A stretch of 36,636 bases of DNA from Candidatus Adlerbacteria bacterium (GTDB lineage Bacteria > Patescibacteriota > Minisyncoccia > Phycocordibacterales > SBAW01). The notes below the pieces were generated by a model. It was not told where the DNA came from and did not search any database. It saw nothing but the letters and a program-made list of their open reading frames with translations. The stretch spans positions 1 through 36,636 of the forward strand of contig JAYTFN010000082.1 in the NCBI GenBank assembly GCA_043734325.1, given 5' to 3'. The translations under genes were made by a program, and so were the position numbers. This document shows positions 1 to 36,636 of the stretch, piece by piece; position 1 is the first letter of the stretch, and the number at the start of each line of letters is the position of its first letter.

Positions 1-248
1 GGGGTGTCTTGAAGTGACTGAAGATAAGCGTTCGTATTACAGATTCAAATATGGATGGTGTTGGACTTGGATGAGGTAAGGGAAAAGCCGCCGATCTTAA
101 GAAAGGCTTTCAGTGAACATTTTGCAAAAGTTACTCCAATAGTGAGTTGGTTATATATGATCAAGGAGACAACAATAGTGGACTGATATTCCTTATCAAC
201 TACAGCTAAAGTTCCAAAACCTTGTCTTTTCAGCAGGTTTTACATACA

Positions 249-272
249 ACAAAAAACAGGAGTTGGAACTCC
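249..272 (-). terminator. Rho-independent terminator candidate downstream of tRNA-Ala
   Basis: On the minus strand a GGAGTT-CC-AACTCC hairpin (259-272) is followed by TGTTTTTTGTTG (A-run 251-256 on the + strand). Confidence 0.5.
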
Positions 273-328
273 AAAAGTGGGTTATATCTACAAGCTAAAT
301 CAGTCACCTACTAACAAAAATACATCTT

Positions 329-404
329 TGGTGGACCCTAGCGGATTCGAACCGCTGACCTCCTCATTGCAAATGAGGCGCTCTACCAACTAAGCTAAGG
401 GCCC
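329..404 (-). tRNA. tRNA-Ala (anticodon UGC), CCA encoded
   Basis: The minus-strand sequence GGGCCCTTAGCTTAGTTGGTAGAGCGCCTCATTTGCAATGAGGAGGTCAGCGGTTCGAATCCGCTAGGGTCCACCA folds as a cloverleaf. It has a 7-bp acceptor stem with the G3:U70 alanine identity pair, an anticodon stem CCTCA/TGAGG with loop TTTGCAA (UGC), a T-arm GGTTCGAATCC and a 3' CCA. Confidence 0.95.
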
Positions 405-425
405 TTACAACTCAAGCACCATCAA

Positions 426-454
426 AATCTATCAGCAAATGGCCGAGATATCAA
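426..454 (-). promoter_or_regulatory. Sigma70-like promoter candidate for tRNA-Ala
   Basis: The minus strand reads TTGATA (449-454), a 17-nt spacer, then TAGATT (426-431). This lies about 22 nt upstream of the tRNA 5' end. Confidence 0.4.
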
Positions 455-463
455 TACCCTCTT

Positions 464-796
464 CTACTTAATTTCACTTATCTTAGCAGCCATAATGAAG
501 TCATTTTCAGATAATCCACTTATCGCATGAGTCGTAAGCTCAATGGAAACATTTCCCCAAGAGATTGCCATCTCGGGGTGATGATTCTCTTCCTCGGCAA
601 TAACCGCTACTTTGTTTGCAAAAATCATAGCTTGGGCAAAATCTTTAAAACGAAATTCGCGCACCAGAAGATGTGCATCATCTACGAGCATCCAGTCCTT
701 CGACAGTTCCTTCATCATTTCTTCTGCTATGTCAGGTGTGTATGGGTCAATTCCACCTTCGCAAGGAATGCAGCGTTTTTTGGCTAAATTAGTCAT
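464..796 (-). CDS. Pterin-4-alpha-carbinolamine dehydratase (PCD/DCoH family), 110 aa
   Basis: The ORF is trimmed to the ATG at 796 (MTNLAKKRCIPCEGG...). It carries the PCD signature EEENHHPEMAISWGNVSIELTTHAISGLSENDFIMAAKI. Its start overlaps the ddl stop as ATGACTAA. Confidence 0.85.
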   Translation of the reverse strand: MTNLAKKRCIPCEGGIDPYTPDIAEEMMKELSKDWMLVDDAHLLVREFRFKDFAQAMIFANKVAVIAEEENHHPEMAISWGNVSIELTTHAISGLSENDFIMAAKISEIK

Positions 797-1787
797 AGGT
801 CCTAGTGTAACGATTCTTATTATGTAGGGCAAGCAAAATAATATGATCAAGAAATTCGGGCATTTTCGCCCCAACCGCTTCTATAGCTTTTGGAAAAAGA
901 GACTCTGCAGTCATACCCACTGCGGCAGCACTATTAATTTCAAGAAAATATATACCCCGTTTGGCTACTATAAAATCCGAGCGGGAGTAATGCAGGGCAC
1001 CTAATGCTTCGTGTACTTTTTTGGCTGCGCCAGTCAAATACTTTTTCTCTGCACTGGTAAAATTGCCCGGCACACGCTCGATAGTTTTGCCACTGTACTT
1101 AGCTTCATAACTAAAGAAGTTGTGTTGGGGGGGAGGAATAATTTCAATAGGCAGGAGCGCATATAAAGGTTCATTACGAAAATTTTCAATAATTCCAACT
1201 GTAGCTTCTTTTCCTTTTATAAATTCTTCTACTAAAACTGTAGGAGAAACTTCAAAAGCTACTTGTAGCCCGTCTAACAATGCATGATAGCTGTCTGCGA
1301 CACTCATGCCGACTGAGGAGCCGCCTATAACCGGCTTAATCATAGACGGATGAGGGAAGGTGCGAAATAAATTGAGCGCCATCTGTTCAACGTCATTTCC
1401 CTCTCGCTCTAAAAGTACACCACGCGCAACTTTTACTCCAATCTTTTTAACAATTTCCTTGGTGGCATGTTTATTGAAAGCTATAGTCGATGAAAAAGCG
1501 TCAGAACCTGTGTAAGGAGTACCTGCTGACTCAAGAATTTTTTGAACTTCACCGCTTTCGCCATATTCGCCATGAAGTACGTTGAAGGCAACATCGATAC
1601 CTTGAAGCGCTTTTTGAGGTGCCATTTCAATGCCATACACATGCCATCGACCCTGACGATCTATAAAAATATCAACCGGTCGGTGCTTTTCTTGGTTGAG
1701 CGCACTTAATACATTAGCGCCCGACTTAAGTGAAATTTCATACTCACTCGACGGCCCGCCCCTAAGTACACCAACAACCGTTTTCAT
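789..1787 (-). CDS. ddl: D-alanine--D-alanine ligase
   Basis: The 332-aa ORF has a typical Ddl N-terminus (VGVLRGGPSSEYEISLKSG), an ATP-grasp core (KPVIGGSSVGMS) and a C-terminal LEINSAAAVGMT motif. Confidence 0.93.
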   Translation of the reverse strand: MKTVVGVLRGGPSSEYEISLKSGANVLSALNQEKHRPVDIFIDRQGRWHVYGIEMAPQKALQGIDVAFNVLHGEYGESGEVQKILESAGTPYTGSDAFSSTIAFNKHATKEIVKKIGVKVARGVLLEREGNDVEQMALNLFRTFPHPSMIKPVIGGSSVGMSVADSYHALLDGLQVAFEVSPTVLVEEFIKGKEATVGIIENFRNEPLYALLPIEIIPPPQHNFFSYEAKYSGKTIERVPGNFTSAEKKYLTGAAKKVHEALGALHYSRSDFIVAKRGIYFLEINSAAAVGMTAESLFPKAIEAVGAKMPEFLDHIILLALHNKNRYTRTYD

Positions 1788-1823
1788 ATACTAATATTAT
1801 ATACCTATATTGACGGTACCAAC

Positions 1824-3122
1824 CTACAAAAACATTTCTTTTCTACTTTTTCTTCGGTGATATTCTATTGCATACCGATGTGCCTCAGCGTTTGCTAAGA
1901 GAATATCCTTTTCGCGACCGACTATTGTTTCCTGACTACCTCTCAGTTCGCGAGGACGATGTCTTTCGTCTTTAACAACACCGACGACCGGGATACCTAT
2001 ACCGAGCTCCTTGAGTATATTTTCAGCTATGTTTATTTGGGCAGTTGCTCCATCCACAACAATCACCCGTGGAAGTGGCCACTCGGTGTGACCTAAACGA
2101 CGCGAAAGTATTTCCTTTAGAGAACCGGGATCGTCCCCAGCTTTGGCTGTTTTAATTTTAAACTTTCGATATTCCGCTTTTTGGATTATCCCCTCTTCTA
2201 CAACGGTCATTACCCCGACAGCCGCCGAGCCCGCAAGGTGGGCAACATCGTAGGCCTCTATACGGTTGTTCCCAATTGTAGAGGGTGATCGGTATTCATC
2301 TTTTATAAGCGACACATCTTGAATATGATTTAGCGCGAAAAGTTGACGCTTAAGTCTCGACGCTTCTTCGAACGCTTCGTCTTTTGCGGCGCATTTCATA
2401 TCTCGCTGGAGGCTTTTAATTAAAGTACTTTTCTTACCTTCAAATAGGAGCACTATGCGACGAATTATTTTTGCATAGTCAATCTTTGAAATTTCACCTG
2501 TACACACTCCTGGACACAGTCCAATATGCCGATTAAAGCACGGTTTATACCCATTACTTCGTACAAAGGACAGTCCTTTGTATTGCAAAGGACTGTCCTT
2601 TGTATTTTTTTTTTCTTGAGGAGGGGTGCACTTTTGGTCGCGGTATGGGAAAATTTTACGAATTATGCGCATCGCTTCCCTTAGCTGCATACCATGAGGG
2701 AAAGGTCCAAAGGTATGTGCGCGCGTTTCGACAGGTATATCAACATCAATGGTTTTACCTCTTGATACTAAAATTCTTGGAAAATCCTCTTTTGTAATCA
2801 CCACATAGTTAAAGCTTTTATCATCTCGAAGCGCAGTGTTGTAGTGCGGTTTATTAGTACGTATTAAGTTTGCTTCAAGTATGAGCGCTTCGAGCACAGA
2901 GTCAGTTTGCCGCCAATCAAGGTATTTTGCTTTATCTACCATCTGACCTATCAGTTGACTGCGTACTTGGGCAATATCCGCGACAAAGTAGGACCGCATC
3001 CGATCCGAAAGCGAAGTAGCCTTACCGATATAGAGCACTTTCTTTTTACTATCCAAAAAGAAATAAACCCCAGGAGTGTCCGGAATTTTCTTTACTCTTT
3101 TTTTAAATTCATCAAGTGTCAT
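1824..3122 (-). CDS. uvrC: Excinuclease ABC subunit C, short form without the C-terminal (HhH)2 domain
   Basis: It has a GIY-YIG motif (GVYFFLDSKKKVLYIGKATSLSDRMRSYF) and a UVR motif (EEASRLKRQLFALNHI). The C-terminal endonuclease domain is present (IEAYDVAHLAGSAAVG ... AEAHRYAIEYHRRKSRK). The protein ends 7 aa after the HRxK motif. Confidence 0.9.
   Translation of the reverse strand: MTLDEFKKRVKKIPDTPGVYFFLDSKKKVLYIGKATSLSDRMRSYFVADIAQVRSQLIGQMVDKAKYLDWRQTDSVLEALILEANLIRTNKPHYNTALRDDKSFNYVVITKEDFPRILVSRGKTIDVDIPVETRAHTFGPFPHGMQLREAMRIIRKIFPYRDQKCTPPQEKKNTKDSPLQYKGLSFVRSNGYKPCFNRHIGLCPGVCTGEISKIDYAKIIRRIVLLFEGKKSTLIKSLQRDMKCAAKDEAFEEASRLKRQLFALNHIQDVSLIKDEYRSPSTIGNNRIEAYDVAHLAGSAAVGVMTVVEEGIIQKAEYRKFKIKTAKAGDDPGSLKEILSRRLGHTEWPLPRVIVVDGATAQINIAENILKELGIGIPVVGVVKDERHRPRELRGSQETIVGREKDILLANAEAHRYAIEYHRRKSRKEMFL
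2562..2604. repeat. Palindromic element copy 1: perfect 19-bp stem with a 5-nt loop, inside uvrC
   Basis: The sequence is TACAAAGGACAGTCCTTTG TATTG CAAAGGACTGTCCTTTGTA. It is followed by T10 (2605-2614). It shares 37/44 identity with 16807-16850. Confidence 0.9.
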
Positions 3123-3131
3123 TGCGATTTT

Positions 3132-3192
3132 GTCGAAATCGTGCCGCGTTAACGTCCATTAGGACGCGGCCAGAGTCGAAATCGTGCCGCGT
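3132..3192. repeat. Two perfect 18-bp direct repeats in the uvrA-uvrC spacer
   Basis: GTCGAAATCGTGCCGCGT occurs at 3132-3149 and again at 3175-3192. The segment between them contains ACGCGGC (3164-3170), which is complementary to the GCCGCGT (3143-3149, 3186-3192) present in both repeats. Confidence 0.85.
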
Positions 3193-3200
3193 CACTTGGT

Positions 3201-6002
3201 TTATTTACCACGCAGTACCCTATTAAGATACTTCCCCGTATGTGAGTTTTTATTGTTGGCAACTTCTTCAGGCGTACCTTTTGCTACCAGCTTGCCGCCA
3301 CCGACTCCACCTTCGGGACCAAAATCGAGTATATAGTCGGCACTTTTTATAATGTCCATATTGTGCTCGATAAGTACGACTGAGTTTCCTGCAACAACAA
3401 GACGATTGAGAATATCAATAAGTTTCTGCACGTCTTCATAGTGAAGCCCAACTGTTGGTTCGTCCAAAAGGTATATCGTCTTTTGCATGTGCGGGCGATA
3501 CAATTCAGACCCAATTTTAATTCGTTGAGCTTCGCCTCCCGACAACGTAGTAGCAGACTGTCCAAGCCGTAGATACCCAAGACCCACCTCGCCAAGTGTA
3601 GAAAGCCTATCGTGAATAGCTGGGATATCTTGAAAGAATTCGAGAGCCTCTTCAACAGTCATTTCTAAAATATCGTAGATGCTTTTCTTTTTATATTTGA
3701 CTTCAAGCGTCTCTTTCATAAATCGCTTACCAAGGCACACGTCGCAGGTCACGTATACGGTCGGCAAAAAATGCATTTCCACAGCAATAAGACCGTTACC
3801 TTCGCATGATTCGCACCGTCCGCCATGACGCGACTGTGGAACATTAAATGAGAAGCGTGATGCCTTCCAACCGCGCGCTCGCGCTTCGTTCGTCGACGCA
3901 AAAAGATCGCGTATGAAAGTAAAAGAGCCGGTATACGTTGCAGGGTTCGAGCGAGGGGTACGTCCTATGGGTGACTGGTCTATAAGTATTGCCCTACTTA
4001 AATTTTCTAACCCACTAATTGAAGAAGCATTAAAAACTGTATTTGTGCGATACCGCTTATCAAAGCGTGCTTTTAAATTTTCATATAAAATTTCGTACAG
4101 AAAAGTTGATTTTCCTGAGCCCGATACGCCTGTTATTGCTACCATTCGCCCAAGCGGAATACGTGCATTTATATTTTTTATATTAAATGCCGAGCCACCC
4201 GTAACCTCTATCCAGCCTTTATCTTTGTCACGTCTCGTATCAGGGACTTGAACCGCTTTTTCGCCACGCAGATACGCAAGAGTTACGGAACCGCTATCAT
4301 TCTTTTTTGCGGTGAGAAGCTTCTCCAAGTCGTCGGCTACAACAATTTCGCCTCCGTGTACTCCGGCACCTGGGCCGATATCTACCAAAAAGTCGCCAGC
4401 ATAGATAGTATCTTCGTCATGTTCAACAACGATAATCGTGTTGCCTAAGTTACGAAGGTTTATGAGAGTTTTTATAAGTCGCTCATTGTCACGCTGATGA
4501 AGTCCGATAGTCGGCTCATCAAGTACATATAGCGCACCTACGAGGCCTGAACCAAGTTGCGACGCTAAACGAATACGCTGTGCCTCACCGCCCGATAGGG
4601 TGTTGGCGCGACGCTCGAGAGTGAGGTAGTCGAGCCCTACATCGAGCATGAACTTAAGGCGGTTACAAATTTCTTTGATGACCGTTTTGGATATTTCATG
4701 GTCCTTTTTTGAAAGTGAAAGCTCTGTAAAAAAATCGTACGCCTCCTGAATTGACATGTGCGTTATATCAACAATATTTTTTGCACCGGAAGGAACAAGA
4801 CGCTCAGAACCTAAGTAATTATTTTCACTCACCGCTAGATCGATACCTTGCTGTAGAGTAGCCACATTTGCAGTACCTGATGCGATTGTTGCTACAGTTT
4901 TTTTCTTACTACTGCTTGCGCCCTCAGAATTAATTGCATCTTGCGCAGCACGTCCCTTTTTTACTTGTGGTTTGGGAGCAGTGGTATCTATGCCTGCATT
5001 TTCTTTGTACAAAAAAACATGCATACTTTCCGGGCGCAGACGCGCGGCATGGCACACAGGACATGGTTCAATACTAAACATATGTTTAGTTCCTAAGCCG
5101 TTGCAAGCTGGACACGCGCCATAGGGTGAGTTGAAAGAAAAAAGTCGAGGCTCAACTTCAGGAAACGAAAATCCATCGTATGCACACATAAATTTAGCCG
5201 ATACCAATCGCTCGCCGTTTGTATCTTCAATTTTAACCAGCCCTTCGGCTTCCTGAAGCGCTCTTTCGACTGCTTCTGAAAGCCGCTCCATTGAACTTTG
5301 CTTTTCGCGCGCAAAATCTGCTATTAAAATTTCATCAACGAGTGCATCAATGGTATGCTTTTTATTTTTTGAAAGAATTATCTGCTCGCGCAAATTTTGC
5401 ATTTTGCCGTCAATTTTTACTTTTTCAAAACCTTTTCCAAGCAAGTCGTACAGAAGTTGATAGTACTCACCTTTACGTCCAACAACCACCGGGGCATAAA
5501 TACGAACCACGTCTTCGTGTATCTCTACTCCCATTATTTTTCGACTTTTCTTAGGTGTAAGTTTTGCAACACTTTCGATAATGCTATGAATTATCTCCTC
5601 GTTGCTATGCTTACGAATTTCGCGACCACATATAAGACAGTGCGGTTTACCGACACGGGCATACAGAATACGCAAATAATCGTAAATTTCAGTTATTGTA
5701 GCCACTGTCGAGCGTGGGTTGTTAGAACGGCTTTTCTGATCAATTGAAATTGCGGGTGACAGACCGGTAATTTCTTCAACGTCGGGCTTTTGCATTTGGC
5801 GCAGAAACTGTCGCGCATATGCAGAAAGCGATTCAATATAACGACGTTGTCCTTCAGCAAAAATAGTATCGAATGCTAAAGATGACTTACCGCTTCCGGA
5901 CAAGCCCGTAAAAATAATCATTTTACCGCGAGGCAGCGTTAAAGACACATTTTTTAAATTATGCGTTTTAGCTCCTTTAATATGTATAAATTCCTCAGCC
6001 AT
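3201..6002 (-). CDS. uvrA: Excinuclease ABC subunit A
   Basis: Two ABC ATPase modules are present (GLSGSGKSSLAFDT, GVSGSGKSTF, two LSGGEAQRI signatures) together with zinc modules. The ORF extends to a GTG at 6017. I prefer the ATG at 6002 (MAEEFIHIKGAKTHNLKN), which matches the usual UvrA N-terminus. Confidence 0.95.
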   Translation of the reverse strand: MAEEFIHIKGAKTHNLKNVSLTLPRGKMIIFTGLSGSGKSSLAFDTIFAEGQRRYIESLSAYARQFLRQMQKPDVEEITGLSPAISIDQKSRSNNPRSTVATITEIYDYLRILYARVGKPHCLICGREIRKHSNEEIIHSIIESVAKLTPKKSRKIMGVEIHEDVVRIYAPVVVGRKGEYYQLLYDLLGKGFEKVKIDGKMQNLREQIILSKNKKHTIDALVDEILIADFAREKQSSMERLSEAVERALQEAEGLVKIEDTNGERLVSAKFMCAYDGFSFPEVEPRLFSFNSPYGACPACNGLGTKHMFSIEPCPVCHAARLRPESMHVFLYKENAGIDTTAPKPQVKKGRAAQDAINSEGASSSKKKTVATIASGTANVATLQQGIDLAVSENNYLGSERLVPSGAKNIVDITHMSIQEAYDFFTELSLSKKDHEISKTVIKEICNRLKFMLDVGLDYLTLERRANTLSGGEAQRIRLASQLGSGLVGALYVLDEPTIGLHQRDNERLIKTLINLRNLGNTIIVVEHDEDTIYAGDFLVDIGPGAGVHGGEIVVADDLEKLLTAKKNDSGSVTLAYLRGEKAVQVPDTRRDKDKGWIEVTGGSAFNIKNINARIPLGRMVAITGVSGSGKSTFLYEILYENLKARFDKRYRTNTVFNASSISGLENLSRAILIDQSPIGRTPRSNPATYTGSFTFIRDLFASTNEARARGWKASRFSFNVPQSRHGGRCESCEGNGLIAVEMHFLPTVYVTCDVCLGKRFMKETLEVKYKKKSIYDILEMTVEEALEFFQDIPAIHDRLSTLGEVGLGYLRLGQSATTLSGGEAQRIKIGSELYRPHMQKTIYLLDEPTVGLHYEDVQKLIDILNRLVVAGNSVVLIEHNMDIIKSADYILDFGPEGGVGGGKLVAKGTPEEVANNKNSHTGKYLNRVLRGK

Positions 6003-6162
6003 AGTATTGTGAAGCACATAAATTGCCCCAAAGCTTGAGCTTATGGGGGTATATATGTCTTATATGCGAGTATACCACAATGAGCATCATATCTATAGCC
6101 AAAGTATAGATAGTGTTCTATGGTAGCGCTAAAGGACCAAGCACAGAACGTCTTAAGTGTTT

Positions 6163-8292
6163 TTATTTTTTACGAGTGCGTGGCGGTTTCTTCTTTCCAT
6201 CATTTCCCAAGAGTGTAAAAAGCTCATCGCGAATAATTGCAGCAGTCTCAAAGTCGAGGTCCCGAACAGCATCTGCCATCTGCTGTCTTTTTTCAGCTAG
6301 AAACTTTTTAGGTTCTTTTTTATATAATTCAGAGTCAACAATTAAAAGTGAATTAACCGCCTTACTGTGTTCTGAGCGCATCTCTTCTGTAATATCTTTT
6401 ATACTTTTTTTAATGGTCGTGGGAGTGATACCGTGTTTTTTGTTGTGCGCTACTTGAATGATGCGACGTCGGTTCGTCTCGCCAATGGCTTTATCAAGGG
6501 AATTTGTCATACGATCGGCATAGAGAATAACTCGACCATCGACGTTTCGCGCAGCGCGGCCAATTGTTTGTATGAGTGATGTTTCCGATCGAAGAAATCC
6601 TTCCTTGTCAGCATCTAATATTGCAACAAGCTTCACTTCAGGAAGGTCGAGCCCTTCTCGGAGAAGATTCACCCCGACAAGCACATCATACGTTCCTTTT
6701 CTAAGTTCCGTGAGTGTCGTTATGCGGTCGAGTGTCTGCACATCACTGTGTAGGTACGCGGCTTTTATGTGTCGGTCTTTAAGGTATTCAGCTAAATCTT
6801 CTGCCATTTTTTTAGTGAGAGTCGTAACCAAAATTCGACCGCCGTCGGCAATAACTTTGTCCGCTTCTTCTAAAAAATCTTGCACCTGACCACGAGTCGT
6901 GGCACCAGAAGAAACACTTTCTGCAGCGTCCCCTGGCTGATCTGCAGCGGAAGAAAGCGTTTCTTCTAGTGTCTGCTTTTTCACGCTCCCTCCCGTCACC
7001 GGTCTCACAATAATTTCCGGGTCGACAAGACCGGTCGGACGAATAATTTGTTCGACTACATTCTTTCCACTTTTCTCGCGTTCATACGGCCCTGGTGTGG
7101 CCGAGGTGTATATGACTTGTCCAACTCTGTCTTCGAACTCATGAAATTGCAGCGGACGATTATCAATTGCGGACGGCAAGCGGAATCCGTAGTCTATTAA
7201 ATTTTCTTTGCGCGCCCGATCACCAGAGTACATACCGCCAATTTGCGGAATAGTAACGTGCGATTCGTCGATAATAGTTAAGAAGTCGGGCGTACCCTCT
7301 TTCGTATGCGGAAAATATTCAAGCAGAGAAAAGGGTGGCTGGCCCGGTTTACGTCCGTCGAAGTGGCGAGAATAATTTTCAATTCCGTTGCAGTAGCCGA
7401 CCTCTCGTATAAGAGCTAAGTCATGGTTAGTGCGTCGTTTAAGCCGCTCCGCTTCAAGTAACTTCCCCGCACGCTCAAACCGTGCAAGTTGGTTCTTAAG
7501 TTCAACTTTAATTTCTTCAATAGCTTCCAGTCTTTGAGACTCAGGAGTAACGTAATGCTTTGCAGGGAATAAAAATAGAGACTCCAAACGGTCAGTTTCG
7601 GCCCGTGTTATCGCATCTATAACGCGCACGCGCGCCACAATGTCGCCTTCAAACTCGACTCGGTACAACAACCGCTCACCTGTTGGCATTATCTCTATTG
7701 CGTTGCCCAGAGCGCGAAACTTTCCCGGTTCTAAGTCGGCAGGCGTACGTTCAAAGTAAACAGCGATAAGATCACGTATCAAATCTCCACGTAATTTTTT
7801 TGCACCTACTTTTAATTCAATATGTACCTTACGATACTCTTCGGGGCTTCCAAGCGCATATATGCATGACACAGACGCAACAATTATCACATCCTCACGC
7901 GTTAAAAGTGCTTGCGTTGAAGCGTGACGAAGCCGGTCAATTTCAACGTTTATTTGTGCCTCTTTTTCAATATACGTGTCGCTGTGCGGGATATACGCCT
8001 CCGGTTGATAGTAGTCGTAATACGAAACAAAATAGTGGACCGCATTATTCGGAAAAAATTCGCGATACTCCTGGGCCAATTGCGCCGCCAATGTCTTATT
8101 GTGCGCAATAACTAACGTAGGTTTTCCTACATGGGCTATGACGTTCGCACCGGTAAAAGTCTTACCTGAACCGGTGACACCAAGTAGTGTTTGATGCCGC
8201 TCCCTTCGCTCTATGCCTTGTATAAGCAGCTCAATAGCTTTAGGTTGGTCTCCAGCGGGAGAGTGTTCGGATTGTAAGGTAAGTTTTGCCAT
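6163..8292 (-). CDS. uvrB: Excinuclease ABC subunit B
   Basis: The 709-aa ORF has helicase motifs (GVTGSGKTFT, DESH, TSATPG, QTIGRAARN) and a C-terminal UVR domain (DLDFETAAIIRDELFTL). Confidence 0.95.
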   Translation of the reverse strand: MAKLTLQSEHSPAGDQPKAIELLIQGIERRERHQTLLGVTGSGKTFTGANVIAHVGKPTLVIAHNKTLAAQLAQEYREFFPNNAVHYFVSYYDYYQPEAYIPHSDTYIEKEAQINVEIDRLRHASTQALLTREDVIIVASVSCIYALGSPEEYRKVHIELKVGAKKLRGDLIRDLIAVYFERTPADLEPGKFRALGNAIEIMPTGERLLYRVEFEGDIVARVRVIDAITRAETDRLESLFLFPAKHYVTPESQRLEAIEEIKVELKNQLARFERAGKLLEAERLKRRTNHDLALIREVGYCNGIENYSRHFDGRKPGQPPFSLLEYFPHTKEGTPDFLTIIDESHVTIPQIGGMYSGDRARKENLIDYGFRLPSAIDNRPLQFHEFEDRVGQVIYTSATPGPYEREKSGKNVVEQIIRPTGLVDPEIIVRPVTGGSVKKQTLEETLSSAADQPGDAAESVSSGATTRGQVQDFLEEADKVIADGGRILVTTLTKKMAEDLAEYLKDRHIKAAYLHSDVQTLDRITTLTELRKGTYDVLVGVNLLREGLDLPEVKLVAILDADKEGFLRSETSLIQTIGRAARNVDGRVILYADRMTNSLDKAIGETNRRRIIQVAHNKKHGITPTTIKKSIKDITEEMRSEHSKAVNSLLIVDSELYKKEPKKFLAEKRQQMADAVRDLDFETAAIIRDELFTLLGNDGKKKPPRTRKK

Positions 8293-8301
8293 AGAAAGAT
8301 G

Positions 8302-8310
8302 ATTATATCA
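8302..8310 (-). promoter_or_regulatory. Extended -10 promoter candidate for uvrB (near-leaderless)
   Basis: The minus strand reads TGATATAAT followed by CATCTTTCT and then the uvrB ATG (8292). No good -35 element was seen. Confidence 0.4.
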
Positions 8311-8380
8311 TTTTTGACTAACTTTAACTTAGTAACGTATAAAAATTTAGAATCTTAAACAAAGCACATTTTAATATTTT

Positions 8381-9670
8381 TTATTTGATTTTATATGTCC
8401 CCAAGAACAAATCTCGAAAATTCTCAAAGTTATTGTCCAAAATTGAAAGCCTGATTTTCTCCGTAAGATTCGCTAGGAAAAAAATATTATGTTGCGAAGC
8501 TAGAATCATTCCCAACATTTCTTTCGTCCGAAAAAGATGGTGAACATATGCCTTTGTATACCCCTGTGCACCGTTTGCGGGTAGGCACACCGAACACGTA
8601 CATACGGGGTCCAGTGGTGAAAAATCATCCTTGTACTGGGCGTTTGTAATCAAAATTTTTCCTTCATGCGTATATATGCCACCTGTGCGCCCATTTCGGG
8701 TCGGGAGTACACAGTCAAACGTATCCGCTCCAGCTGCTACACCGATAAAAAGATCCTCCGGTTCTGCGATACCCAGCAAATGACGAGGTTTTTCTTTAGG
8801 TAATTCGCCGTTGACCTTGTCGAGTATTCCCAAAATATCATCCTTACTAAATGACCCGCCAATACCGAAACCATCGAAATCCATACCGGCTATAGTCTTA
8901 GCACTCTGTAAGCGCAAATCTTCGAATCTGCCGCCTTGCACTATGCCATACAGCCCCTGTTCGTTATTTTTAACGCGATTATGTCTATGCGTTTGCAAAC
9001 TGCGCTCTGCCCACCTATGGGTCCGGTCCATTGCTTCTTTTTGGTAATCATAGTCGGATGCCGGTGAGGTACATTCGTCGAAAGCGTAGATAATATCCGC
9101 ACCCAGCTTGTGTTGAATTTCAATTGAACGTTCAGGCGTAAAGCGATGCATTGTGCCGTCATTGTGCGATGTGAAAGTGACCCCATCCTCGTCCACGATA
9201 GCTAACTTTCCATGACTCGTAGCCAAATCTTCGTCGTACAGAATAGGGGCAGGTACAGGATCATCTTTCTCCACTACAGGACGCAACACAGACGCTGCAA
9301 AAGCTGATACTTCCCCTGACCTTGGTGCGAACTTGGAAACCTTCTTGCCATAGCCTTCCCCTAGCGAAAAAACCTGAAAGCCGCCCGAATCGGTCATTGA
9401 CGGCCGATTCCAGTTCATAAATTTGTTCACTCCTCCAGCTTTCTCTACAAGGTCTTCACCAGGAGATAAGTACAGATGGTATGTGTTTGCAATAATGCAC
9501 TGCACACCCAGAGCAGCCAAAATGTCAGGTTGAATTCCTTTTACTGTAGCTTTTGTTGCAACAGATACAAACGCGGGAGTGTTTACACTACCGTGTCGTG
9601 TCTTTAAAACACCCGCTCGTCCGAGGGAATTAGGAATTTCTTTTTCAATACTAAACGAAATAGGACGCAT
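8381..9670 (-). CDS. tgt: tRNA-guanine transglycosylase (queuine tRNA-ribosyltransferase)
   Basis: The 429-aa ORF carries TPAFVSVATKATVKG, TDSGGFQVFSL, YGIVQGG and the Zn site CTCSVC...H. Confidence 0.93.
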   Translation of the reverse strand: MRPISFSIEKEIPNSLGRAGVLKTRHGSVNTPAFVSVATKATVKGIQPDILAALGVQCIIANTYHLYLSPGEDLVEKAGGVNKFMNWNRPSMTDSGGFQVFSLGEGYGKKVSKFAPRSGEVSAFAASVLRPVVEKDDPVPAPILYDEDLATSHGKLAIVDEDGVTFTSHNDGTMHRFTPERSIEIQHKLGADIIYAFDECTSPASDYDYQKEAMDRTHRWAERSLQTHRHNRVKNNEQGLYGIVQGGRFEDLRLQSAKTIAGMDFDGFGIGGSFSKDDILGILDKVNGELPKEKPRHLLGIAEPEDLFIGVAAGADTFDCVLPTRNGRTGGIYTHEGKILITNAQYKDDFSPLDPVCTCSVCLPANGAQGYTKAYVHHLFRTKEMLGMILASQHNIFFLANLTEKIRLSILDNNFENFRDLFLGTYKIK

Positions 9671-9707
9671 GCAAAGGAAAATCTGACAGTAGAAGCTCTT
9701 TGTAGCT

Positions 9708-10199
9708 TTACCGTGTAGGCGTGGATGCTGAAGCAGGTGTACCCGGCTTTTCTACTTTAACTAAACGCACTTCAAAAACGAGTGTGGAGTTTGCTGGTAT
9801 TGGCCCTTTTGCTTGTGCACCGTACGCAAGCCCAGGAGGAATTATCAAAAGCCGTTTACCGCCGGCCTTCATGCCCTGCAGACCTTGCTCCCAACCGGGT
9901 ATAACTCTACCTGCGCCCAGTACAAACTGTATTGGAGTTTTACCAACTGACGAATCAAATACCGTACCATCTTGGAGTTTTCCTGTGTAATCAACTGACA
10001 CAAGATCCCCTGTTTGCGCAGCTGCACCTTGCCCAACCACTTCATCTTGAACTACTAACCCGGAAGGGTTGACGGGTGCCTCGGCTGCTTGTGGTGGTGT
10101 AGAAGGCATTGTAAATGGGTTTTTAACTATAAAGAATATTGCAACAACGACCAGAGCCGCGACGATAACTATACCGGTAGTACTTTGAGTTTTAGACAT
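9708..10199 (-). CDS. FKBP-type peptidyl-prolyl cis-trans isomerase, N-terminally membrane-anchored
   Basis: An N-terminal TM segment (GIVIVAALVVVAIFFIV) is followed by an FKBP core (VSVDYTGKLQDGTVFDSS...FVLGAGRVIPGWEQGLQGMKAGGKRLLIIPPGLAYG). Confidence 0.85.
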   Translation of the reverse strand: MSKTQSTTGIVIVAALVVVAIFFIVKNPFTMPSTPPQAAEAPVNPSGLVVQDEVVGQGAAAQTGDLVSVDYTGKLQDGTVFDSSVGKTPIQFVLGAGRVIPGWEQGLQGMKAGGKRLLIIPPGLAYGAQAKGPIPANSTLVFEVRLVKVEKPGTPASASTPTR

Positions 10200-10249
10200 A
10201 CTAAATATAGTAACGAGTTATTCAAATCTCAGCAAGGGATACAAGAAAA

Positions 10250-11212
10250 TTAGTGCAAAATATTTGTGATGAACTGACTGTCAAAGGCGTCACTGGATTC
10301 AATTACCGTAGCCACTTGCTGTGCCGGCGAAGGAAGAAAATGCCTATTTGCTCCCAGACATAGAAGCGCAATTGCGGCAACAACCGCACCCCCCAATAAC
10401 ATATCACGCGCGACAATGTCCATATGTAACACAAGGGCAAGTCCAATGGTAAGCACTAATATAGTAGCTATGCCTCCTAAAATCCAGTTCATTTTCACAG
10501 GATTACTGATAAATTTAAAAGTTTCTGCTGAGACCAACTGAGCAAACGAACTTGCAAAATGCGTATAGGGAAGCGCTGCAGAGTTTTGAACCTCCACAAT
10601 CGGAGTTTTTGAAGATGCAAAATATTGTACAACAAAAGTTGCAGAATTCCCTTTGTATACACCAGTAGCTGTCCCAACACCAATATCTGAATATACAGGT
10701 TTTAAAATATTTGCTCGATGAGACGGCGAATCCATCCATGCATGTACCACGTCTTTTGACTCATTGAAGCGTACTGCAAGATTTTCACCGGCGTATAGAT
10801 AGTTGTATCCGGAAGTAGTTATCCACATCCACGGAACTGAGCCATCGGGGCTCACATGAGCAAAATATCCTTTCAAAGCCATATCAGATGCCTTTGCCTG
10901 TGCAGCAGCATTGAGCAGTGCGTTTTCATGGAGCGGGCCAAGTTGCAAACGAACTCTCTCACCATTAGTTAGGGTGACAATGTCACTTGATATAACAGCA
11001 GCAAGGAAAGTTCCATCCGATTCACGCGCAACTAAACCTGCCGCCAAAAAACCCTCAACCGCCAGACTTAAACCCAAAAAAATAATAAGTGAAGTGCGCC
11101 CAAGCATTTTAGGGCGATACGCATTTTCATGCATAGGAGTAAAATGATACCTCACTTTCTTCCACAGTTGCATACTGAATATAGTAACACGGGACATTCT
11201 CTTGGTAGACAT
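10250..11212 (-). CDS. CAP/SCP (PR-1-like, YkwD-type) domain protein with N- and C-terminal TM segments
   Basis: The CAP core reads NAAAQAKASDMALKGYFAHVSPDG...YAGENLA...VHAWMDSPSHRANIL...IGVG. The start is uncertain, with alternative in-frame Met codons downstream (for example at 11107). Confidence 0.78.
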   Translation of the reverse strand: MSTKRMSRVTIFSMQLWKKVRYHFTPMHENAYRPKMLGRTSLIIFLGLSLAVEGFLAAGLVARESDGTFLAAVISSDIVTLTNGERVRLQLGPLHENALLNAAAQAKASDMALKGYFAHVSPDGSVPWMWITTSGYNYLYAGENLAVRFNESKDVVHAWMDSPSHRANILKPVYSDIGVGTATGVYKGNSATFVVQYFASSKTPIVEVQNSAALPYTHFASSFAQLVSAETFKFISNPVKMNWILGGIATILVLTIGLALVLHMDIVARDMLLGGAVVAAIALLCLGANRHFLPSPAQQVATVIESSDAFDSQFITNILH

Positions 11213-11271
11213 TAACTGTGTTTAAAACAAGCGATTCGACGTATAGCATTAAAGGCGGTTACAATAGAGTT

Positions 11272-12039
11272 ATGCGGAAATATTTTAGTATTAGTTTACT
11301 ATTTTTAATACCTTCCTTTATATTCGCCGCTGGTTTCGCCAAGCAAGCTCTTTTCCTTTCTCAGTCAACAGTCTATGAAGGTCAGACTGTTTTTATTTAC
11401 GCAGTAGTGACAGATGATACTCCAACGTATTTTCAGGGTGAATTACGTTTTAGCGATGCAACCGAACTCATAGGCACGGTACCGGTCTCACTTAAACCAG
11501 GGCATGCAGCCACGGTGTCAGTCCCTTGGACACCTAAAGCCGGAGAACATACAATAACCGCCAAGCTTGTAACCGGTGACGATACGCAAACGGAAAATCA
11601 AAAAGCAACTTTTTATGTTAGTAAAGTTCCTTCCCCACCTCAAACATCCGCAATAGATCCACTCGTTACAAAACCAAAGGTCCAAGGCCCGCTCCCAAGC
11701 ACCGTAGATACTTCTACACCGATACTCAATAGTATTGATCGATTTTTTCCCTCCATCGCACAGTCAGTTGCACCTATGTTTTTTTCAGTTGATACATTTC
11801 GAAAAAATTCGGTTAAAAATCTAGACCAAGGTACCCTATGGTCTAAAAAAGAAATTTCTAAAGCTGCAACAGCACCAAGCGGCACTTCCAATACTCTTTG
11901 GATGATACTTTCCACCTTTGTGCTTTATATTTGCGCTTCACTCATATATTCACTTGGAAGCATCAGTATTTTTTATCCGGCAATTACAATTATTATTCTC
12001 TTATTGCTCTGGAAGACACTCAGCTGGATACGCAACTAG
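11272..12039 (+). CDS. Secreted/anchored hypothetical protein with a CARDB/Ig-like N-domain and C-terminal TM segments
   Basis: The ORF is trimmed to the ATG at 11272, giving a signal-like MRKYFSISLLFLIPSFIFAAG. A beta-rich domain (VPVSLKPGHAATVSVPWTPKAGEHTITAKL) is followed by a hydrophobic C-terminus. The function is not recognised. Confidence 0.6.
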   Translation: MRKYFSISLLFLIPSFIFAAGFAKQALFLSQSTVYEGQTVFIYAVVTDDTPTYFQGELRFSDATELIGTVPVSLKPGHAATVSVPWTPKAGEHTITAKLVTGDDTQTENQKATFYVSKVPSPPQTSAIDPLVTKPKVQGPLPSTVDTSTPILNSIDRFFPSIAQSVAPMFFSVDTFRKNSVKNLDQGTLWSKKEISKAATAPSGTSNTLWMILSTFVLYICASLIYSLGSISIFYPAITIIILLLLWKTLSWIRN

Positions 12040-12098
12040 ACATATAGCATATCTGCCCTACCGAATATTTTAAAATTATTTAAGGATCTCGCTATTAC

Positions 12099-12545
12099 TT
12101 ATCTACTTTTAGTTTTTCGAAAGTGCCAAAGAGACAAGCCAAACAGTGCCAAAGTGGTGAGAGCTGATATTGCGCAATACAAACACAAGGCGTGTATAAC
12201 AGACAACTGAATATAAAAAATAAAATATAACGACAACAGGAATCCAATACCTGTATAGATGAGCGCGCCTAGTCGCAGAGCGCGCGATTCAGGTTCATAT
12301 GCCAATAACACGGAAAGGCACAGCATGTACCCGTAATACACAAGCCCCAAGTAGGACAGAGGCACTCCCATAAATTTTGAATATATACTAGACAAAACTA
12401 TCTCGCAGCCACTAATTGCACAGGACGGAATAATATTGAGGTATTGGTAATAGGCGAGGTAAAAAACGTCACCCAGCCCAATAAACGTAGCGGCTACTAA
12501 GTAATACGGCGCTAAATATATTTTTGATGGCAATTCTTCTTGCAT
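12099..12545 (-). CDS. Vitamin K epoxide reductase (VKOR) family membrane oxidoreductase, stand-alone
   Basis: There are four predicted TM helices, a loop Cys pair with the Ser/Gly-Pro motif (CAISGCEIVLSSIYSKFMGVPLSYLG) and an in-membrane CLYC redox motif. The start codon abuts the msrA stop (TAAATG). Confidence 0.75.
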   Translation of the reverse strand: MQEELPSKIYLAPYYLVAATFIGLGDVFYLAYYQYLNIIPSCAISGCEIVLSSIYSKFMGVPLSYLGLVYYGYMLCLSVLLAYEPESRALRLGALIYTGIGFLLSLYFIFYIQLSVIHALCLYCAISALTTLALFGLSLWHFRKTKSR

Positions 12546-13076
12546 TTATTTTAAGAGATGACGAAACTTCTTTTCTACTGTATCTACTTTTGGCGCAATA
12601 ACAAGCTGGCAGTACCCGGCAGAACTATTTTTAGCATAATAATTTTTATGATAATTCTCTGCAATATAAAAAGTTTTAAGCGGCAGAATTTTCGTAACAA
12701 TAGGCTTATTATACGCTCCTTTTGAAAGAATACTAATGTAGTGTTCGGACTTTTCCTTCTGCCGTTCGTTGGTGTAGAAAATAGCCGACTGGTACTGCGG
12801 ACCCATGTCATTACCTTGTTGGTTTGGTGTTGTTGGGTCATGCGTTTCAAAAAAGACATGCAAAATTTCTTCAAACGAAAGCAAGTCCGGGTGATACTCT
12901 ATCTTAATTACTTCAATATGCCCGGTATTTCCGCCCGTCACCTCTTCATATGTTGGGTGTGTCGTATGGCCGCCGGCATATCCGGGCTCCACTGACATAA
13001 TTCCCTTAAGCATCATAAAGACTGCTTCTGTACACCAAAAGCATCCGCCCCCAAGTACAATACTTTCGTTTTCCAT
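12546..13076 (-). CDS. msrA: Peptide-methionine (S)-S-oxide reductase
   Basis: It has the GGGCFWCTEAVF active-site motif, GYAGG, the HDPT motif (FETHDPTTPNQQGND), and GPQYQSAIFY. Confidence 0.93.
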   Translation of the reverse strand: MENESIVLGGGCFWCTEAVFMMLKGIMSVEPGYAGGHTTHPTYEEVTGGNTGHIEVIKIEYHPDLLSFEEILHVFFETHDPTTPNQQGNDMGPQYQSAIFYTNERQKEKSEHYISILSKGAYNKPIVTKILPLKTFYIAENYHKNYYAKNSSAGYCQLVIAPKVDTVEKKFRHLLK

Positions 13077-13180
13077 ACAACCTATCCTACCATTTTTAGC
13101 TTTTACCTTGCTATTCAGGCGTTATATTTTGTACATAAGTCATTAAAGTAATAGCTACTACATGCACTTCATGACCAAAA

Positions 13181-13216
13181 CTTTAGCAAGGAGCTTTAGT
13201 GCTACCCTAAGGGAGT
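13181..13216 (+). repeat. 36-bp direct repeat, left copy
   Basis: CTTTAGCAAGGAGCTTTAGTGCTACCCTAAGGGAGT matches 15403-15438 at 31/36 positions in the same orientation. Confidence 0.8.
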
Positions 13217-13632
13217 GCACAAATTCAAAAACATTTGGCCCTCAAACTAGCGTTTGAGCTATGCGGCAATTCAACAGATTCAACTGATTTTCTGAACAAA
13301 CTCCTATAGGTGTGCCCGTATTCTGTTGGAGCGGTTCAATCGGACAATATGGGAAGACTTCATTATATAGAACCGATCCCTTCTACGGGATGATGTAACT
13401 GCCTTCAATGGCCTGCTGGTTGAATGGTTACTCTGGACAACATAGAGAGGCTACTTGAGTCGCTTAGTATACTCTCTCCTTTGCAATACATTGTGAGAAT
13501 AGTATGAGCATCTGAGCGCCAAATGTGGTGGACTTGTACAAACACTTGCTTTTTTCATAAATGTAGTGTTAACATGGCGCTGGATGGTCTTCTGACCTCC
13601 GTTCTTCAACACTCTTTCTAAGGAATTTCTCT

Positions 13633-14346
13633 ATGAGAAAGAACACACTTCTCGCCCTAGGCGCCTTTACATTGGCCACTGCTGCACCTATGGCGGGGGC
13701 GCAAGCGGTACCTATTTTACCTTCGCCAACTCTCCACCTTGCAGGGAGTGCCCTGACTTTCGGAAACTTCACCTGTAATGTCACCACCTCTGGTGGCGGT
13801 CTTGGAGGCCCCGCTTCCTGTAATGCCGGAGCTATCGACGTCAGTACTCCGGACTCAAACAGGCTTCGCTTCAATGCGGGATTTGCGGCTGCCGCCGGTC
13901 GCGACCAGGATGTTACAATCACTTACGACGTCAGCTCGACGTCTCCTATAGGGGAGATCGATCTGAGTTGGGACGGGGCAGTCCTCTTTGGGATGGCTAT
14001 CGGGTCCGTAACGGAAAGTGTCTACACAGATCTGGGAGGTTTGCTCGTCGGCCAATTAGTGGTGAGCTGTGATCTCAGCGGGAAGTGTGATCATGCGGAT
14101 CCCTTTTTGGAATCGAGCGATATTCCACTCAGAGGCATATTCACTTTTCTGCATATAGAGAAGGATGTTCTGCTCCTGACGGGTCCTACTGGCGGAATAA
14201 CTACCAGCTTTATCGACCAGTCATTCCATATTGCTCCGCCAACTCCAATCACAGAGCCCCACTCAAACTTGGCCCTGTTAGGTCTCGGTTTTGTAGGTCT
14301 CGGCTTGGCTCGCAACTTACGGGCGCGCGCCAAGCCAATACAATAG
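13633..14346 (+). CDS. Secreted protein with a PEP-CTERM-like C-terminal sorting signal
   Basis: The signal peptide is MRKNTLLALGAFTLATAAPMAGAQA. The C-terminus ITEPHSNLALLGLGFVGLGLARNLRARAK fits the PEP-CTERM pattern of (P)EP, then a Gly/Leu-rich TM segment, then an Arg cluster. An AAGGA RBS lies 9 nt upstream. The G+C content is visibly higher than in the flanks. Confidence 0.6.
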   Translation: MRKNTLLALGAFTLATAAPMAGAQAVPILPSPTLHLAGSALTFGNFTCNVTTSGGGLGGPASCNAGAIDVSTPDSNRLRFNAGFAAAAGRDQDVTITYDVSSTSPIGEIDLSWDGAVLFGMAIGSVTESVYTDLGGLLVGQLVVSCDLSGKCDHADPFLESSDIPLRGIFTFLHIEKDVLLLTGPTGGITTSFIDQSFHIAPPTPITEPHSNLALLGLGFVGLGLARNLRARAKPIQ

Positions 14347-14356
14347 CTAAAATCCC

Positions 14357-14388
14357 CCGCTTCCCTCAAAAGGAAGCGGCTATTTTTT
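14357..14388 (+). terminator. Rho-independent terminator of the PEP-CTERM gene
   Basis: The hairpin CCGCTTCC-ctcaaaa-GGAAGCGG is followed by CTATTTTTT. Confidence 0.75.
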
Positions 14389-14567
14389 ACTTCAATAGGT
14401 TTTTTAGGTGCGGTAGTCTCTTCTATAGAAATGGAAATAAGTCGGTTATTTATACTCTCCACGTTTCTCTGTTTCTCTAGGAGCCTCTCTTTGCAAATAA
14501 ACATTGCTTCTGTCGAATCGAATCCCACTCCTTTCGCGAAAAATCGAGTATTGTATACTGAAAGCAT

Positions 14568-15275
14568 ATGGTACAAGAAAATATGGAACCGAGCGGCAAG
14601 AGTCCGCCTAATAAAATTGAAGGAGAAAAAACAGTTGGCGCGCCTGAAGTGGCGGCAGAGGTTGCTCCCGAAGTAGCGATAAAAGGAGTGGAAGAAAAAG
14701 AAGATATTTCAGAGCGATTACGCGAAGCAACCGAGTGCCTGAAGATAGTAGCAAAACTTTTGGGGGATTCTTATGTGTTCCTGGACCCCGACACCATAGC
14801 TTGGGAAATACAAACGGTTGATGGTCAGCAAGTACCTGTACTCTCCTTTGACGATATAGACATGTACAGGCTTGTAAACGAACAAAGCCCTGAGACGCAA
14901 GAGGAATGCAACAAGAACCTCAAAAAAATCTTTACTTTATTTACAGAAGAGGAAAAAAAGTTACAAGAGGCACAGAGACCAAACAAAATAGATTGCGGTC
15001 CAAGACTGACAGATATTGAATCTGCATTCGCTTCATTTGCTTCATACTTTGACCTCAAACATTTACACACAATTAAGACGCTGGATGAAGCTTTACAAAG
15101 CTCCGAAAGAGAAGCGGCGAAGCAATTCCTTTTAGCAATATTTTCTCAGATTCAAAAGCTGCAAGTCGAGACGAATATTACACAAGAACAGTTACACACG
15201 GTGAACCGTGAGTACCGAGAGCACTACCATGCAGTTGGGACTATTTCTTTCGGCATAGTGGACCACACCCGATAA
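14568..15275 (+). CDS. Hypothetical acidic protein, no recognisable domain
   Basis: The 235-aa ORF has a disordered N-terminus (APEVAAEVAPEVA) and a helical, Glu/Gln-rich remainder. The start is uncertain, with a second ATG 5 codons downstream. It has no obvious terminator of its own. Confidence 0.5.
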   Translation: MVQENMEPSGKSPPNKIEGEKTVGAPEVAAEVAPEVAIKGVEEKEDISERLREATECLKIVAKLLGDSYVFLDPDTIAWEIQTVDGQQVPVLSFDDIDMYRLVNEQSPETQEECNKNLKKIFTLFTEEEKKLQEAQRPNKIDCGPRLTDIESAFASFASYFDLKHLHTIKTLDEALQSSEREAAKQFLLAIFSQIQKLQVETNITQEQLHTVNREYREHYHAVGTISFGIVDHTR

Positions 15276-15402
15276 AAATTACTGAGGAAAATGGAGATAA
15301 TTCCTATATATACTTTTTATGTTTTCTAATATACTTTCTTAAGTCTTCCTTGCCCGCGTCGGGCACTCTCCACATAGAGGATGGGACACAATTCGTATTC
15401 TT

Positions 15403-15438
15403 CTTTAACAAGTAGCTTTCGAGCTACCCTAAGCGAGT
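15403..15438 (+). repeat. 36-bp direct repeat, right copy
   Basis: CTTTAACAAGTAGCTTTCGAGCTACCCTAAGCGAGT is 31/36 identical to 13181-13216. It contains a TAGCT-TTCG-AGCTA mini-hairpin and lies 14 nt upstream of a consensus -35 box. Confidence 0.8.
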
Positions 15439-15451
15439 AATACCGCTCTGC

Positions 15452-15479
15452 TTGACAAGTTTTCATAACCTGATATAAT
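15452..15479 (+). promoter_or_regulatory. Near-consensus sigma70 promoter
   Basis: TTGACA (15452-15457), a 16-nt spacer, then TATAAT (15474-15479). Confidence 0.65.
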
Positions 15480-15538
15480 ATTATTAGGTGCACCCAGTGA
15501 GGTGCTAACGCGCCGTTCGCGCAAAGGGAGTACTAAAC

Positions 15539-15859
15539 ATGGTAGAAGCAATAAATGAGTTCCTGTTGCAGGATAGAGTTTCAAGTATTATTGTGGTACT
15601 GCTCATTTTTGCATTTTTATGGTGGGGGGCCGAATTATTATTTCGACTGGGAAAAGAATACCGAGTTTCCCTAATCCAGATCATTAGGATCTGGATTAGG
15701 GAATGGGTAGAGTGGGCATGCCTAGCCATGCTTGCAATTGGGCTAGTACTAGCCCTTTTAGCTGGCTGGGTATGGATCCTTCTAGCCACTTTTGCCGTCG
15801 CCTGGCATGCCACGGCAAAAGTAAGCTACAGGTTTAAGTTGCGCTTGATCAAGAATTAA
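15539..15859 (+). CDS. Possible small Trp-rich membrane protein (106 aa); coding status uncertain
   Basis: An AAGGGAG RBS lies about 9 nt upstream of the ATG, and 2-3 hydrophobic segments are predicted. However, the ORF contains three long perfect inverted repeats, and a co-extensive shadow ORF lies on the opposite strand. Confidence 0.45.
   Translation: MVEAINEFLLQDRVSSIIVVLLIFAFLWWGAELLFRLGKEYRVSLIQIIRIWIREWVEWACLAMLAIGLVLALLAGWVWILLATFAVAWHATAKVSYRFKLRLIKN
15667..15703. repeat. Perfect 16-bp inverted repeat with a 5-nt loop
   Basis: TTCCCTAATCCAGATC attag GATCTGGATTAGGGAA. Confidence 0.9.
15740..15755. repeat. Perfect 16-bp palindrome
   Basis: GGGCTAGTACTAGCCC, followed by TTTTAG. Confidence 0.85.
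15789..15821. repeat. Perfect 10-bp inverted repeat enclosing a GGCATGCC palindrome
   Basis: CTTTTGCCGT cgcctggcatgcc ACGGCAAAAG. Confidence 0.85.
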
Positions 15860-15861
15860 AA

Positions 15862-15893
15862 ATGCCCCGGACACATGTTGTGTTCCGGGGCAT
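15862..15893. terminator. Bidirectional terminator hairpin between the 15539 ORF and rarA
   Basis: ATGCCCCGGACAC-atgtt-GTGTTCCGGGGCAT forms a 13-bp stem with one bulge. The minus strand continues with TTTTAATTCTT. Confidence 0.65.
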
Positions 15894-15909
15894 TACTATA
15901 TTCACATTA

Positions 15910-17106
15910 TTACTGCAAATACTTTTTTCCTTTTATTCTATCCGGTAAATAAGATTCGGTGTCATATTTTGTATAATTTTTTCCATAGCCGAGATTTTTC
16001 ATAAGTTTGGTCGGAGCATTCCGGATACTCATAGGGATAGGTAAGTTTCCCATCTGCTTCACATCCTTAAGCGCCTCGAAATACGCATCGTGTGAGTTTC
16101 TGCTTTTCTTGCATTCTGCCAAATACGCGACGCCGTGGGCCAAATTTATTTGACACTCGGGGTATCCTATAATTTCACACGCTCGAAATACTTCGTTCGC
16201 CACAACAAGCGCTGTCGGGACCGCAAGACCAATGTCTTCACTGGCGAAAATTACCATACGCCTAGCTATAAACAACGGGTCTTCGCCTGCGTCTACCATG
16301 CGAGCTAGGTAGTAGAGCGCCGCATCACCTTGGCTTGCACGCATTGATTTTATAAAGGCCGATATGGTGTTGTAGTGCTCTTCCCCTTTTTTATCGTACC
16401 GAAGGTGTTTGCTCTGCACCGTTTCCTTAAGCGTCTCAAGCGATATTTTCCCGTACAGCTTTTGCGTATTTTCTACCACTGTAATTGCTTGTCGAGCATC
16501 CCCTTGCGCCATTTCAATGAGCCAGTCACGAGCATCTTTGGGGATTTTTTTACTTACCTTTTCACCGAGCAGCTGTCGAGTCGCTCGCGCCAGTATATTC
16601 TCCATATCAGGAGGCGTTAGTTCATTAAGGACAAATACCCGACAACGCGACAAAAGTGCAGGAATTACCTCAAACGAAGGGTTCTCGGTCGTAGCGCCTA
16701 TAAGTGTTAACTCTCCCCGTTCTACAAAAGGTAGCAAGAAATCCTGCTGGGCTTTATTAAAGCGATGTATCTCATCTATAAATAGCACTTTAGGCTGCCC
16801 GGGAAATACAAAGGACTGTCCTTTGTACTGCCGAGAACTGTCCTTTGCGTTCATGCCCAAAATGCGTTTTATGTCGTCTTTGCCTGAGTCTACGGCTGAA
16901 AGTTCATAAAAATCGGCTTCTAAAGCGTTAGCGTAAATCCGCGCAAGGGTCGTTTTTCCGCTCCCAGGCGGCCCCCATAACAAAAAGGAAAAAAGATGTT
17001 TGCCTTCTGTGGCCTCGCGCAGAGGTTTTTTCTTCCCAACCAGATGTTCTTGTCCGACAAACTCATCCAGAGACTTCGGCCGAATTTTACTGGCAAGTGG
17101 TTCCAT
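15910..17106 (-). CDS. rarA: Replication-associated recombination protein A (AAA+ ATPase RarA/MgsA)
   Basis: It has Walker A GPPGSGKTT, Walker B LFIDEIHRFNKAQQD, GATTENPSFEV, and the MgsA C-terminal domains (DAALYYLARM, ASEDIGLA, RNAPTKLMK). Confidence 0.92.
   Translation of the reverse strand: MEPLASKIRPKSLDEFVGQEHLVGKKKPLREATEGKHLFSFLLWGPPGSGKTTLARIYANALEADFYELSAVDSGKDDIKRILGMNAKDSSRQYKGQSFVFPGQPKVLFIDEIHRFNKAQQDFLLPFVERGELTLIGATTENPSFEVIPALLSRCRVFVLNELTPPDMENILARATRQLLGEKVSKKIPKDARDWLIEMAQGDARQAITVVENTQKLYGKISLETLKETVQSKHLRYDKKGEEHYNTISAFIKSMRASQGDAALYYLARMVDAGEDPLFIARRMVIFASEDIGLAVPTALVVANEVFRACEIIGYPECQINLAHGVAYLAECKKSRNSHDAYFEALKDVKQMGNLPIPMSIRNAPTKLMKNLGYGKNYTKYDTESYLPDRIKGKKYLQ
16807..16850. 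repeat. Palindromic element copy 2, inside rarA
   Basis: TACAAAGGACTGTCCTTTGTACTGCCGAGAACTGTCCTTTGCGT shares 37/44 identity with 2562-2605. Its first 21 nt form a perfect palindrome. Confidence 0.85.
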
Positions 17107-17131
17107 ACATACAGTGTACCACTGGAAAATA

Positions 17132-17160
17132 TTGACAATATATTAAAAAATTGTTAATTA
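17132..17160 (+). promoter_or_regulatory. Promoter candidate for the ECF sigma operon
   Basis: TTGACA (17132-17137), a 17-nt spacer ending in TGT, then TAATTA (17155-17160). This has the form of an extended -10 promoter. Confidence 0.45.
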
Positions 17161-17257
17161 GGATTTTTTCGATTAAAATACAGCAGTTGTAAGTGCACAA
17201 CCTAGCGCAAGACTGTACTGTGCAGTTATTTTTTAGTTACTTGTTACAATACATTCA

Positions 17258-17827
17258 ATGGATAGGACTGACGAAGATTTGCTCGCCGCATTTATACGTG
17301 GCGACGAAGAGGCCTTTTCGATTCTTGTCGAGAGGCATCTCAGGACTGTCTATTCATTTGTTATGCGTTTTGTCGGCGACTCACACGACGCAGAAGATAT
17401 TGTTCAGGATACATTTCTTAAAGCATGGAAAAGTGCAGCGCAGTACCGAGTCGAGGCAAGTAAATTTAAGACATGGGTTTTGCGCATAGCACGCAACACA
17501 GCTATTGATTTCTTACGTAAACGTAAACATATTCCCTTTTCGGAATTTGACACTGACACTGGTCAAAATGTGCTTTTAGAAACGATTGAGGACACTACAG
17601 AGTTAGCTGACGAGCTTTTTGCGCGTGCAGAGGATTCAGAAGTACTTACTCAAGCACTAAAAGTGCTGTCGCATAGTGCACGCGAAATACTAATTTTGCA
17701 CTACACGAATGGACTAACATTTTTAGAAATTGGAGAAATTCTTGGGGAACCACAAAATACAGTCAAGAGTCGACACCACAGAGCCATTCTAACCCTACGT
17801 CTGACTCTAGAAAAACTACCTCAGTAA
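17258..17827 (+). CDS. ECF-type RNA polymerase sigma factor (sigma-70 family, group 4)
   Basis: Region 2 reads AEDIVQDTFLKAWKS...KTWVLRIARNTAIDFLRKR. Region 4 reads REILILHYTNGLTFLEIGEILGEPQNTVKSRHHRA. Confidence 0.9.
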   Translation: MDRTDEDLLAAFIRGDEEAFSILVERHLRTVYSFVMRFVGDSHDAEDIVQDTFLKAWKSAAQYRVEASKFKTWVLRIARNTAIDFLRKRKHIPFSEFDTDTGQNVLLETIEDTTELADELFARAEDSEVLTQALKVLSHSAREILILHYTNGLTFLEIGEILGEPQNTVKSRHHRAILTLRLTLEKLPQ

Positions 17828-17864
17828 GGCACCAAAGGGTAGTACACTCACGTATATATCAGCT

Positions 17865-18269
17865 ATGGACAGAGATAGTCTACAAGTGGCACTTCGAGAA
17901 ATGAACCCTCCACAACCATTGTGTCAACAAGTGTTTTCATGCATTTTAAGTGAAAGACGCCATGCTGCCCGACAGCGCATGGTACTCCAGAGCATATTTT
18001 GCTTTACCATCGGCCTCGCACTTGTCCCACTAATACAATATGCAGGGCACGAGTTTTTTAACTCAGGCTTCTATGAATACGCATTACTTTTTTTCTCTGA
18101 CAGTAATTTGATTTTAAGCTCTTGGCGTGTCGTGGCGTACGCGCTTATAGAGTCACTTCCCTCTATCCCCCTGCTTCTTATTATCCTGTGTTGCGCATCT
18201 CTCGTTTGGTCACTACGTCTTGTGGTACGCAATAGTCGTATTGCATTCATGACGTTGTCACCGCATTAA
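17865..18269 (+). CDS. Putative membrane anti-sigma factor (call based on position)
   Basis: It lies immediately downstream of the ECF sigma gene. A short cytoplasmic N-terminus is followed by TM segments. No zf-HC2 motif was recognised. Confidence 0.45.
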   Translation: MDRDSLQVALREMNPPQPLCQQVFSCILSERRHAARQRMVLQSIFCFTIGLALVPLIQYAGHEFFNSGFYEYALLFFSDSNLILSSWRVVAYALIESLPSIPLLLIILCCASLVWSLRLVVRNSRIAFMTLSPH

Positions 18270-18270
18270 A

Positions 18271-18738
18271 ATGACTGACCTGCGTACTCAATTTAGAAAA
18301 ATTTTTTCAACTAAAAGAGCAGCTATTTTTAGCATAATTGTATGCGAAATTTTTGTGGGGCTGCTCATTTTCCACGCAGGCACCGCATATGGCGTGCGGC
18401 ATGCGTCTGGTCGAATGCATGCGAAAGAACATACATTTTTAACATCTCCTTTTGGTATACTGTCCCATAGTTTTATGCCTGGCGAACATGGAGCAGTGGG
18501 CACTATCATGAGTATTTCTAGTTCAACACTGCTTTTAAAAACTCGTGAAGGAGGCACACAAACAGTACATACCGATGAACATACTGCAGTTAGAGGTCCG
18601 TCAGGTACTATGGTACGAACGGGGCTTATGGTTGGCGACACCGTCACTATCGTTGGCAATCCCAACCAAAATTCGGACCAAATAAACGCACTATTCATTC
18701 GAGTAGTATCAAGTGCAGCTACTATTCCGGGTCGATAA
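18271..18738 (+). CDS. Membrane-anchored hypothetical protein (DUF5666-like beta domain?)
   Basis: The start lies 1 nt after the preceding stop. An N-terminal TM segment is followed by a C-terminal region (GDTVTIVGNPNQNSDQINALFIRVV) that resembles OB-like DUF5666 repeats. Confidence 0.5.
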   Translation: MTDLRTQFRKIFSTKRAAIFSIIVCEIFVGLLIFHAGTAYGVRHASGRMHAKEHTFLTSPFGILSHSFMPGEHGAVGTIMSISSSTLLLKTREGGTQTVHTDEHTAVRGPSGTMVRTGLMVGDTVTIVGNPNQNSDQINALFIRVVSSAATIPGR

Positions 18739-18834
18739 TATTTTATACTCCTTCTAAAATAGCATTACGGCCAGATATACTCTCGGGTAGATGTTAACCG
18801 AATAGAGGTACCTAATTGCCGGACAGTTATTTTC

Positions 18835-20511
18835 CTATTTTAAAATTTTGTTTTGTTTTTTTACCGAAGGTAAGTCGAGGTGCAGTAAGGCGGCACTATA
18901 GGTCAAGCCAACTTTTTTGCCGGGATTAAAAATATTATGCGGGTCAAATATCTTTTTTACTTCCAAAAAGAGTGCATACATATCACGCCCAAACATTTTT
19001 TCAACGTAGGGAGTACGGACCAATCCATCATTGTGCTCGCCGGTAATTGACCCTTGATAGGAAATGACCAGGTCGTATACTTTGTGCGAAAGTTCATCAA
19101 TTAGCTTCACTATTTTTGGGTCTTTAGGGTCAATGAGAGGAATAATGTGAAAATTCCCATCACCAACATGACCCGCTATGGTGTATTGCAAATTGTAGTG
19201 AGACAAAATACCCTGCAGTTTAGGCAAAAATTCTGGCAAGGTCACTGGAGGCACAACAAAGTCATCAATAAAAGGGGCCGTACGTTTACCGCGTACTTTT
19301 TGACGCAAAAGGTTAAAGCTTTCACGTCGTATGACCCAATACTTTTTTGCGGCTGCTTCGCTTTTAGCTACCCGCACCCCGACATGAGGCTGCGTCTCTT
19401 TAATTTCAAGGGCTAACGCTTCAGCCTTATCGAGCGCTTCCTTTTGCGTACCGGCACGGAACTCGGCCAAAAGTACCAGTTTTGGTACGCCGCCAGTAAG
19501 CATCATCCACATCTCAGGCATAAAAGAAAAAGCAAGAGAAAAAATACCTGCTTTCATTTTAGTTGCAAACTCAGGGAAATATTTGACCCCAAGCTTAAAA
19601 GTATTGTCGTCATAGGATTCAAAACTATCCGGTTTACTCAATAGTACTTGAGGAACTATCGGCCCTAACTCAGCTAAATTATCTAAAAACAATACGGTCA
19701 TAGCGGCATACGGCTTTGGTTGTACCAGACCAATTTTTACTTCTGTAATTATACCCAGCGTCCCTTGTGCCCCGACCATAAGGCGGGCTAGGTTAAGCGA
19801 CTTTTCACCATCGCCGATATCCCAAAGAGCGTATCCTGAAGAGTTTTTTTCAACATGCGGCTTTGCCTTTTCTATCACCTTCTTATGAGTTTTTACTAAC
19901 TTTGACATACTGCGATATATATCACCTTCAAATCCTTCTTCTGAAAGTTTAAGCTGAAGCTCGTGACCTTTAAGGTTTTTCAAAAGATGCGGTTGACCAT
20001 CGGACAACACAACACCAAGCTCTTCGACGTACCGCGCAGTCTTACCGTATTTTAAATTTTTCTCACCTCCCGAGTTATTAGCGACCATGCCGCCAATAGT
20101 ATTTAGCTCTCTCGATGCAGTGTAACTCGGTAATTCTAAATTTTTCTTTTTAGTTTCTCGATCAAAATCCCGAAAATACATACCCGGTTGCACGACCGCA
20201 CTGTCGGAAGTAAGCTCAATAAGCTTATCAAAGTGTGCAGTCATGTCTAAAATAATAGAATCATTCAGCGGACCGCCAGACATGTCCGTACCCGCTGAGC
20301 GTGCCGTAATAGAGATATGTGTGTCGGGCTTTTCTTTTTTTAAATTAACAAACTGTACTACCGAAGCAACATCTTCGGTGTCTACGGGCGATACAACGAC
20401 CTTTGGTTTTACAACAAAAAGACTTGCATCGCGCGAAAACTTTTCAAGTGTCGCAGAAGATTCATCCACCTTGCCCTTTATAATTTTTTGTATTTCTTGT
20501 CCTAAAGTCAT
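18835..20511 (-). CDS. FAD-binding oxidoreductase (GlcD / D-lactate dehydrogenase-like, FAD_binding_4 + FAD-oxidase_C)
   Basis: The 558-aa ORF carries ARSAGTDMSGG, TIGGMVANNSGG, GTLGIITEV and GSITGEHNDGLVR motifs. Confidence 0.85.
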   Translation of the reverse strand: MTLGQEIQKIIKGKVDESSATLEKFSRDASLFVVKPKVVVSPVDTEDVASVVQFVNLKKEKPDTHISITARSAGTDMSGGPLNDSIILDMTAHFDKLIELTSDSAVVQPGMYFRDFDRETKKKNLELPSYTASRELNTIGGMVANNSGGEKNLKYGKTARYVEELGVVLSDGQPHLLKNLKGHELQLKLSEEGFEGDIYRSMSKLVKTHKKVIEKAKPHVEKNSSGYALWDIGDGEKSLNLARLMVGAQGTLGIITEVKIGLVQPKPYAAMTVLFLDNLAELGPIVPQVLLSKPDSFESYDDNTFKLGVKYFPEFATKMKAGIFSLAFSFMPEMWMMLTGGVPKLVLLAEFRAGTQKEALDKAEALALEIKETQPHVGVRVAKSEAAAKKYWVIRRESFNLLRQKVRGKRTAPFIDDFVVPPVTLPEFLPKLQGILSHYNLQYTIAGHVGDGNFHIIPLIDPKDPKIVKLIDELSHKVYDLVISYQGSITGEHNDGLVRTPYVEKMFGRDMYALFLEVKKIFDPHNIFNPGKKVGLTYSAALLHLDLPSVKKQNKILK

Positions 20512-20598
20512 TACTAAAATACTAGCACGATTTATTTACTATTAACGTAACATGTTTTAAAAAACACTACACTGACCACTCAGTATGCAGTTTATTTT

Positions 20599-21645
20599 TT
20601 AGGCAGTTGGGTCAGGATGCAGCTTGTAGACATTTTCTATTTCCGCAAGCAATTCCGATGTGAGTTCAAGGTCTCGCGCCTGCATATCCTCCGTAAGTTG
20701 GTCAACAGTTGTTGCGCCTAAGATAACGCTCGTTGTGAAGTCGCGCATAGAAACGTACGCTAAAGCCATTGCAGCAGGCGATACATTATATTTTTTTGCT
20801 ATTGCTACGTATTTTTCGACTGCCTCTTGCGTATGAGGTGGGTTGTAGCGGTCAATGTTTCTTTCAAATATAGTGAAACGTGCGTTGAGAGGTTTTTGCC
20901 CACCCAGATACTTTCCGGTCAACACACCCATCGAGAGCGATGAATATGCCAGTAACCCGATATTTTCTCGCAAACACATTTCTGATAAACCTATTTCAAA
21001 CGTACGATTGATAAGCGAGTATTGGTTTTGTATTGTTGAAATTTTCGTATATCCTTTCTCTCGCGACAGACGCAGATATTCGGATATACCCCACGGTGTT
21101 TCATTTGATACTCCTATAGCGCGAACTTTACCTTCTGTAACGAGTTCAGTCAGAGCACTGAGAGTTTCTTCTATTGACGCGCCATCGGTCTGAGTATCGA
21201 CAGACATAACGCCGCGCGGACCCCAAAAATTACCTTGGCGATCAGGGGAATGCACTTGGTATACATCGAGATAGTCAGTACCTAGGCGCGAAAGTGAACC
21301 TTCCACAGCGTCGCGTATATTTTGTCGAGAGAGTCCTGACGCTATTCGAGTACCTATGGAATTTTTCTGATGACCGCTCGCTACCTTACTGGCAATAACT
21401 AAGTCTTTTCGTTTACCACTTTTTGCAAGCCAGGATCCCAGATATCGCTCCGTTGTGCCTTGTTTCTCTTTATCTGGCGGTATCGGATACACTTCTGCGG
21501 TATCTATAAAGTTTATCCCCTGCTCAATTGCATACTCAAGCTGCTCGTGCGCCTGAGATTCTGTATTTTGTTGTCCCCAATTCATAGTACCCAGACATAA
21601 TGACGTTACCGTAATATCTGTTCCCGGTAGTGTTCGTTTTTGCAT
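20599..21645 (-). CDS. NADP(H)-dependent aldo/keto reductase (Tas-like)
   Basis: The ORF reads LCLGTMNWG...INFIDTAEVYP...VIASKV...LDVYQVHSPD...IGVSNETPWG...QNQYSLINR. Confidence 0.9.
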   Translation of the reverse strand: MQKRTLPGTDITVTSLCLGTMNWGQQNTESQAHEQLEYAIEQGINFIDTAEVYPIPPDKEKQGTTERYLGSWLAKSGKRKDLVIASKVASGHQKNSIGTRIASGLSRQNIRDAVEGSLSRLGTDYLDVYQVHSPDRQGNFWGPRGVMSVDTQTDGASIEETLSALTELVTEGKVRAIGVSNETPWGISEYLRLSREKGYTKISTIQNQYSLINRTFEIGLSEMCLRENIGLLAYSSLSMGVLTGKYLGGQKPLNARFTIFERNIDRYNPPHTQEAVEKYVAIAKKYNVSPAAMALAYVSMRDFTTSVILGATTVDQLTEDMQARDLELTSELLAEIENVYKLHPDPTA

Positions 21646-21694
21646 GTACGTACTATACCATTTAAAATAAAACAGCGACGAAAAACCTTACGTA

Positions 21695-21748
21695 ACATAA
21701 AACATTGAAAATACCACAGTTCATATACAACTATGGCATTTTCAATGT
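21695..21748 (-). terminator. Long hairpin terminator downstream of the lmo0937-type gene
   Basis: The 20-bp arms are ACATTGAAAATACCACAGTT and AACTATGGCATTTTCAATGT (18/20). Both mismatches become G:U pairs only in the minus-strand RNA. The minus strand continues with TTTTATG. Confidence 0.55.
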
Positions 21749-21786
21749 CTTTTACGTTAGACAAACCGTACATTCACACTACTACA

Positions 21787-21936
21787 CTAGAGGACACGTT
21801 CACCGTTAATGAGTCGTATAAGCACAACTATTATAGCGACCACCAGTAAGATATGGATAAATCCACCTAGAGTGAATGACGTGACAAGCCCTAAGAGCCA
21901 TAAAACCACAAGGATGACTGCAATAGTCCACAACAT
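21787..21936 (-). CDS. lmo0937-family small membrane protein (49 aa), absent from the ORF track
   Basis: My own translation gives MLWTIAVILVVLWLLGLVTSFTLGGFIHILLVVAIIVVLIRLINGERVL. It matches the conserved MLWTI...LWLLG...GG.IH.LLV.A....I.RLI.G pattern of this family. Confidence 0.75.
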   Translation of the reverse strand: MLWTIAVILVVLWLLGLVTSFTLGGFIHILLVVAIIVVLIRLINGERVL

Positions 21937-22037
21937 ATAGTTTTATTTAGAAAATAGTAATGTGCCAACCCTTGCATGGGCGCATGAGCGACTCATACAT
22001 ATCACAACACTATGCATGAAATTTAGCTTAAGAGGAG

Positions 22038-23390
22038 TTATTGACCCCTCGTCGGAAGTACATTCCACATATTTTGATCTTCTCCGCCATCGAGCTTAAA
22101 GAGAGAAACACCACGGATACCTAATCTTTTTGCCAGTTCTACCTTGTCTTTAATCGCTTCCGAATCGCTCCACACTACTATGTTAAATGGGGGAGCAAAT
22201 TGGGCAGCTATAGTAGCTTGAGAGTAAATGGTAGACGGTATGGCAGGAGTGTTGGTGAGTGCGGCATTAGGAGTTGTTGATACGGATGATGTTGCTGCTA
22301 TAGCCTTCGTAGCTTCAGTGGGCTTATAGATAAAGCTGAGTTCCCCCGCACTACTGCGAATGGGAGAAATACCCTGTACAGCCGCTAATTCGATAGCATA
22401 ACGTGGGTTAAATGCCCACTGCCGGTCATAGCGATACCCATATTCCGAAAGCGGCTTTACTGAATATTCGTACCCATACGTTGCTATACCCAAAATAATT
22501 TTCTTTTTAAGAATACTGTCTGAGGCAATTTGAATCACTTTTTCTACCCACGCAGGATCCGAAACTGGAATATATGGTGCTGCGCGCGAACGATTGAGTT
22601 TGACATCTATAGCTCCCTGGTCATAGGCCATAATCACAACTCGATCACAATATTTGTTAATAGCAGCGTAGTCGTTTGCATAGTTAGTCGCATCCTCAGG
22701 CGGCGTCGAGTCATAGCGACTATCCAGAGGTGTACGAGCTTCAATAGTGCAATACACGAACTTTGGACCCATACGTTGATACAATCCTTTTAAGAAGAGT
22801 GCAAAGAAGGGGCGTGTTTCGGCAAGTTTTCCCTCGAAGTCAATATCAATACCATCAAAATTATTTGTTTTAACTACCTGGGCTATTTCGTCTTCAAGAG
22901 CAACACGTGAAGTGTCGTTGCTGAGTATCGCATGGATTGTTTCGCCCGAACCCCACATAACAGTCGGTATAACCCGCACCTTATTTCGCCTTGCTTCTGC
23001 TATAAAACTAGTCCACGGCTCTTGAGTAAGTTTTGCCGCATCAAATAGGGTCCCGTTATTTTTCATTGTATAGCCAAATGGACTCACCGTGGTCATGTTT
23101 GGCAAATGAGGAAGTACATCTTTTGTTCCTGTTGCAGTTCGCCAGTATGGAATCCACCCACCCACCTCAAACACAGGCTTTTTAGTAACGGCTGGTCGCA
23201 CGGGTTTTAGTGGAGTCTTCGTCGTTTTAGATGGAGTCTTTAGAGAAGTTTTAGGTGTAGTTTTAGCGGCTATTGCTTTGACAGGCGCCTTTGAGGTTTT
23301 AGAAGTTGTAGTAGCAGCAAGCGCACTAAGGCCGGACATAGAAATAATAACTATTGCAATGGTTAGTGAATACACTATTGGTCTTTTCAT
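22038..23390 (-). CDS. Secreted glycoside hydrolase family 18 protein
   Basis: The ORF is trimmed to the ATG at 23390, giving the signal peptide MKRPIVYSLTIAIVIISMSGLSALA. A Lys/Thr/Pro-rich linker follows. The GH18 catalytic motif FDGIDIDFEG is present. Confidence 0.85.
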   Translation of the reverse strand: MKRPIVYSLTIAIVIISMSGLSALAATTTSKTSKAPVKAIAAKTTPKTSLKTPSKTTKTPLKPVRPAVTKKPVFEVGGWIPYWRTATGTKDVLPHLPNMTTVSPFGYTMKNNGTLFDAAKLTQEPWTSFIAEARRNKVRVIPTVMWGSGETIHAILSNDTSRVALEDEIAQVVKTNNFDGIDIDFEGKLAETRPFFALFLKGLYQRMGPKFVYCTIEARTPLDSRYDSTPPEDATNYANDYAAINKYCDRVVIMAYDQGAIDVKLNRSRAAPYIPVSDPAWVEKVIQIASDSILKKKIILGIATYGYEYSVKPLSEYGYRYDRQWAFNPRYAIELAAVQGISPIRSSAGELSFIYKPTEATKAIAATSSVSTTPNAALTNTPAIPSTIYSQATIAAQFAPPFNIVVWSDSEAIKDKVELAKRLGIRGVSLFKLDGGEDQNMWNVLPTRGQ

Positions 23391-23556
23391 GTAGTTATTA
23401 AGTTTACACTGATATAGCAAACCTTTGAAGCGTCGACAGGAGTGACGCAGCACTCCATGCCTGTACGCGACATACCGTACCGTTAGATGACGTTTTGTAC
23501 TCACGGAACTTACCGTTGCTGTAGCCAAACAATTAGACAATAGGAATAGTCTCAAC

Positions 23557-23590
23557 AAAAAGCGCTGCGTACTATGGTGCAGCGCTTTTT
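23557..23590 (-). terminator. Rho-independent terminator of typA (symmetric A/T flanks)
   Basis: AAAA-AGCGCTGC-gtactatggt-GCAGCGCT-TTTT. Confidence 0.75.
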
Positions 23591-23606
23591 ATATATTTAG
23601 TGCGTA

Positions 23607-25391
23607 TTATCGCTTGGCTTTATTGCGCGCTTGTTCAGACAAGTTTTGCTTTCGTAGTCGAACGGAAATAGGAGTTATCTCAAGATATTCGTCTTCGGTC
23701 ATGACCTCAAGACCACGCTCGATTGTAATTTCAAATGGAGGTACGAGCGAAATAGCTTCGTCGGTGCCGGAAGAGCGCATGTTTGTCAGTTGCTTTCCTT
23801 TGGTTGGGTTCACTGACATCTCTTCCCCTTTACTGGTGTTGCCTATAACCATACCCTCGTATACCTCAGTAGCAGCGCTAATATAGAGCGTGCCTCGGCC
23901 TTGGAGGTTATATAGAGAGAAGCCGAGAGCTTTACCGGGAGCCATCGAGATCATCGAGCCAACAGCACGCTTCACAATTTCACCTGCATAGGGACGAAAC
24001 TCCATAAAACGAGACGAGAGAATACCCTCACCCTTGGTGTCGAGCACAAATTGGTTACGGAATCCGAGTAGGCCGCGAGTTGGCCCTTCAAAAACAAGAC
24101 GAACAGAATCACCATGCATCTTTATGTCTTTAATAATGAACTTGCGCAAACCTAGTCGCTCGATAACGGGACCTTGAAACTCACTAGGCGTGTCAACGAT
24201 CACCTCTTCAAATGGCTCATGCCTTTTACCGTCTACTTCATGGAAAATAACTTGCGGTTGAGAGACCTGCATTTCGTACCCTTCGCGACGCATATTCTCA
24301 AGGAGAATAGCAACATGGAGCTCGCCGCGACCGGACACTTTGTAGGCAGTATCATCGGAAAAGTCGACTTTGAGTCCCACGTTGACTTCGAGCTCGCGTT
24401 CTAGTCGCTCGCGAATTTGTCGCCCGGTAACAAACTTTCCTTCGCGCCCGGCAAATGGCGAATTGTTAACGAGAAAGTTAAGCGTAATAGTTGGTTCGTC
24501 TATGGCAATTGCTGGAAGTGGTACTGCGTCTGCACTGTCAGATACTGTTTCACCAATAAAAATATCAGTTAGTCCCGCTATCATAGCAATGTCACCTGCC
24601 ACCACCTCTTCTGTCTCTATTTTTTGAAGACCTTTAAAGGTGAACATCTTTATCACCTTACCTGTCCGCACCTCGCCTGTGGGCTTTTTTATAAAAACAT
24701 TTTGACCTGTCTTTATTGTTCCTTCGTATACACGAGCAATGGCTAATCTGCCTAAAAAATTGTCGTAGCCAAGGTTAAAGGGCTGAAGGCGTAGAGGCAT
24801 TGAAGTTAACTCCGGCGAGGAGGCAGGTTTCACCTTCTCAAGAATAGTATCCAGGAGCGGTGTCAGGTCAGTTGACTCGTCTGTCAATTTCTTTTTAGCA
24901 ATTCCTTGGCGACCAATAGCATACACAACAGGGAAATCCGACTGCTCATCGTTGGCACCGAGCTCTAAAAATAGTTCGAATACTTGCTCTTCGCAGCGGT
25001 CAGGATCAGCGGCCGGCTTATCAATTTTGTTGATTACGACAATAGGACGTAGACCGAGCTCGAGTGACTTTTTGAGCACAAAACGTGTTTGCGGCATCGG
25101 ACCTTCCTGAGCGTCAACTATGAGGAGAACGGAGTCAATGGAGCGTAGCACTCGTTCAACCTCTGACCCGAAGTCGGCGTGCCCAGGGGTATCGACAATA
25201 TTTATTTTCGTACCTTTGTACATTATTGCCGCAGGCTTGGAGTAAATGGTAATTCCCCGCTCACGCTCCAAGTCGTTAGAGTCCATAGTGACACCTTCTT
25301 CGGCAGCCCCTGTTTGGCGCAACACAGCGTCGGTCAAGGTTGTCTTGCCGTGGTCCACGTGCGCGATAATTGCAATATTTCGGATATCCAT
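23607..25391 (-). CDS. typA: Translational GTPase TypA/BipA
   Basis: The N-terminus is IRNIAIIAHVDHGKTTL, with DTPGHADF and NKID G-motifs. The EF-G-like domains and the TypA C-terminal region are present. Confidence 0.95.
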   Translation of the reverse strand: MDIRNIAIIAHVDHGKTTLTDAVLRQTGAAEEGVTMDSNDLERERGITIYSKPAAIMYKGTKINIVDTPGHADFGSEVERVLRSIDSVLLIVDAQEGPMPQTRFVLKKSLELGLRPIVVINKIDKPAADPDRCEEQVFELFLELGANDEQSDFPVVYAIGRQGIAKKKLTDESTDLTPLLDTILEKVKPASSPELTSMPLRLQPFNLGYDNFLGRLAIARVYEGTIKTGQNVFIKKPTGEVRTGKVIKMFTFKGLQKIETEEVVAGDIAMIAGLTDIFIGETVSDSADAVPLPAIAIDEPTITLNFLVNNSPFAGREGKFVTGRQIRERLERELEVNVGLKVDFSDDTAYKVSGRGELHVAILLENMRREGYEMQVSQPQVIFHEVDGKRHEPFEEVIVDTPSEFQGPVIERLGLRKFIIKDIKMHGDSVRLVFEGPTRGLLGFRNQFVLDTKGEGILSSRFMEFRPYAGEIVKRAVGSMISMAPGKALGFSLYNLQGRGTLYISAATEVYEGMVIGNTSKGEEMSVNPTKGKQLTNMRSSGTDEAISLVPPFEITIERGLEVMTEDEYLEITPISVRLRKQNLSEQARNKAKR

Positions 25392-25445
25392 GTCTTAGGT
25401 AAAATAGTTGAACAAAAAAACCGGGACAGACCCGATAGTAGGCAC

Positions 25446-25474
25446 ATAGTACCACAATTTTTGTATATGTGTAA
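25446..25474 (-). promoter_or_regulatory. Promoter candidate for typA
   Basis: The minus strand reads TTACAC (25469-25474), a 17-nt spacer ending in TGG, then TACTAT (25446-25451). Confidence 0.45.
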
Positions 25475-25574
25475 GCAACGTGAAAAAGCAGTACTTCATC
25501 AGTTTAACGCTCCAGTGCTCCTGTAAAGAAAAACGGTTACGTACCCTGCCTCACATTCTTTTCAATAGATTAAA

Positions 25575-25619
25575 ATTCCAAAAGAAATAGGACCGCTCTG
25601 TAAAATACAGAACGGTCCT
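25575..25619 (-). terminator. Rho-independent terminator of the PP2C-like gene
   Basis: The minus strand reads AGGACCGTTCTGTA-TTT-TACAGAGCGGTCCT followed by ATTTCTTTTGG. Confidence 0.75.
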
Positions 25620-25623
25620 TTGT

Positions 25624-26511
25624 TTACTCGGCAAACACGAGTTGTACCATTGTGGCTTCGGGCCACCCGTTGATATGAGGCGAGCCACCTACGCGCATCG
25701 TTTCACTATCCCGCCAATCAAGAAGTGCTTGAGTGCCTTCAGTTGAAAGCTCGAGGAGCTTCTGAGTAAGTTTTTCGCGTTGGTCACTCGCAGTCCACGA
25801 CAGGGGCAGCATGCCATCTGTCAGGAGAAGCACAAGCCGCGGATGGCTCGAATGAGCAATACGGAAATTCGTCCAACAATTCTGTACGGCATGGTCGCCA
25901 TTAAGTAGAGCAAACCCACCGCTACCGATCTGCTTGTTGATATATTTCAAACGCTTCTTTTCACAGAAAGTGAAATGCGCATCCCACGCATTTTCTTTAT
26001 TACCTCCTTGCTCCATGAGGTGACGCGCGAAGTTCTTTTCTTCGAGAAATTCAACTATTTGGGCGGCTGTATCAAAGCCACTTACAAAGCGGACACCCGT
26101 ATCGTCGATAACAAAGACTGCACAGTCGGATCCAAGAATGAACTCCAGACCATCCTTAGCCACCTTACAGAAGGCAAAGCCGGTACCACCGACATCGTCT
26201 AATCCAGGCATCTTGCCCATGTTCTTATGTTCAAGCCAAATACGCGTATTCATCTGCAACACAAGTTGCTCGAGATCTATTGCGGTATCCCGCGCCTCGG
26301 AACCTACACGGCAGACTATGGATGCAGCCACTTGCCCACCGGTAAGGCCTTTCGAGTAGCGAAGTGGTGGATGTTTCGGGCTGTAGGCAGCAGAGACACC
26401 GTCTACAACACCAAAAAACCCTGCACAAATGTTCAAAAAATGTCCGTCTTCTATATGCGCCGTATGGTCAGTTGGATATCGGTAGAAGGCAGTCGCTGAA
26501 AGAAGATGCAT
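25624..26511 (-). CDS. PP2C-like protein phosphatase domain protein
   Basis: The ORF is trimmed to the ATG at 26511, which is preceded by a GAGGAAAG RBS. PP2C-like blocks FGVVDGVS, GGTGFAF and LLLTDGM are present. The assignment is tentative. Confidence 0.55.
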   Translation of the reverse strand: MHLLSATAFYRYPTDHTAHIEDGHFLNICAGFFGVVDGVSAAYSPKHPPLRYSKGLTGGQVAASIVCRVGSEARDTAIDLEQLVLQMNTRIWLEHKNMGKMPGLDDVGGTGFAFCKVAKDGLEFILGSDCAVFVIDDTGVRFVSGFDTAAQIVEFLEEKNFARHLMEQGGNKENAWDAHFTFCEKKRLKYINKQIGSGGFALLNGDHAVQNCWTNFRIAHSSHPRLVLLLTDGMLPLSWTASDQREKLTQKLLELSTEGTQALLDWRDSETMRVGGSPHINGWPEATMVQLVFAE

Positions 26512-26675
26512 TGCTTTCCTCACTAGATTTGTGGATTTACGTCTAGTATAAATTAGATACTAATTTATTTATTTGTCAAATGTTACGTAATGGTTCAATA
26601 GCTTGGACGCACTTATACAGCTACCATCAAGTACGTTGCTTACACACAAAATCCTCACGCGCACAACGTGCAACG

Positions 26676-26969
26676 TTACTTCATCATAGTGTTCGCTTGC
26701 TGCGTTATCATCTTTTCAATTTTCCCCTCAAACAAACGCCACATGAGCGGAAGTTTCGCATCAACAATAAACTCAGTTTCGGTAATCTTTAACGTACCAG
26801 TCACCTCTTTACCTTGTGCGGTAAAAGCGAAAGCAAGGTTAGGTCCATCCCAGTCTTGTTTATTAATATTGACCTGGTCTTTCATGTGCGGGCGAGCATC
26901 AATGAGTCCTTTTTTTACTCGTTCGATTGCTGCTTTTTGAGATGTTTGATGTGGTATTTGTACGTGCAT
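26676..26969 (-). CDS. Polyhydroxyalkanoic acid system (PHA_gran_rgn)-like small protein
   Basis: The 97-aa ORF has the layout typical of this family: MHVQIPH...A.ERVKK...W.G....F.F...G..V.G.L.I....F.VDAKLP....F.GKIE..I. Confidence 0.55.
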   Translation of the reverse strand: MHVQIPHQTSQKAAIERVKKGLIDARPHMKDQVNINKQDWDGPNLAFAFTAQGKEVTGTLKITETEFIVDAKLPLMWRLFEGKIEKMITQQANTMMK

Positions 26970-27609
26970 TTTTTGATTCTACCACAACAGGCTTTTTTAG
27001 TTTATTATCGTCCGCAACGCGCCACATATACCACGCAGCGACTGAGGCATGTTGCCGCCACGGCTTGGCTAGTTGCTCCATTTTTTGAGCAGTTGGCAAT
27101 TCACGAAGTTTATATACAACCTGCATTCCTTTGCGCACCCCGAGGTCGCCCACCGGCAGTACGTCGAGACGGCCGAGCGTGAAAATCATAAACATATGTA
27201 CTGTCCATACTCCTACCCCCTTCACCTGTACCAGATGCTCCAAAATGTCCGGCGTCGACATAGTACCCAACTCCTGTTCGCGAATAGTGCCGTCTGAAAA
27301 CTTGAGAGCAAGATCTTTAATGTATGATGCTTTTTTTCCGGAAAGACCTGCATTTCGTAACTCTTCGACGGATTTCTCATGCACTTGCTTTGGAGTTGGA
27401 AATGAGGATGTTGGAAATAATGCGACAAAGCGAGTCATAATAGCTGCCGCAGCCAGTCCCGTTACCTGCTGGTAGATTATTGAGCGCACTAGAGACTGGA
27501 AGTAGCCCATATCACGCAAGATGTTTGGCCTCCCGTGCTTTTTAATGAGCGCAGCAAGTCGAGGGTCCTTTCTTAGTGCTCTAAGTGATGCATCCATGGT
27601 CCTTCTCAC
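26899..27609 (-). CDS. DNA-3-methyladenine glycosylase II (AlkA-like, HhH-GPD superfamily)
   Basis: The ORF reads SIIYQQVTGLAAAAI...LVQVKGVGVWTVHMFMIFTLGRLDVLPVGDLGVRKG...PWRQHASVAAWYMW. A 35-aa basic tail overlaps the next gene. Confidence 0.8.
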   Translation of the reverse strand: MRRTMDASLRALRKDPRLAALIKKHGRPNILRDMGYFQSLVRSIIYQQVTGLAAAAIMTRFVALFPTSSFPTPKQVHEKSVEELRNAGLSGKKASYIKDLALKFSDGTIREQELGTMSTPDILEHLVQVKGVGVWTVHMFMIFTLGRLDVLPVGDLGVRKGMQVVYKLRELPTAQKMEQLAKPWRQHASVAAWYMWRVADDNKLKKPVVVESKNARTNTTSNISKSSNRTSKKRTH

Positions 27610-27777
27610 TATAACAAAACTCCCCAGTCAAAGCAGCGTTTACCAGCGACACTAAAAGTAGAGCAAAACGTGTTGAAGTAGAAATTGCATATGTCTGTTG
27701 TAACCTCTGTTTACATTGGGGCGTTGTAGTAAGTGCAGTAACAACAAAAAACAAACCACATGATAAAAATGAGTTTA

Positions 27778-27816
27778 GCCGGGGAGTCCCGCTCCAAGGA
27801 GTTGGGGCTCCCCGGC
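27778..27816 (-). terminator. Terminator-like GC hairpin downstream of the SET gene
   Basis: GCCGGGGAG...CTCCCCGGC forms a 9-bp stem. On the minus strand the U-run (CATTTTTATC) begins 8 nt after the stem. Confidence 0.4.
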
Positions 27817-27856
27817 GCGTTTACCTGAGTGCCTGAGCATTACGCGCGAAAGTGTA

Positions 27857-28333
27857 TTACTCTAACTCTTTTTCGATAAACAGTGGGAACAGACGTAGCT
27901 TTTTATATATTTCTCTTGTGTAAGGCGGAATAGTCAAGACATTCCCCACCTTGCGGCGACACGTCTTGGAATTACACAAACACCGCATACTCCACTTGCA
28001 GTGCAAACAAACGACCGCAGAGTAGTCATAACAGATCTCTTCACCTTTTTGGATGTCTCGTAGTGCCAGGAGCTTCGTCCCCTGCTTAAAGCCTGCGTTA
28101 GGCTCGCACGAATGGTTAAAGAGGTACGGCAACTTGTTGAGTTTAATGAAAGTATCTTCCTCTATCTGAAATGGATCGTCTGCACGGATCTTCCCGGCGT
28201 CTATAGCAGCTTCGACCGCCTCAGTGGACATAGTGCGCCCGCGCATCTCCACTATATGCACGCCCTTTTTGATGGTCTCATACGCAAAAACACCGTTGCC
28301 GGTGTTTGCCCTGCCTATGCGAAGTTTCGACAT
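27857..28333 (-). CDS. SET-domain protein-lysine methyltransferase
   Basis: It has NHSCEPNA, the EEICYDYS motif and a Cys-rich post-SET region (CLHCKWSMRCLCNSKTCRRK). It lies 22 nt downstream of the DEAD-box gene. Confidence 0.85.
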   Translation of the reverse strand: MSKLRIGRANTGNGVFAYETIKKGVHIVEMRGRTMSTEAVEAAIDAGKIRADDPFQIEEDTFIKLNKLPYLFNHSCEPNAGFKQGTKLLALRDIQKGEEICYDYSAVVCLHCKWSMRCLCNSKTCRRKVGNVLTIPPYTREIYKKLRLFPLFIEKELE

Positions 28334-28355
28334 AGGTAGATGGTAACGCAGTTGT

Positions 28356-29744
28356 CTAGTCGATGAAAGTTAGAGCAAATCCTTTTTTGTTGCCACGACC
28401 GGTTCGGCCGATGCGGTGGACGTAGTCGTCGTACGTCATAGGGATATCGAAGTTAATTACGTGCGATACGTCTGCAATGTCGAGGCCGCGAGCAGCTACG
28501 TCAGTTGCCACAAGGACCTGAGCTTTGTTCTCTTTAAAGTTAGAGAGTGAGCGCTGGCGTTGACTGTGGCTCTTATTGCCGTGAATAGACTCCGCCTTAA
28601 ACCCGCGTTGCGAGAGTGACTTCGCCAATTTTTCAACACCATGCTTAGTTTTGCCGAAAACAATAACTTTATTGAATTCTTTTTGGGTCAAGAGGTCATG
28701 AAGCACATCAACCTTGTCTTTGCCGCCAACCGAGACAACGTCTTGGTCAACATTTTTTGCAGTTGCGCCTGTCGTTACTTTGATGCGAACCGGTTCATGA
28801 AGAAACTCGTTAATGAGTGCTTCAATTTCAGTTGAAAGAGTTGCAGAGAAGAAGAGTGTCTGACGGTCCTTTGCCATGCCTTTCATAACGTAGCGCATGT
28901 CGTTAATAAAGCCCATGTCGAGCATGCGATCTGCTTCGTCCAACACGATAGTACGATATTCGCCAAGGCGGATTTTACCGCGCTCAATAAGGTCTTTGAG
29001 ACGGCCAGGAGTCCCTATGACAAAACTGTTTTTGTATTTAAGCGCACTTATTTGTGGCATAATGTTGGCGCCACCAACACATACGACTGAGAATAGCTTC
29101 ATACCGCGAGTCAACCCTTTGAGCTCGGTTTCAATTTGAATAGCAAGTTCGCGCGTCGGAACGATAATAAGCACTTGTTCCTGCGGATTAAGGCGTACTT
29201 TGTTGATGAGGGGCACGAGGAATGCTGCAGTTTTACCGGTGCCGGTATTAGCGATACCTACAACGTCCTGGCCACGCAGTACGTGCGGAATTGCACGGTC
29301 TTGGATAGGAGTCGGGGTTATATACCCCTTGGCCGAAACTGCGCTCTTTACCTCGTCAGTAACTTGAAAGTCAGCAAACTGGTGCTCAGGCACAAAGTGG
29401 ACGACCTCTTCGGTAATTATAGCTTTGTTAACAAATTTGGAAGGATGGATATATTGACCCATATTTGCCTTGGAACCTCCACGACCTCCGCGGGAACCTC
29501 CTCCAAAACTTGGTCGGCTGCCACCAAAGGATGGACGACCGGTATTGCGGCCGCCGAAAGACGGTCGCGCGAAAGATGACGAAGTAGTGGAAGACCCACT
29601 GCTTGCACGGTTTGGCCTGAAACCTCCGGCTGAGGCGCCTCCTTCTGTTTTAGCAAACCCTGAACCACTGCGGGTTGGGCTTTTTTTGAAGCTGCCACGA
29701 GAAAATTTCGGGCGGCTCGCGTCACTGTTTGATCCTTGATACAT
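28356..29744 (-). CDS. DEAD-box ATP-dependent RNA helicase with an N-terminal Ser/Gly/Arg-rich low-complexity region
   Basis: Q-motif (FADFQVTDE...GYITPTPIQ), AxTGTGKT (ANTGTGKTAAF), VLDEADRM, SAT and HRIGRTGR motifs are present. The ORF is trimmed to the ATG at 29744, but the start is uncertain. Confidence 0.93.
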   Translation of the reverse strand: MYQGSNSDASRPKFSRGSFKKSPTRSGSGFAKTEGGASAGGFRPNRASSGSSTTSSSFARPSFGGRNTGRPSFGGSRPSFGGGSRGGRGGSKANMGQYIHPSKFVNKAIITEEVVHFVPEHQFADFQVTDEVKSAVSAKGYITPTPIQDRAIPHVLRGQDVVGIANTGTGKTAAFLVPLINKVRLNPQEQVLIIVPTRELAIQIETELKGLTRGMKLFSVVCVGGANIMPQISALKYKNSFVIGTPGRLKDLIERGKIRLGEYRTIVLDEADRMLDMGFINDMRYVMKGMAKDRQTLFFSATLSTEIEALINEFLHEPVRIKVTTGATAKNVDQDVVSVGGKDKVDVLHDLLTQKEFNKVIVFGKTKHGVEKLAKSLSQRGFKAESIHGNKSHSQRQRSLSNFKENKAQVLVATDVAARGLDIADVSHVINFDIPMTYDDYVHRIGRTGRGNKKGFALTFID

Positions 29745-29871
29745 GTGTATATAGTGCGAGATAACTCGCAAATAACTCCCGGGTTTAGAGTAGTAATAAG
29801 CCGGGTCCCACGAGTTTTAAAAAAGAGATACCTGTTGAGGCACACCAAACCCAAGAGAGTGTTATGTAGTA

Positions 29872-29900
29872 ATACTATACTAGTGTAGCTGTTTTGTCAA
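29872..29900 (-). promoter_or_regulatory. Promoter candidate for the DEAD-box/SET operon with a ~120-nt leader
   Basis: The minus strand reads TTGACA (29895-29900), a 17-nt spacer, then TAGTAT (29872-29877). Confidence 0.45.
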
Positions 29901-29919
29901 TAGTTCCTACCCTATAACC

Positions 29920-30894
29920 TTACCGAGTTAAGTCCGTAAGCCTTTTATTTAGCATATCAAGTTGCGAAATTAGTGCGGAAATTTGAGACTCCACTTGCGC
30001 GATTTGTGCAGCCTTGCTGTAAGTTTCACTTTGGATTACTTGGGGAGGTGTCGAGGCAGAACTTACGATTGAAGAGCTGTTACTCGAAGAAGCAACAATT
30101 TCAGCAAGTGCAGCCGCAAGAGATGCTTGCGTACGTGCGTCAGCTTCGCCGTAGCCGGTCGTTGATTCATCGCCCGAGCAGATTATCCCCTTACTACACT
30201 GAAAGCGGCGTACGGCATCACGTGTGAGCAAGCCGAAACGTGTCGTCTCTTGTCCCGGTGAGCCTGCGCCAGATGCGGAAACTATAAAGCCGACCTTGTT
30301 TAACGATTGCTGTAGCGTCAGTACACTAGCGCCCGTCATACCAAGCGCTAAACCAACAGAGGCAGGCTTAACAGGAACTGTTTGAGTTGACGCACTTGCA
30401 CTGTTTAGCGCGACAGTACTCGTGCCAAGCACCAGGCCCTGAGACTTAACGACATTTCCCCAGCAACCGTACGAGTCCATCCATGGGTCTATGCCATTCG
30501 TTTGATACAGGTGTCGCGCATAGGCCAAATTTCCATCTACCGTTAGAATATTCATTCCCATATCAAGAGCTCTGGGCAAATGTGCGCTGCTTTCCTGAAA
30601 TATTCCAATCATGGAGTAGCTTGGGTCAAAAAGCACCGAGCCGTCCGAGTCAAACTGCCTGAATCCGGACTCGCACTTGGCGATGGCGACCATGGTTGGA
30701 AAGTCTGCAAAGTACAAACGAACCTTCGCTTCAATATCAGTGGGATTAAGCGGGTCAAAAGTAATTTGCGATGTGGTCGCTTGAGTGGTTGAGGCAACTT
30801 GAGCGTACGCAAAGGGCGCGGCACTTCCCACAACTCCAATAATCACAAGCAGCAGCACGAAACGAATATATGAGGATATAGTATGGGTAATCAT
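29920..30894 (-). CDS. Secreted lysozyme/transglycosylase-like protein with a PG_binding_1 domain and a C-terminal coiled coil
   Basis: A signal/anchor is followed by the Rpf/transglycosylase-like block IAKCESGFRQF...GIFQ. The PG-binding block is LQQSLNKVGF...FGLLTRDAVRRFQ. Confidence 0.6.
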   Translation of the reverse strand: MITHTISSYIRFVLLLVIIGVVGSAAPFAYAQVASTTQATTSQITFDPLNPTDIEAKVRLYFADFPTMVAIAKCESGFRQFDSDGSVLFDPSYSMIGIFQESSAHLPRALDMGMNILTVDGNLAYARHLYQTNGIDPWMDSYGCWGNVVKSQGLVLGTSTVALNSASASTQTVPVKPASVGLALGMTGASVLTLQQSLNKVGFIVSASGAGSPGQETTRFGLLTRDAVRRFQCSKGIICSGDESTTGYGEADARTQASLAAALAEIVASSSNSSSIVSSASTPPQVIQSETYSKAAQIAQVESQISALISQLDMLNKRLTDLTR

Positions 30895-31042
30895 ACCCGC
30901 ATGGTAGCACTACTTTACAACCACACACTCGCTGACACTCATGTAATAAAAAACTCAGTTAGTATTTTCTTCTCCTTACGTTATTTCAAACAAGAACAAT
31001 TAAGGATACATGGATACATTAAGAGCGTTCCATTGCAGAAAC

Positions 31043-31072
31043 GAAAAAACGCTCCGGCTAGAGGAGCGTTTT
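31043..31072 (-). terminator. Rho-independent terminator of the CHRD gene
   Basis: The minus strand reads AACGCTCC-tctagcc-GGAGCGTT followed by TTTTCGTTT. Confidence 0.75.
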
Positions 31073-31090
31073 CTAAATACTTTTAGGAAT

Positions 31091-31999
31091 TTACAGGAAG
31101 TTTTGAACCGTAATGGTCGAAGTCATGACCGCAGCCCCGAATGCTGGTGTGAAGGTGTAGACGTACACTCCCGGAATCGTTGGCATAGTGAGCGAGCCTG
31201 TTGTGAAGTTACCTCCACCGTCAGCATGAGCGTGCCCTACCACAACACCACCAAGAGTAATCACAATGTCAGCTTCATGTGGAAAGTTTCGGCCATTAAA
31301 GTCTATGTGTTGACCGCTGTGAACGTTGGTGCTTGATGGAGTAAGTGTTTGAGTATTATGGTTTCCACCATTGCCATTTCCGTTGCCGTTATTACCTCCG
31401 TTACCGTTGTTGCCATTACCATTTCCCTGACCATGGGAGGTTGGCGTGTCGTGGAGCTGACCGCGAATTTCACCGGCAGGAAAAGCAGTCGTCAAAATGT
31501 TGATATAAATGGAGCCTTCACGCATAGCCTGTACGAAGTGCGAAGAAGTGTGAATGTTTGGATTACAAGCATATGCCGAGGCAAGAAGATCAGACTCGGC
31601 AATAGTGCCAGTAAAGCTACTGGTATTAACCGGCGTTACTGAATGAAAGAGCGAAACAACTTTAGGACCGTTTGAGCCTGGGCGCGCGCAGTACAGTGCT
31701 ACGTCAGTTATGTTGCTTTCGTTTTGGAGATTGACGGCGTAGCCAATTTCTCTTTCATCCATACCAACATTAATAAGCACTGTCCCCGTTGCAATGCTTG
31801 TAGTTGGGGGTACTTCTTGGGGTGCGTTAATCTGAGCTGCGAAACTTTGCTTAAACTCTTTTGGCTGTCCACCATACCCTGCGTTTGCAAAAGGAGCGTA
31901 GATACCACCGTTAGCGGCGCTTACACTCACCACCGCGAGAAGCGGTAAGACGATAAGTAAACTAGGTATTAACTTGTTGAAAATTGCTTTAAGTTGCAT
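31091..31999 (-). CDS. Secreted CHRD-domain protein with a Gly/Asn repeat linker
   Basis: A signal peptide is followed by CHRD hallmarks (PPTTSIATGTV...LYCARPGSNGPKVV...FPAGEIRGQL). A (G/N)25 tract and a beta-rich C-domain follow. Confidence 0.7.
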   Translation of the reverse strand: MQLKAIFNKLIPSLLIVLPLLAVVSVSAANGGIYAPFANAGYGGQPKEFKQSFAAQINAPQEVPPTTSIATGTVLINVGMDEREIGYAVNLQNESNITDVALYCARPGSNGPKVVSLFHSVTPVNTSSFTGTIAESDLLASAYACNPNIHTSSHFVQAMREGSIYINILTTAFPAGEIRGQLHDTPTSHGQGNGNGNNGNGGNNGNGNGNGGNHNTQTLTPSSTNVHSGQHIDFNGRNFPHEADIVITLGGVVVGHAHADGGGNFTTGSLTMPTIPGVYVYTFTPAFGAAVMTSTITVQNFL

Positions 32000-32094
32000 A
32001 TATATCAGTAGTTAGCCTGTAATGGAAAACCTTTTTCTTGAATGCAGTCTTATTGTATCATGCTCAACAGCTTTCTACTAATTAATTCTACTAG

Positions 32095-33834
32095 TTAATT
32101 AGTGCTAATTCGATAGAACTGCATTTCCTTTGTGCTCCACTCCAATATAAACCCTTTCGAATGAAGAAAGGAGTAAGAGAAGGAATCAACTGATGCAATA
32201 TCTTGGAAGAAAATAATGTACTGAATATTATGTCTCAAGAGATACTGCGCCATACTTTCGCCACTTGCCGGGCTATTGTGTCGAATAGCTTGGTCTAGCT
32301 CTGTATAACTCGCGCTTGCACTTTCGTCATAGACTTTCCCAACACGAACATTTTGACTCACCACTGCTTGTCGGCCGAAAAACTGTCCCGCAGGATTAGC
32401 AACTATCAAATTATGATTGAACCCAAGCGAAAGATATCCTTGCCACGGTAAGATAAGTACGTTTGCCTTTGGGTCAGCAAGTATTTGTGAGCGCGCTTGG
32501 TACCACTCTGGCGGATACCACACGGGACGGAGCTGGTTAGTAAATCCTCCCCACATGTACACTCCGAAAAAAAGCGGAACAAGAAGCGCCCCTGTGGCTA
32601 AGAATCTGCCAAGATGTTCGTTGCGCGCTTCTACCCTTCGCAAAAGCGAGCCAAAACCATTTCCCGCAAGTACCGCAATTGCGAGCGCATACAGCGCAAT
32701 AAATTTTTGACTATCCCTAAAACCCGACCAAAATGGCAGGTGAACGTATAGCCAGTAGTTAACCGAGGCAAACGGCGTTGCAGAAACACCCGCAGCAAAA
32801 ATAATTGCCAAAAGACCCAGTACTATACAAAATACTGCGTGACTCTTCCCCCGCCTCTTACACATGGCATACACCCCAAAGCCTGCAAGGAGCATAACCA
32901 GCACATAGGCAAACCAAAAGAGTATGTTTTCCTGTGGCCAACGAAAGTACTGCGCCCAGGCATATGCCTCGCCCCAATAACCGCCCATAGCAGAGAGATT
33001 CATTAAAACAGGAAGGTTTCCGTGGGGCGCAGCGGCGAACGCTTGCCAATGAGAAACGTCAAACGATTTCTCAACAGAGATGCTTCTCGTTAGAGCCGAA
33101 ATGCTCCAATAGGAAGTGAGAACAAGGAGAGTCAAAAGTAACAAGCTAAAAGTTACAATAAAACCACGCACCCTTCCCTCGTGTAGCCCGACGTTTGAAT
33201 CTTCTCTTCCTGCTTCTATTTTTGCAGCTTCTATAACTTGTAACTTGTAACTTGCTATTTTTGTTGCTCCCGCAATTACTAACCAAAGCGCCGACATTAG
33301 AATCGCCATAACAAACAGGTGGAGCGAAAAAAGTCCAACGAGTGCTAGCACCGCTGCGAGCTGTACGCCTTTTAAGGCTTCAGGCTTTCGCGATATGAAA
33401 AAAAGGAGATTGAGCACGACGGGCAAAAGCGCATAGGCAAAAAGATGCGCCCAGTGCCCTGCCAAAAGCCGCTCATAAACAAACGGGTTTGCTGTATACA
33501 GTAGAGATGCGAATAATCTAACCTCGAAACGTTTTTGCGCTTTACCGCCAAGAGGCAAAAACGTAAGTGACAAGAAACTTAAAAGAAATACCAGTGCGAC
33601 CAACATTCCCTTCTCTAGTATCCAACCTGGAAGTAACAAATATAGAAGATGCATAAAATACCAGAGCGGCGAACTGTTTAAAAACCCGCCGGTAGACTGT
33701 GGCGAGTATTGGTTAAACGGCCCAAACACCATGTCGAGCGACAAGATGTAGCCGGGCAAGAGCATCCCGCCGAGTACCGTTAGCGTCACAGCAAGTGCAG
33801 TGAAAGCGTAAATATATTTTTTGAAAACTGACAT
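32095..33834 (-). CDS. Large polytopic membrane protein, possibly a GT-C-fold glycosyltransferase (ArnT/PMT/YfhO-like)
   Basis: The 579-aa ORF has more than 10 predicted TM helices, an acidic first loop (LSLDMVFGP) and a soluble C-terminal domain. The functional assignment is weak. Confidence 0.45.
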   Translation of the reverse strand: MSVFKKYIYAFTALAVTLTVLGGMLLPGYILSLDMVFGPFNQYSPQSTGGFLNSSPLWYFMHLLYLLLPGWILEKGMLVALVFLLSFLSLTFLPLGGKAQKRFEVRLFASLLYTANPFVYERLLAGHWAHLFAYALLPVVLNLLFFISRKPEALKGVQLAAVLALVGLFSLHLFVMAILMSALWLVIAGATKIASYKLQVIEAAKIEAGREDSNVGLHEGRVRGFIVTFSLLLLTLLVLTSYWSISALTRSISVEKSFDVSHWQAFAAAPHGNLPVLMNLSAMGGYWGEAYAWAQYFRWPQENILFWFAYVLVMLLAGFGVYAMCKRRGKSHAVFCIVLGLLAIIFAAGVSATPFASVNYWLYVHLPFWSGFRDSQKFIALYALAIAVLAGNGFGSLLRRVEARNEHLGRFLATGALLVPLFFGVYMWGGFTNQLRPVWYPPEWYQARSQILADPKANVLILPWQGYLSLGFNHNLIVANPAGQFFGRQAVVSQNVRVGKVYDESASASYTELDQAIRHNSPASGESMAQYLLRHNIQYIIFFQDIASVDSFSYSFLHSKGFILEWSTKEMQFYRISTN

Positions 33835-33933
33835 GTTGTATGACGCCTAAAATAGAACTATTAGCGGTAAACGGTAAGCAAATGTGCAACGCCCACGCTG
33901 CAATTGTATTGTATAGTATAGTACGTTTCATAA

Positions 33934-34683
33934 ATGAAAAAAACGCCTATCTCTTTCCTATCAGGAAGTACACTACTTCTGGCCTTTACTTTTTCTTTTG
34001 TAATATTTTTTGTGCACTCGCCACTTGTAGGCGCCCATGCTACTTCAACAATTGCCTCAACGACACAAATTCAATGGCCACATACGATAAAAGAAGTAGC
34101 CCTTACGTTCGATGACGGACCATACGGCACTTCCACACAAGAAGTGCTCAACATTTTACAAAATGAAAATGTGCGTGCGACATTTTTTATACTGGGCAAG
34201 AATACCGAGAAATACCCTGCCTTAGCGCGAGAAATAGTTAAAAGGGGAAATGTAGTAGGCAACCACACATATGACCATACTAAAAACCTAACAACAATGA
34301 CTCATTCTCAAGTACAGTCTGAATTATCCAAAACTGAAGCGATAATAGCTTCGACCACAGGAGTGCATGCGACTCTCTTTCGAGCACCCTACGGGAAGCT
34401 TACTCGTAAACTTCGCTCAGTAATTCAAAGCGAAGGATACATTATCGTGCCATGGAATGTGGACCCCAAGGACTGGGACTATACACATTCCAGCAGCACC
34501 GCAATTGAAAATCATATTTTCAGTCATCTAAACAATCGCATGATCATTTTGCTCCACGATGGACGAGACACGCACGTGGGCTACCCACGAGATAATATGA
34601 CCGAAGCCCTTCCATTTATTATACAAGGCCTTAAACAGCGAGGATATGCGTTTGTCACCGTAGACAAATTATCCGCTTTATAA
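33934..34683 (+). CDS. Polysaccharide/peptidoglycan deacetylase (NodB homology domain)
   Basis: A signal peptide is followed by the NodB motifs TFDDGP, HTYDH, RAPYG and LLHD. Confidence 0.9.
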   Translation: MKKTPISFLSGSTLLLAFTFSFVIFFVHSPLVGAHATSTIASTTQIQWPHTIKEVALTFDDGPYGTSTQEVLNILQNENVRATFFILGKNTEKYPALAREIVKRGNVVGNHTYDHTKNLTTMTHSQVQSELSKTEAIIASTTGVHATLFRAPYGKLTRKLRSVIQSEGYIIVPWNVDPKDWDYTHSSSTAIENHIFSHLNNRMIILLHDGRDTHVGYPRDNMTEALPFIIQGLKQRGYAFVTVDKLSAL

Positions 34684-34723
34684 ACTATTTTAATTATTCT
34701 AACCCTCAAGCGCCTCCACTTAG

Positions 34724-35632
34724 CTACAAAGTTTTTCTCTTTGTAAATTTTGTAACAGCCGCGTCTTTTTTGCCTTTGGATTTTGCTTTTTTGATAACTA
34801 ATATAGCGCCTTTAGGGAGTTTACTCGTACGTATACGCACTTCCTGAGTTTTACTATTTGTTTTTTTAGTTTTGGCGACCTTTTGTTTTTTGGAAGGTAC
34901 TACTTTGTTCTTTAGTATTAGTTTTGTTTTTGTTTTCTTATTTTGAGCCTTGCGAATATCCTTTTTGGGCAAAGGCTGCGCATGAGCCTTGATAGCCGCT
35001 TCCGTGCTTGCCTTCATAACGAACTTCCCAGCTTTCTTCTTAGCAACGTTAGTGACTCTTTTTTTAGGATTCGTCACCTCGAGAACAGGTTCGAGGGTTT
35101 CGCTTTTTACCTCAAAAATTGAGGGTGTACCCGAAGACTCTTCACTTCCTTGCGTAGTCTGAGCATTGTCGGCTTGTTGCCAGACTCTTTTAACAAAATC
35201 ACTTGGCTCCAGTTGGGGTATCACCGGCTCTTCTTCCTCCGGCAGTGGCTCATATTTTTCGTGCCACACTTTTTGAACAAACAAACTGGGTTCCGGGCCT
35301 GACGGCGCCGCTTCCTCTTGCGTATTAGACGATTGATCCTCTGCAGTATCTCGTTTAGTAGAATAGTGCGAAAACTCAGGCATGGTCCTAGATTGCTGCG
35401 ACTGTGGCGCCCTTCCTCGCCCATTTTCTTGCCCCTCTTCTTCACCCTCTGTATTTTCCTTTTCAAGTTTTCGCCCCTTCGCCTTCTCAAGTATAAAAAG
35501 TACGACACCAAGGATTAACACAAAAATAAAAGCCACAAGTAGCTTCACAAAAATAGAAAGTGCTAAAAATATACCCAGCAATATACCGAGTTTAGTGAGT
35601 AGCCCATACTTCCCTTTAATCAACTCATTCAT
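34724..35632 (-). CDS. Membrane-anchored protein with an acidic middle region and a Lys-rich (histone H1/Hc1-like) C-terminal tail
   Basis: An N-terminal double TM segment is followed by the internal repeat EPSLFVQKVWHEK / EPSDFVKRVWQQA. The last ~110 aa are strongly Lys-rich by eye. No known domain was recognised. Confidence 0.6.
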   Translation of the reverse strand: MNELIKGKYGLLTKLGILLGIFLALSIFVKLLVAFIFVLILGVVLFILEKAKGRKLEKENTEGEEEGQENGRGRAPQSQQSRTMPEFSHYSTKRDTAEDQSSNTQEEAAPSGPEPSLFVQKVWHEKYEPLPEEEEPVIPQLEPSDFVKRVWQQADNAQTTQGSEESSGTPSIFEVKSETLEPVLEVTNPKKRVTNVAKKKAGKFVMKASTEAAIKAHAQPLPKKDIRKAQNKKTKTKLILKNKVVPSKKQKVAKTKKTNSKTQEVRIRTSKLPKGAILVIKKAKSKGKKDAAVTKFTKRKTL

Positions 35633-35787
35633 TTTCTATTTGCTCGACTCACAATTATACATGCCAACCAATATTTTGCGTCAAGAAAAACCCAAATCAG
35701 AAACCACTTACCTTTTACACCTAGTATTACGCATTTTTCCATCACCCGAACCTAAAGCATTATATTTAGGGGATAAAAATAAACCTC

Positions 35788-35816
35788 AAGTGTCAAACAC
35801 CGAGTGTTTGACACTT
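35788..35816. promoter_or_regulatory. Perfect 13-bp inverted repeat (operator-like) upstream of the DUF5678/protease pair
   Basis: AAGTGTCAAACAC cga GTGTTTGACACTT. Each arm contains TTGACA when read outward. It lies 129 nt upstream of the ATG at 35945. Confidence 0.5.
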
Positions 35817-35944
35817 TTGAGTTTGAAGTGGGCCAGAACGTAATATGGATAATATATACAGCCCTGTGTATACTTACACATAAGAGTTGTTGTAACCTAT
35901 TAATACTAATAGAGCCTTCAGGGTATTTGGTGTTAAATATATTT

Positions 35945-36133
35945 ATGAAAAATACAGTAAATTTAGCAAAGATTATTACGGAGGTCCACGAAAGGAAGTG
36001 GGTCGCTTTATCAACAGACAAAACTACAGTAGTTGGTTTTGATGAAAATCTTGTAGAATTACGAAAAAAAATAGGTGATGTTCAAGTTGTTTTTATGAAA
36101 GTTCCACCAGCAGACACGTATTTAAGTTTTTAA
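35945..36133 (+). CDS. DUF5678-like small protein (62 aa)
   Basis: The ORF is trimmed to the ATG at 35945, giving MKNTVNLAKIITEVHERKWVALSTDKTTVVGFDENLVELRKKIGDVQVVFMKVPP. This fits the KWVAL...VVa.g.......l.......v....vP pattern of the family. Confidence 0.55.
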   Translation: MKNTVNLAKIITEVHERKWVALSTDKTTVVGFDENLVELRKKIGDVQVVFMKVPPADTYLSF

Positions 36134-36147
36134 ATAAGAAATAAAAA

Positions 36148-36582
36148 ATGGCTTGGAAAGAATATGGTTACACTTCTCGATGGCACAGAAGGGCTAAAAG
36201 ATCTGTCTATCGACCTCTAATTGATATAGAAGTATCAGCTGACGGTAAATCGGAGACCTTTAGTGCGCTTATAGACTCAGGTACTGAAGTAACCATTATG
36301 AATGAGCAAATTGCTCAACTATTAGGAATTAATTCTGTTGGGAAAACATCTGCAGGCGTATACACTTTAGATGATTTTCCAAATATGCAAAAAATGGGAT
36401 ACATAGCAAAAGTAAATATTGTTGTGCCTGGATTCCCCTGTGAGGTAATGACGACTAAAGTTATATTTGCAGATGGAACCGGCAATTCTCCCTTTGACAT
36501 CTTACTAGGTCAAGATGACTTTTTTAGAAGATTCTTAATTCCCCATACCTCGACGCTCTGCGTCGGTCCTCCAGTGTGCTAG
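36148..36582 (+). CDS. Retropepsin-like (clan AA) aspartic protease; C-terminus probably disrupted
   Basis: It has the catalytic block ALIDSGTEVTIM and the late block ILGQDDFF. The last ~14 codons fall in an abruptly G+C-rich segment and look unrelated to the rest of the protein. Confidence 0.6.
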   Translation: MAWKEYGYTSRWHRRAKRSVYRPLIDIEVSADGKSETFSALIDSGTEVTIMNEQIAQLLGINSVGKTSAGVYTLDDFPNMQKMGYIAKVNIVVPGFPCEVMTTKVIFADGTGNSPFDILLGQDDFFRRFLIPHTSTLCVGPPVC

Positions 36583-36636
36583 GTTGAGTGGGTAATGGCC
36601 GACCATATACGCAAACGCTCGGAGGATACCTCGGGG

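Follow-up and report, generated by a model that had tools for sequence, protein, structure and literature searches.

Within the 36.6 kb stretch of DNA that was analysed (the window), the uvrC gene carries a long hairpin wholly inside its reading frame, which raises the question of what this element is and how it came to lie there.

A palindromic doublet in uvrC and a second copy in rarA

The initial annotation had described a perfect 43-nt hairpin with a 19-bp stem and a 5-nt loop. On recalculation, the two 19-nt arms (2562–2580 and 2586–2604) were found to be 100% complementary, with 5 nt in between. The RNA fold of the element was calculated to be –33.6 kcal/mol (z = –9.2), and 0 of 200 shuffles folded equally well. 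Hairpins with stems of at least 13 numbered 5 in the window compared with 0.2 in codon-block shuffles. A point absent from the initial annotation was that the element is made of two tandem 17-nt palindromes (CAAAGG-N5-CCTTTG) with a 22-nt period, in which the central five bases read ACAGT in unit 1 and, inverted and complemented, ACTGT in unit 2. When up to 3 mismatches were allowed, the motif CAAAGGACNGTCCTTTG gave 5 matches in the window versus 0.13 expected, and 3 intact 17-nt units and 1 decayed unit were recognized (0.13 expected). The features are collected in Table 1. A site at 25606 with 3 mismatches was considered as a third copy and was rejected, as it is a different, unrelated hairpin, positioned as the terminator of the ORF 25624–26523 on the – strand.

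Table 1. Positions in the window of the two host genes, the palindromic units and the adjacent T run
Feature	Position	Strand	Sequence or basis
uvrC, short Patescibacteria/Paceibacteria type, 432 aa	1824..3122	-	Pfam GIY-YIG, UVR, UvrC_RNaseH_dom
Intact palindromic doublet (REPIN-like)	2562..2604	.	TACAAAGGACAGTCCTTTG-TATTG-CAAAGGACTGTCCTTTGTA
Unit 1, 17-nt 8-1-8 palindrome	2564..2580	.	CAAAGGAC-A-GTCCTTTG; exact motif match
Unit 2, 17-nt palindrome	2586..2602	.	CAAAGGAC-T-GTCCTTTG; motif search
T10 run, host sequence outside the element	2605..2614	+	gene strand is an A-run coding E-K-K-N
rarA/mgsA, 398 aa	15910..17106	-	Pfam AAA, AAA_assoc_2, MgsA_C
Partly decayed doublet	16807..16850	.	alignment, 37/44 identical to the uvrC copy
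Intact unit of the rarA copy	16809..16825	.	CAAAGGACTGTCCTTTG; exact motif match
Decayed unit of the rarA copy	16831..16847	.	CCGAGAACTGTCCTTTG; 3 mismatches

The element encodes T174–V187 of UvrC (TKDSPLQYKGLSFV) between the invariant residues C165 and C195, in accordance with the earlier placement of the hairpin in frame in the linker between conserved cysteines. The net insertion amounts to 42 nt, or 14 aa, and the span from Cys to Cys is 31 residues compared with 17 in the nearest UvrC orthologues. Mapping onto a structure model, which had been proposed as a check, placed the insert in a tolerant, unstructured loop: in the AlphaFold2 model of UvrC, residues 177–188 had pLDDT values below 50 and no secondary structure, and they were the sole low-confidence unstructured stretch in the N-terminal half. 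Across UvrC orthologues, the loop at this site ranged from 9 to 45 residues. An assembly artefact could be excluded, because the identical 432-aa UvrC was found on 5 contigs, among them one ENA assembly and one Logan assembly from another run. The source metagenomes are ERZ27314274 and SRR14689453.

The second copy lies in rarA, in the loop ahead of the Walker B strand (…DIKRILG[insert]KVLFIDE…), where the nearest RarA relatives were 10 aa shorter in the orthologue alignment. It is read in the same frame as the uvrC copy (KDSSRQYKGQSFV / AKDSSRQYKGQSFV), and both copies have the centre GGAC(A/T)GTCC, while uvrC copies of other genomes have other centres. The initial annotation had reported this copy as sharing identity, frame and orientation with that in uvrC. 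The identity and the shared frame were upheld, but the orientation carries no information in a palindrome.

Presence and absence of the insert among orthologues, for which an alignment had been suggested, were observed directly. The nearest UvrC orthologues (P0002 and P0003), which are 80% identical outside the loop, were free of the insert, as were the RarA orthologues P0122 (86%) and P0123 (85%). Both copies in the window are therefore insertions. For uvrC, the empty site was compared at the DNA level with L149 (the locus of P0003). No target-site duplication was visible when filled and empty sites were compared, and no target motif was found apart from mild A-richness; the flanking dinucleotides extended the palindrome without a consensus. 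Presence at one site was patchy among close relatives. The UvrC of L024, for example, carried a doublet with another centre and was 86% identical to the insert-free P0002. The insert of P0026 was a decayed form of that of P0011, and decayed copies were common (rarA of the window, P0026, P0074 and P0081). Many orthologues had the same loop occupied, which could also mean that the insertions are old, were inherited vertically and kept their palindromes, without repeated transposition.

A family of doublets read in a preferred frame

Scans of sequence collections yielded a sample of 113 doublets with 37 centre variants. In 92 of these, unit 2 was the inverted complement of unit 1, and in 61 of the 92 the centre was not self-complementary. 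Dozens of unrelated genes, from both Saccharibacteria and Paceibacteria, shared the conserved CAAAGG/CCTTTG ends. The search of related genomes for copies within and outside ORFs, proposed in the initial annotation, thus returned many, and 42 of the 113 doublets lay within dominant ORFs of at least 600 nt. The hosts among core genes included tRNA synthetases, UvrA/B/C/D, LigA, TopA, MurD and others, and in ultra-small bacteria read-through copies were found in no fewer than 25 different core genes. It had been stated that the proposal would be refuted if the peptide were ancestral or if no further copies existed; the peptide was not ancestral, and further copies do exist in other genes and genomes. 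Within single genomes, identical 39-nt copies were found in LeuRS and MnmA of L116, and L003 had two single units that share their centre. The density of copies was low. Intact doublets with a 5-nt spacer occurred once per Patescibacteria genome in a collection of 185,579 species, in which mismatched copies were not counted, and the window contains 2 doublets in 36.6 kb.

The doublets within ORFs showed a strong frame bias. It was found that 35 of the 42 were read as K-x-x-P-L and K-G-x-x-F, compared with 15 expected, and that they avoided the CAA-AGG frame regardless of the spacer; 0 of 2,000,000 simulations reached 35. All 11 copies in Patescibacteria genomes were in the same frame. This bias argues that the in-ORF copies are translated, and the frame shared by the uvrC and rarA copies follows from the family-wide preference. 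For these two copies themselves, translation and neutrality are inferred.

Two further candidates were rejected. Matches in chicken-gut Bacteroides were not accepted as family members, as they were tandem 22-nt arrays surrounded by stop codons and had no RAYT match. The idea of a DNA uptake sequence, prompted by uvrC and rarA being genome-maintenance genes, was discarded in view of the low density, the lineage-specific centres and the fact that the copies are net insertions and not motifs produced by point mutation. A scan of viral contigs for the doublet gave 0 matches and thus no sign of a phage origin.

Transposase genes beside the doublets and the origin of the inserts

Among 120 loci fetched solely by DNA pattern, a gene for a Y1/HUH transposase of ∼220 aa (Y1_Tnp, tblastn) was found in 19, compared with about 0.7 expected. 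In 14 loci the doublet lay within about 50 nt of this gene, and units were usually present on both sides of it. Most of the contigs with this gene were 1–10 kb long. The protein scored 37.8 bits for Pfam PF01797 (cut-off 23), and its best NCBIfam match was REP_Tyr_transpos with 41.6 bits, below the cut-off of 80; the JGI name for it is RayT. It contains the invariant motifs H-x-H (MPNHFHLL) and the Tyr of Y-IHLNP. A Foldseek search with the AlphaFold2 model of one member gave 4ER8, the E. coli REP-associated transposase (RAYT) bound to a REP hairpin, as the best match (E = 1.9e-5, TM 0.68). IS200/IS605 transposases came second (E about 3e-3), and a profile search by sequence against solved structures gave only weak matches to ISDra2, in which the HUH motif of TnpA was aligned (E = 0.003). 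Named homologues were all from Patescibacteria, and the neighbours of the RAYT genes in L042 and L057 were at least 90% identical to proteins of Azambacteria, Giovannonibacteria and Yonathbacteria.

The association extended beyond these loci. Homologues fetched by protein similarity alone (L153–L155) were also flanked by palindromes of 17–27 nt, and REPs beside RAYT-like genes elsewhere had the same 8-1-8 architecture. Five centre families were found both beside a RAYT gene and within ORFs. The doublet flanking the RAYT gene of L028 was identical at 36 of 37 positions to the uvrC doublet of L075, which belongs to the same metagenome by contig name. The spacers were 1–3 nt in the doublets flanking RAYT genes and mostly 3–8 nt in those within ORFs.

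Taken together, we regard it as likely, though short of established, that the element is a non-autonomous repeat of REP/REPIN type, probably mobilized by a RAYT and surviving in genes as a translated loop. Enzymes of the RAYT class bind and cut REP hairpins in single-stranded DNA. On this reading, the two inverted 17-nt palindromes (CAAAGG-N5-CCTTTG, 8-1-8) would together make one long hairpin, and the RAYT-type HUH/Y1 enzyme of related Patescibacteria would most likely copy the doublets to new sites. In very compact genomes many insertions may then fall within genes. A copy would be expected to survive if the net insertion keeps the frame, if a tolerant surface loop is hit and if the K-x-x-P-L or K-G-x-x-F reading applies, these frames supposedly giving harmless peptides. 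The copies in uvrC and rarA may be survivors of such insertions. They would persist as translated extra loops for which no benefit has been demonstrated, until point mutations erode them, as the half-decayed rarA copy suggests. The apparent copy number, which looks low and is unlike that of classical REPIN populations, speaks against this reading, as do the extragenic location of classical REPs, the differing spacers, the missing target motif or duplication, the lack of a RAYT gene in the window and in L001–L004, the many orthologues with an occupied loop, and the RAYT genes with other palindromes described below. RAYT mobilization of the uvrC and rarA copies is an inference; what was observed is the doublet structure, the presence or absence of the inserts, the dispersed family with its frame bias, and RAYT genes beside doublets on related contigs. 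The broader proposal, that RAYT-type transposases of Patescibacteria routinely seed 35–45-nt REP doublets into core genes and are a major source of loop insertions, is possible, and we put it forward tentatively.

It is conceivable, but in our judgement unlikely, that the copies moved without a RAYT, either as a minimal MITE served by a DDE transposase with duplication of TA, or through the spread of filled alleles among relatives, taken up by natural transformation and fixed by homologous recombination, with ectopic gene conversion between copies now and then. No RAYT gene was found in the window or in L001–L004 (the remaining genome was outside the search), and in L116, L041 and L135, contigs that have a RAYT gene as well as a CAAAGG doublet within an ORF, the RAYT gene is flanked by a different, cognate palindrome. 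The patchy distribution at one site among close relatives would also fit such mobility. Many copies are bounded by TA…TA; this pattern could equally be an extension of the palindrome, and other copies are bounded by CC…GG, CG…CG or AA…TT. Moreover, no DDE transposase was seen beside any copy, and RAYT genes are extremely enriched in the immediate vicinity of the doublets, which argues against this explanation.

The initial annotation had also likened the form of the hairpin to that of an intrinsic terminator lying antisense to uvrC. In shape this is correct, as the T10 run comes directly after the hairpin on the + strand, and the scan for terminator-like sites ranked the pair first, as the best in 18 kb. 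However, the run consists of host Lys codons and belongs to the empty site as well, where L149 likewise reads CAA AAA AAA AGT (Lys codons AAA AAA). The neighbouring long ORFs (the ddl-like ORF 789–1787 and uvrC/A/B) are all on the – strand. Only 6 of the 113 family members (coding copies), and few of the others, had a run of A or T where a terminator would need one. A terminator was therefore rejected as a family trait, given the rarity of such runs and the presence of T10 at the empty site. A cis-element selected by the host, whether a terminator protecting uvrC, a regulatory hairpin of the mRNA or a site bound by a dimeric protein, is in our view highly improbable. In its favour, the palindrome in uvrC is perfect, compensated changes of the centre preserve the palindrome between genomes, and several hosts are DNA-repair genes; on the other hand, the host genes span unrelated pathways, the closest relatives manage without the insert, decayed copies are common, and an Rfam scan of the window returned tRNA only, with no match for the hairpin.

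The least credible explanation is that each palindrome arose locally, without a mobile element, when replication through a tolerant loop switched template or snapped back, and was then kept perfect by quasi-palindrome correction: template switching is an accepted route to perfect inverted repeats (PMC6649704), the unit-2 peptide YKGQSFVF is similar to the loop KKGQIxF of native RarA, and palindromes of unrelated sequence occupy the same loops elsewhere (L151, L152 and uvrB of the window), but such an origin is hard to reconcile with the same 17-nt unit in unlinked genes of one genome, with ends conserved from Saccharibacteria to Paceibacteria, and with the same units flanking transposase genes.

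Significance and comparison with known systems

The family joins two behaviours, that of a RAYT-linked REP doublet and that of copies read through in core genes. If the broader proposal of routine seeding by RAYT-type transposases is true, REPIN insertion would be an unrecognized major source of lineage-specific loops in CPR proteins (UvrA/B/C, RarA, tRNA synthetases, LigA and TopA), could account for part of the puzzling insertions in these proteins, and would provide the first enzyme-linked model for ‘coding palindromes’ of the Rickettsia palindromic element (RPE) type. An enzyme and a 17-nt substrate offer a handle for biochemistry, and the copies amount to a natural experiment on the accommodation of random loops of 12–15 residues in proteins and on the reading frames that are tolerated. 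In practice, such repeats break assemblies, and both annotation and phylogenies built from alignments of CPR marker genes can be misled by them. The initial annotation knew of no description for this kind of genome, and likewise no description of coding palindromes of such type in Patescibacteria was found in the searchable literature.

The REP/REPIN-RAYT systems of E. coli and Pseudomonas fluorescens (PMC3116915) resemble the present family in having short palindromes that pair, in inverted orientation, into a single hairpin. One HUH/Y1 transposase gene is flanked by these units on both sides, the fold of the transposase is closest to 4ER8, and singlets resemble decayed doublets. Classical REPs are extragenic, and REPINs are so defined, whereas about 40% of the copies sampled here lie in protein-coding genes and are read through; both copies in the window are in ORFs and do not meet this criterion. 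The family also differs in its Patescibacteria host, its low apparent copy number, a protein under the NCBIfam RAYT cut-off, and its size, with units of 17 nt and doublets of 35–43 nt. For REP doublets of P. fluorescens, spacings of 71 and 110 bp have been quoted (PMC3116915).

IS200/IS605 elements likewise use an HUH/Y1 transposase that recognizes DNA hairpins at the element ends. The gene described here, at about 220 aa, encodes a protein structurally nearer to RAYT than to IS200/IS608/ISDra2, and the dispersed copies carry no gene, unlike IS200/IS605 and its palindrome-associated derivatives. PARCELs (palindromic amphipathic repeat coding elements; PMC2996958) are also palindromic DNA translated within ORFs, but they have longer units in tandem in surface-protein genes and are not single inserts in core enzymes. 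The coding palindromes of Nematomorpha mitochondria (PMC6649704) are perfect inverted repeats in coding sequences, with both arms translated, and are gained and lost between species. They differ in reaching up to 284 bp, in encoding conserved residues of the protein itself, and in being neither dispersed nor linked to a transposase.

To our knowledge, no mobilizing enzyme is known for RPEs. Coding hairpins are considered rare, with RPEs as the textbook case (PMC6649704). RPEs, like the present family, are palindromic repeats that lie in frame within housekeeping genes unrelated to one another, in a genome that is reduced; they do not preclude protein function, several sequence families exist, and palindromic identity fades with time (PMC10969869; PMC6649704). 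They are about 100–150 bp long and confined to Rickettsia, an alphaproteobacterium (PMC10969869), while the element here is 43 nt long, has a Patescibacteria host and is linked to a RAYT-type gene. The earlier description of the uvrC hairpin as RPE-like thus holds for its behaviour, since both uvrC and rarA carry in-frame inserts, but not for a relation by size or host. In mechanism, it comes closest to REP/REPIN elements with their RAYT-type transposase, and not to RPEs.

The palindromic doublet in uvrC and its copy in rarA

As the initial annotation had described, the element within uvrC has two fully complementary 19-nt arms with a gap of 5 nt. Its calculated fold energy was -33.6 kcal/mol (z = -9.2 against shuffles), and among the five window hairpins with stems of at least 13 (0.2 in codon-block shuffles) it was the sole perfect one within a long ORF. 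Each arm was found to be a palindrome in its own right (CAAAGGAC-N-GTCCTTTG), which makes the element a pair of 17-nt palindromes at a spacing of 22 nt; at their central positions, units 1 and 2 carry complementary bases. The encoded peptide comprises UvrC residues T174-V187 (TKDSPLQYKGLSFV). Because the identical UvrC protein was present on five independently assembled contigs, the insert is not an assembly artefact, an objection that had been raised at the outset. The names carried by homologues assign the source to Patescibacteria, within Paceibacteria and close to Adlerbacteria. The rarA copy was confirmed with the identity and frame previously claimed, and one of its units was decayed.

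The suggestion that the hairpin has the form of an intrinsic terminator held only in part: T10 on the + strand does adjoin the hairpin, but comparison of filled and empty site DNA indicated that the run is host sequence, with a shorter A-run in L149, the DNA of an insert-free orthologue. On the uvrC coding strand this tract (window 2605-2614) is a slippage-prone A10 homopolymer immediately before the element, in an essential repair gene.

Coordinates of the doublets, their host genes and a further in-frame palindrome
Feature	Coordinates	Strand	Description
Palindromic doublet in uvrC	2562-2604		TACAAAGGACAGTCCTTTG-TATTG-CAAAGGACTGTCCTTTGTA; read from window sequence
Host uvrC	ORF 1824-3122	-	432-aa UvrC; GIY-YIG, UVR and RNase H-like domains
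Second doublet copy, in rarA	16807-16850		37/44 identical to uvrC element; frame shared; peptide KDSSRQYKGQSFV
Host rarA/mgsA	ORF 15910-17106	-	RarA/MgsA identity of ORF
Third in-frame palindrome, in uvrB	6903-6971 (ORF 6163-8292)	-	Unrelated sequence; 25-nt arms, 84% complementary

Filled and empty sites

In an alignment of 120 UvrC orthologues, the two invariant cysteines were usually spaced by 17 residues (9 in some), compared with 31 in the window protein. The insert was polymorphic: the nearest orthologues, P0002 and P0003, were without it and were 80% identical to the window UvrC outside the loop, which rules out the earlier concern that the peptide is ancestral. In contig L024 the uvrC doublet has another centre (GGCTTGGCC), and the encoded protein was 86% identical to insert-free P0002 but only 78% to the window protein. 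Orthologue P0011 had an intact doublet with the centre GGTCGCACC, and P0026, 85% identical to it, had a loop of equal length with decayed sequence. The nearest RarA orthologues (86% and 85% identical) were 10 residues shorter at the insert site, where others carried same-family peptides (AKVRPSHNKGQTFA, TKDGPLQNKGPSLG, TKGTPLSRNKGVPFA). Judged from these sequence comparisons, the uvrC and rarA copies are both insertions. No target duplication was visible when filled and empty sites were compared at the DNA level. AlphaFold2 modelling of UvrC (mean pLDDT 86) left a single unstructured, low-confidence stretch in the N-terminal half, namely the insert.

One loop was often filled in different orthologues by doublets differing in spacer or centre, and the UvrC and RarA loops of other genomes contained palindromes of unrelated sequence at the same place. 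The uvrB palindrome sits in a hypervariable UvrB insert (RPVTG[…]GQVQDFL), whose length and sequence differed in every relative examined. The window also contains, at 15667-15703, a perfect palindrome whose 16-nt arms enclose a 5-nt loop (TTCCCTAATCCAGATC…, encoding VSLIQIIRIWIRE). It lies within a 106-aa putative membrane ORF (15539-15859), ahead of which is a perfect match to a TTGACA-16-TATAAT promoter (15452-15479), and it possibly represents a further coding palindrome from a different family. The native RarA loop KKGQIxF (contig L148, 10001-11167; DNA AAA AAA GAC CAG ATA CAG TTT) resembled the unit 2 peptide YKGQSFVF and its DNA (window 16800-16870), which may reflect chance, insertion-site microhomology or selection for a similar loop.

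Distribution, host genes and reading frame of the family

When one genome per species (185,579 species) was scanned for paired CAAAGG-N5-CCTTTG units separated by 5 nt, 23 loci were recovered. Eleven were in Patescibacteria MAGs (four labelled Saccharibacteria, others Adlerbacteria, Parcubacteria and Patescibacteria group), and 10 of these 11 were clearly within long ORFs; the remaining one (L026), near the 5' side of frr, was ambiguous. Hosts included UvrC (three further copies), MetRS (three), Rpe, transketolase and TGT, and the frame was identical in all Patescibacteria copies read in a long open frame. The other 12 loci were tandem arrays in chicken-gut Bacteroides MAGs. Such arrays (L005-L009, L011, L015, L016, L018, L019, L021-L023) consisted of 2-3 or more 22-nt units of the CAAAGGT(N)ACCTTTG type, with several arrays per genome. 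The fetched DNA gave no RAYT match, and the arrays resemble a distinct class of repeat that shares the core and period.

A metagenome scan with spacers of 1-9 nt yielded at least 120 loci; the search for relatives proposed earlier recovered further copies in other genes and genomes. Among the matches listed, 113 doublets were non-redundant, with at least 37 centre variants; unit 2 was the inverted complement of unit 1 in 92 (centre not self-complementary in 61 of them), and for 42 of the 113 the site was in a dominant ORF no shorter than 600 nt. The hosts are core genes: among the matches listed, PheT (4 copies), TopA, UvrC and MurD (3 each), LeuRS, LigA, UvrA, CysRS, class-V aminotransferase and Def (2 each), and MetRS, UvrB, UvrD, HolB, Tmk, RNase R, TsaD, KsgA, MnmA, PilB, TGT and Rpe (1 each).

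Depending on the frame, a unit gives QRxxL(C/W), KxxPL or KGxxF. Among the matches listed, 35 of the 42 in-ORF doublets avoided the QRxxL(C/W) frame in both units, whatever the spacer, compared with 15 expected (0 of 2,000,000 simulations reached 35). Such a preference is sensible only if the peptide is made, so translation of the in-ORF doublets is inferred, not measured. In two LeuRS genes (L080 1912-3291, L116 8680-11022), doublets with the same site and centre differed in spacer (6 nt in one, 5 nt in the other). This changes the peptide read from unit 2, which is KQRFNLC in the one case and NKGLTFV in the other, and LeuRS apparently tolerates either frame of that unit.

Related forms were also observed. 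MAG ELA268 contained, besides a CAAAGG doublet in uvrC, a related doublet between atpD and atpC (L004 20180-20225), in which the ends are CTAAGG and the period is 28 nt (CCTAAGGTTAAACCTTAGG …). Contig L003 had two single units (10648 and 20478) that share a centre but are oppositely oriented (TTACAAAGGTCAGTCCTTTGTAA and the reverse complement of it, with ACTGA in the middle of the latter), one within uvrC and one intergenic after atpC, which look like singlets left over from doublets.

Association with a RAYT-type transposase

In L055 and L062, two doublets bracketed a 220-aa ORF, named RayT by JGI, which matched Pfam Y1_Tnp above threshold; its best NCBIfam match, the REP-associated tyrosine transposase model, was below that model's cut-off. 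By tblastn on 120 metagenome loci fetched by DNA pattern alone, homologues were found in 19 loci among the matches listed, compared with ∼0.7 expected for a single-copy gene, and in 14 of these 19 a doublet lay within ∼50 nt of the gene. Typically, one doublet preceded the start and the stop was followed by a doublet or a single unit. Other palindromes of 17-21 nt, likewise built 8-1-8, bordered more distant members of the protein family, including homologues fetched by protein similarity alone. The HxH motif and Tyr were invariant, and the AlphaFold2 model (pLDDT 87.7) best matched 4ER8, the E. coli RAYT bound to a REP hairpin, ahead of IS200/IS605 transposases. Five centre variants among the matches listed were found both beside a RAYT gene and inside ORFs; a RAYT-flank doublet (L028) and a uvrC doublet (L075), from one metagenome by contig name, were 36/37 identical. 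RAYT-bearing CAAAGG contigs had genes ≥90% identical to Azambacteria, Giovannonibacteria and Yonathbacteria proteins, and all named homologues were from Patescibacteria.

Between murC and murD, L055 (749-2458) had two tandem RAYT-like paralogues (86% identical) with CAAAGG units between and around them, and the related contig L062 had a single copy there. A 689-aa LigA beside a RAYT (L042 5489-7555) clustered with separately annotated 205- and 225-aa fragments of Candidatus Azambacteria GW2011_GWB1_42_17, where ligA may be split or mis-called.

For the element, the best explanation is a REPIN-like REP doublet that a RAYT-type enzyme mobilises in trans. Such a doublet would have landed in uvrC and rarA, and the copies would have survived because they were in-frame, in tolerant loops and in a benign reading frame. 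There are weak points: copy number seems low, spacers were shorter in RAYT-flanking than in in-ORF doublets, no target motif was found, and repeated filling of the same loops could come partly from old inheritance. A further weak point is that no RAYT gene lies within the 36.6-kb window. Less likely rivals are mobility by another mechanism, a selected cis-element and local template switching; against the last, related units recur across genes and genomes.

A full-text literature search for palindrome, REP, RAYT or REPIN with Patescibacteria or CPR found no description, as the initial annotation had supposed. In its workings the element resembles a REPIN, although it does not satisfy the extragenic criterion. 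In behaviour it resembles an RPE, from which it differs in being one third of the size, in its host phylum and in having a candidate enzyme.

Follow-up and report, generated by a model that had tools for sequence, protein, structure and literature searches.

A putative transcription unit with three abutting hairpins and a putative tryptophan-rich membrane protein gene between msrA and rarA of a Candidatus Adlerbacteria bacterium

The msrA–rarA slot and its transcription unit

The window analysed here, i.e. the whole stretch of DNA with its 36,636 nucleotides (36.6 kb), belongs to an uncultured Candidatus Adlerbacteria bacterium of the Patescibacteria. Its region 15400-15950 comprises a promoter, a GGGAG motif, an open reading frame (ORF) of 106 codons, three internal hairpins (H1, H2 and H3) and a terminator hairpin (Table 1). 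A preliminary description made from the letters alone had named promoter, ribosome-binding site (RBS), ORFs on both strands and the hairpins, and all these elements were found in place.

Table 1. Positions (window numbering) and properties of the features in and around the unit
Feature	Position	Strand	Properties
36-bp direct repeat, left copy	13181-13216		31/36 identical to right copy, blastn E = 2e-4 within the window
36-bp direct repeat, right copy	15403-15438	+	13 nt upstream of promoter
Sigma-70-type promoter	15452-15479	+	TTGACA-16-TATAAT with TG extension, 12/12 match
Putative 5' leader	15486-15538	+	about 52 nt, G+C 0.585, two small hairpins
GGGAG Shine-Dalgarno motif	15526-15530	+	8 nt ahead of ATG at 15539
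Shadow ORF	15505-15813	-	102 codons, judged not to be a gene
ORF	15539-15859	+	106 codons, all-helical Trp-rich (8 W) membrane protein predicted
H1	15667-15703	+	perfect 16-bp inverted repeat, 5-nt loop, -26.4 kcal/mol, z = -6.6
H2	15704-15787	+	imperfect 84-nt hairpin, 33 pairs (4 G-U), -43.6 kcal/mol
H2 core	15740-15755	+	perfect 16-bp palindrome GGGCTAGTACTAGCCC, then TTTT; centre of H2
H3	15788-15822	+	11 perfect pairs (arms 17 nt at 88%), -16.9 kcal/mol
10-bp palindrome	15844-15853		perfect, CTTGATCAAG, last ORF codons, read from the sequence
Terminator hairpin	15861-15894		11 perfect and 4 inner pairs, common to ORF and convergent rarA

The promoter, previously called near-consensus, is a complete match and the only sigma-70 site on both strands of the window that reaches at least 11/12. 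As the strongest promoter of the window it would drive a predicted transcript of about 410 nt. The RBS had been described as good, and the GGGAG motif with its spacing bears this out; since nearly all other genes of the window have no Shine-Dalgarno motif and look leaderless, such a motif may nevertheless weigh little in this organism. The ORF spans the whole unit: it starts 8 nt past GGGAG and its stop codon lies 1 nt short of the terminator hairpin. The stem of the latter has folding energies of -24.9 and -24.5 kcal/mol on the two strands, the T-run (TTTTT) is found on the rarA (minus) side only and the tail of the plus strand is U-poor (ATTACTATATT). Therefore, this is primarily the terminator of rarA, which would be shared bidirectionally; the hairpin described as terminator of the unit exists at its site but the T5 tract serves the rarA strand. 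An equivalent hairpin is present at the corresponding position in the loci of the two nearest relatives, here called L001 and L002.

In both relatives the gene order is sig–rarA–(475-654 bp)–msrA–vkor, and the corresponding msrA–rarA slot of the window amounts to about 611 nt once a 2.2-kb segment with p237 and p235 is discounted. This segment is bracketed by the pair of 36-bp direct repeats, the right copy of which forms the edge of the ancestral slot. No homologues of p237 were found, so it is an orphan, and p235 has one relative (75% identity), from the samples of the ENA assemblies ERZ28573522 and ERZ27315162, on an 801-nt contig that ends without downstream context; scanning of JGI metagenome contigs with p235 gave no match. 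The slots of L001 and L002 contain unrelated small ORFs for transmembrane peptides behind TTGACA-17-TATAAT promoters and GGAG-type motifs. They converge on the terminator of rarA, in the same orientation and layout as in the window, and their transcripts are mildly structured (z = -2.7 to -3.5 versus -8.5 in the window). Neither of the two peptides has sequence similarity to the 106-aa product, and homology with the L002 peptide, considered separately, was rejected. On the basis of these sequence comparisons, the msrA–rarA slot that the cassette occupies is hyper-variable. The sequence of the region itself is identical in 4/4 runs, and neither population variants nor empty-site joints at the locus were found in these four runs.

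The block of three hairpins

As claimed in the preliminary description, three of the four hairpins lie inside the ORF. It treated them as separate structures, and their positions are right, but H1, H2 and H3 adjoin without any spacer and form one block of 156 nt or 52 codons that accounts for half of the coding sequence. Their individual lengths are 37, 84 and 35 nt and only the sum is divisible by three, which has a 1-in-3 chance. With 0.513 the G+C content of the block exceeds that of the remaining ORF (0.383 and 0.351). H1 encodes SLIQIIRIWIRE, an amphipathic helix, and H2, in which CTAGCC (Leu-Ala) is repeated three times in frame, accounts for the larger part of the second hydrophobic segment of the predicted protein. 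The arms of H3 flank GGCATGCC / CGCCTGGCATGCC and this hairpin encodes TFAVAWHATAKV. The 16-bp palindrome followed by TTTT was correctly described as perfect but it is only the centre of the 84-nt imperfect hairpin H2. A working terminator at this site (15740-15759) was rejected, given four T only and a position in the middle of the ORF and within a larger hairpin. The hairpin centres GGGCTAGTACTAGCCC and GGCATGCC are perfect palindromes with zero loop that add no RNA stability.

That these hairpins exceed chance, as had been estimated roughly before, is confirmed by 100 Markov shuffles of the window, none of which contained a perfect stem of more than 12 bp when loops of up to 12 nt were allowed. 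The fold of the whole transcript has z = -8.5, and by G+C-corrected folding energy the region holds ranks 1, 2, 3 and 6 among 730 windows of 150 nt. With 80 related loci included, its rank is 7th among 12,016 windows, and several of those that outrank it overlap tRNA genes. H2 folds with -43.6 kcal/mol on the plus strand versus -29.6 kcal/mol on the minus strand, a gap of 14 kcal/mol that comes from the four G-U pairs of the plus strand. At the 5' end the RBS motif GGGAG is paired in the minimum-energy fold and unpaired in the centroid fold; the former includes a weak 5'-3' pairing.

Two features speak against an origin of the hairpins as mere DNA-level inserts, as proposed below: the sixteen perfect stem pairs imply that the stem either arose very recently or is under selection to pair, and the four G-U pairs of H2 could reflect selection at the RNA level. 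Outside this region, no 4-bp palindromes of the window are rarer than GATC and CTAG, but here each is found four times versus about 0.5 expected. An enrichment of 6-bp palindromes is not significant, with 90/725 sliding windows reaching the same count as this region. The inverted match of 16 nt and 81% between 15403-15418 and 15823-15838 was judged to be chance.

In the source metagenomes the hairpins are single-copy. With a threshold of at least 80%, no copies of any part of 15655-15830 occur on other contigs of the two metagenome assemblies X1 and X2; the identical test with the uvrC palindrome as control detected at least 7 copies on contigs of equal depth, in pieces down to 21 nt. A search for each palindrome elsewhere had been proposed in the preliminary description, and on these two assemblies it yielded no second copy. 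Copies of H1, H2 and H3 are also absent from the window and from 80 related loci. The three hairpins are mutually unrelated and also differ from the known repeat of this genome, a multi-copy REP-like palindrome (TACAAAGGAC..GTCCTTTGTA), and no RAYT (Y1 transposase) gene was found in the neighbourhood of the window. H1 (37 nt, -26.4 kcal/mol) and H3 (35 nt, -16.9 kcal/mol) have the size of 20-40 nt and the stability expected from REP-like hairpins, and a recognisable repeat family, as in Rickettsia palindromic elements (RPEs), was not found for H1-H3. Membership in the palindrome family of uvrC and rarA was rejected, as the hairpins have no sequence similarity to it and are single-copy. Of the idea that further in-frame palindromic elements like those of uvrC and rarA are present, the in-frame palindromic material is favoured but not the relation to this family, nor any multi-copy repeat in the source metagenomes.

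Coding potential of the unit

Several properties of the ORF resemble those of genes. In shuffles that kept both composition and hairpin architecture, a plus-strand ORF of at least 100 codons was obtained in 0.8% of cases only. Among the six frames the frame of the 106-codon ORF has the top codon score, on par with the other membrane proteins of the window, and its codon positions are composed like those of a gene (0.32 G at position 1, 0.46 T at position 2). The codon score is +0.11 ahead of the hairpin block and -0.08 inside it. The shadow ORF on the minus strand has an atypical composition (0.46 A at position 1, 0.36 C at position 2) and a lower codon score; stop codons are rare in it because its codon position 1 complements the A-poor position 2 of the plus frame. 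It does have the 102 codons reported for it, but their cause is this A-poor second codon position and not, as had been suggested, palindromic DNA in general, and we judge that it is not a gene.

The predicted product of 106 aa has hydrophobic segments at about aa 14-38 and aa 55-91, with two hydropathy peaks above 2.0, and a basic C-terminal tail. AlphaFold2, run with the single sequence, proposes two long helices with a pLDDT of 86.6, and a high pLDDT for a single hydrophobic sequence is weak evidence. In a Foldseek comparison of this model with the PDB no match was obtained at E <= 0.001. Searches with the ORF in Pfam, NCBIfam, PHROG and PADLOC returned nothing significant, and among 5.8 billion and among 1.84 billion proteins the only relative is the protein itself. 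From the ORF statistics, the best frame and the two hydrophobic segments, we favour the reading that the plus strand would code for a helical membrane protein rich in Trp and that its mRNA would be highly structured, which was also the first of the explanations offered in the preliminary description.

The rival that has to be taken most seriously, although we consider it unlikely, is a non-coding, structured RNA about 400 nt long that extends from the strong promoter to the common terminator, its hairpins being functional (e.g., in protein binding or processing) and the ORF incidental. The region is the most strongly folded one of the window, the four G-U pairs give H2 an additional stability of 14 kcal/mol on the plus strand, the 106-aa “protein” is an absolute orphan and a structured leader of 52 nt is atypical where genes are mostly leaderless and without Shine-Dalgarno motif. 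However, a plus strand rich in G+T by itself favours G-U pairs, and the palindromic centres with zero loop are unlike products of RNA selection. An ORF that is rare among matched shuffles and spans the distance from RBS motif to terminator is difficult to reconcile with this reading, as are the gene-like codon positions and a hydrophobic transmembrane pattern that is specific to the ORF frame. Furthermore, the positional analogues in L001 and L002, with their mild folding, are plainly small protein genes. With gathering thresholds no Rfam match was found in the window, and with E up to 10 only chance hairpin matches to models of eukaryotic miRNAs and snoRNAs appeared.

Origin of the unit and comparison with known systems

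The explanation that we tentatively put first, judged from nucleotide sequence, is that of a young small-gene cassette with an orphan Trp-rich membrane protein that has been enlarged in frame by palindromic DNA. The cassette would be specific for the lineage and consist of promoter, 52-nt leader, 106-codon ORF and the terminator shared with convergent rarA. In its protein an amphipathic helix would follow the first transmembrane helix and precede a hydrophobic stretch of 31 residues and a basic tail. The 156-nt block probably represents palindromic material that arose at the DNA level, be it by local inverted duplication, by template switching during replication or by insertion of a low-copy hairpin element. 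Deletion of the block in silico keeps the frame and leaves a peptide of 54 aa with a single transmembrane segment and a basic tail. The original gene may thus have encoded a single-pass peptide of about 54 codons and may have absorbed in frame the block that now encodes the second half of the protein. The extreme structure of the mRNA would then be mainly a by-product that may slow translation or stabilise the mRNA. An ancestral “empty” allele was found neither among 5.8 billion or 1.84 billion proteins nor in JGI metagenomes or the runs examined.

Similar inserts are known from other genes of this lineage. In tgt of L001 and L002 there is a hyper-variable in-frame insert with large hairpins (z = -6.4 and -6.7) and differing sequences, and the tgt of the window has a shorter and unstructured version of it. 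The tgt of L002 and another contig of this genome also carry the core of the uvrB insert, but with other complementary arms. The lineage demonstrably tolerates palindromic material in frame in uvrC, rarA, uvrB and tgt. A broader hypothesis, possible but rather doubtful, is that some DNA-level process makes hairpin inserts with locus-specific arms that are repeatedly absorbed in frame, and that here it converted a 54-aa into a 106-aa multi-helix protein. Candidates for this process would be template switching or a hairpin-inserting element, and the absorbed inserts would form loops in the products of tgt, uvrB, uvrC and rarA, and an amphipathic helix and a transmembrane hairpin in the protein described here. 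According to published studies on template switching, a single event can yield perfect hairpins (10.1101/2021.04.15.439925; PMC8604942).

Next in rank stands the assumption that the unit is non-functional debris, i.e. palindromic junk in a variable slot that stems from decayed hairpin elements or replication errors, with promoter and ORF being fortuitous or relics. The orphan status would fit, as would the fast turnover of the slot between relatives, the susceptibility of the lineage to hairpin insertions and the excess of GATC and CTAG (4 each versus about 0.5 expected), which suggests young or foreign DNA. We nevertheless regard debris as quite unlikely, for it requires the coincidence of a unique 12/12 promoter, a correctly spaced GGGAG, an ORF of 0.8% frequency and a stop codon abutting the terminator. 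Moreover, the genomes of Patescibacteria are compact, the four runs do not differ in this sequence and the perfect stems are without decay.

That the unit encodes a small membrane toxin like those of type I systems, with a folded mRNA that limits translation and antisense RNA or read-through from rarA as antitoxin, is very unlikely. The predicted product is indeed hydrophobic and helical, the mRNA is heavily folded and has a weak 5'-3' pairing in its minimum-energy structure, and antisense read-through could come from convergent rarA. However, the region 15400-15950 contains no minus-strand promoter of the sigma-70 or extended -10 type, the product has about twice the typical size (106 aa versus <60 aa; for the definition see PMC6563280, PMC8594479), no toxin or defence family matches it, the RBS motif is not robustly sequestered and a 12/12 promoter points to high expression and not to repression. 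The likening of the unit to a type I toxin in the preliminary description is not upheld. Least probable of all, and hardly credible, is a functional DNA-level site with cruciforms or hairpins for recombination, nicking or replication (e.g., an attachment site or the end of the 2.2-kb segment): perfect palindromes with zero loop are characteristic of binding sites for protein dimers and 13 nt separate the promoter from the end of the 36-bp direct repeat that brackets the accessory segment, but the hairpins lie at least 230 nt past this repeat and within the ORF, the neighbourhood has no gene for a recombinase, relaxase or Rep, the four runs contain no empty-site or joint variants, the cumulative GC skew has no turning point here and phage, plasmid and viral collections hold no similar site. 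This earlier suggestion has no positive support.

If the explanation by a cassette enlarged in frame is true, new coding sequence, membrane-spanning segments included, can come from hairpin elements or from mutation that generates palindromes, even in a tiny and otherwise streamlined genome, and the gene joins a wider habit of the lineage to carry hyper-variable, hairpin-encoded inserts in essential genes. The unit has a single promoter, a single ORF and three hairpins that can be removed, which makes it a compact test case for two questions: whether an organism with mostly leaderless genes tolerates or exploits such extreme mRNA structure within a gene, and whether the orphan small ORFs of Patescibacteria are real proteins. 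Should the unit be non-coding instead, its RNA would be new and strongly expressed in Patescibacteria, a phylum for which, to our knowledge, almost no small RNAs have been characterised.

Among known systems, RPEs and intragenic REP/MITE sequences (PMC10969869) are comparable in that hairpin DNA inserted in frame into an ORF adds residues. As with such “codogenic” palindromic repeats, the host lineage has several cases of this kind in conserved genes. RPEs and REPs are, however, multi-copy elements of conserved sequence whereas the source metagenomes contain a single copy each of H1, H2 and H3, and the hairpins described here form half of an orphan protein and not a surface loop of a conserved enzyme. 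The REP/REPIN-RAYT system (PMC3116915) shares the short perfect hairpins, and a REP-like palindrome is present in this genome as well, but H1-H3 have no sequence similarity to this family and no second copy. Hairpins produced by template switching (10.1101/2021.04.15.439925 / PMC8794818; PMC8604942) are similar in being perfect close inverted repeats, some of them palindromic at the centre, in coding sequence, and one event is enough to create a stem or to make it perfect. Their diagnosis needs an ancestral or outgroup sequence, in place of which the derived arm would be a reverse-complement copy of neighbouring sequence. Three abutting hairpins with 156 nt would, in contrast, take several such events. 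The mRNAs of type I toxins like hok, dinQ and tisB (PMC6563280, PMC8594479, PMC5066626) also encode hydrophobic membrane peptides and are highly folded, but in the unit described here the structure resides mostly within the coding region and not around the RBS motif, and an antisense promoter is missing. From the slot genes of L001 and L002 the unit differs by the lack of sequence similarity and by its far stronger mRNA structure (z = -8.5). In bacteria, small membrane proteins occur in variable intergenic slots, and it is these two slot genes that share with the unit its position, orientation, promoter type, RBS motif and common terminator.

Architecture and structure of the unit

The promoter, the ribosome-binding motif, both ORFs and all hairpins that the preliminary description had claimed are present in the sequence (see table), and the succession of promoter, motif, ORF and terminator is directly established. 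Motif scoring of both strands of the window returns this promoter as the only site reaching at least 11/12. The ORF starts immediately downstream of the ribosome-binding motif, and its stop lies 1 nt ahead of the terminator hairpin; inside it H1, H2 and H3 abut without any spacer. Of the 4-bp palindromes, GATC and CTAG are the least frequent in the window (each about 0.5 expected per 408 nt), and the segment 15486-15893 contains GATC four times, CTAG four times and CATG five times.

Features of the unit between msrA and rarA
Feature	Position	Strand	Description
Promoter	15452-15479	+	TTGACA-16-TATAAT with TG extension; score 12/12
Leader		+	52 nt; GGGAG 8 nt 5' of the ATG at 15539
106-codon ORF	15539-15859	+	
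Shadow ORF		opposite to the 106-codon ORF	102 codons
H1	15667-15703		perfect 16-bp stem, 5-nt loop
H2	15704-15787		84-nt imperfect hairpin, 33 pairs; centre is the perfect palindrome GGGCTAGTACTAGCCC at 15740-15755
H3	15788-15822		11 perfect pairs around GGCATGCC
Terminator hairpin	15861-15894		

The architecture and the hairpins are not due to chance. No Markov-shuffled version of the window, out of 100, contained a perfect stem of more than 12 bp. The fold of the whole transcript has a folding-energy z-score (z) of -8.5, and by G+C-corrected folding energy the unit occupies ranks 1, 2, 3 and 6 among 730 windows 150 nt in length. With the addition of 80 related loci it holds rank 7 of 12,016 windows, several of the better-ranked ones overlapping tRNA genes. 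Independent Logan assemblies of four sequencing runs give the same sequence, so the locus is not an assembly artefact.

The unit is atypical for its own genome: its promoter has both the -35 and the -10 element, its leader measures 52 nt and it carries GGGAG. A Shine-Dalgarno motif is absent at nearly every gene of the window, and most genes look leaderless because an extended -10 box (TGnTAnnnT) is located 6-8 nt before the ATG of many of them. Exceptions are the small genes in the msrA-rarA interval (the slot) of the window and of its two nearest relatives (loci L001 and L002), which have leaders and GGAG motifs.

Coding potential and the msrA-rarA slot

The 106-codon ORF is an absolute orphan. 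Both a search of 5.8 billion clustered proteins and an exhaustive HMMER search of 1.84 billion representatives returned only the protein itself, Pfam, NCBIfam, PHROG and PADLOC gave no family match, and a Foldseek search with the protein model gave no match either. Sequence variants of the locus were not found in the four DNA runs, and the locus itself was found in no RNA run. Internal evidence, including the fit of the ORF between ribosome-binding motif and terminator, favours coding on the + strand. Only 0.8% of 20,000 shuffles that kept composition and hairpin architecture had a + strand ORF of at least 100 codons. By codon log-likelihood the ORF frame is the best of six (-0.02, the next frame reaching -0.22) and lies close to the membrane proteins p134 and VKOR of the window. 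Codon positions are gene-like (a G fraction of 0.32 at position 1 and a T fraction of 0.46 at position 2), the hydropathy profile has two strong hydrophobic segments (about aa 14-38 and 55-91) followed by a basic tail, and AlphaFold2 run on the single sequence, which is weak evidence, predicts two long helices (pLDDT 86.6). The shadow ORF, whose own composition is un-gene-like, was rejected as a gene; it is a by-product of the + frame, as its codon position 1 is the complement of the A-poor position 2 of that frame and stops are therefore rare.

The neighbouring RarA shows at most 79% identity to proteins of uncultured Patescibacteria labelled Paceibacteria, Kaiserbacteria or ‘Saccharibacteria’. 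L001 and L002 are syntenic with the window (sigma factor, rarA, 475-654 bp, msrA, VKOR), and the same interval in the window comprises 2.8 kb with three genes, namely p237 (G+C-rich, with a weak PEP-CTERM-like tail), p235 and the 106-codon ORF. A 36-bp direct repeat (13181-13216 and 15403-15438, 31/36 matches) brackets p237 and p235, its right end lying 13 nt before the promoter. Without this 2.2-kb segment the slot measures about 611 nt, like those of the relatives, so the 106-codon ORF is the resident of the ancestral slot; an empty-site variant of the segment was not found in the four runs. Contigs of runs X2 and X4 end at 13494-13529, within a 556-nt ORF-free spacer through which those of X1 and X3 continue; low coverage or polymorphism may be the reason. 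On two ENA contigs (L083, L084) a sister lineage encodes p235 (window 14527-15300) at 75% amino acid identity, which means that p235 is a real gene kept in a narrow clade; its upstream 45 nt are identical, its C-terminus and 3' flank divergent.

The variability of the slot is directly established. L001 and L002 carry different small ORFs there, in the same orientation as the 106-codon ORF and without sequence similarity to it, preceded by a TTGACA-17-TATAAT promoter and a GGAG-type motif and ending in a hairpin common with rarA. L002 encodes a Trp-rich single-transmembrane peptide, L001 a transmembrane peptide and a small soluble protein, and these transcripts are only mildly structured (z = -2.7 to -3.5). 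In L001 (3042-3284 and 2638-3042, minus strand) the small transmembrane-peptide ORF continues across a terminator-like hairpin and a TTGACA-17-TATAAT promoter that lie inside it, and its stop overlaps the start of the next ORF (TAATG), a hint of coupling or attenuation.

Copy number and origin of the hairpin block

H1, H2 and H3 together comprise 156 nt, exactly 52 codons of the ORF. Their proposed membership in the REP-like palindrome family of this genome (TACAAAGGAC..GTCCTTTGTA, in uvrC and rarA) is refuted. In the contigs of two source metagenomes (runs X1 and X2) the uvrC element finds many further copies on other contigs at the same depth, with pieces down to 21 nt, whereas 15655-15830 treated by the same procedure finds only its own locus. 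At least six of the further copies of the uvrC palindrome (2562-2604) are clustered in some 1.1 kb of a single 7.4-kb contig at the same depth, and one more on another contig. Neither arms nor cores of the hairpins recur elsewhere in the window, in 913 kb of related loci or in viral, phage and plasmid collections.

A DNA-level origin of the hairpins, which would have been inserted into an older, shorter ORF, is suggested by several features. The block, single-copy in the source metagenomes and of a length that preserves the frame, is shifted in G+C (0.513 compared to 0.383 and 0.351 in the flanking ORF parts), and the codon score is positive ahead of it and lower within it. In-frame deletion leaves MVEAINEFLLQDRVSSIIVVLLIFAFLWWGAELLFRLGKEYRVSYRFKLRLIKN, a predicted single-pass peptide with a basic tail that resembles the small peptides encoded in the slots of L001 and L002. 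Several hairpin centres are palindromic throughout, which selection on RNA would not need. Within H2, CTAGCC (Leu-Ala) occurs three times in frame, which suggests iterated local copying.

Tolerance of such inserts in the lineage is directly established. Between GKKVSKF and LYDEDLATSHG, tgt of L001 (6570-6715) and L002 (11546-11696) has an in-frame insert that is hyper-variable; large hairpins encode it (z = -6.4 and -6.7), and its sequence is entirely different in the two relatives. The insert of the window tgt (9241-9328) is shorter and unstructured (z = +0.4). The loop core GCTGCAGNTCAGCNAGGGGACGC of the L002 tgt hairpin (11582-11604) is also found in the uvrB insert of the window (6919-6955; core 6926-6948) and, by metagenome contig comparison, on a further contig of this genome. 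The conserved core measures 23-37 nt and the arms differ at each of the three places but are always self-complementary, which suggests a hairpin element with locus-specific arms, possibly inverted copies of the target. From the tgt and uvrB cases it follows that in-frame inserts encoded by hairpins are common in this lineage, some of them having arms specific to their locus. The block of the 106-codon ORF conforms to this habit but differs in being single-copy and hydrophobic.

Proposed mechanism and relation to known systems

We tentatively propose, at somewhat less than even confidence, an expressed membrane-protein gene. The unit would be transcribed and then translated, the second half of the protein being supplied by palindromic DNA that may have been made by template switching, a route to perfect hairpins documented in 10.1101/2021.04.15.439925 and PMC8604942, or by low-copy hairpin elements. 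The extreme mRNA structure would largely be a by-product, although it may modulate mRNA stability or elongation.

A structured non-coding RNA is unlikely. As a counter-sign to DNA-level origin, four G-U pairs make H2 more stable by 14 kcal/mol in the + strand RNA; the richness of this strand in G and T by itself favours such pairs. Non-functional debris is quite unlikely. The type I toxin style formerly considered for the structured mRNA and its membrane peptide is not borne out and very improbable, as an antisense promoter of either type is absent, the product has 106 aa and no toxin family matches. A functional DNA-level site is the least probable reading, with no recombination genes nearby, no joints and no skew signal.

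The unit is an odd but well-delimited object in an understudied phylum, and the likely explanation, the membrane-protein gene extended by palindromic DNA, extends a known theme. The nearest known phenomenon is that of in-frame palindromic repeats, e.g., the Rickettsia palindromic elements, intragenic REPs or MITEs as outlined in PMC10969869. Like Rickettsia palindromic elements and intragenic REPs, the unit is hairpin DNA read as protein, here by predicted translation. Unlike them its hairpins are single-copy in the source metagenomes; multi-copy occurrence is the defining trait of those families, which sets the hairpins of the unit outside them.

Follow-up and report, generated by a model that had tools for sequence, protein, structure and literature searches.

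A palindromic doublet in frame within rarA of a Candidatus Adlerbacteria genome, probably a decayed member of a REP-like family dispersed through Patescibacteria

Here we describe a 42-nt palindromic doublet that lies in frame within the rarA gene of a Candidatus Adlerbacteria bacterium, on a stretch of 36,636 nt that was analysed as a whole and is called the window below. We consider it probable that a REP/REPIN-like palindromic doublet, of a family that is dispersed through Patescibacteria and mobilised in trans by a Y1 transposase, gave rise to this segment, which has since partly decayed. A sister copy in uvrC, the absence of the segment from the nearest orthologues, and the association of the same palindrome with a transposase gene at other loci are the main evidence. 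The features involved are the following.

15910-17106, minus strand: rarA/mgsA host gene, 398 aa, intact, with every AAA+ motif present
16807-16848, minus strand: palindromic doublet cassette in rarA, 42 nt or 14 codons, encoding AKDSSRQYKGQSFV, residues 87-100
16807-16827, no strand assigned: intact unit of the rarA cassette, a perfect 21-nt palindrome TACAAAGGACtGTCCTTTGTA with a 10-bp stem and a 1-nt centre
16829-16848, no strand assigned: decayed unit of the rarA cassette, core CCGAGAACTGTCCTTTG, with one arm unchanged and three substitutions in the other
1824-3122, minus strand: uvrC host gene, 432 aa, short form, intact, with GIY-YIG, UVR and UvrC_RNaseH domains
2562-2603 (to 2604 with the full arm), minus strand: near-perfect doublet in uvrC, 42 nt, encoding TKDSPLQYKGLSFV

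The Pfam domains MgsA_C, AAA_assoc_2 and AAA identify the product of the 398-codon ORF at 15910-17106 as RarA/MgsA, and an identical protein is found on four contigs, which derive from two or more sequencing runs. On the coding strand the cassette reads GCA AAG GAC AGT TCT CGG CAG TAC AAA GGA CAG TCC TTT GTA, which is translated as A87-KDSSRQYKGQSFV-100. An earlier note on this DNA had quoted a 44-nt string at 16807-16850 of the plus strand, with a perfect palindrome in its left 21 nt and a diverged right arm. The string is present exactly as quoted and the description is accurate, since 16807-16827 is a perfect palindrome and the other unit has lost three of its eight core stem pairs; the coding cassette, however, measures 42 nt, and the final 2 nt of the quoted string belong to the flanking Asn codon. 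The intact unit folds as single-stranded DNA (-8.2 kcal/mol for a 50-nt segment, z -2.8). In the decayed unit the three substitutions all fall in one arm while the partner arm is unchanged, and the stem is therefore broken. The placement given in the earlier note is correct, with Walker A (GPPGSGKT) on one side of the insert and Walker B (LFIDEIHRF) on the other, and the note's estimate that this RarA is about 10 residues longer than that of E. coli proved exact for this loop: E. coli MgsA (PDB 3PVS) has a gap where the insert sits, and the difference is 10 residues. In the AF2 model of RarA, pLDDT drops below 50 exactly at residues 87-101, a coil that joins helix 76-82 to strand 106-111. The insert is thus predicted to be a low-confidence, unstructured loop just N-terminal of the Walker B strand.

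The doublet architecture, two inverted units of about 21 nt at a spacing of 22 nt and 42 nt in total, is near-perfect in uvrC. The arms of the uvrC doublet (2562-2580 and 2586-2604) are 100% complementary, its units, with centres A and T, are reverse complements of each other, and together they form a single 19-bp hairpin with a single-stranded DNA free energy of -21.5 kcal/mol (z -11.5), which none of 200 shuffles matched. Counted base by base and without gaps, the rarA and uvrC copies are identical at 37 of 44 positions, and the 24 nt at 16805-16828 match the reverse complement of 2561-2584 exactly. The two copies share the reading frame and, because the spacers read TATTG and TACTG, also the orientation relative to the gene. 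The claim that two unrelated genes would hardly share such a segment by chance is borne out by the 21-mer with up to three mismatches, which is expected 0.01 times per window in shuffles, none of 100 shuffles reaching the observed count; as there are only two copies, the common frame is weak evidence, with a chance of one in six. Copy number in the 36.6-kb window is low, as the same search finds only three units, at the rarA and uvrC sites. An Rfam scan of the whole window returned only a tRNA; neither copy matched an RNA family. GC skew is negative throughout the window, and is uninformative on the strand of insertion.

The earlier note had also suggested a comparison of RarA orthologues, and this shows that the nearest relatives lack the insert and that the segment is not broadly shared. 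The two nearest RarA proteins (P0002 and P0003, 85-86% identical) have four codons (DQIQ or GQIN) in place of the 14 in the window, a short loop is found in 46 of the 120 nearest orthologues, and in a crude neighbour-joining tree built without the loop the window RarA is sister to P0002 and P0003, both insert-free. At the DNA level the empty rarA allele (L116/P0002) has 12 nt opposite the 42 nt of the window; the window allele is longer by 30 nt and not by the full 42, between diverged flanks, and RarA is lengthened by 10 residues. In the case of uvrC, the nearest UvrC (P0242/L171) is shorter by exactly 14 codons, so that the window copy is a clean gain of 42 nt, and the empty allele bears no resemblance to the cassette. 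Judging by its identical length and source, the contig with this empty uvrC allele appears to be the same as that with the empty RarA P0003. An insertion event with exact boundaries can thus be reconstructed at the uvrC site (+42 nt). The edges of the rarA cassette are blurred; given these edges, the net 30 nt, and the lack of a target-site duplication or tag, no clean rarA insertion event can be reconstructed.

Two relatives indicate what is conserved in these copies. L073, with about 70% nucleotide identity in the flanking gene, has a near-perfect doublet at the uvrC site, and the RarA orthologue L169 carries compensatory changes from GGAC/GTCC to GGTC/GACC in both units, which keep base pairing and alter the peptide, where V replaces D and R replaces S. 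Judged from these two sequences, it is the DNA and not the peptide that is maintained. The substitutions in the decayed rarA unit keep neither pairing nor peptide, and on this basis an older insertion in rarA, as the earlier note suggested, is plausible but unproven; selection against a 19-bp hairpin within the gene would look the same. In other orthologues the same RarA loop is filled by other hairpin-encoding inserts, and this repeated filling may in part stem from old vertical inheritance with later decay. The loop of the hairpin at 15667-15703 seems inverted in L117/L118 relative to the window, but only because these loci are in reverse-complement orientation.

The palindrome extends far beyond this genome. 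Copies of the family core CAAAGGACNGTCCTTTG are dispersed through Patescibacteria, in unrelated genes and in intergenic regions. The exact 21-mer TACAAAGGACNGTCCTTTGTA was found on 49 metagenome contigs, for an estimate of less than one chance match, and one metagenome (Ga0209542) has 11 contigs that carry it. At least 115 genome stretches contain the 17-mer core, often as doublets 20-23 nt apart; many of these stretches come from Patescibacteria and Saccharibacteria, and inverted dimers of the REPIN/BIME type are found, besides uvrC, in L073, L070, L104, L120, L143 and L168. The core is conserved over very distant lineages while the flanks differ from genome to genome. The flank profile of 61 distinct copies consists of TA..TA followed by just a weak palindromic extension, and contains no GTAG or CGTC tag, conserved target or target-site duplication. 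In one Saccharibacteria genome we considered whether TTATCCCCA beside the palindrome represents DnaA boxes, and rejected this in favour of the simpler reading that the palindromic extension of the element is longer there. A scan of viral contigs with the 21-mer gave no matches, and hence no sign of phage carriage.

A large share of the copies lies within genes. The unbiased 21-mer set comprises 68 units, 29 in or beside a Y1 transposase gene and 39 elsewhere; in this metagenome set, 19 of the 39 non-transposase units lie deep within ORFs of at least 150 aa. The genes concerned encode PheT, an M13 peptidase, a class-V aminotransferase, an RluA-type pseudouridine synthase, a HhH-GPD glycosylase (MutY-like), Fe/Mn SOD, MnmA and RecR. 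The unit is without a stop codon in all six frames, and the intragenic copies use all three reading frames, none of them with a stop.

The same palindrome brackets a candidate transposase gene. At 26 loci that were retrieved by the palindrome alone, 15 of them among the 49 metagenome loci, there is an ORF of about 230 aa with one palindrome copy 13-30 nt upstream of its start and a second at or just past its stop or inside its last 12 or so codons. Its product matches Pfam Y1_Tnp (E 5.8e-8), and its top NCBIfam match is NF047646 REP_Tyr_transpos, the REP-associated tyrosine transposase family (E 1e-10), at 41.6 bits against a curated cut-off of 80. The HUH motif (N-H-F-H) and Y140/Y144-x-H-x-N are invariant. 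A PDB search with a single Y1 sequence returned nothing and a profile search returned ISDra2 alone, marginally (E 0.08), so that a comparison of folds was needed. The AF2 model (pLDDT 87) has as its top Foldseek PDB match 4ER8, the E. coli RAYT with a REP hairpin (E 1.5e-6, TM 0.60), followed by the IS608, ISDra2 and IS200 TnpA transposases. A homologue of this protein is absent from the 36.6-kb window and from L010, L073 and L076 (JAUSIO01, the closest element-bearing relative); on the reading given below, the present genome would encode a Y1 enzyme elsewhere.

Based on the above, the following course of events may be proposed. The units would form hairpins in single-stranded DNA, and a RAYT-like Y1 (HUH) transposase would recognise these as its ends. 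This enzyme, encoded elsewhere in the genome, would copy solo units or doublets in trans to new sites. In small, gene-dense genomes many insertions would consequently hit genes, where they could persist by virtue of six stop-free frames and a doublet length of 14 full codons. Survival would be limited to copies within permissive surface loops, such as the RarA loop between the post-Walker A helix and the Walker B strand, and a variable UvrC loop flanked by conserved cysteines. After fixation in rarA the long hairpin would no longer have been maintained, and one unit would have drifted. The earlier note had claimed mobility together with selection for in-frame, stop-free insertions. Mobility is supported by the lineage-specific presence, the family and the Y1 link, but stop-freeness is intrinsic to the unit, because all six of its frames are open; selection would then act mainly on insertion site and length. 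We know of no family for which RAYT-driven REP transposition has been demonstrated so far, and the mobilisation step thus rests on analogy; that a Y1 enzyme moves the element is inferred in this way, and the order and age of events are likewise proposals.

Three other explanations have to be weighed against a mobile element. The palindrome might be a motif with a function for the host, such as a nucleoid or regulatory site, an uptake signal, a terminator or an mRNA-stabilising hairpin, which is spread and kept by selection and recombination and has only a secondary link to the transposase. Conservation of the core over very distant lineages amid variable flanks would fit this, as would the perfect palindromes at the uvrC site in relatives with just about 70% identity in the flanking gene, and classical REPs have been co-opted for such roles (PMC3733652). 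Furthermore, the uvrC doublet on the plus strand resembles an intrinsic terminator, with a 20-bp stem followed by T11, and T-runs follow some intergenic copies (L017, L057); the terminator-like reading in uvrC, however, is antisense to a run of genes on the same strand. Neither is a regulatory placement plausible for copies within PheT, SOD, RecR and other genes, and a function for the host would leave aside that 29 of the 68 units of the unbiased set lie in or beside a Y1 gene. As the rarA copy is decaying, it is not maintained, and no Rfam family was matched. We therefore regard a host motif as unlikely. The ordinary-loop alternative, in which the segment is a vertically inherited part of RarA under constraint at the protein level and the likeness to uvrC is coincidental or convergent, finds some support in a K[DV]x[SP]...KGx[ST][FL]-like peptide at the insert position in 5 of the 120 nearest orthologues. 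It is already contradicted by the shuffle expectation of 0.01 per window, by the nearest orthologues without the segment, and by L169, which keeps the palindrome and not the peptide; the region is, moreover, predicted to be disordered, and we consider this explanation extremely improbable.

It is also conceivable that the insert arose without a transposase, by hairpin-promoted template switching or slippage at a prior AAAGGxCAG or by microhomology-driven gene conversion with another copy as donor, the RarA and UvrC loops being hotspots since indels are tolerated there. The empty RarA reads K-K-G-Q-(L/I)-Q-F and the filled one Y-K-G-Q-S-F-V-F, so that part of the second rarA unit could pre-date the insert, in line with the net gain of 30 nt; in other lineages the same loop holds unrelated hairpins, for example one of about 80 nt, GC-rich, in L170, and there is neither a target-site duplication nor a flanking tag. 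Against this, the uvrC copy is a clean gain of 42 nt over an empty allele unlike it, the window copies have in common not only the stems but also the spacer and the flanking TA (the 24-nt exact match), and an identical 21-mer occurs in dozens of unrelated genes and beside a dedicated transposase. An origin of this kind seems to us quite unlikely, and a REP-like element mobilised in trans remains our preferred reading.

Among described systems, those nearest to the present one include the REP/REPIN-RAYT systems or 'REPtrons' (Nunvar 2010, PMC2817692; Bertels & Rainey 2011, PMC3116915; Ton-Hoang 2012, PMC3333891; Messing 2012, PMC3479197). The family described here resembles them in that short hairpin palindromes occur singly or as inverted dimers, that the palindrome brackets a Y1 HUH gene for which RAYT is the closest family and fold, and that some copies are genic and in frame, frequently as dimers and frequently in replication and repair genes, here uvrC, rarA, the MutY-like gene and recR. 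Di Nocera et al. 2013 (PMC3733652) likewise described codogenic REPs within genes; most of these are dimers, and genes for DNA synthesis and repair are enriched among their hosts. There are also differences. The family lacks the GTAG or CGTC tag that defines the classes of Di Nocera 2013, and its unit is an AT-rich, near-perfect palindrome with a 1-nt centre, in contrast to the imperfect stem-loop, rich in GC, of the classical REP. Of the non-transposase copies, about half are genic, whereas classical REPs are mostly extragenic and intragenic ones a documented minority (PMC3733652). Finally, the transposase is about 230 aa, scores below the curated RAYT cut-off, and can have a palindrome copy within its own ORF.

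The Rickettsia palindromic elements (RPEs; Ogata 2000, Science; Ogata 2002, PMC186582; summarised in PMC10969869) offer a parallel as in-frame palindromes in housekeeping genes that are unrelated to each other, in a genome that is reduced and gene-dense; they add a peptide at fold-compatible sites and decay at unequal rates. RPEs, on the other hand, occur in another phylum and measure about 100-150 bp (30-50 residues), as compared with 21-42 nt here, and its size and the lack of a CGTC tag set the present family apart from RPE-1 to RPE-10. Among the RPEs, the short RPE-4 and RPE-6 are REPs of the CGTC class, for which no dedicated transposase is known, while the family here is tagless and has a candidate one. 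Transposons of the IS200/IS605 group and their PATE derivatives share the Y1 gene between subterminal hairpins and the short, hairpin-only derivatives dispersed in the genome. The HUH motif, the catalytic Tyr and the hairpins at both ends (at related loci, not in the window) agree with this group, as would a single-stranded DNA chemistry from which no target duplication is expected. However, both ends here are the same symmetric palindrome, whereas IS200/IS605 ends are distinct, left and right, with guide sequences, and the best fold match is RAYT, not IS608 or ISDra2 TnpA. The HIP1 sequence of cyanobacteria is, like the element here, an over-represented short palindrome that is abundant in coding sequence; unlike it, HIP1 is an 8-mer within existing codons, without protein-lengthening insertion or an associated transposase.

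Intragenic palindromic repeats are not a new principle, as codogenic REPs and Rickettsia RPEs have already been published. What we have not found described are the tagless family itself, its Patescibacteria host clade and the transposase clade: literature searches that combined REP, RAYT or REPIN with Patescibacteria or CPR found nothing, and the REP/RAYT papers retrieved do not mention Patescibacteria. A broader proposal, about which we are slightly more doubtful than confident, is that Patescibacteria possess an undescribed REP/RAYT class, with a palindrome apparently adapted to genes, that repeatedly colonises the same loops of RarA, UvrC and other core proteins. If true, this would provide a systematic source of loop-length variation in minimal proteomes, and an RPE-like phenomenon for which the responsible transposase can be identified.

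How palindromes enter genes and persist there has hitherto been hard to study, and to our knowledge neither Rickettsia RPEs nor CGTC-type REPs have a known transposase. As read from the sequences, the present family would join a recognisable Y1 transposase to a palindrome that is translated in about half of its non-transposase copies. It may therefore offer a tractable in vitro system for RAYT-type mobilisation and a marker of recent insertion or loss in uncultivated Patescibacteria, and may account for puzzling variation in loop length of otherwise highly conserved core proteins. Annotators should be aware that such inserts can be mistaken for lineage-specific protein motifs and may disturb alignments and phylogenies.

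The earlier note had described a 44-mer lying in-frame inside rarA, between Walker A and Walker B, of which the left 21 nt were a perfect palindrome and the right arm had diverged, and which matched a copy in uvrC without gaps and in the same frame. Position, gene and motifs were all verified, and a base-by-base count again gave 37/44 identical positions. The features concerned are:

15910-17106, minus strand: host ORF of 398 aa, identified as RarA/MgsA by its Pfam matches to MgsA_C (5.8e-49), AAA_assoc_2 and AAA
16807-16850: the 44-mer, confirmed at exactly this position
16807-16827: intact unit of the rarA copy, a perfect 21-nt palindrome
1824-3122, minus strand: uvrC, with Pfam GIY-YIG, UVR and UvrC_RNaseH domains
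2562-2604: the second copy, inside uvrC, reading TKDSPLQYKGLSFV

On the coding strand, the 14-codon rarA cassette (GCA AAG GAC AGT TCT CGG CAG TAC AAA GGA CAG TCC TTT GTA) is translated as A87-KDSSRQYKGQSFV-100, flanked by Walker A (GPPGSGKT) and Walker B (LFIDEIHRF). AlphaFold modelling of this RarA gives a confidence below 50 exactly at residues 87-101, which form the coil linking helix 76-82 to the Walker B strand 106-111. Comparison with E. coli MgsA (3PVS) gives a 10-residue gap at the insert site, in agreement with the earlier note, which put the protein at about 10 residues longer there.

The two copies, both in replication and repair genes, have an identical 24-nt stretch in common, and their frame and their orientation relative to the gene, the latter set by a 5-nt spacer, are the same. 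Copy density in the window is low: a search for the 21-mer unit (up to three mismatches) found three units only, versus 0.01 expected. The UvrC, at 432 aa, is a short form (405-487 aa among its 120 nearest homologues), with no further C-terminal Pfam domain at E<=0.001. Its doublet folds as one 19-bp hairpin (-21.5 kcal/mol, z -11.5), and antisense to uvrC (2561-2615, + strand) there is a strong intrinsic-terminator-like score, with a 20-bp stem followed by a T11 run that corresponds to Lys-Lys-Lys codons of uvrC. The second rarA unit carries three substitutions, all in one arm, the partner arm being unchanged, so that only the intact unit still folds (50-nt segment, -8.2 kcal/mol, z -2.8). 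This second unit has lost both pairing and peptide, which suggests that the rarA copy is fixed and no longer being maintained; its decay may be a matter of age, or a long hairpin may be selected against inside the gene.

Comparison with orthologues, which the earlier note had proposed as the test that could overturn its reading, showed that the segment is not broadly shared at the protein level, and that the closest RarA and UvrC proteins are empty. The 120 nearest RarA proteins, all from Patescibacteria and 76-86% identical, are highly conserved except in the insert loop, whose length varies from 9 to 43 residues and is short (9-11 residues) in 46 of them. The closest two, P0002 and P0003 (85-86% identical), have ILGKK-DQIQ-FS or ILGKK-GQIN-FV where the window has ILGMN-AKDSSRQYKGQSFV-FP, and in a neighbour-joining RarA tree with the loop left out the window is sister to these empty alleles. 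Likewise, the closest UvrC, P0242 (76% identical), is exactly 14 codons shorter, in a loop between two conserved cysteines that reads C-TPAEDMIKLGKKPKA-C, versus C-TPPQEKKN[TKDSPLQYKGLSFV]RSNGYKP-C in the window. Empty UvrC P0242 and empty RarA P0003 appear to lie on one 47,288-nt contig from the same source; in that case, neither insert is present in this close relative. Where the window has 42 nt in rarA, the empty allele of P0002 (L116) has 12, and with this net difference of 30 nt and flanks that have diverged, no clean insertion event can be derived there; a K-G-Q sequence already in place may have provided microhomology. The element copies show neither a target duplication nor a tag. GGCAAAAAA occurs inside the loop of both empty alleles, in rarA (L116) and in uvrC (L171), whose counterparts in the window are filled; this could be chance, given AT-rich Lys codons, or could point to a target preference.

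Judging from the sequences of other filled loops, the element is kept as DNA and not as peptide. Two further RarA alleles have a 42-nt doublet in this position, L168 with AAGGACGGTCCTT...AAGGACCGTCCTT, and L169 (P0007, GCA_028866155; ~10255-10297) with CAAAGGTCAGACCTTCG...CAAAGGTCAGACCTTTG. As regards the proposed check of pairing against peptide, in L169 GGAC/GTCC has become GGTC/GACC in both units, four coordinated changes that keep pairing and radically alter the peptide of the first unit (D to V, S to R). The half-compensated forms GGTC/GTCC and GGAC/GACC occur beside transposase genes in two other loci (L123 and L160). In the closest element-bearing relative, JAUSIO01 (L073), the uvrC loop holds a near-perfect doublet, while the flanking gene has just ~70% nucleotide identity, and other orthologues have single units in the uvrC loop (e.g. 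TAC AAA GGT CAG TCC TTT GTA in L172). Insert types are interspersed with empty alleles in the neighbour-joining RarA tree, which is crude and too weak for counting events but suggests that permissive loops have gained and lost inserts repeatedly. In the locus of RarA P0104 (L170, 10001-11203), the same loop holds an unrelated ~80-nt GC-rich hairpin (RNA dG -62.9 kcal/mol), whose peptide (RRSGPLGQVLPFA...) is common to many RarA orthologues scattered through the tree, indicating a second, unrelated palindromic element family at this site.

In-frame copies are the rule in the palindrome family. A scan with the 17-nt core, one genome per species, gave at least 115 stretches, a number that chance alone is estimated to give, roughly, as single matches; however, many are from Patescibacteria and Saccharibacteria, the palindrome continues past the 17 nt used as query, and there are recurrent doublets with a distance of 20-23 nt. 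The 21-mer matches 49 metagenome contigs (less than one chance match estimated), and all six of its frames are free of stops, reading YKGxSFV, TKDxPL or QRTVLC. Of the 68 units in this metagenome set, 29 are in or next to a transposase gene and 19 are well inside ORFs of 150 aa or more; a further 8 sit at the edge of an ORF, and the other 12 have no long ORF around them. Host ORFs identified by Pfam include PheT, M13 peptidase, class-V aminotransferase, RluA-type pseudouridine synthase, HhH-GPD glycosylase, Fe/Mn superoxide dismutase, MnmA and RecR. In three Saccharibacteria CAZVGL01 loci (L055, L057, L059), the palindrome is set in TTATCCCCA...TGGGGATAA, which is DnaA-box-like, though it may be no more than a longer extension of the palindrome; a transposase gene is enclosed by one of these clusters.

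The transposase was recognized from a 232-aa ORF in L051 (217-915) that has the palindrome on its flanks and matches Pfam Y1_Tnp, the IS200-like HUH transposase family. In a tblastn search, homologues of this protein adjoin the palindrome in 26 loci retrieved solely by the palindrome, 15 of which are among the 49 metagenome loci. The layout is consistent from locus to locus: a first palindrome precedes the start codon by 13-30 nt, and another is found at or just past the stop, or inside the final dozen or so codons. In many cases the ORF contains a third, near residue 55 and ~25 residues ahead of the HUH motif (L051, L158, L129, L133); the corresponding peptide, (K/Q/E)G(R/L/P)(S/T)(F/L), is present in most of 120 homologues and could reflect autoregulation or ancient self-insertion. 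The best NCBIfam match, REP-associated tyrosine transposase (E 1e-10), is under the curated cut-off. The HUH motif and Y-x3-Y-x-H-x-N are invariant across 44 homologues, and the best PDB fold match of the AlphaFold model (pLDDT 87) is 4ER8 (E 1.5e-6), the E. coli RAYT-REP hairpin complex, followed by IS608, ISDra2 and IS200 transposases. At least 7,838 homologues (E up to 1e-10) exist, the named ones being called 'transposase' and belonging to Patescibacteria-group bacteria. Neither the window nor the small number of loci from the closest relative with the element contains a Y1 gene.

Most likely, the palindromes that bracket this gene would be hairpin recognition ends bound by the Y1 enzyme, and solo units and inverted doublets would be non-autonomous derivatives copied in trans via single-stranded DNA, by analogy with IS200/IS605, for which this has been shown, and with REPINs, for which it has been proposed. 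Many insertions into a small, gene-dense genome would strike genes, where the element would survive because it has no stop in any frame and the doublet is a whole number of codons (as in the +42 nt gain in uvrC), and purifying selection would spare only copies in tolerant surface loops, where the copies are observed. The mobility with in-frame, stop-free insertions proposed in the earlier note is thus essentially right, in view of the empty orthologues, the transposase-bracketing palindrome and the six open frames.

Intragenic palindromic insertion is not new in principle. Di Nocera et al. 2013 (PMC3733652) reported REPs lying wholly inside ORFs in several species; most were dimers encoding 20-30 residues, and many lay in DNA synthesis and repair genes (uvrA, uvrB, uvrD, polA, recBCD, dnaE2), besides genes for tRNA synthetases and pseudouridine synthases, a host-gene bias strikingly like that found here. 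The classic example of palindromes inserted in frame is given by the RPEs of Rickettsia (Ogata 2000, 2002; summarised in PMC10969869). Unlike these known elements, the present unit is an AT-rich, nearly perfect palindrome without a GTAG or CGTC tag, has a large intragenic fraction, is linked to a distinct ~230-aa transposase clade whose own ORF contains a copy, and resides in Patescibacteria. The literature searched held no report linking REP, RAYT or REPIN with Patescibacteria or CPR, which is not proof of novelty. If the family-wide picture is true, a REP/RAYT system suited to genes would mould core-protein loops in Patescibacteria, and interest in the element would grow accordingly.

The window has 9 perfect hairpins whose stem is 9 bp or longer, versus 1.2 in shuffles. 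One, TTCCCTAATCCAGATCattagGATCTGGATTAGGGAA (15667-15703, 16-bp stem), lies within a membrane-like 106-aa ORF (15539-15859, + strand) adjoining rarA; it is unrelated in sequence to the rarA element and may be another palindrome inserted in a gene, and the only contigs that yielded it belong to the same population (L117, L118). A second, AAGTGTCAAACACcgaGTGTTTGACACTT (35788-35816, 13-bp stem), lies where two ORFs meet. Relatives have other perfect palindromes of 25 nt built on AAGG...CCTT (e.g. TTCCGCAAGGCGACGCCTTGCGGAA), at ~15501-15525 in L116, ~12406-12430 in L169 and ~7186-7210 in L076; the first is inside a called tgt and the second inside a Zincin_1 gene, which suggests that several palindrome families dwell in genes of these relatives.
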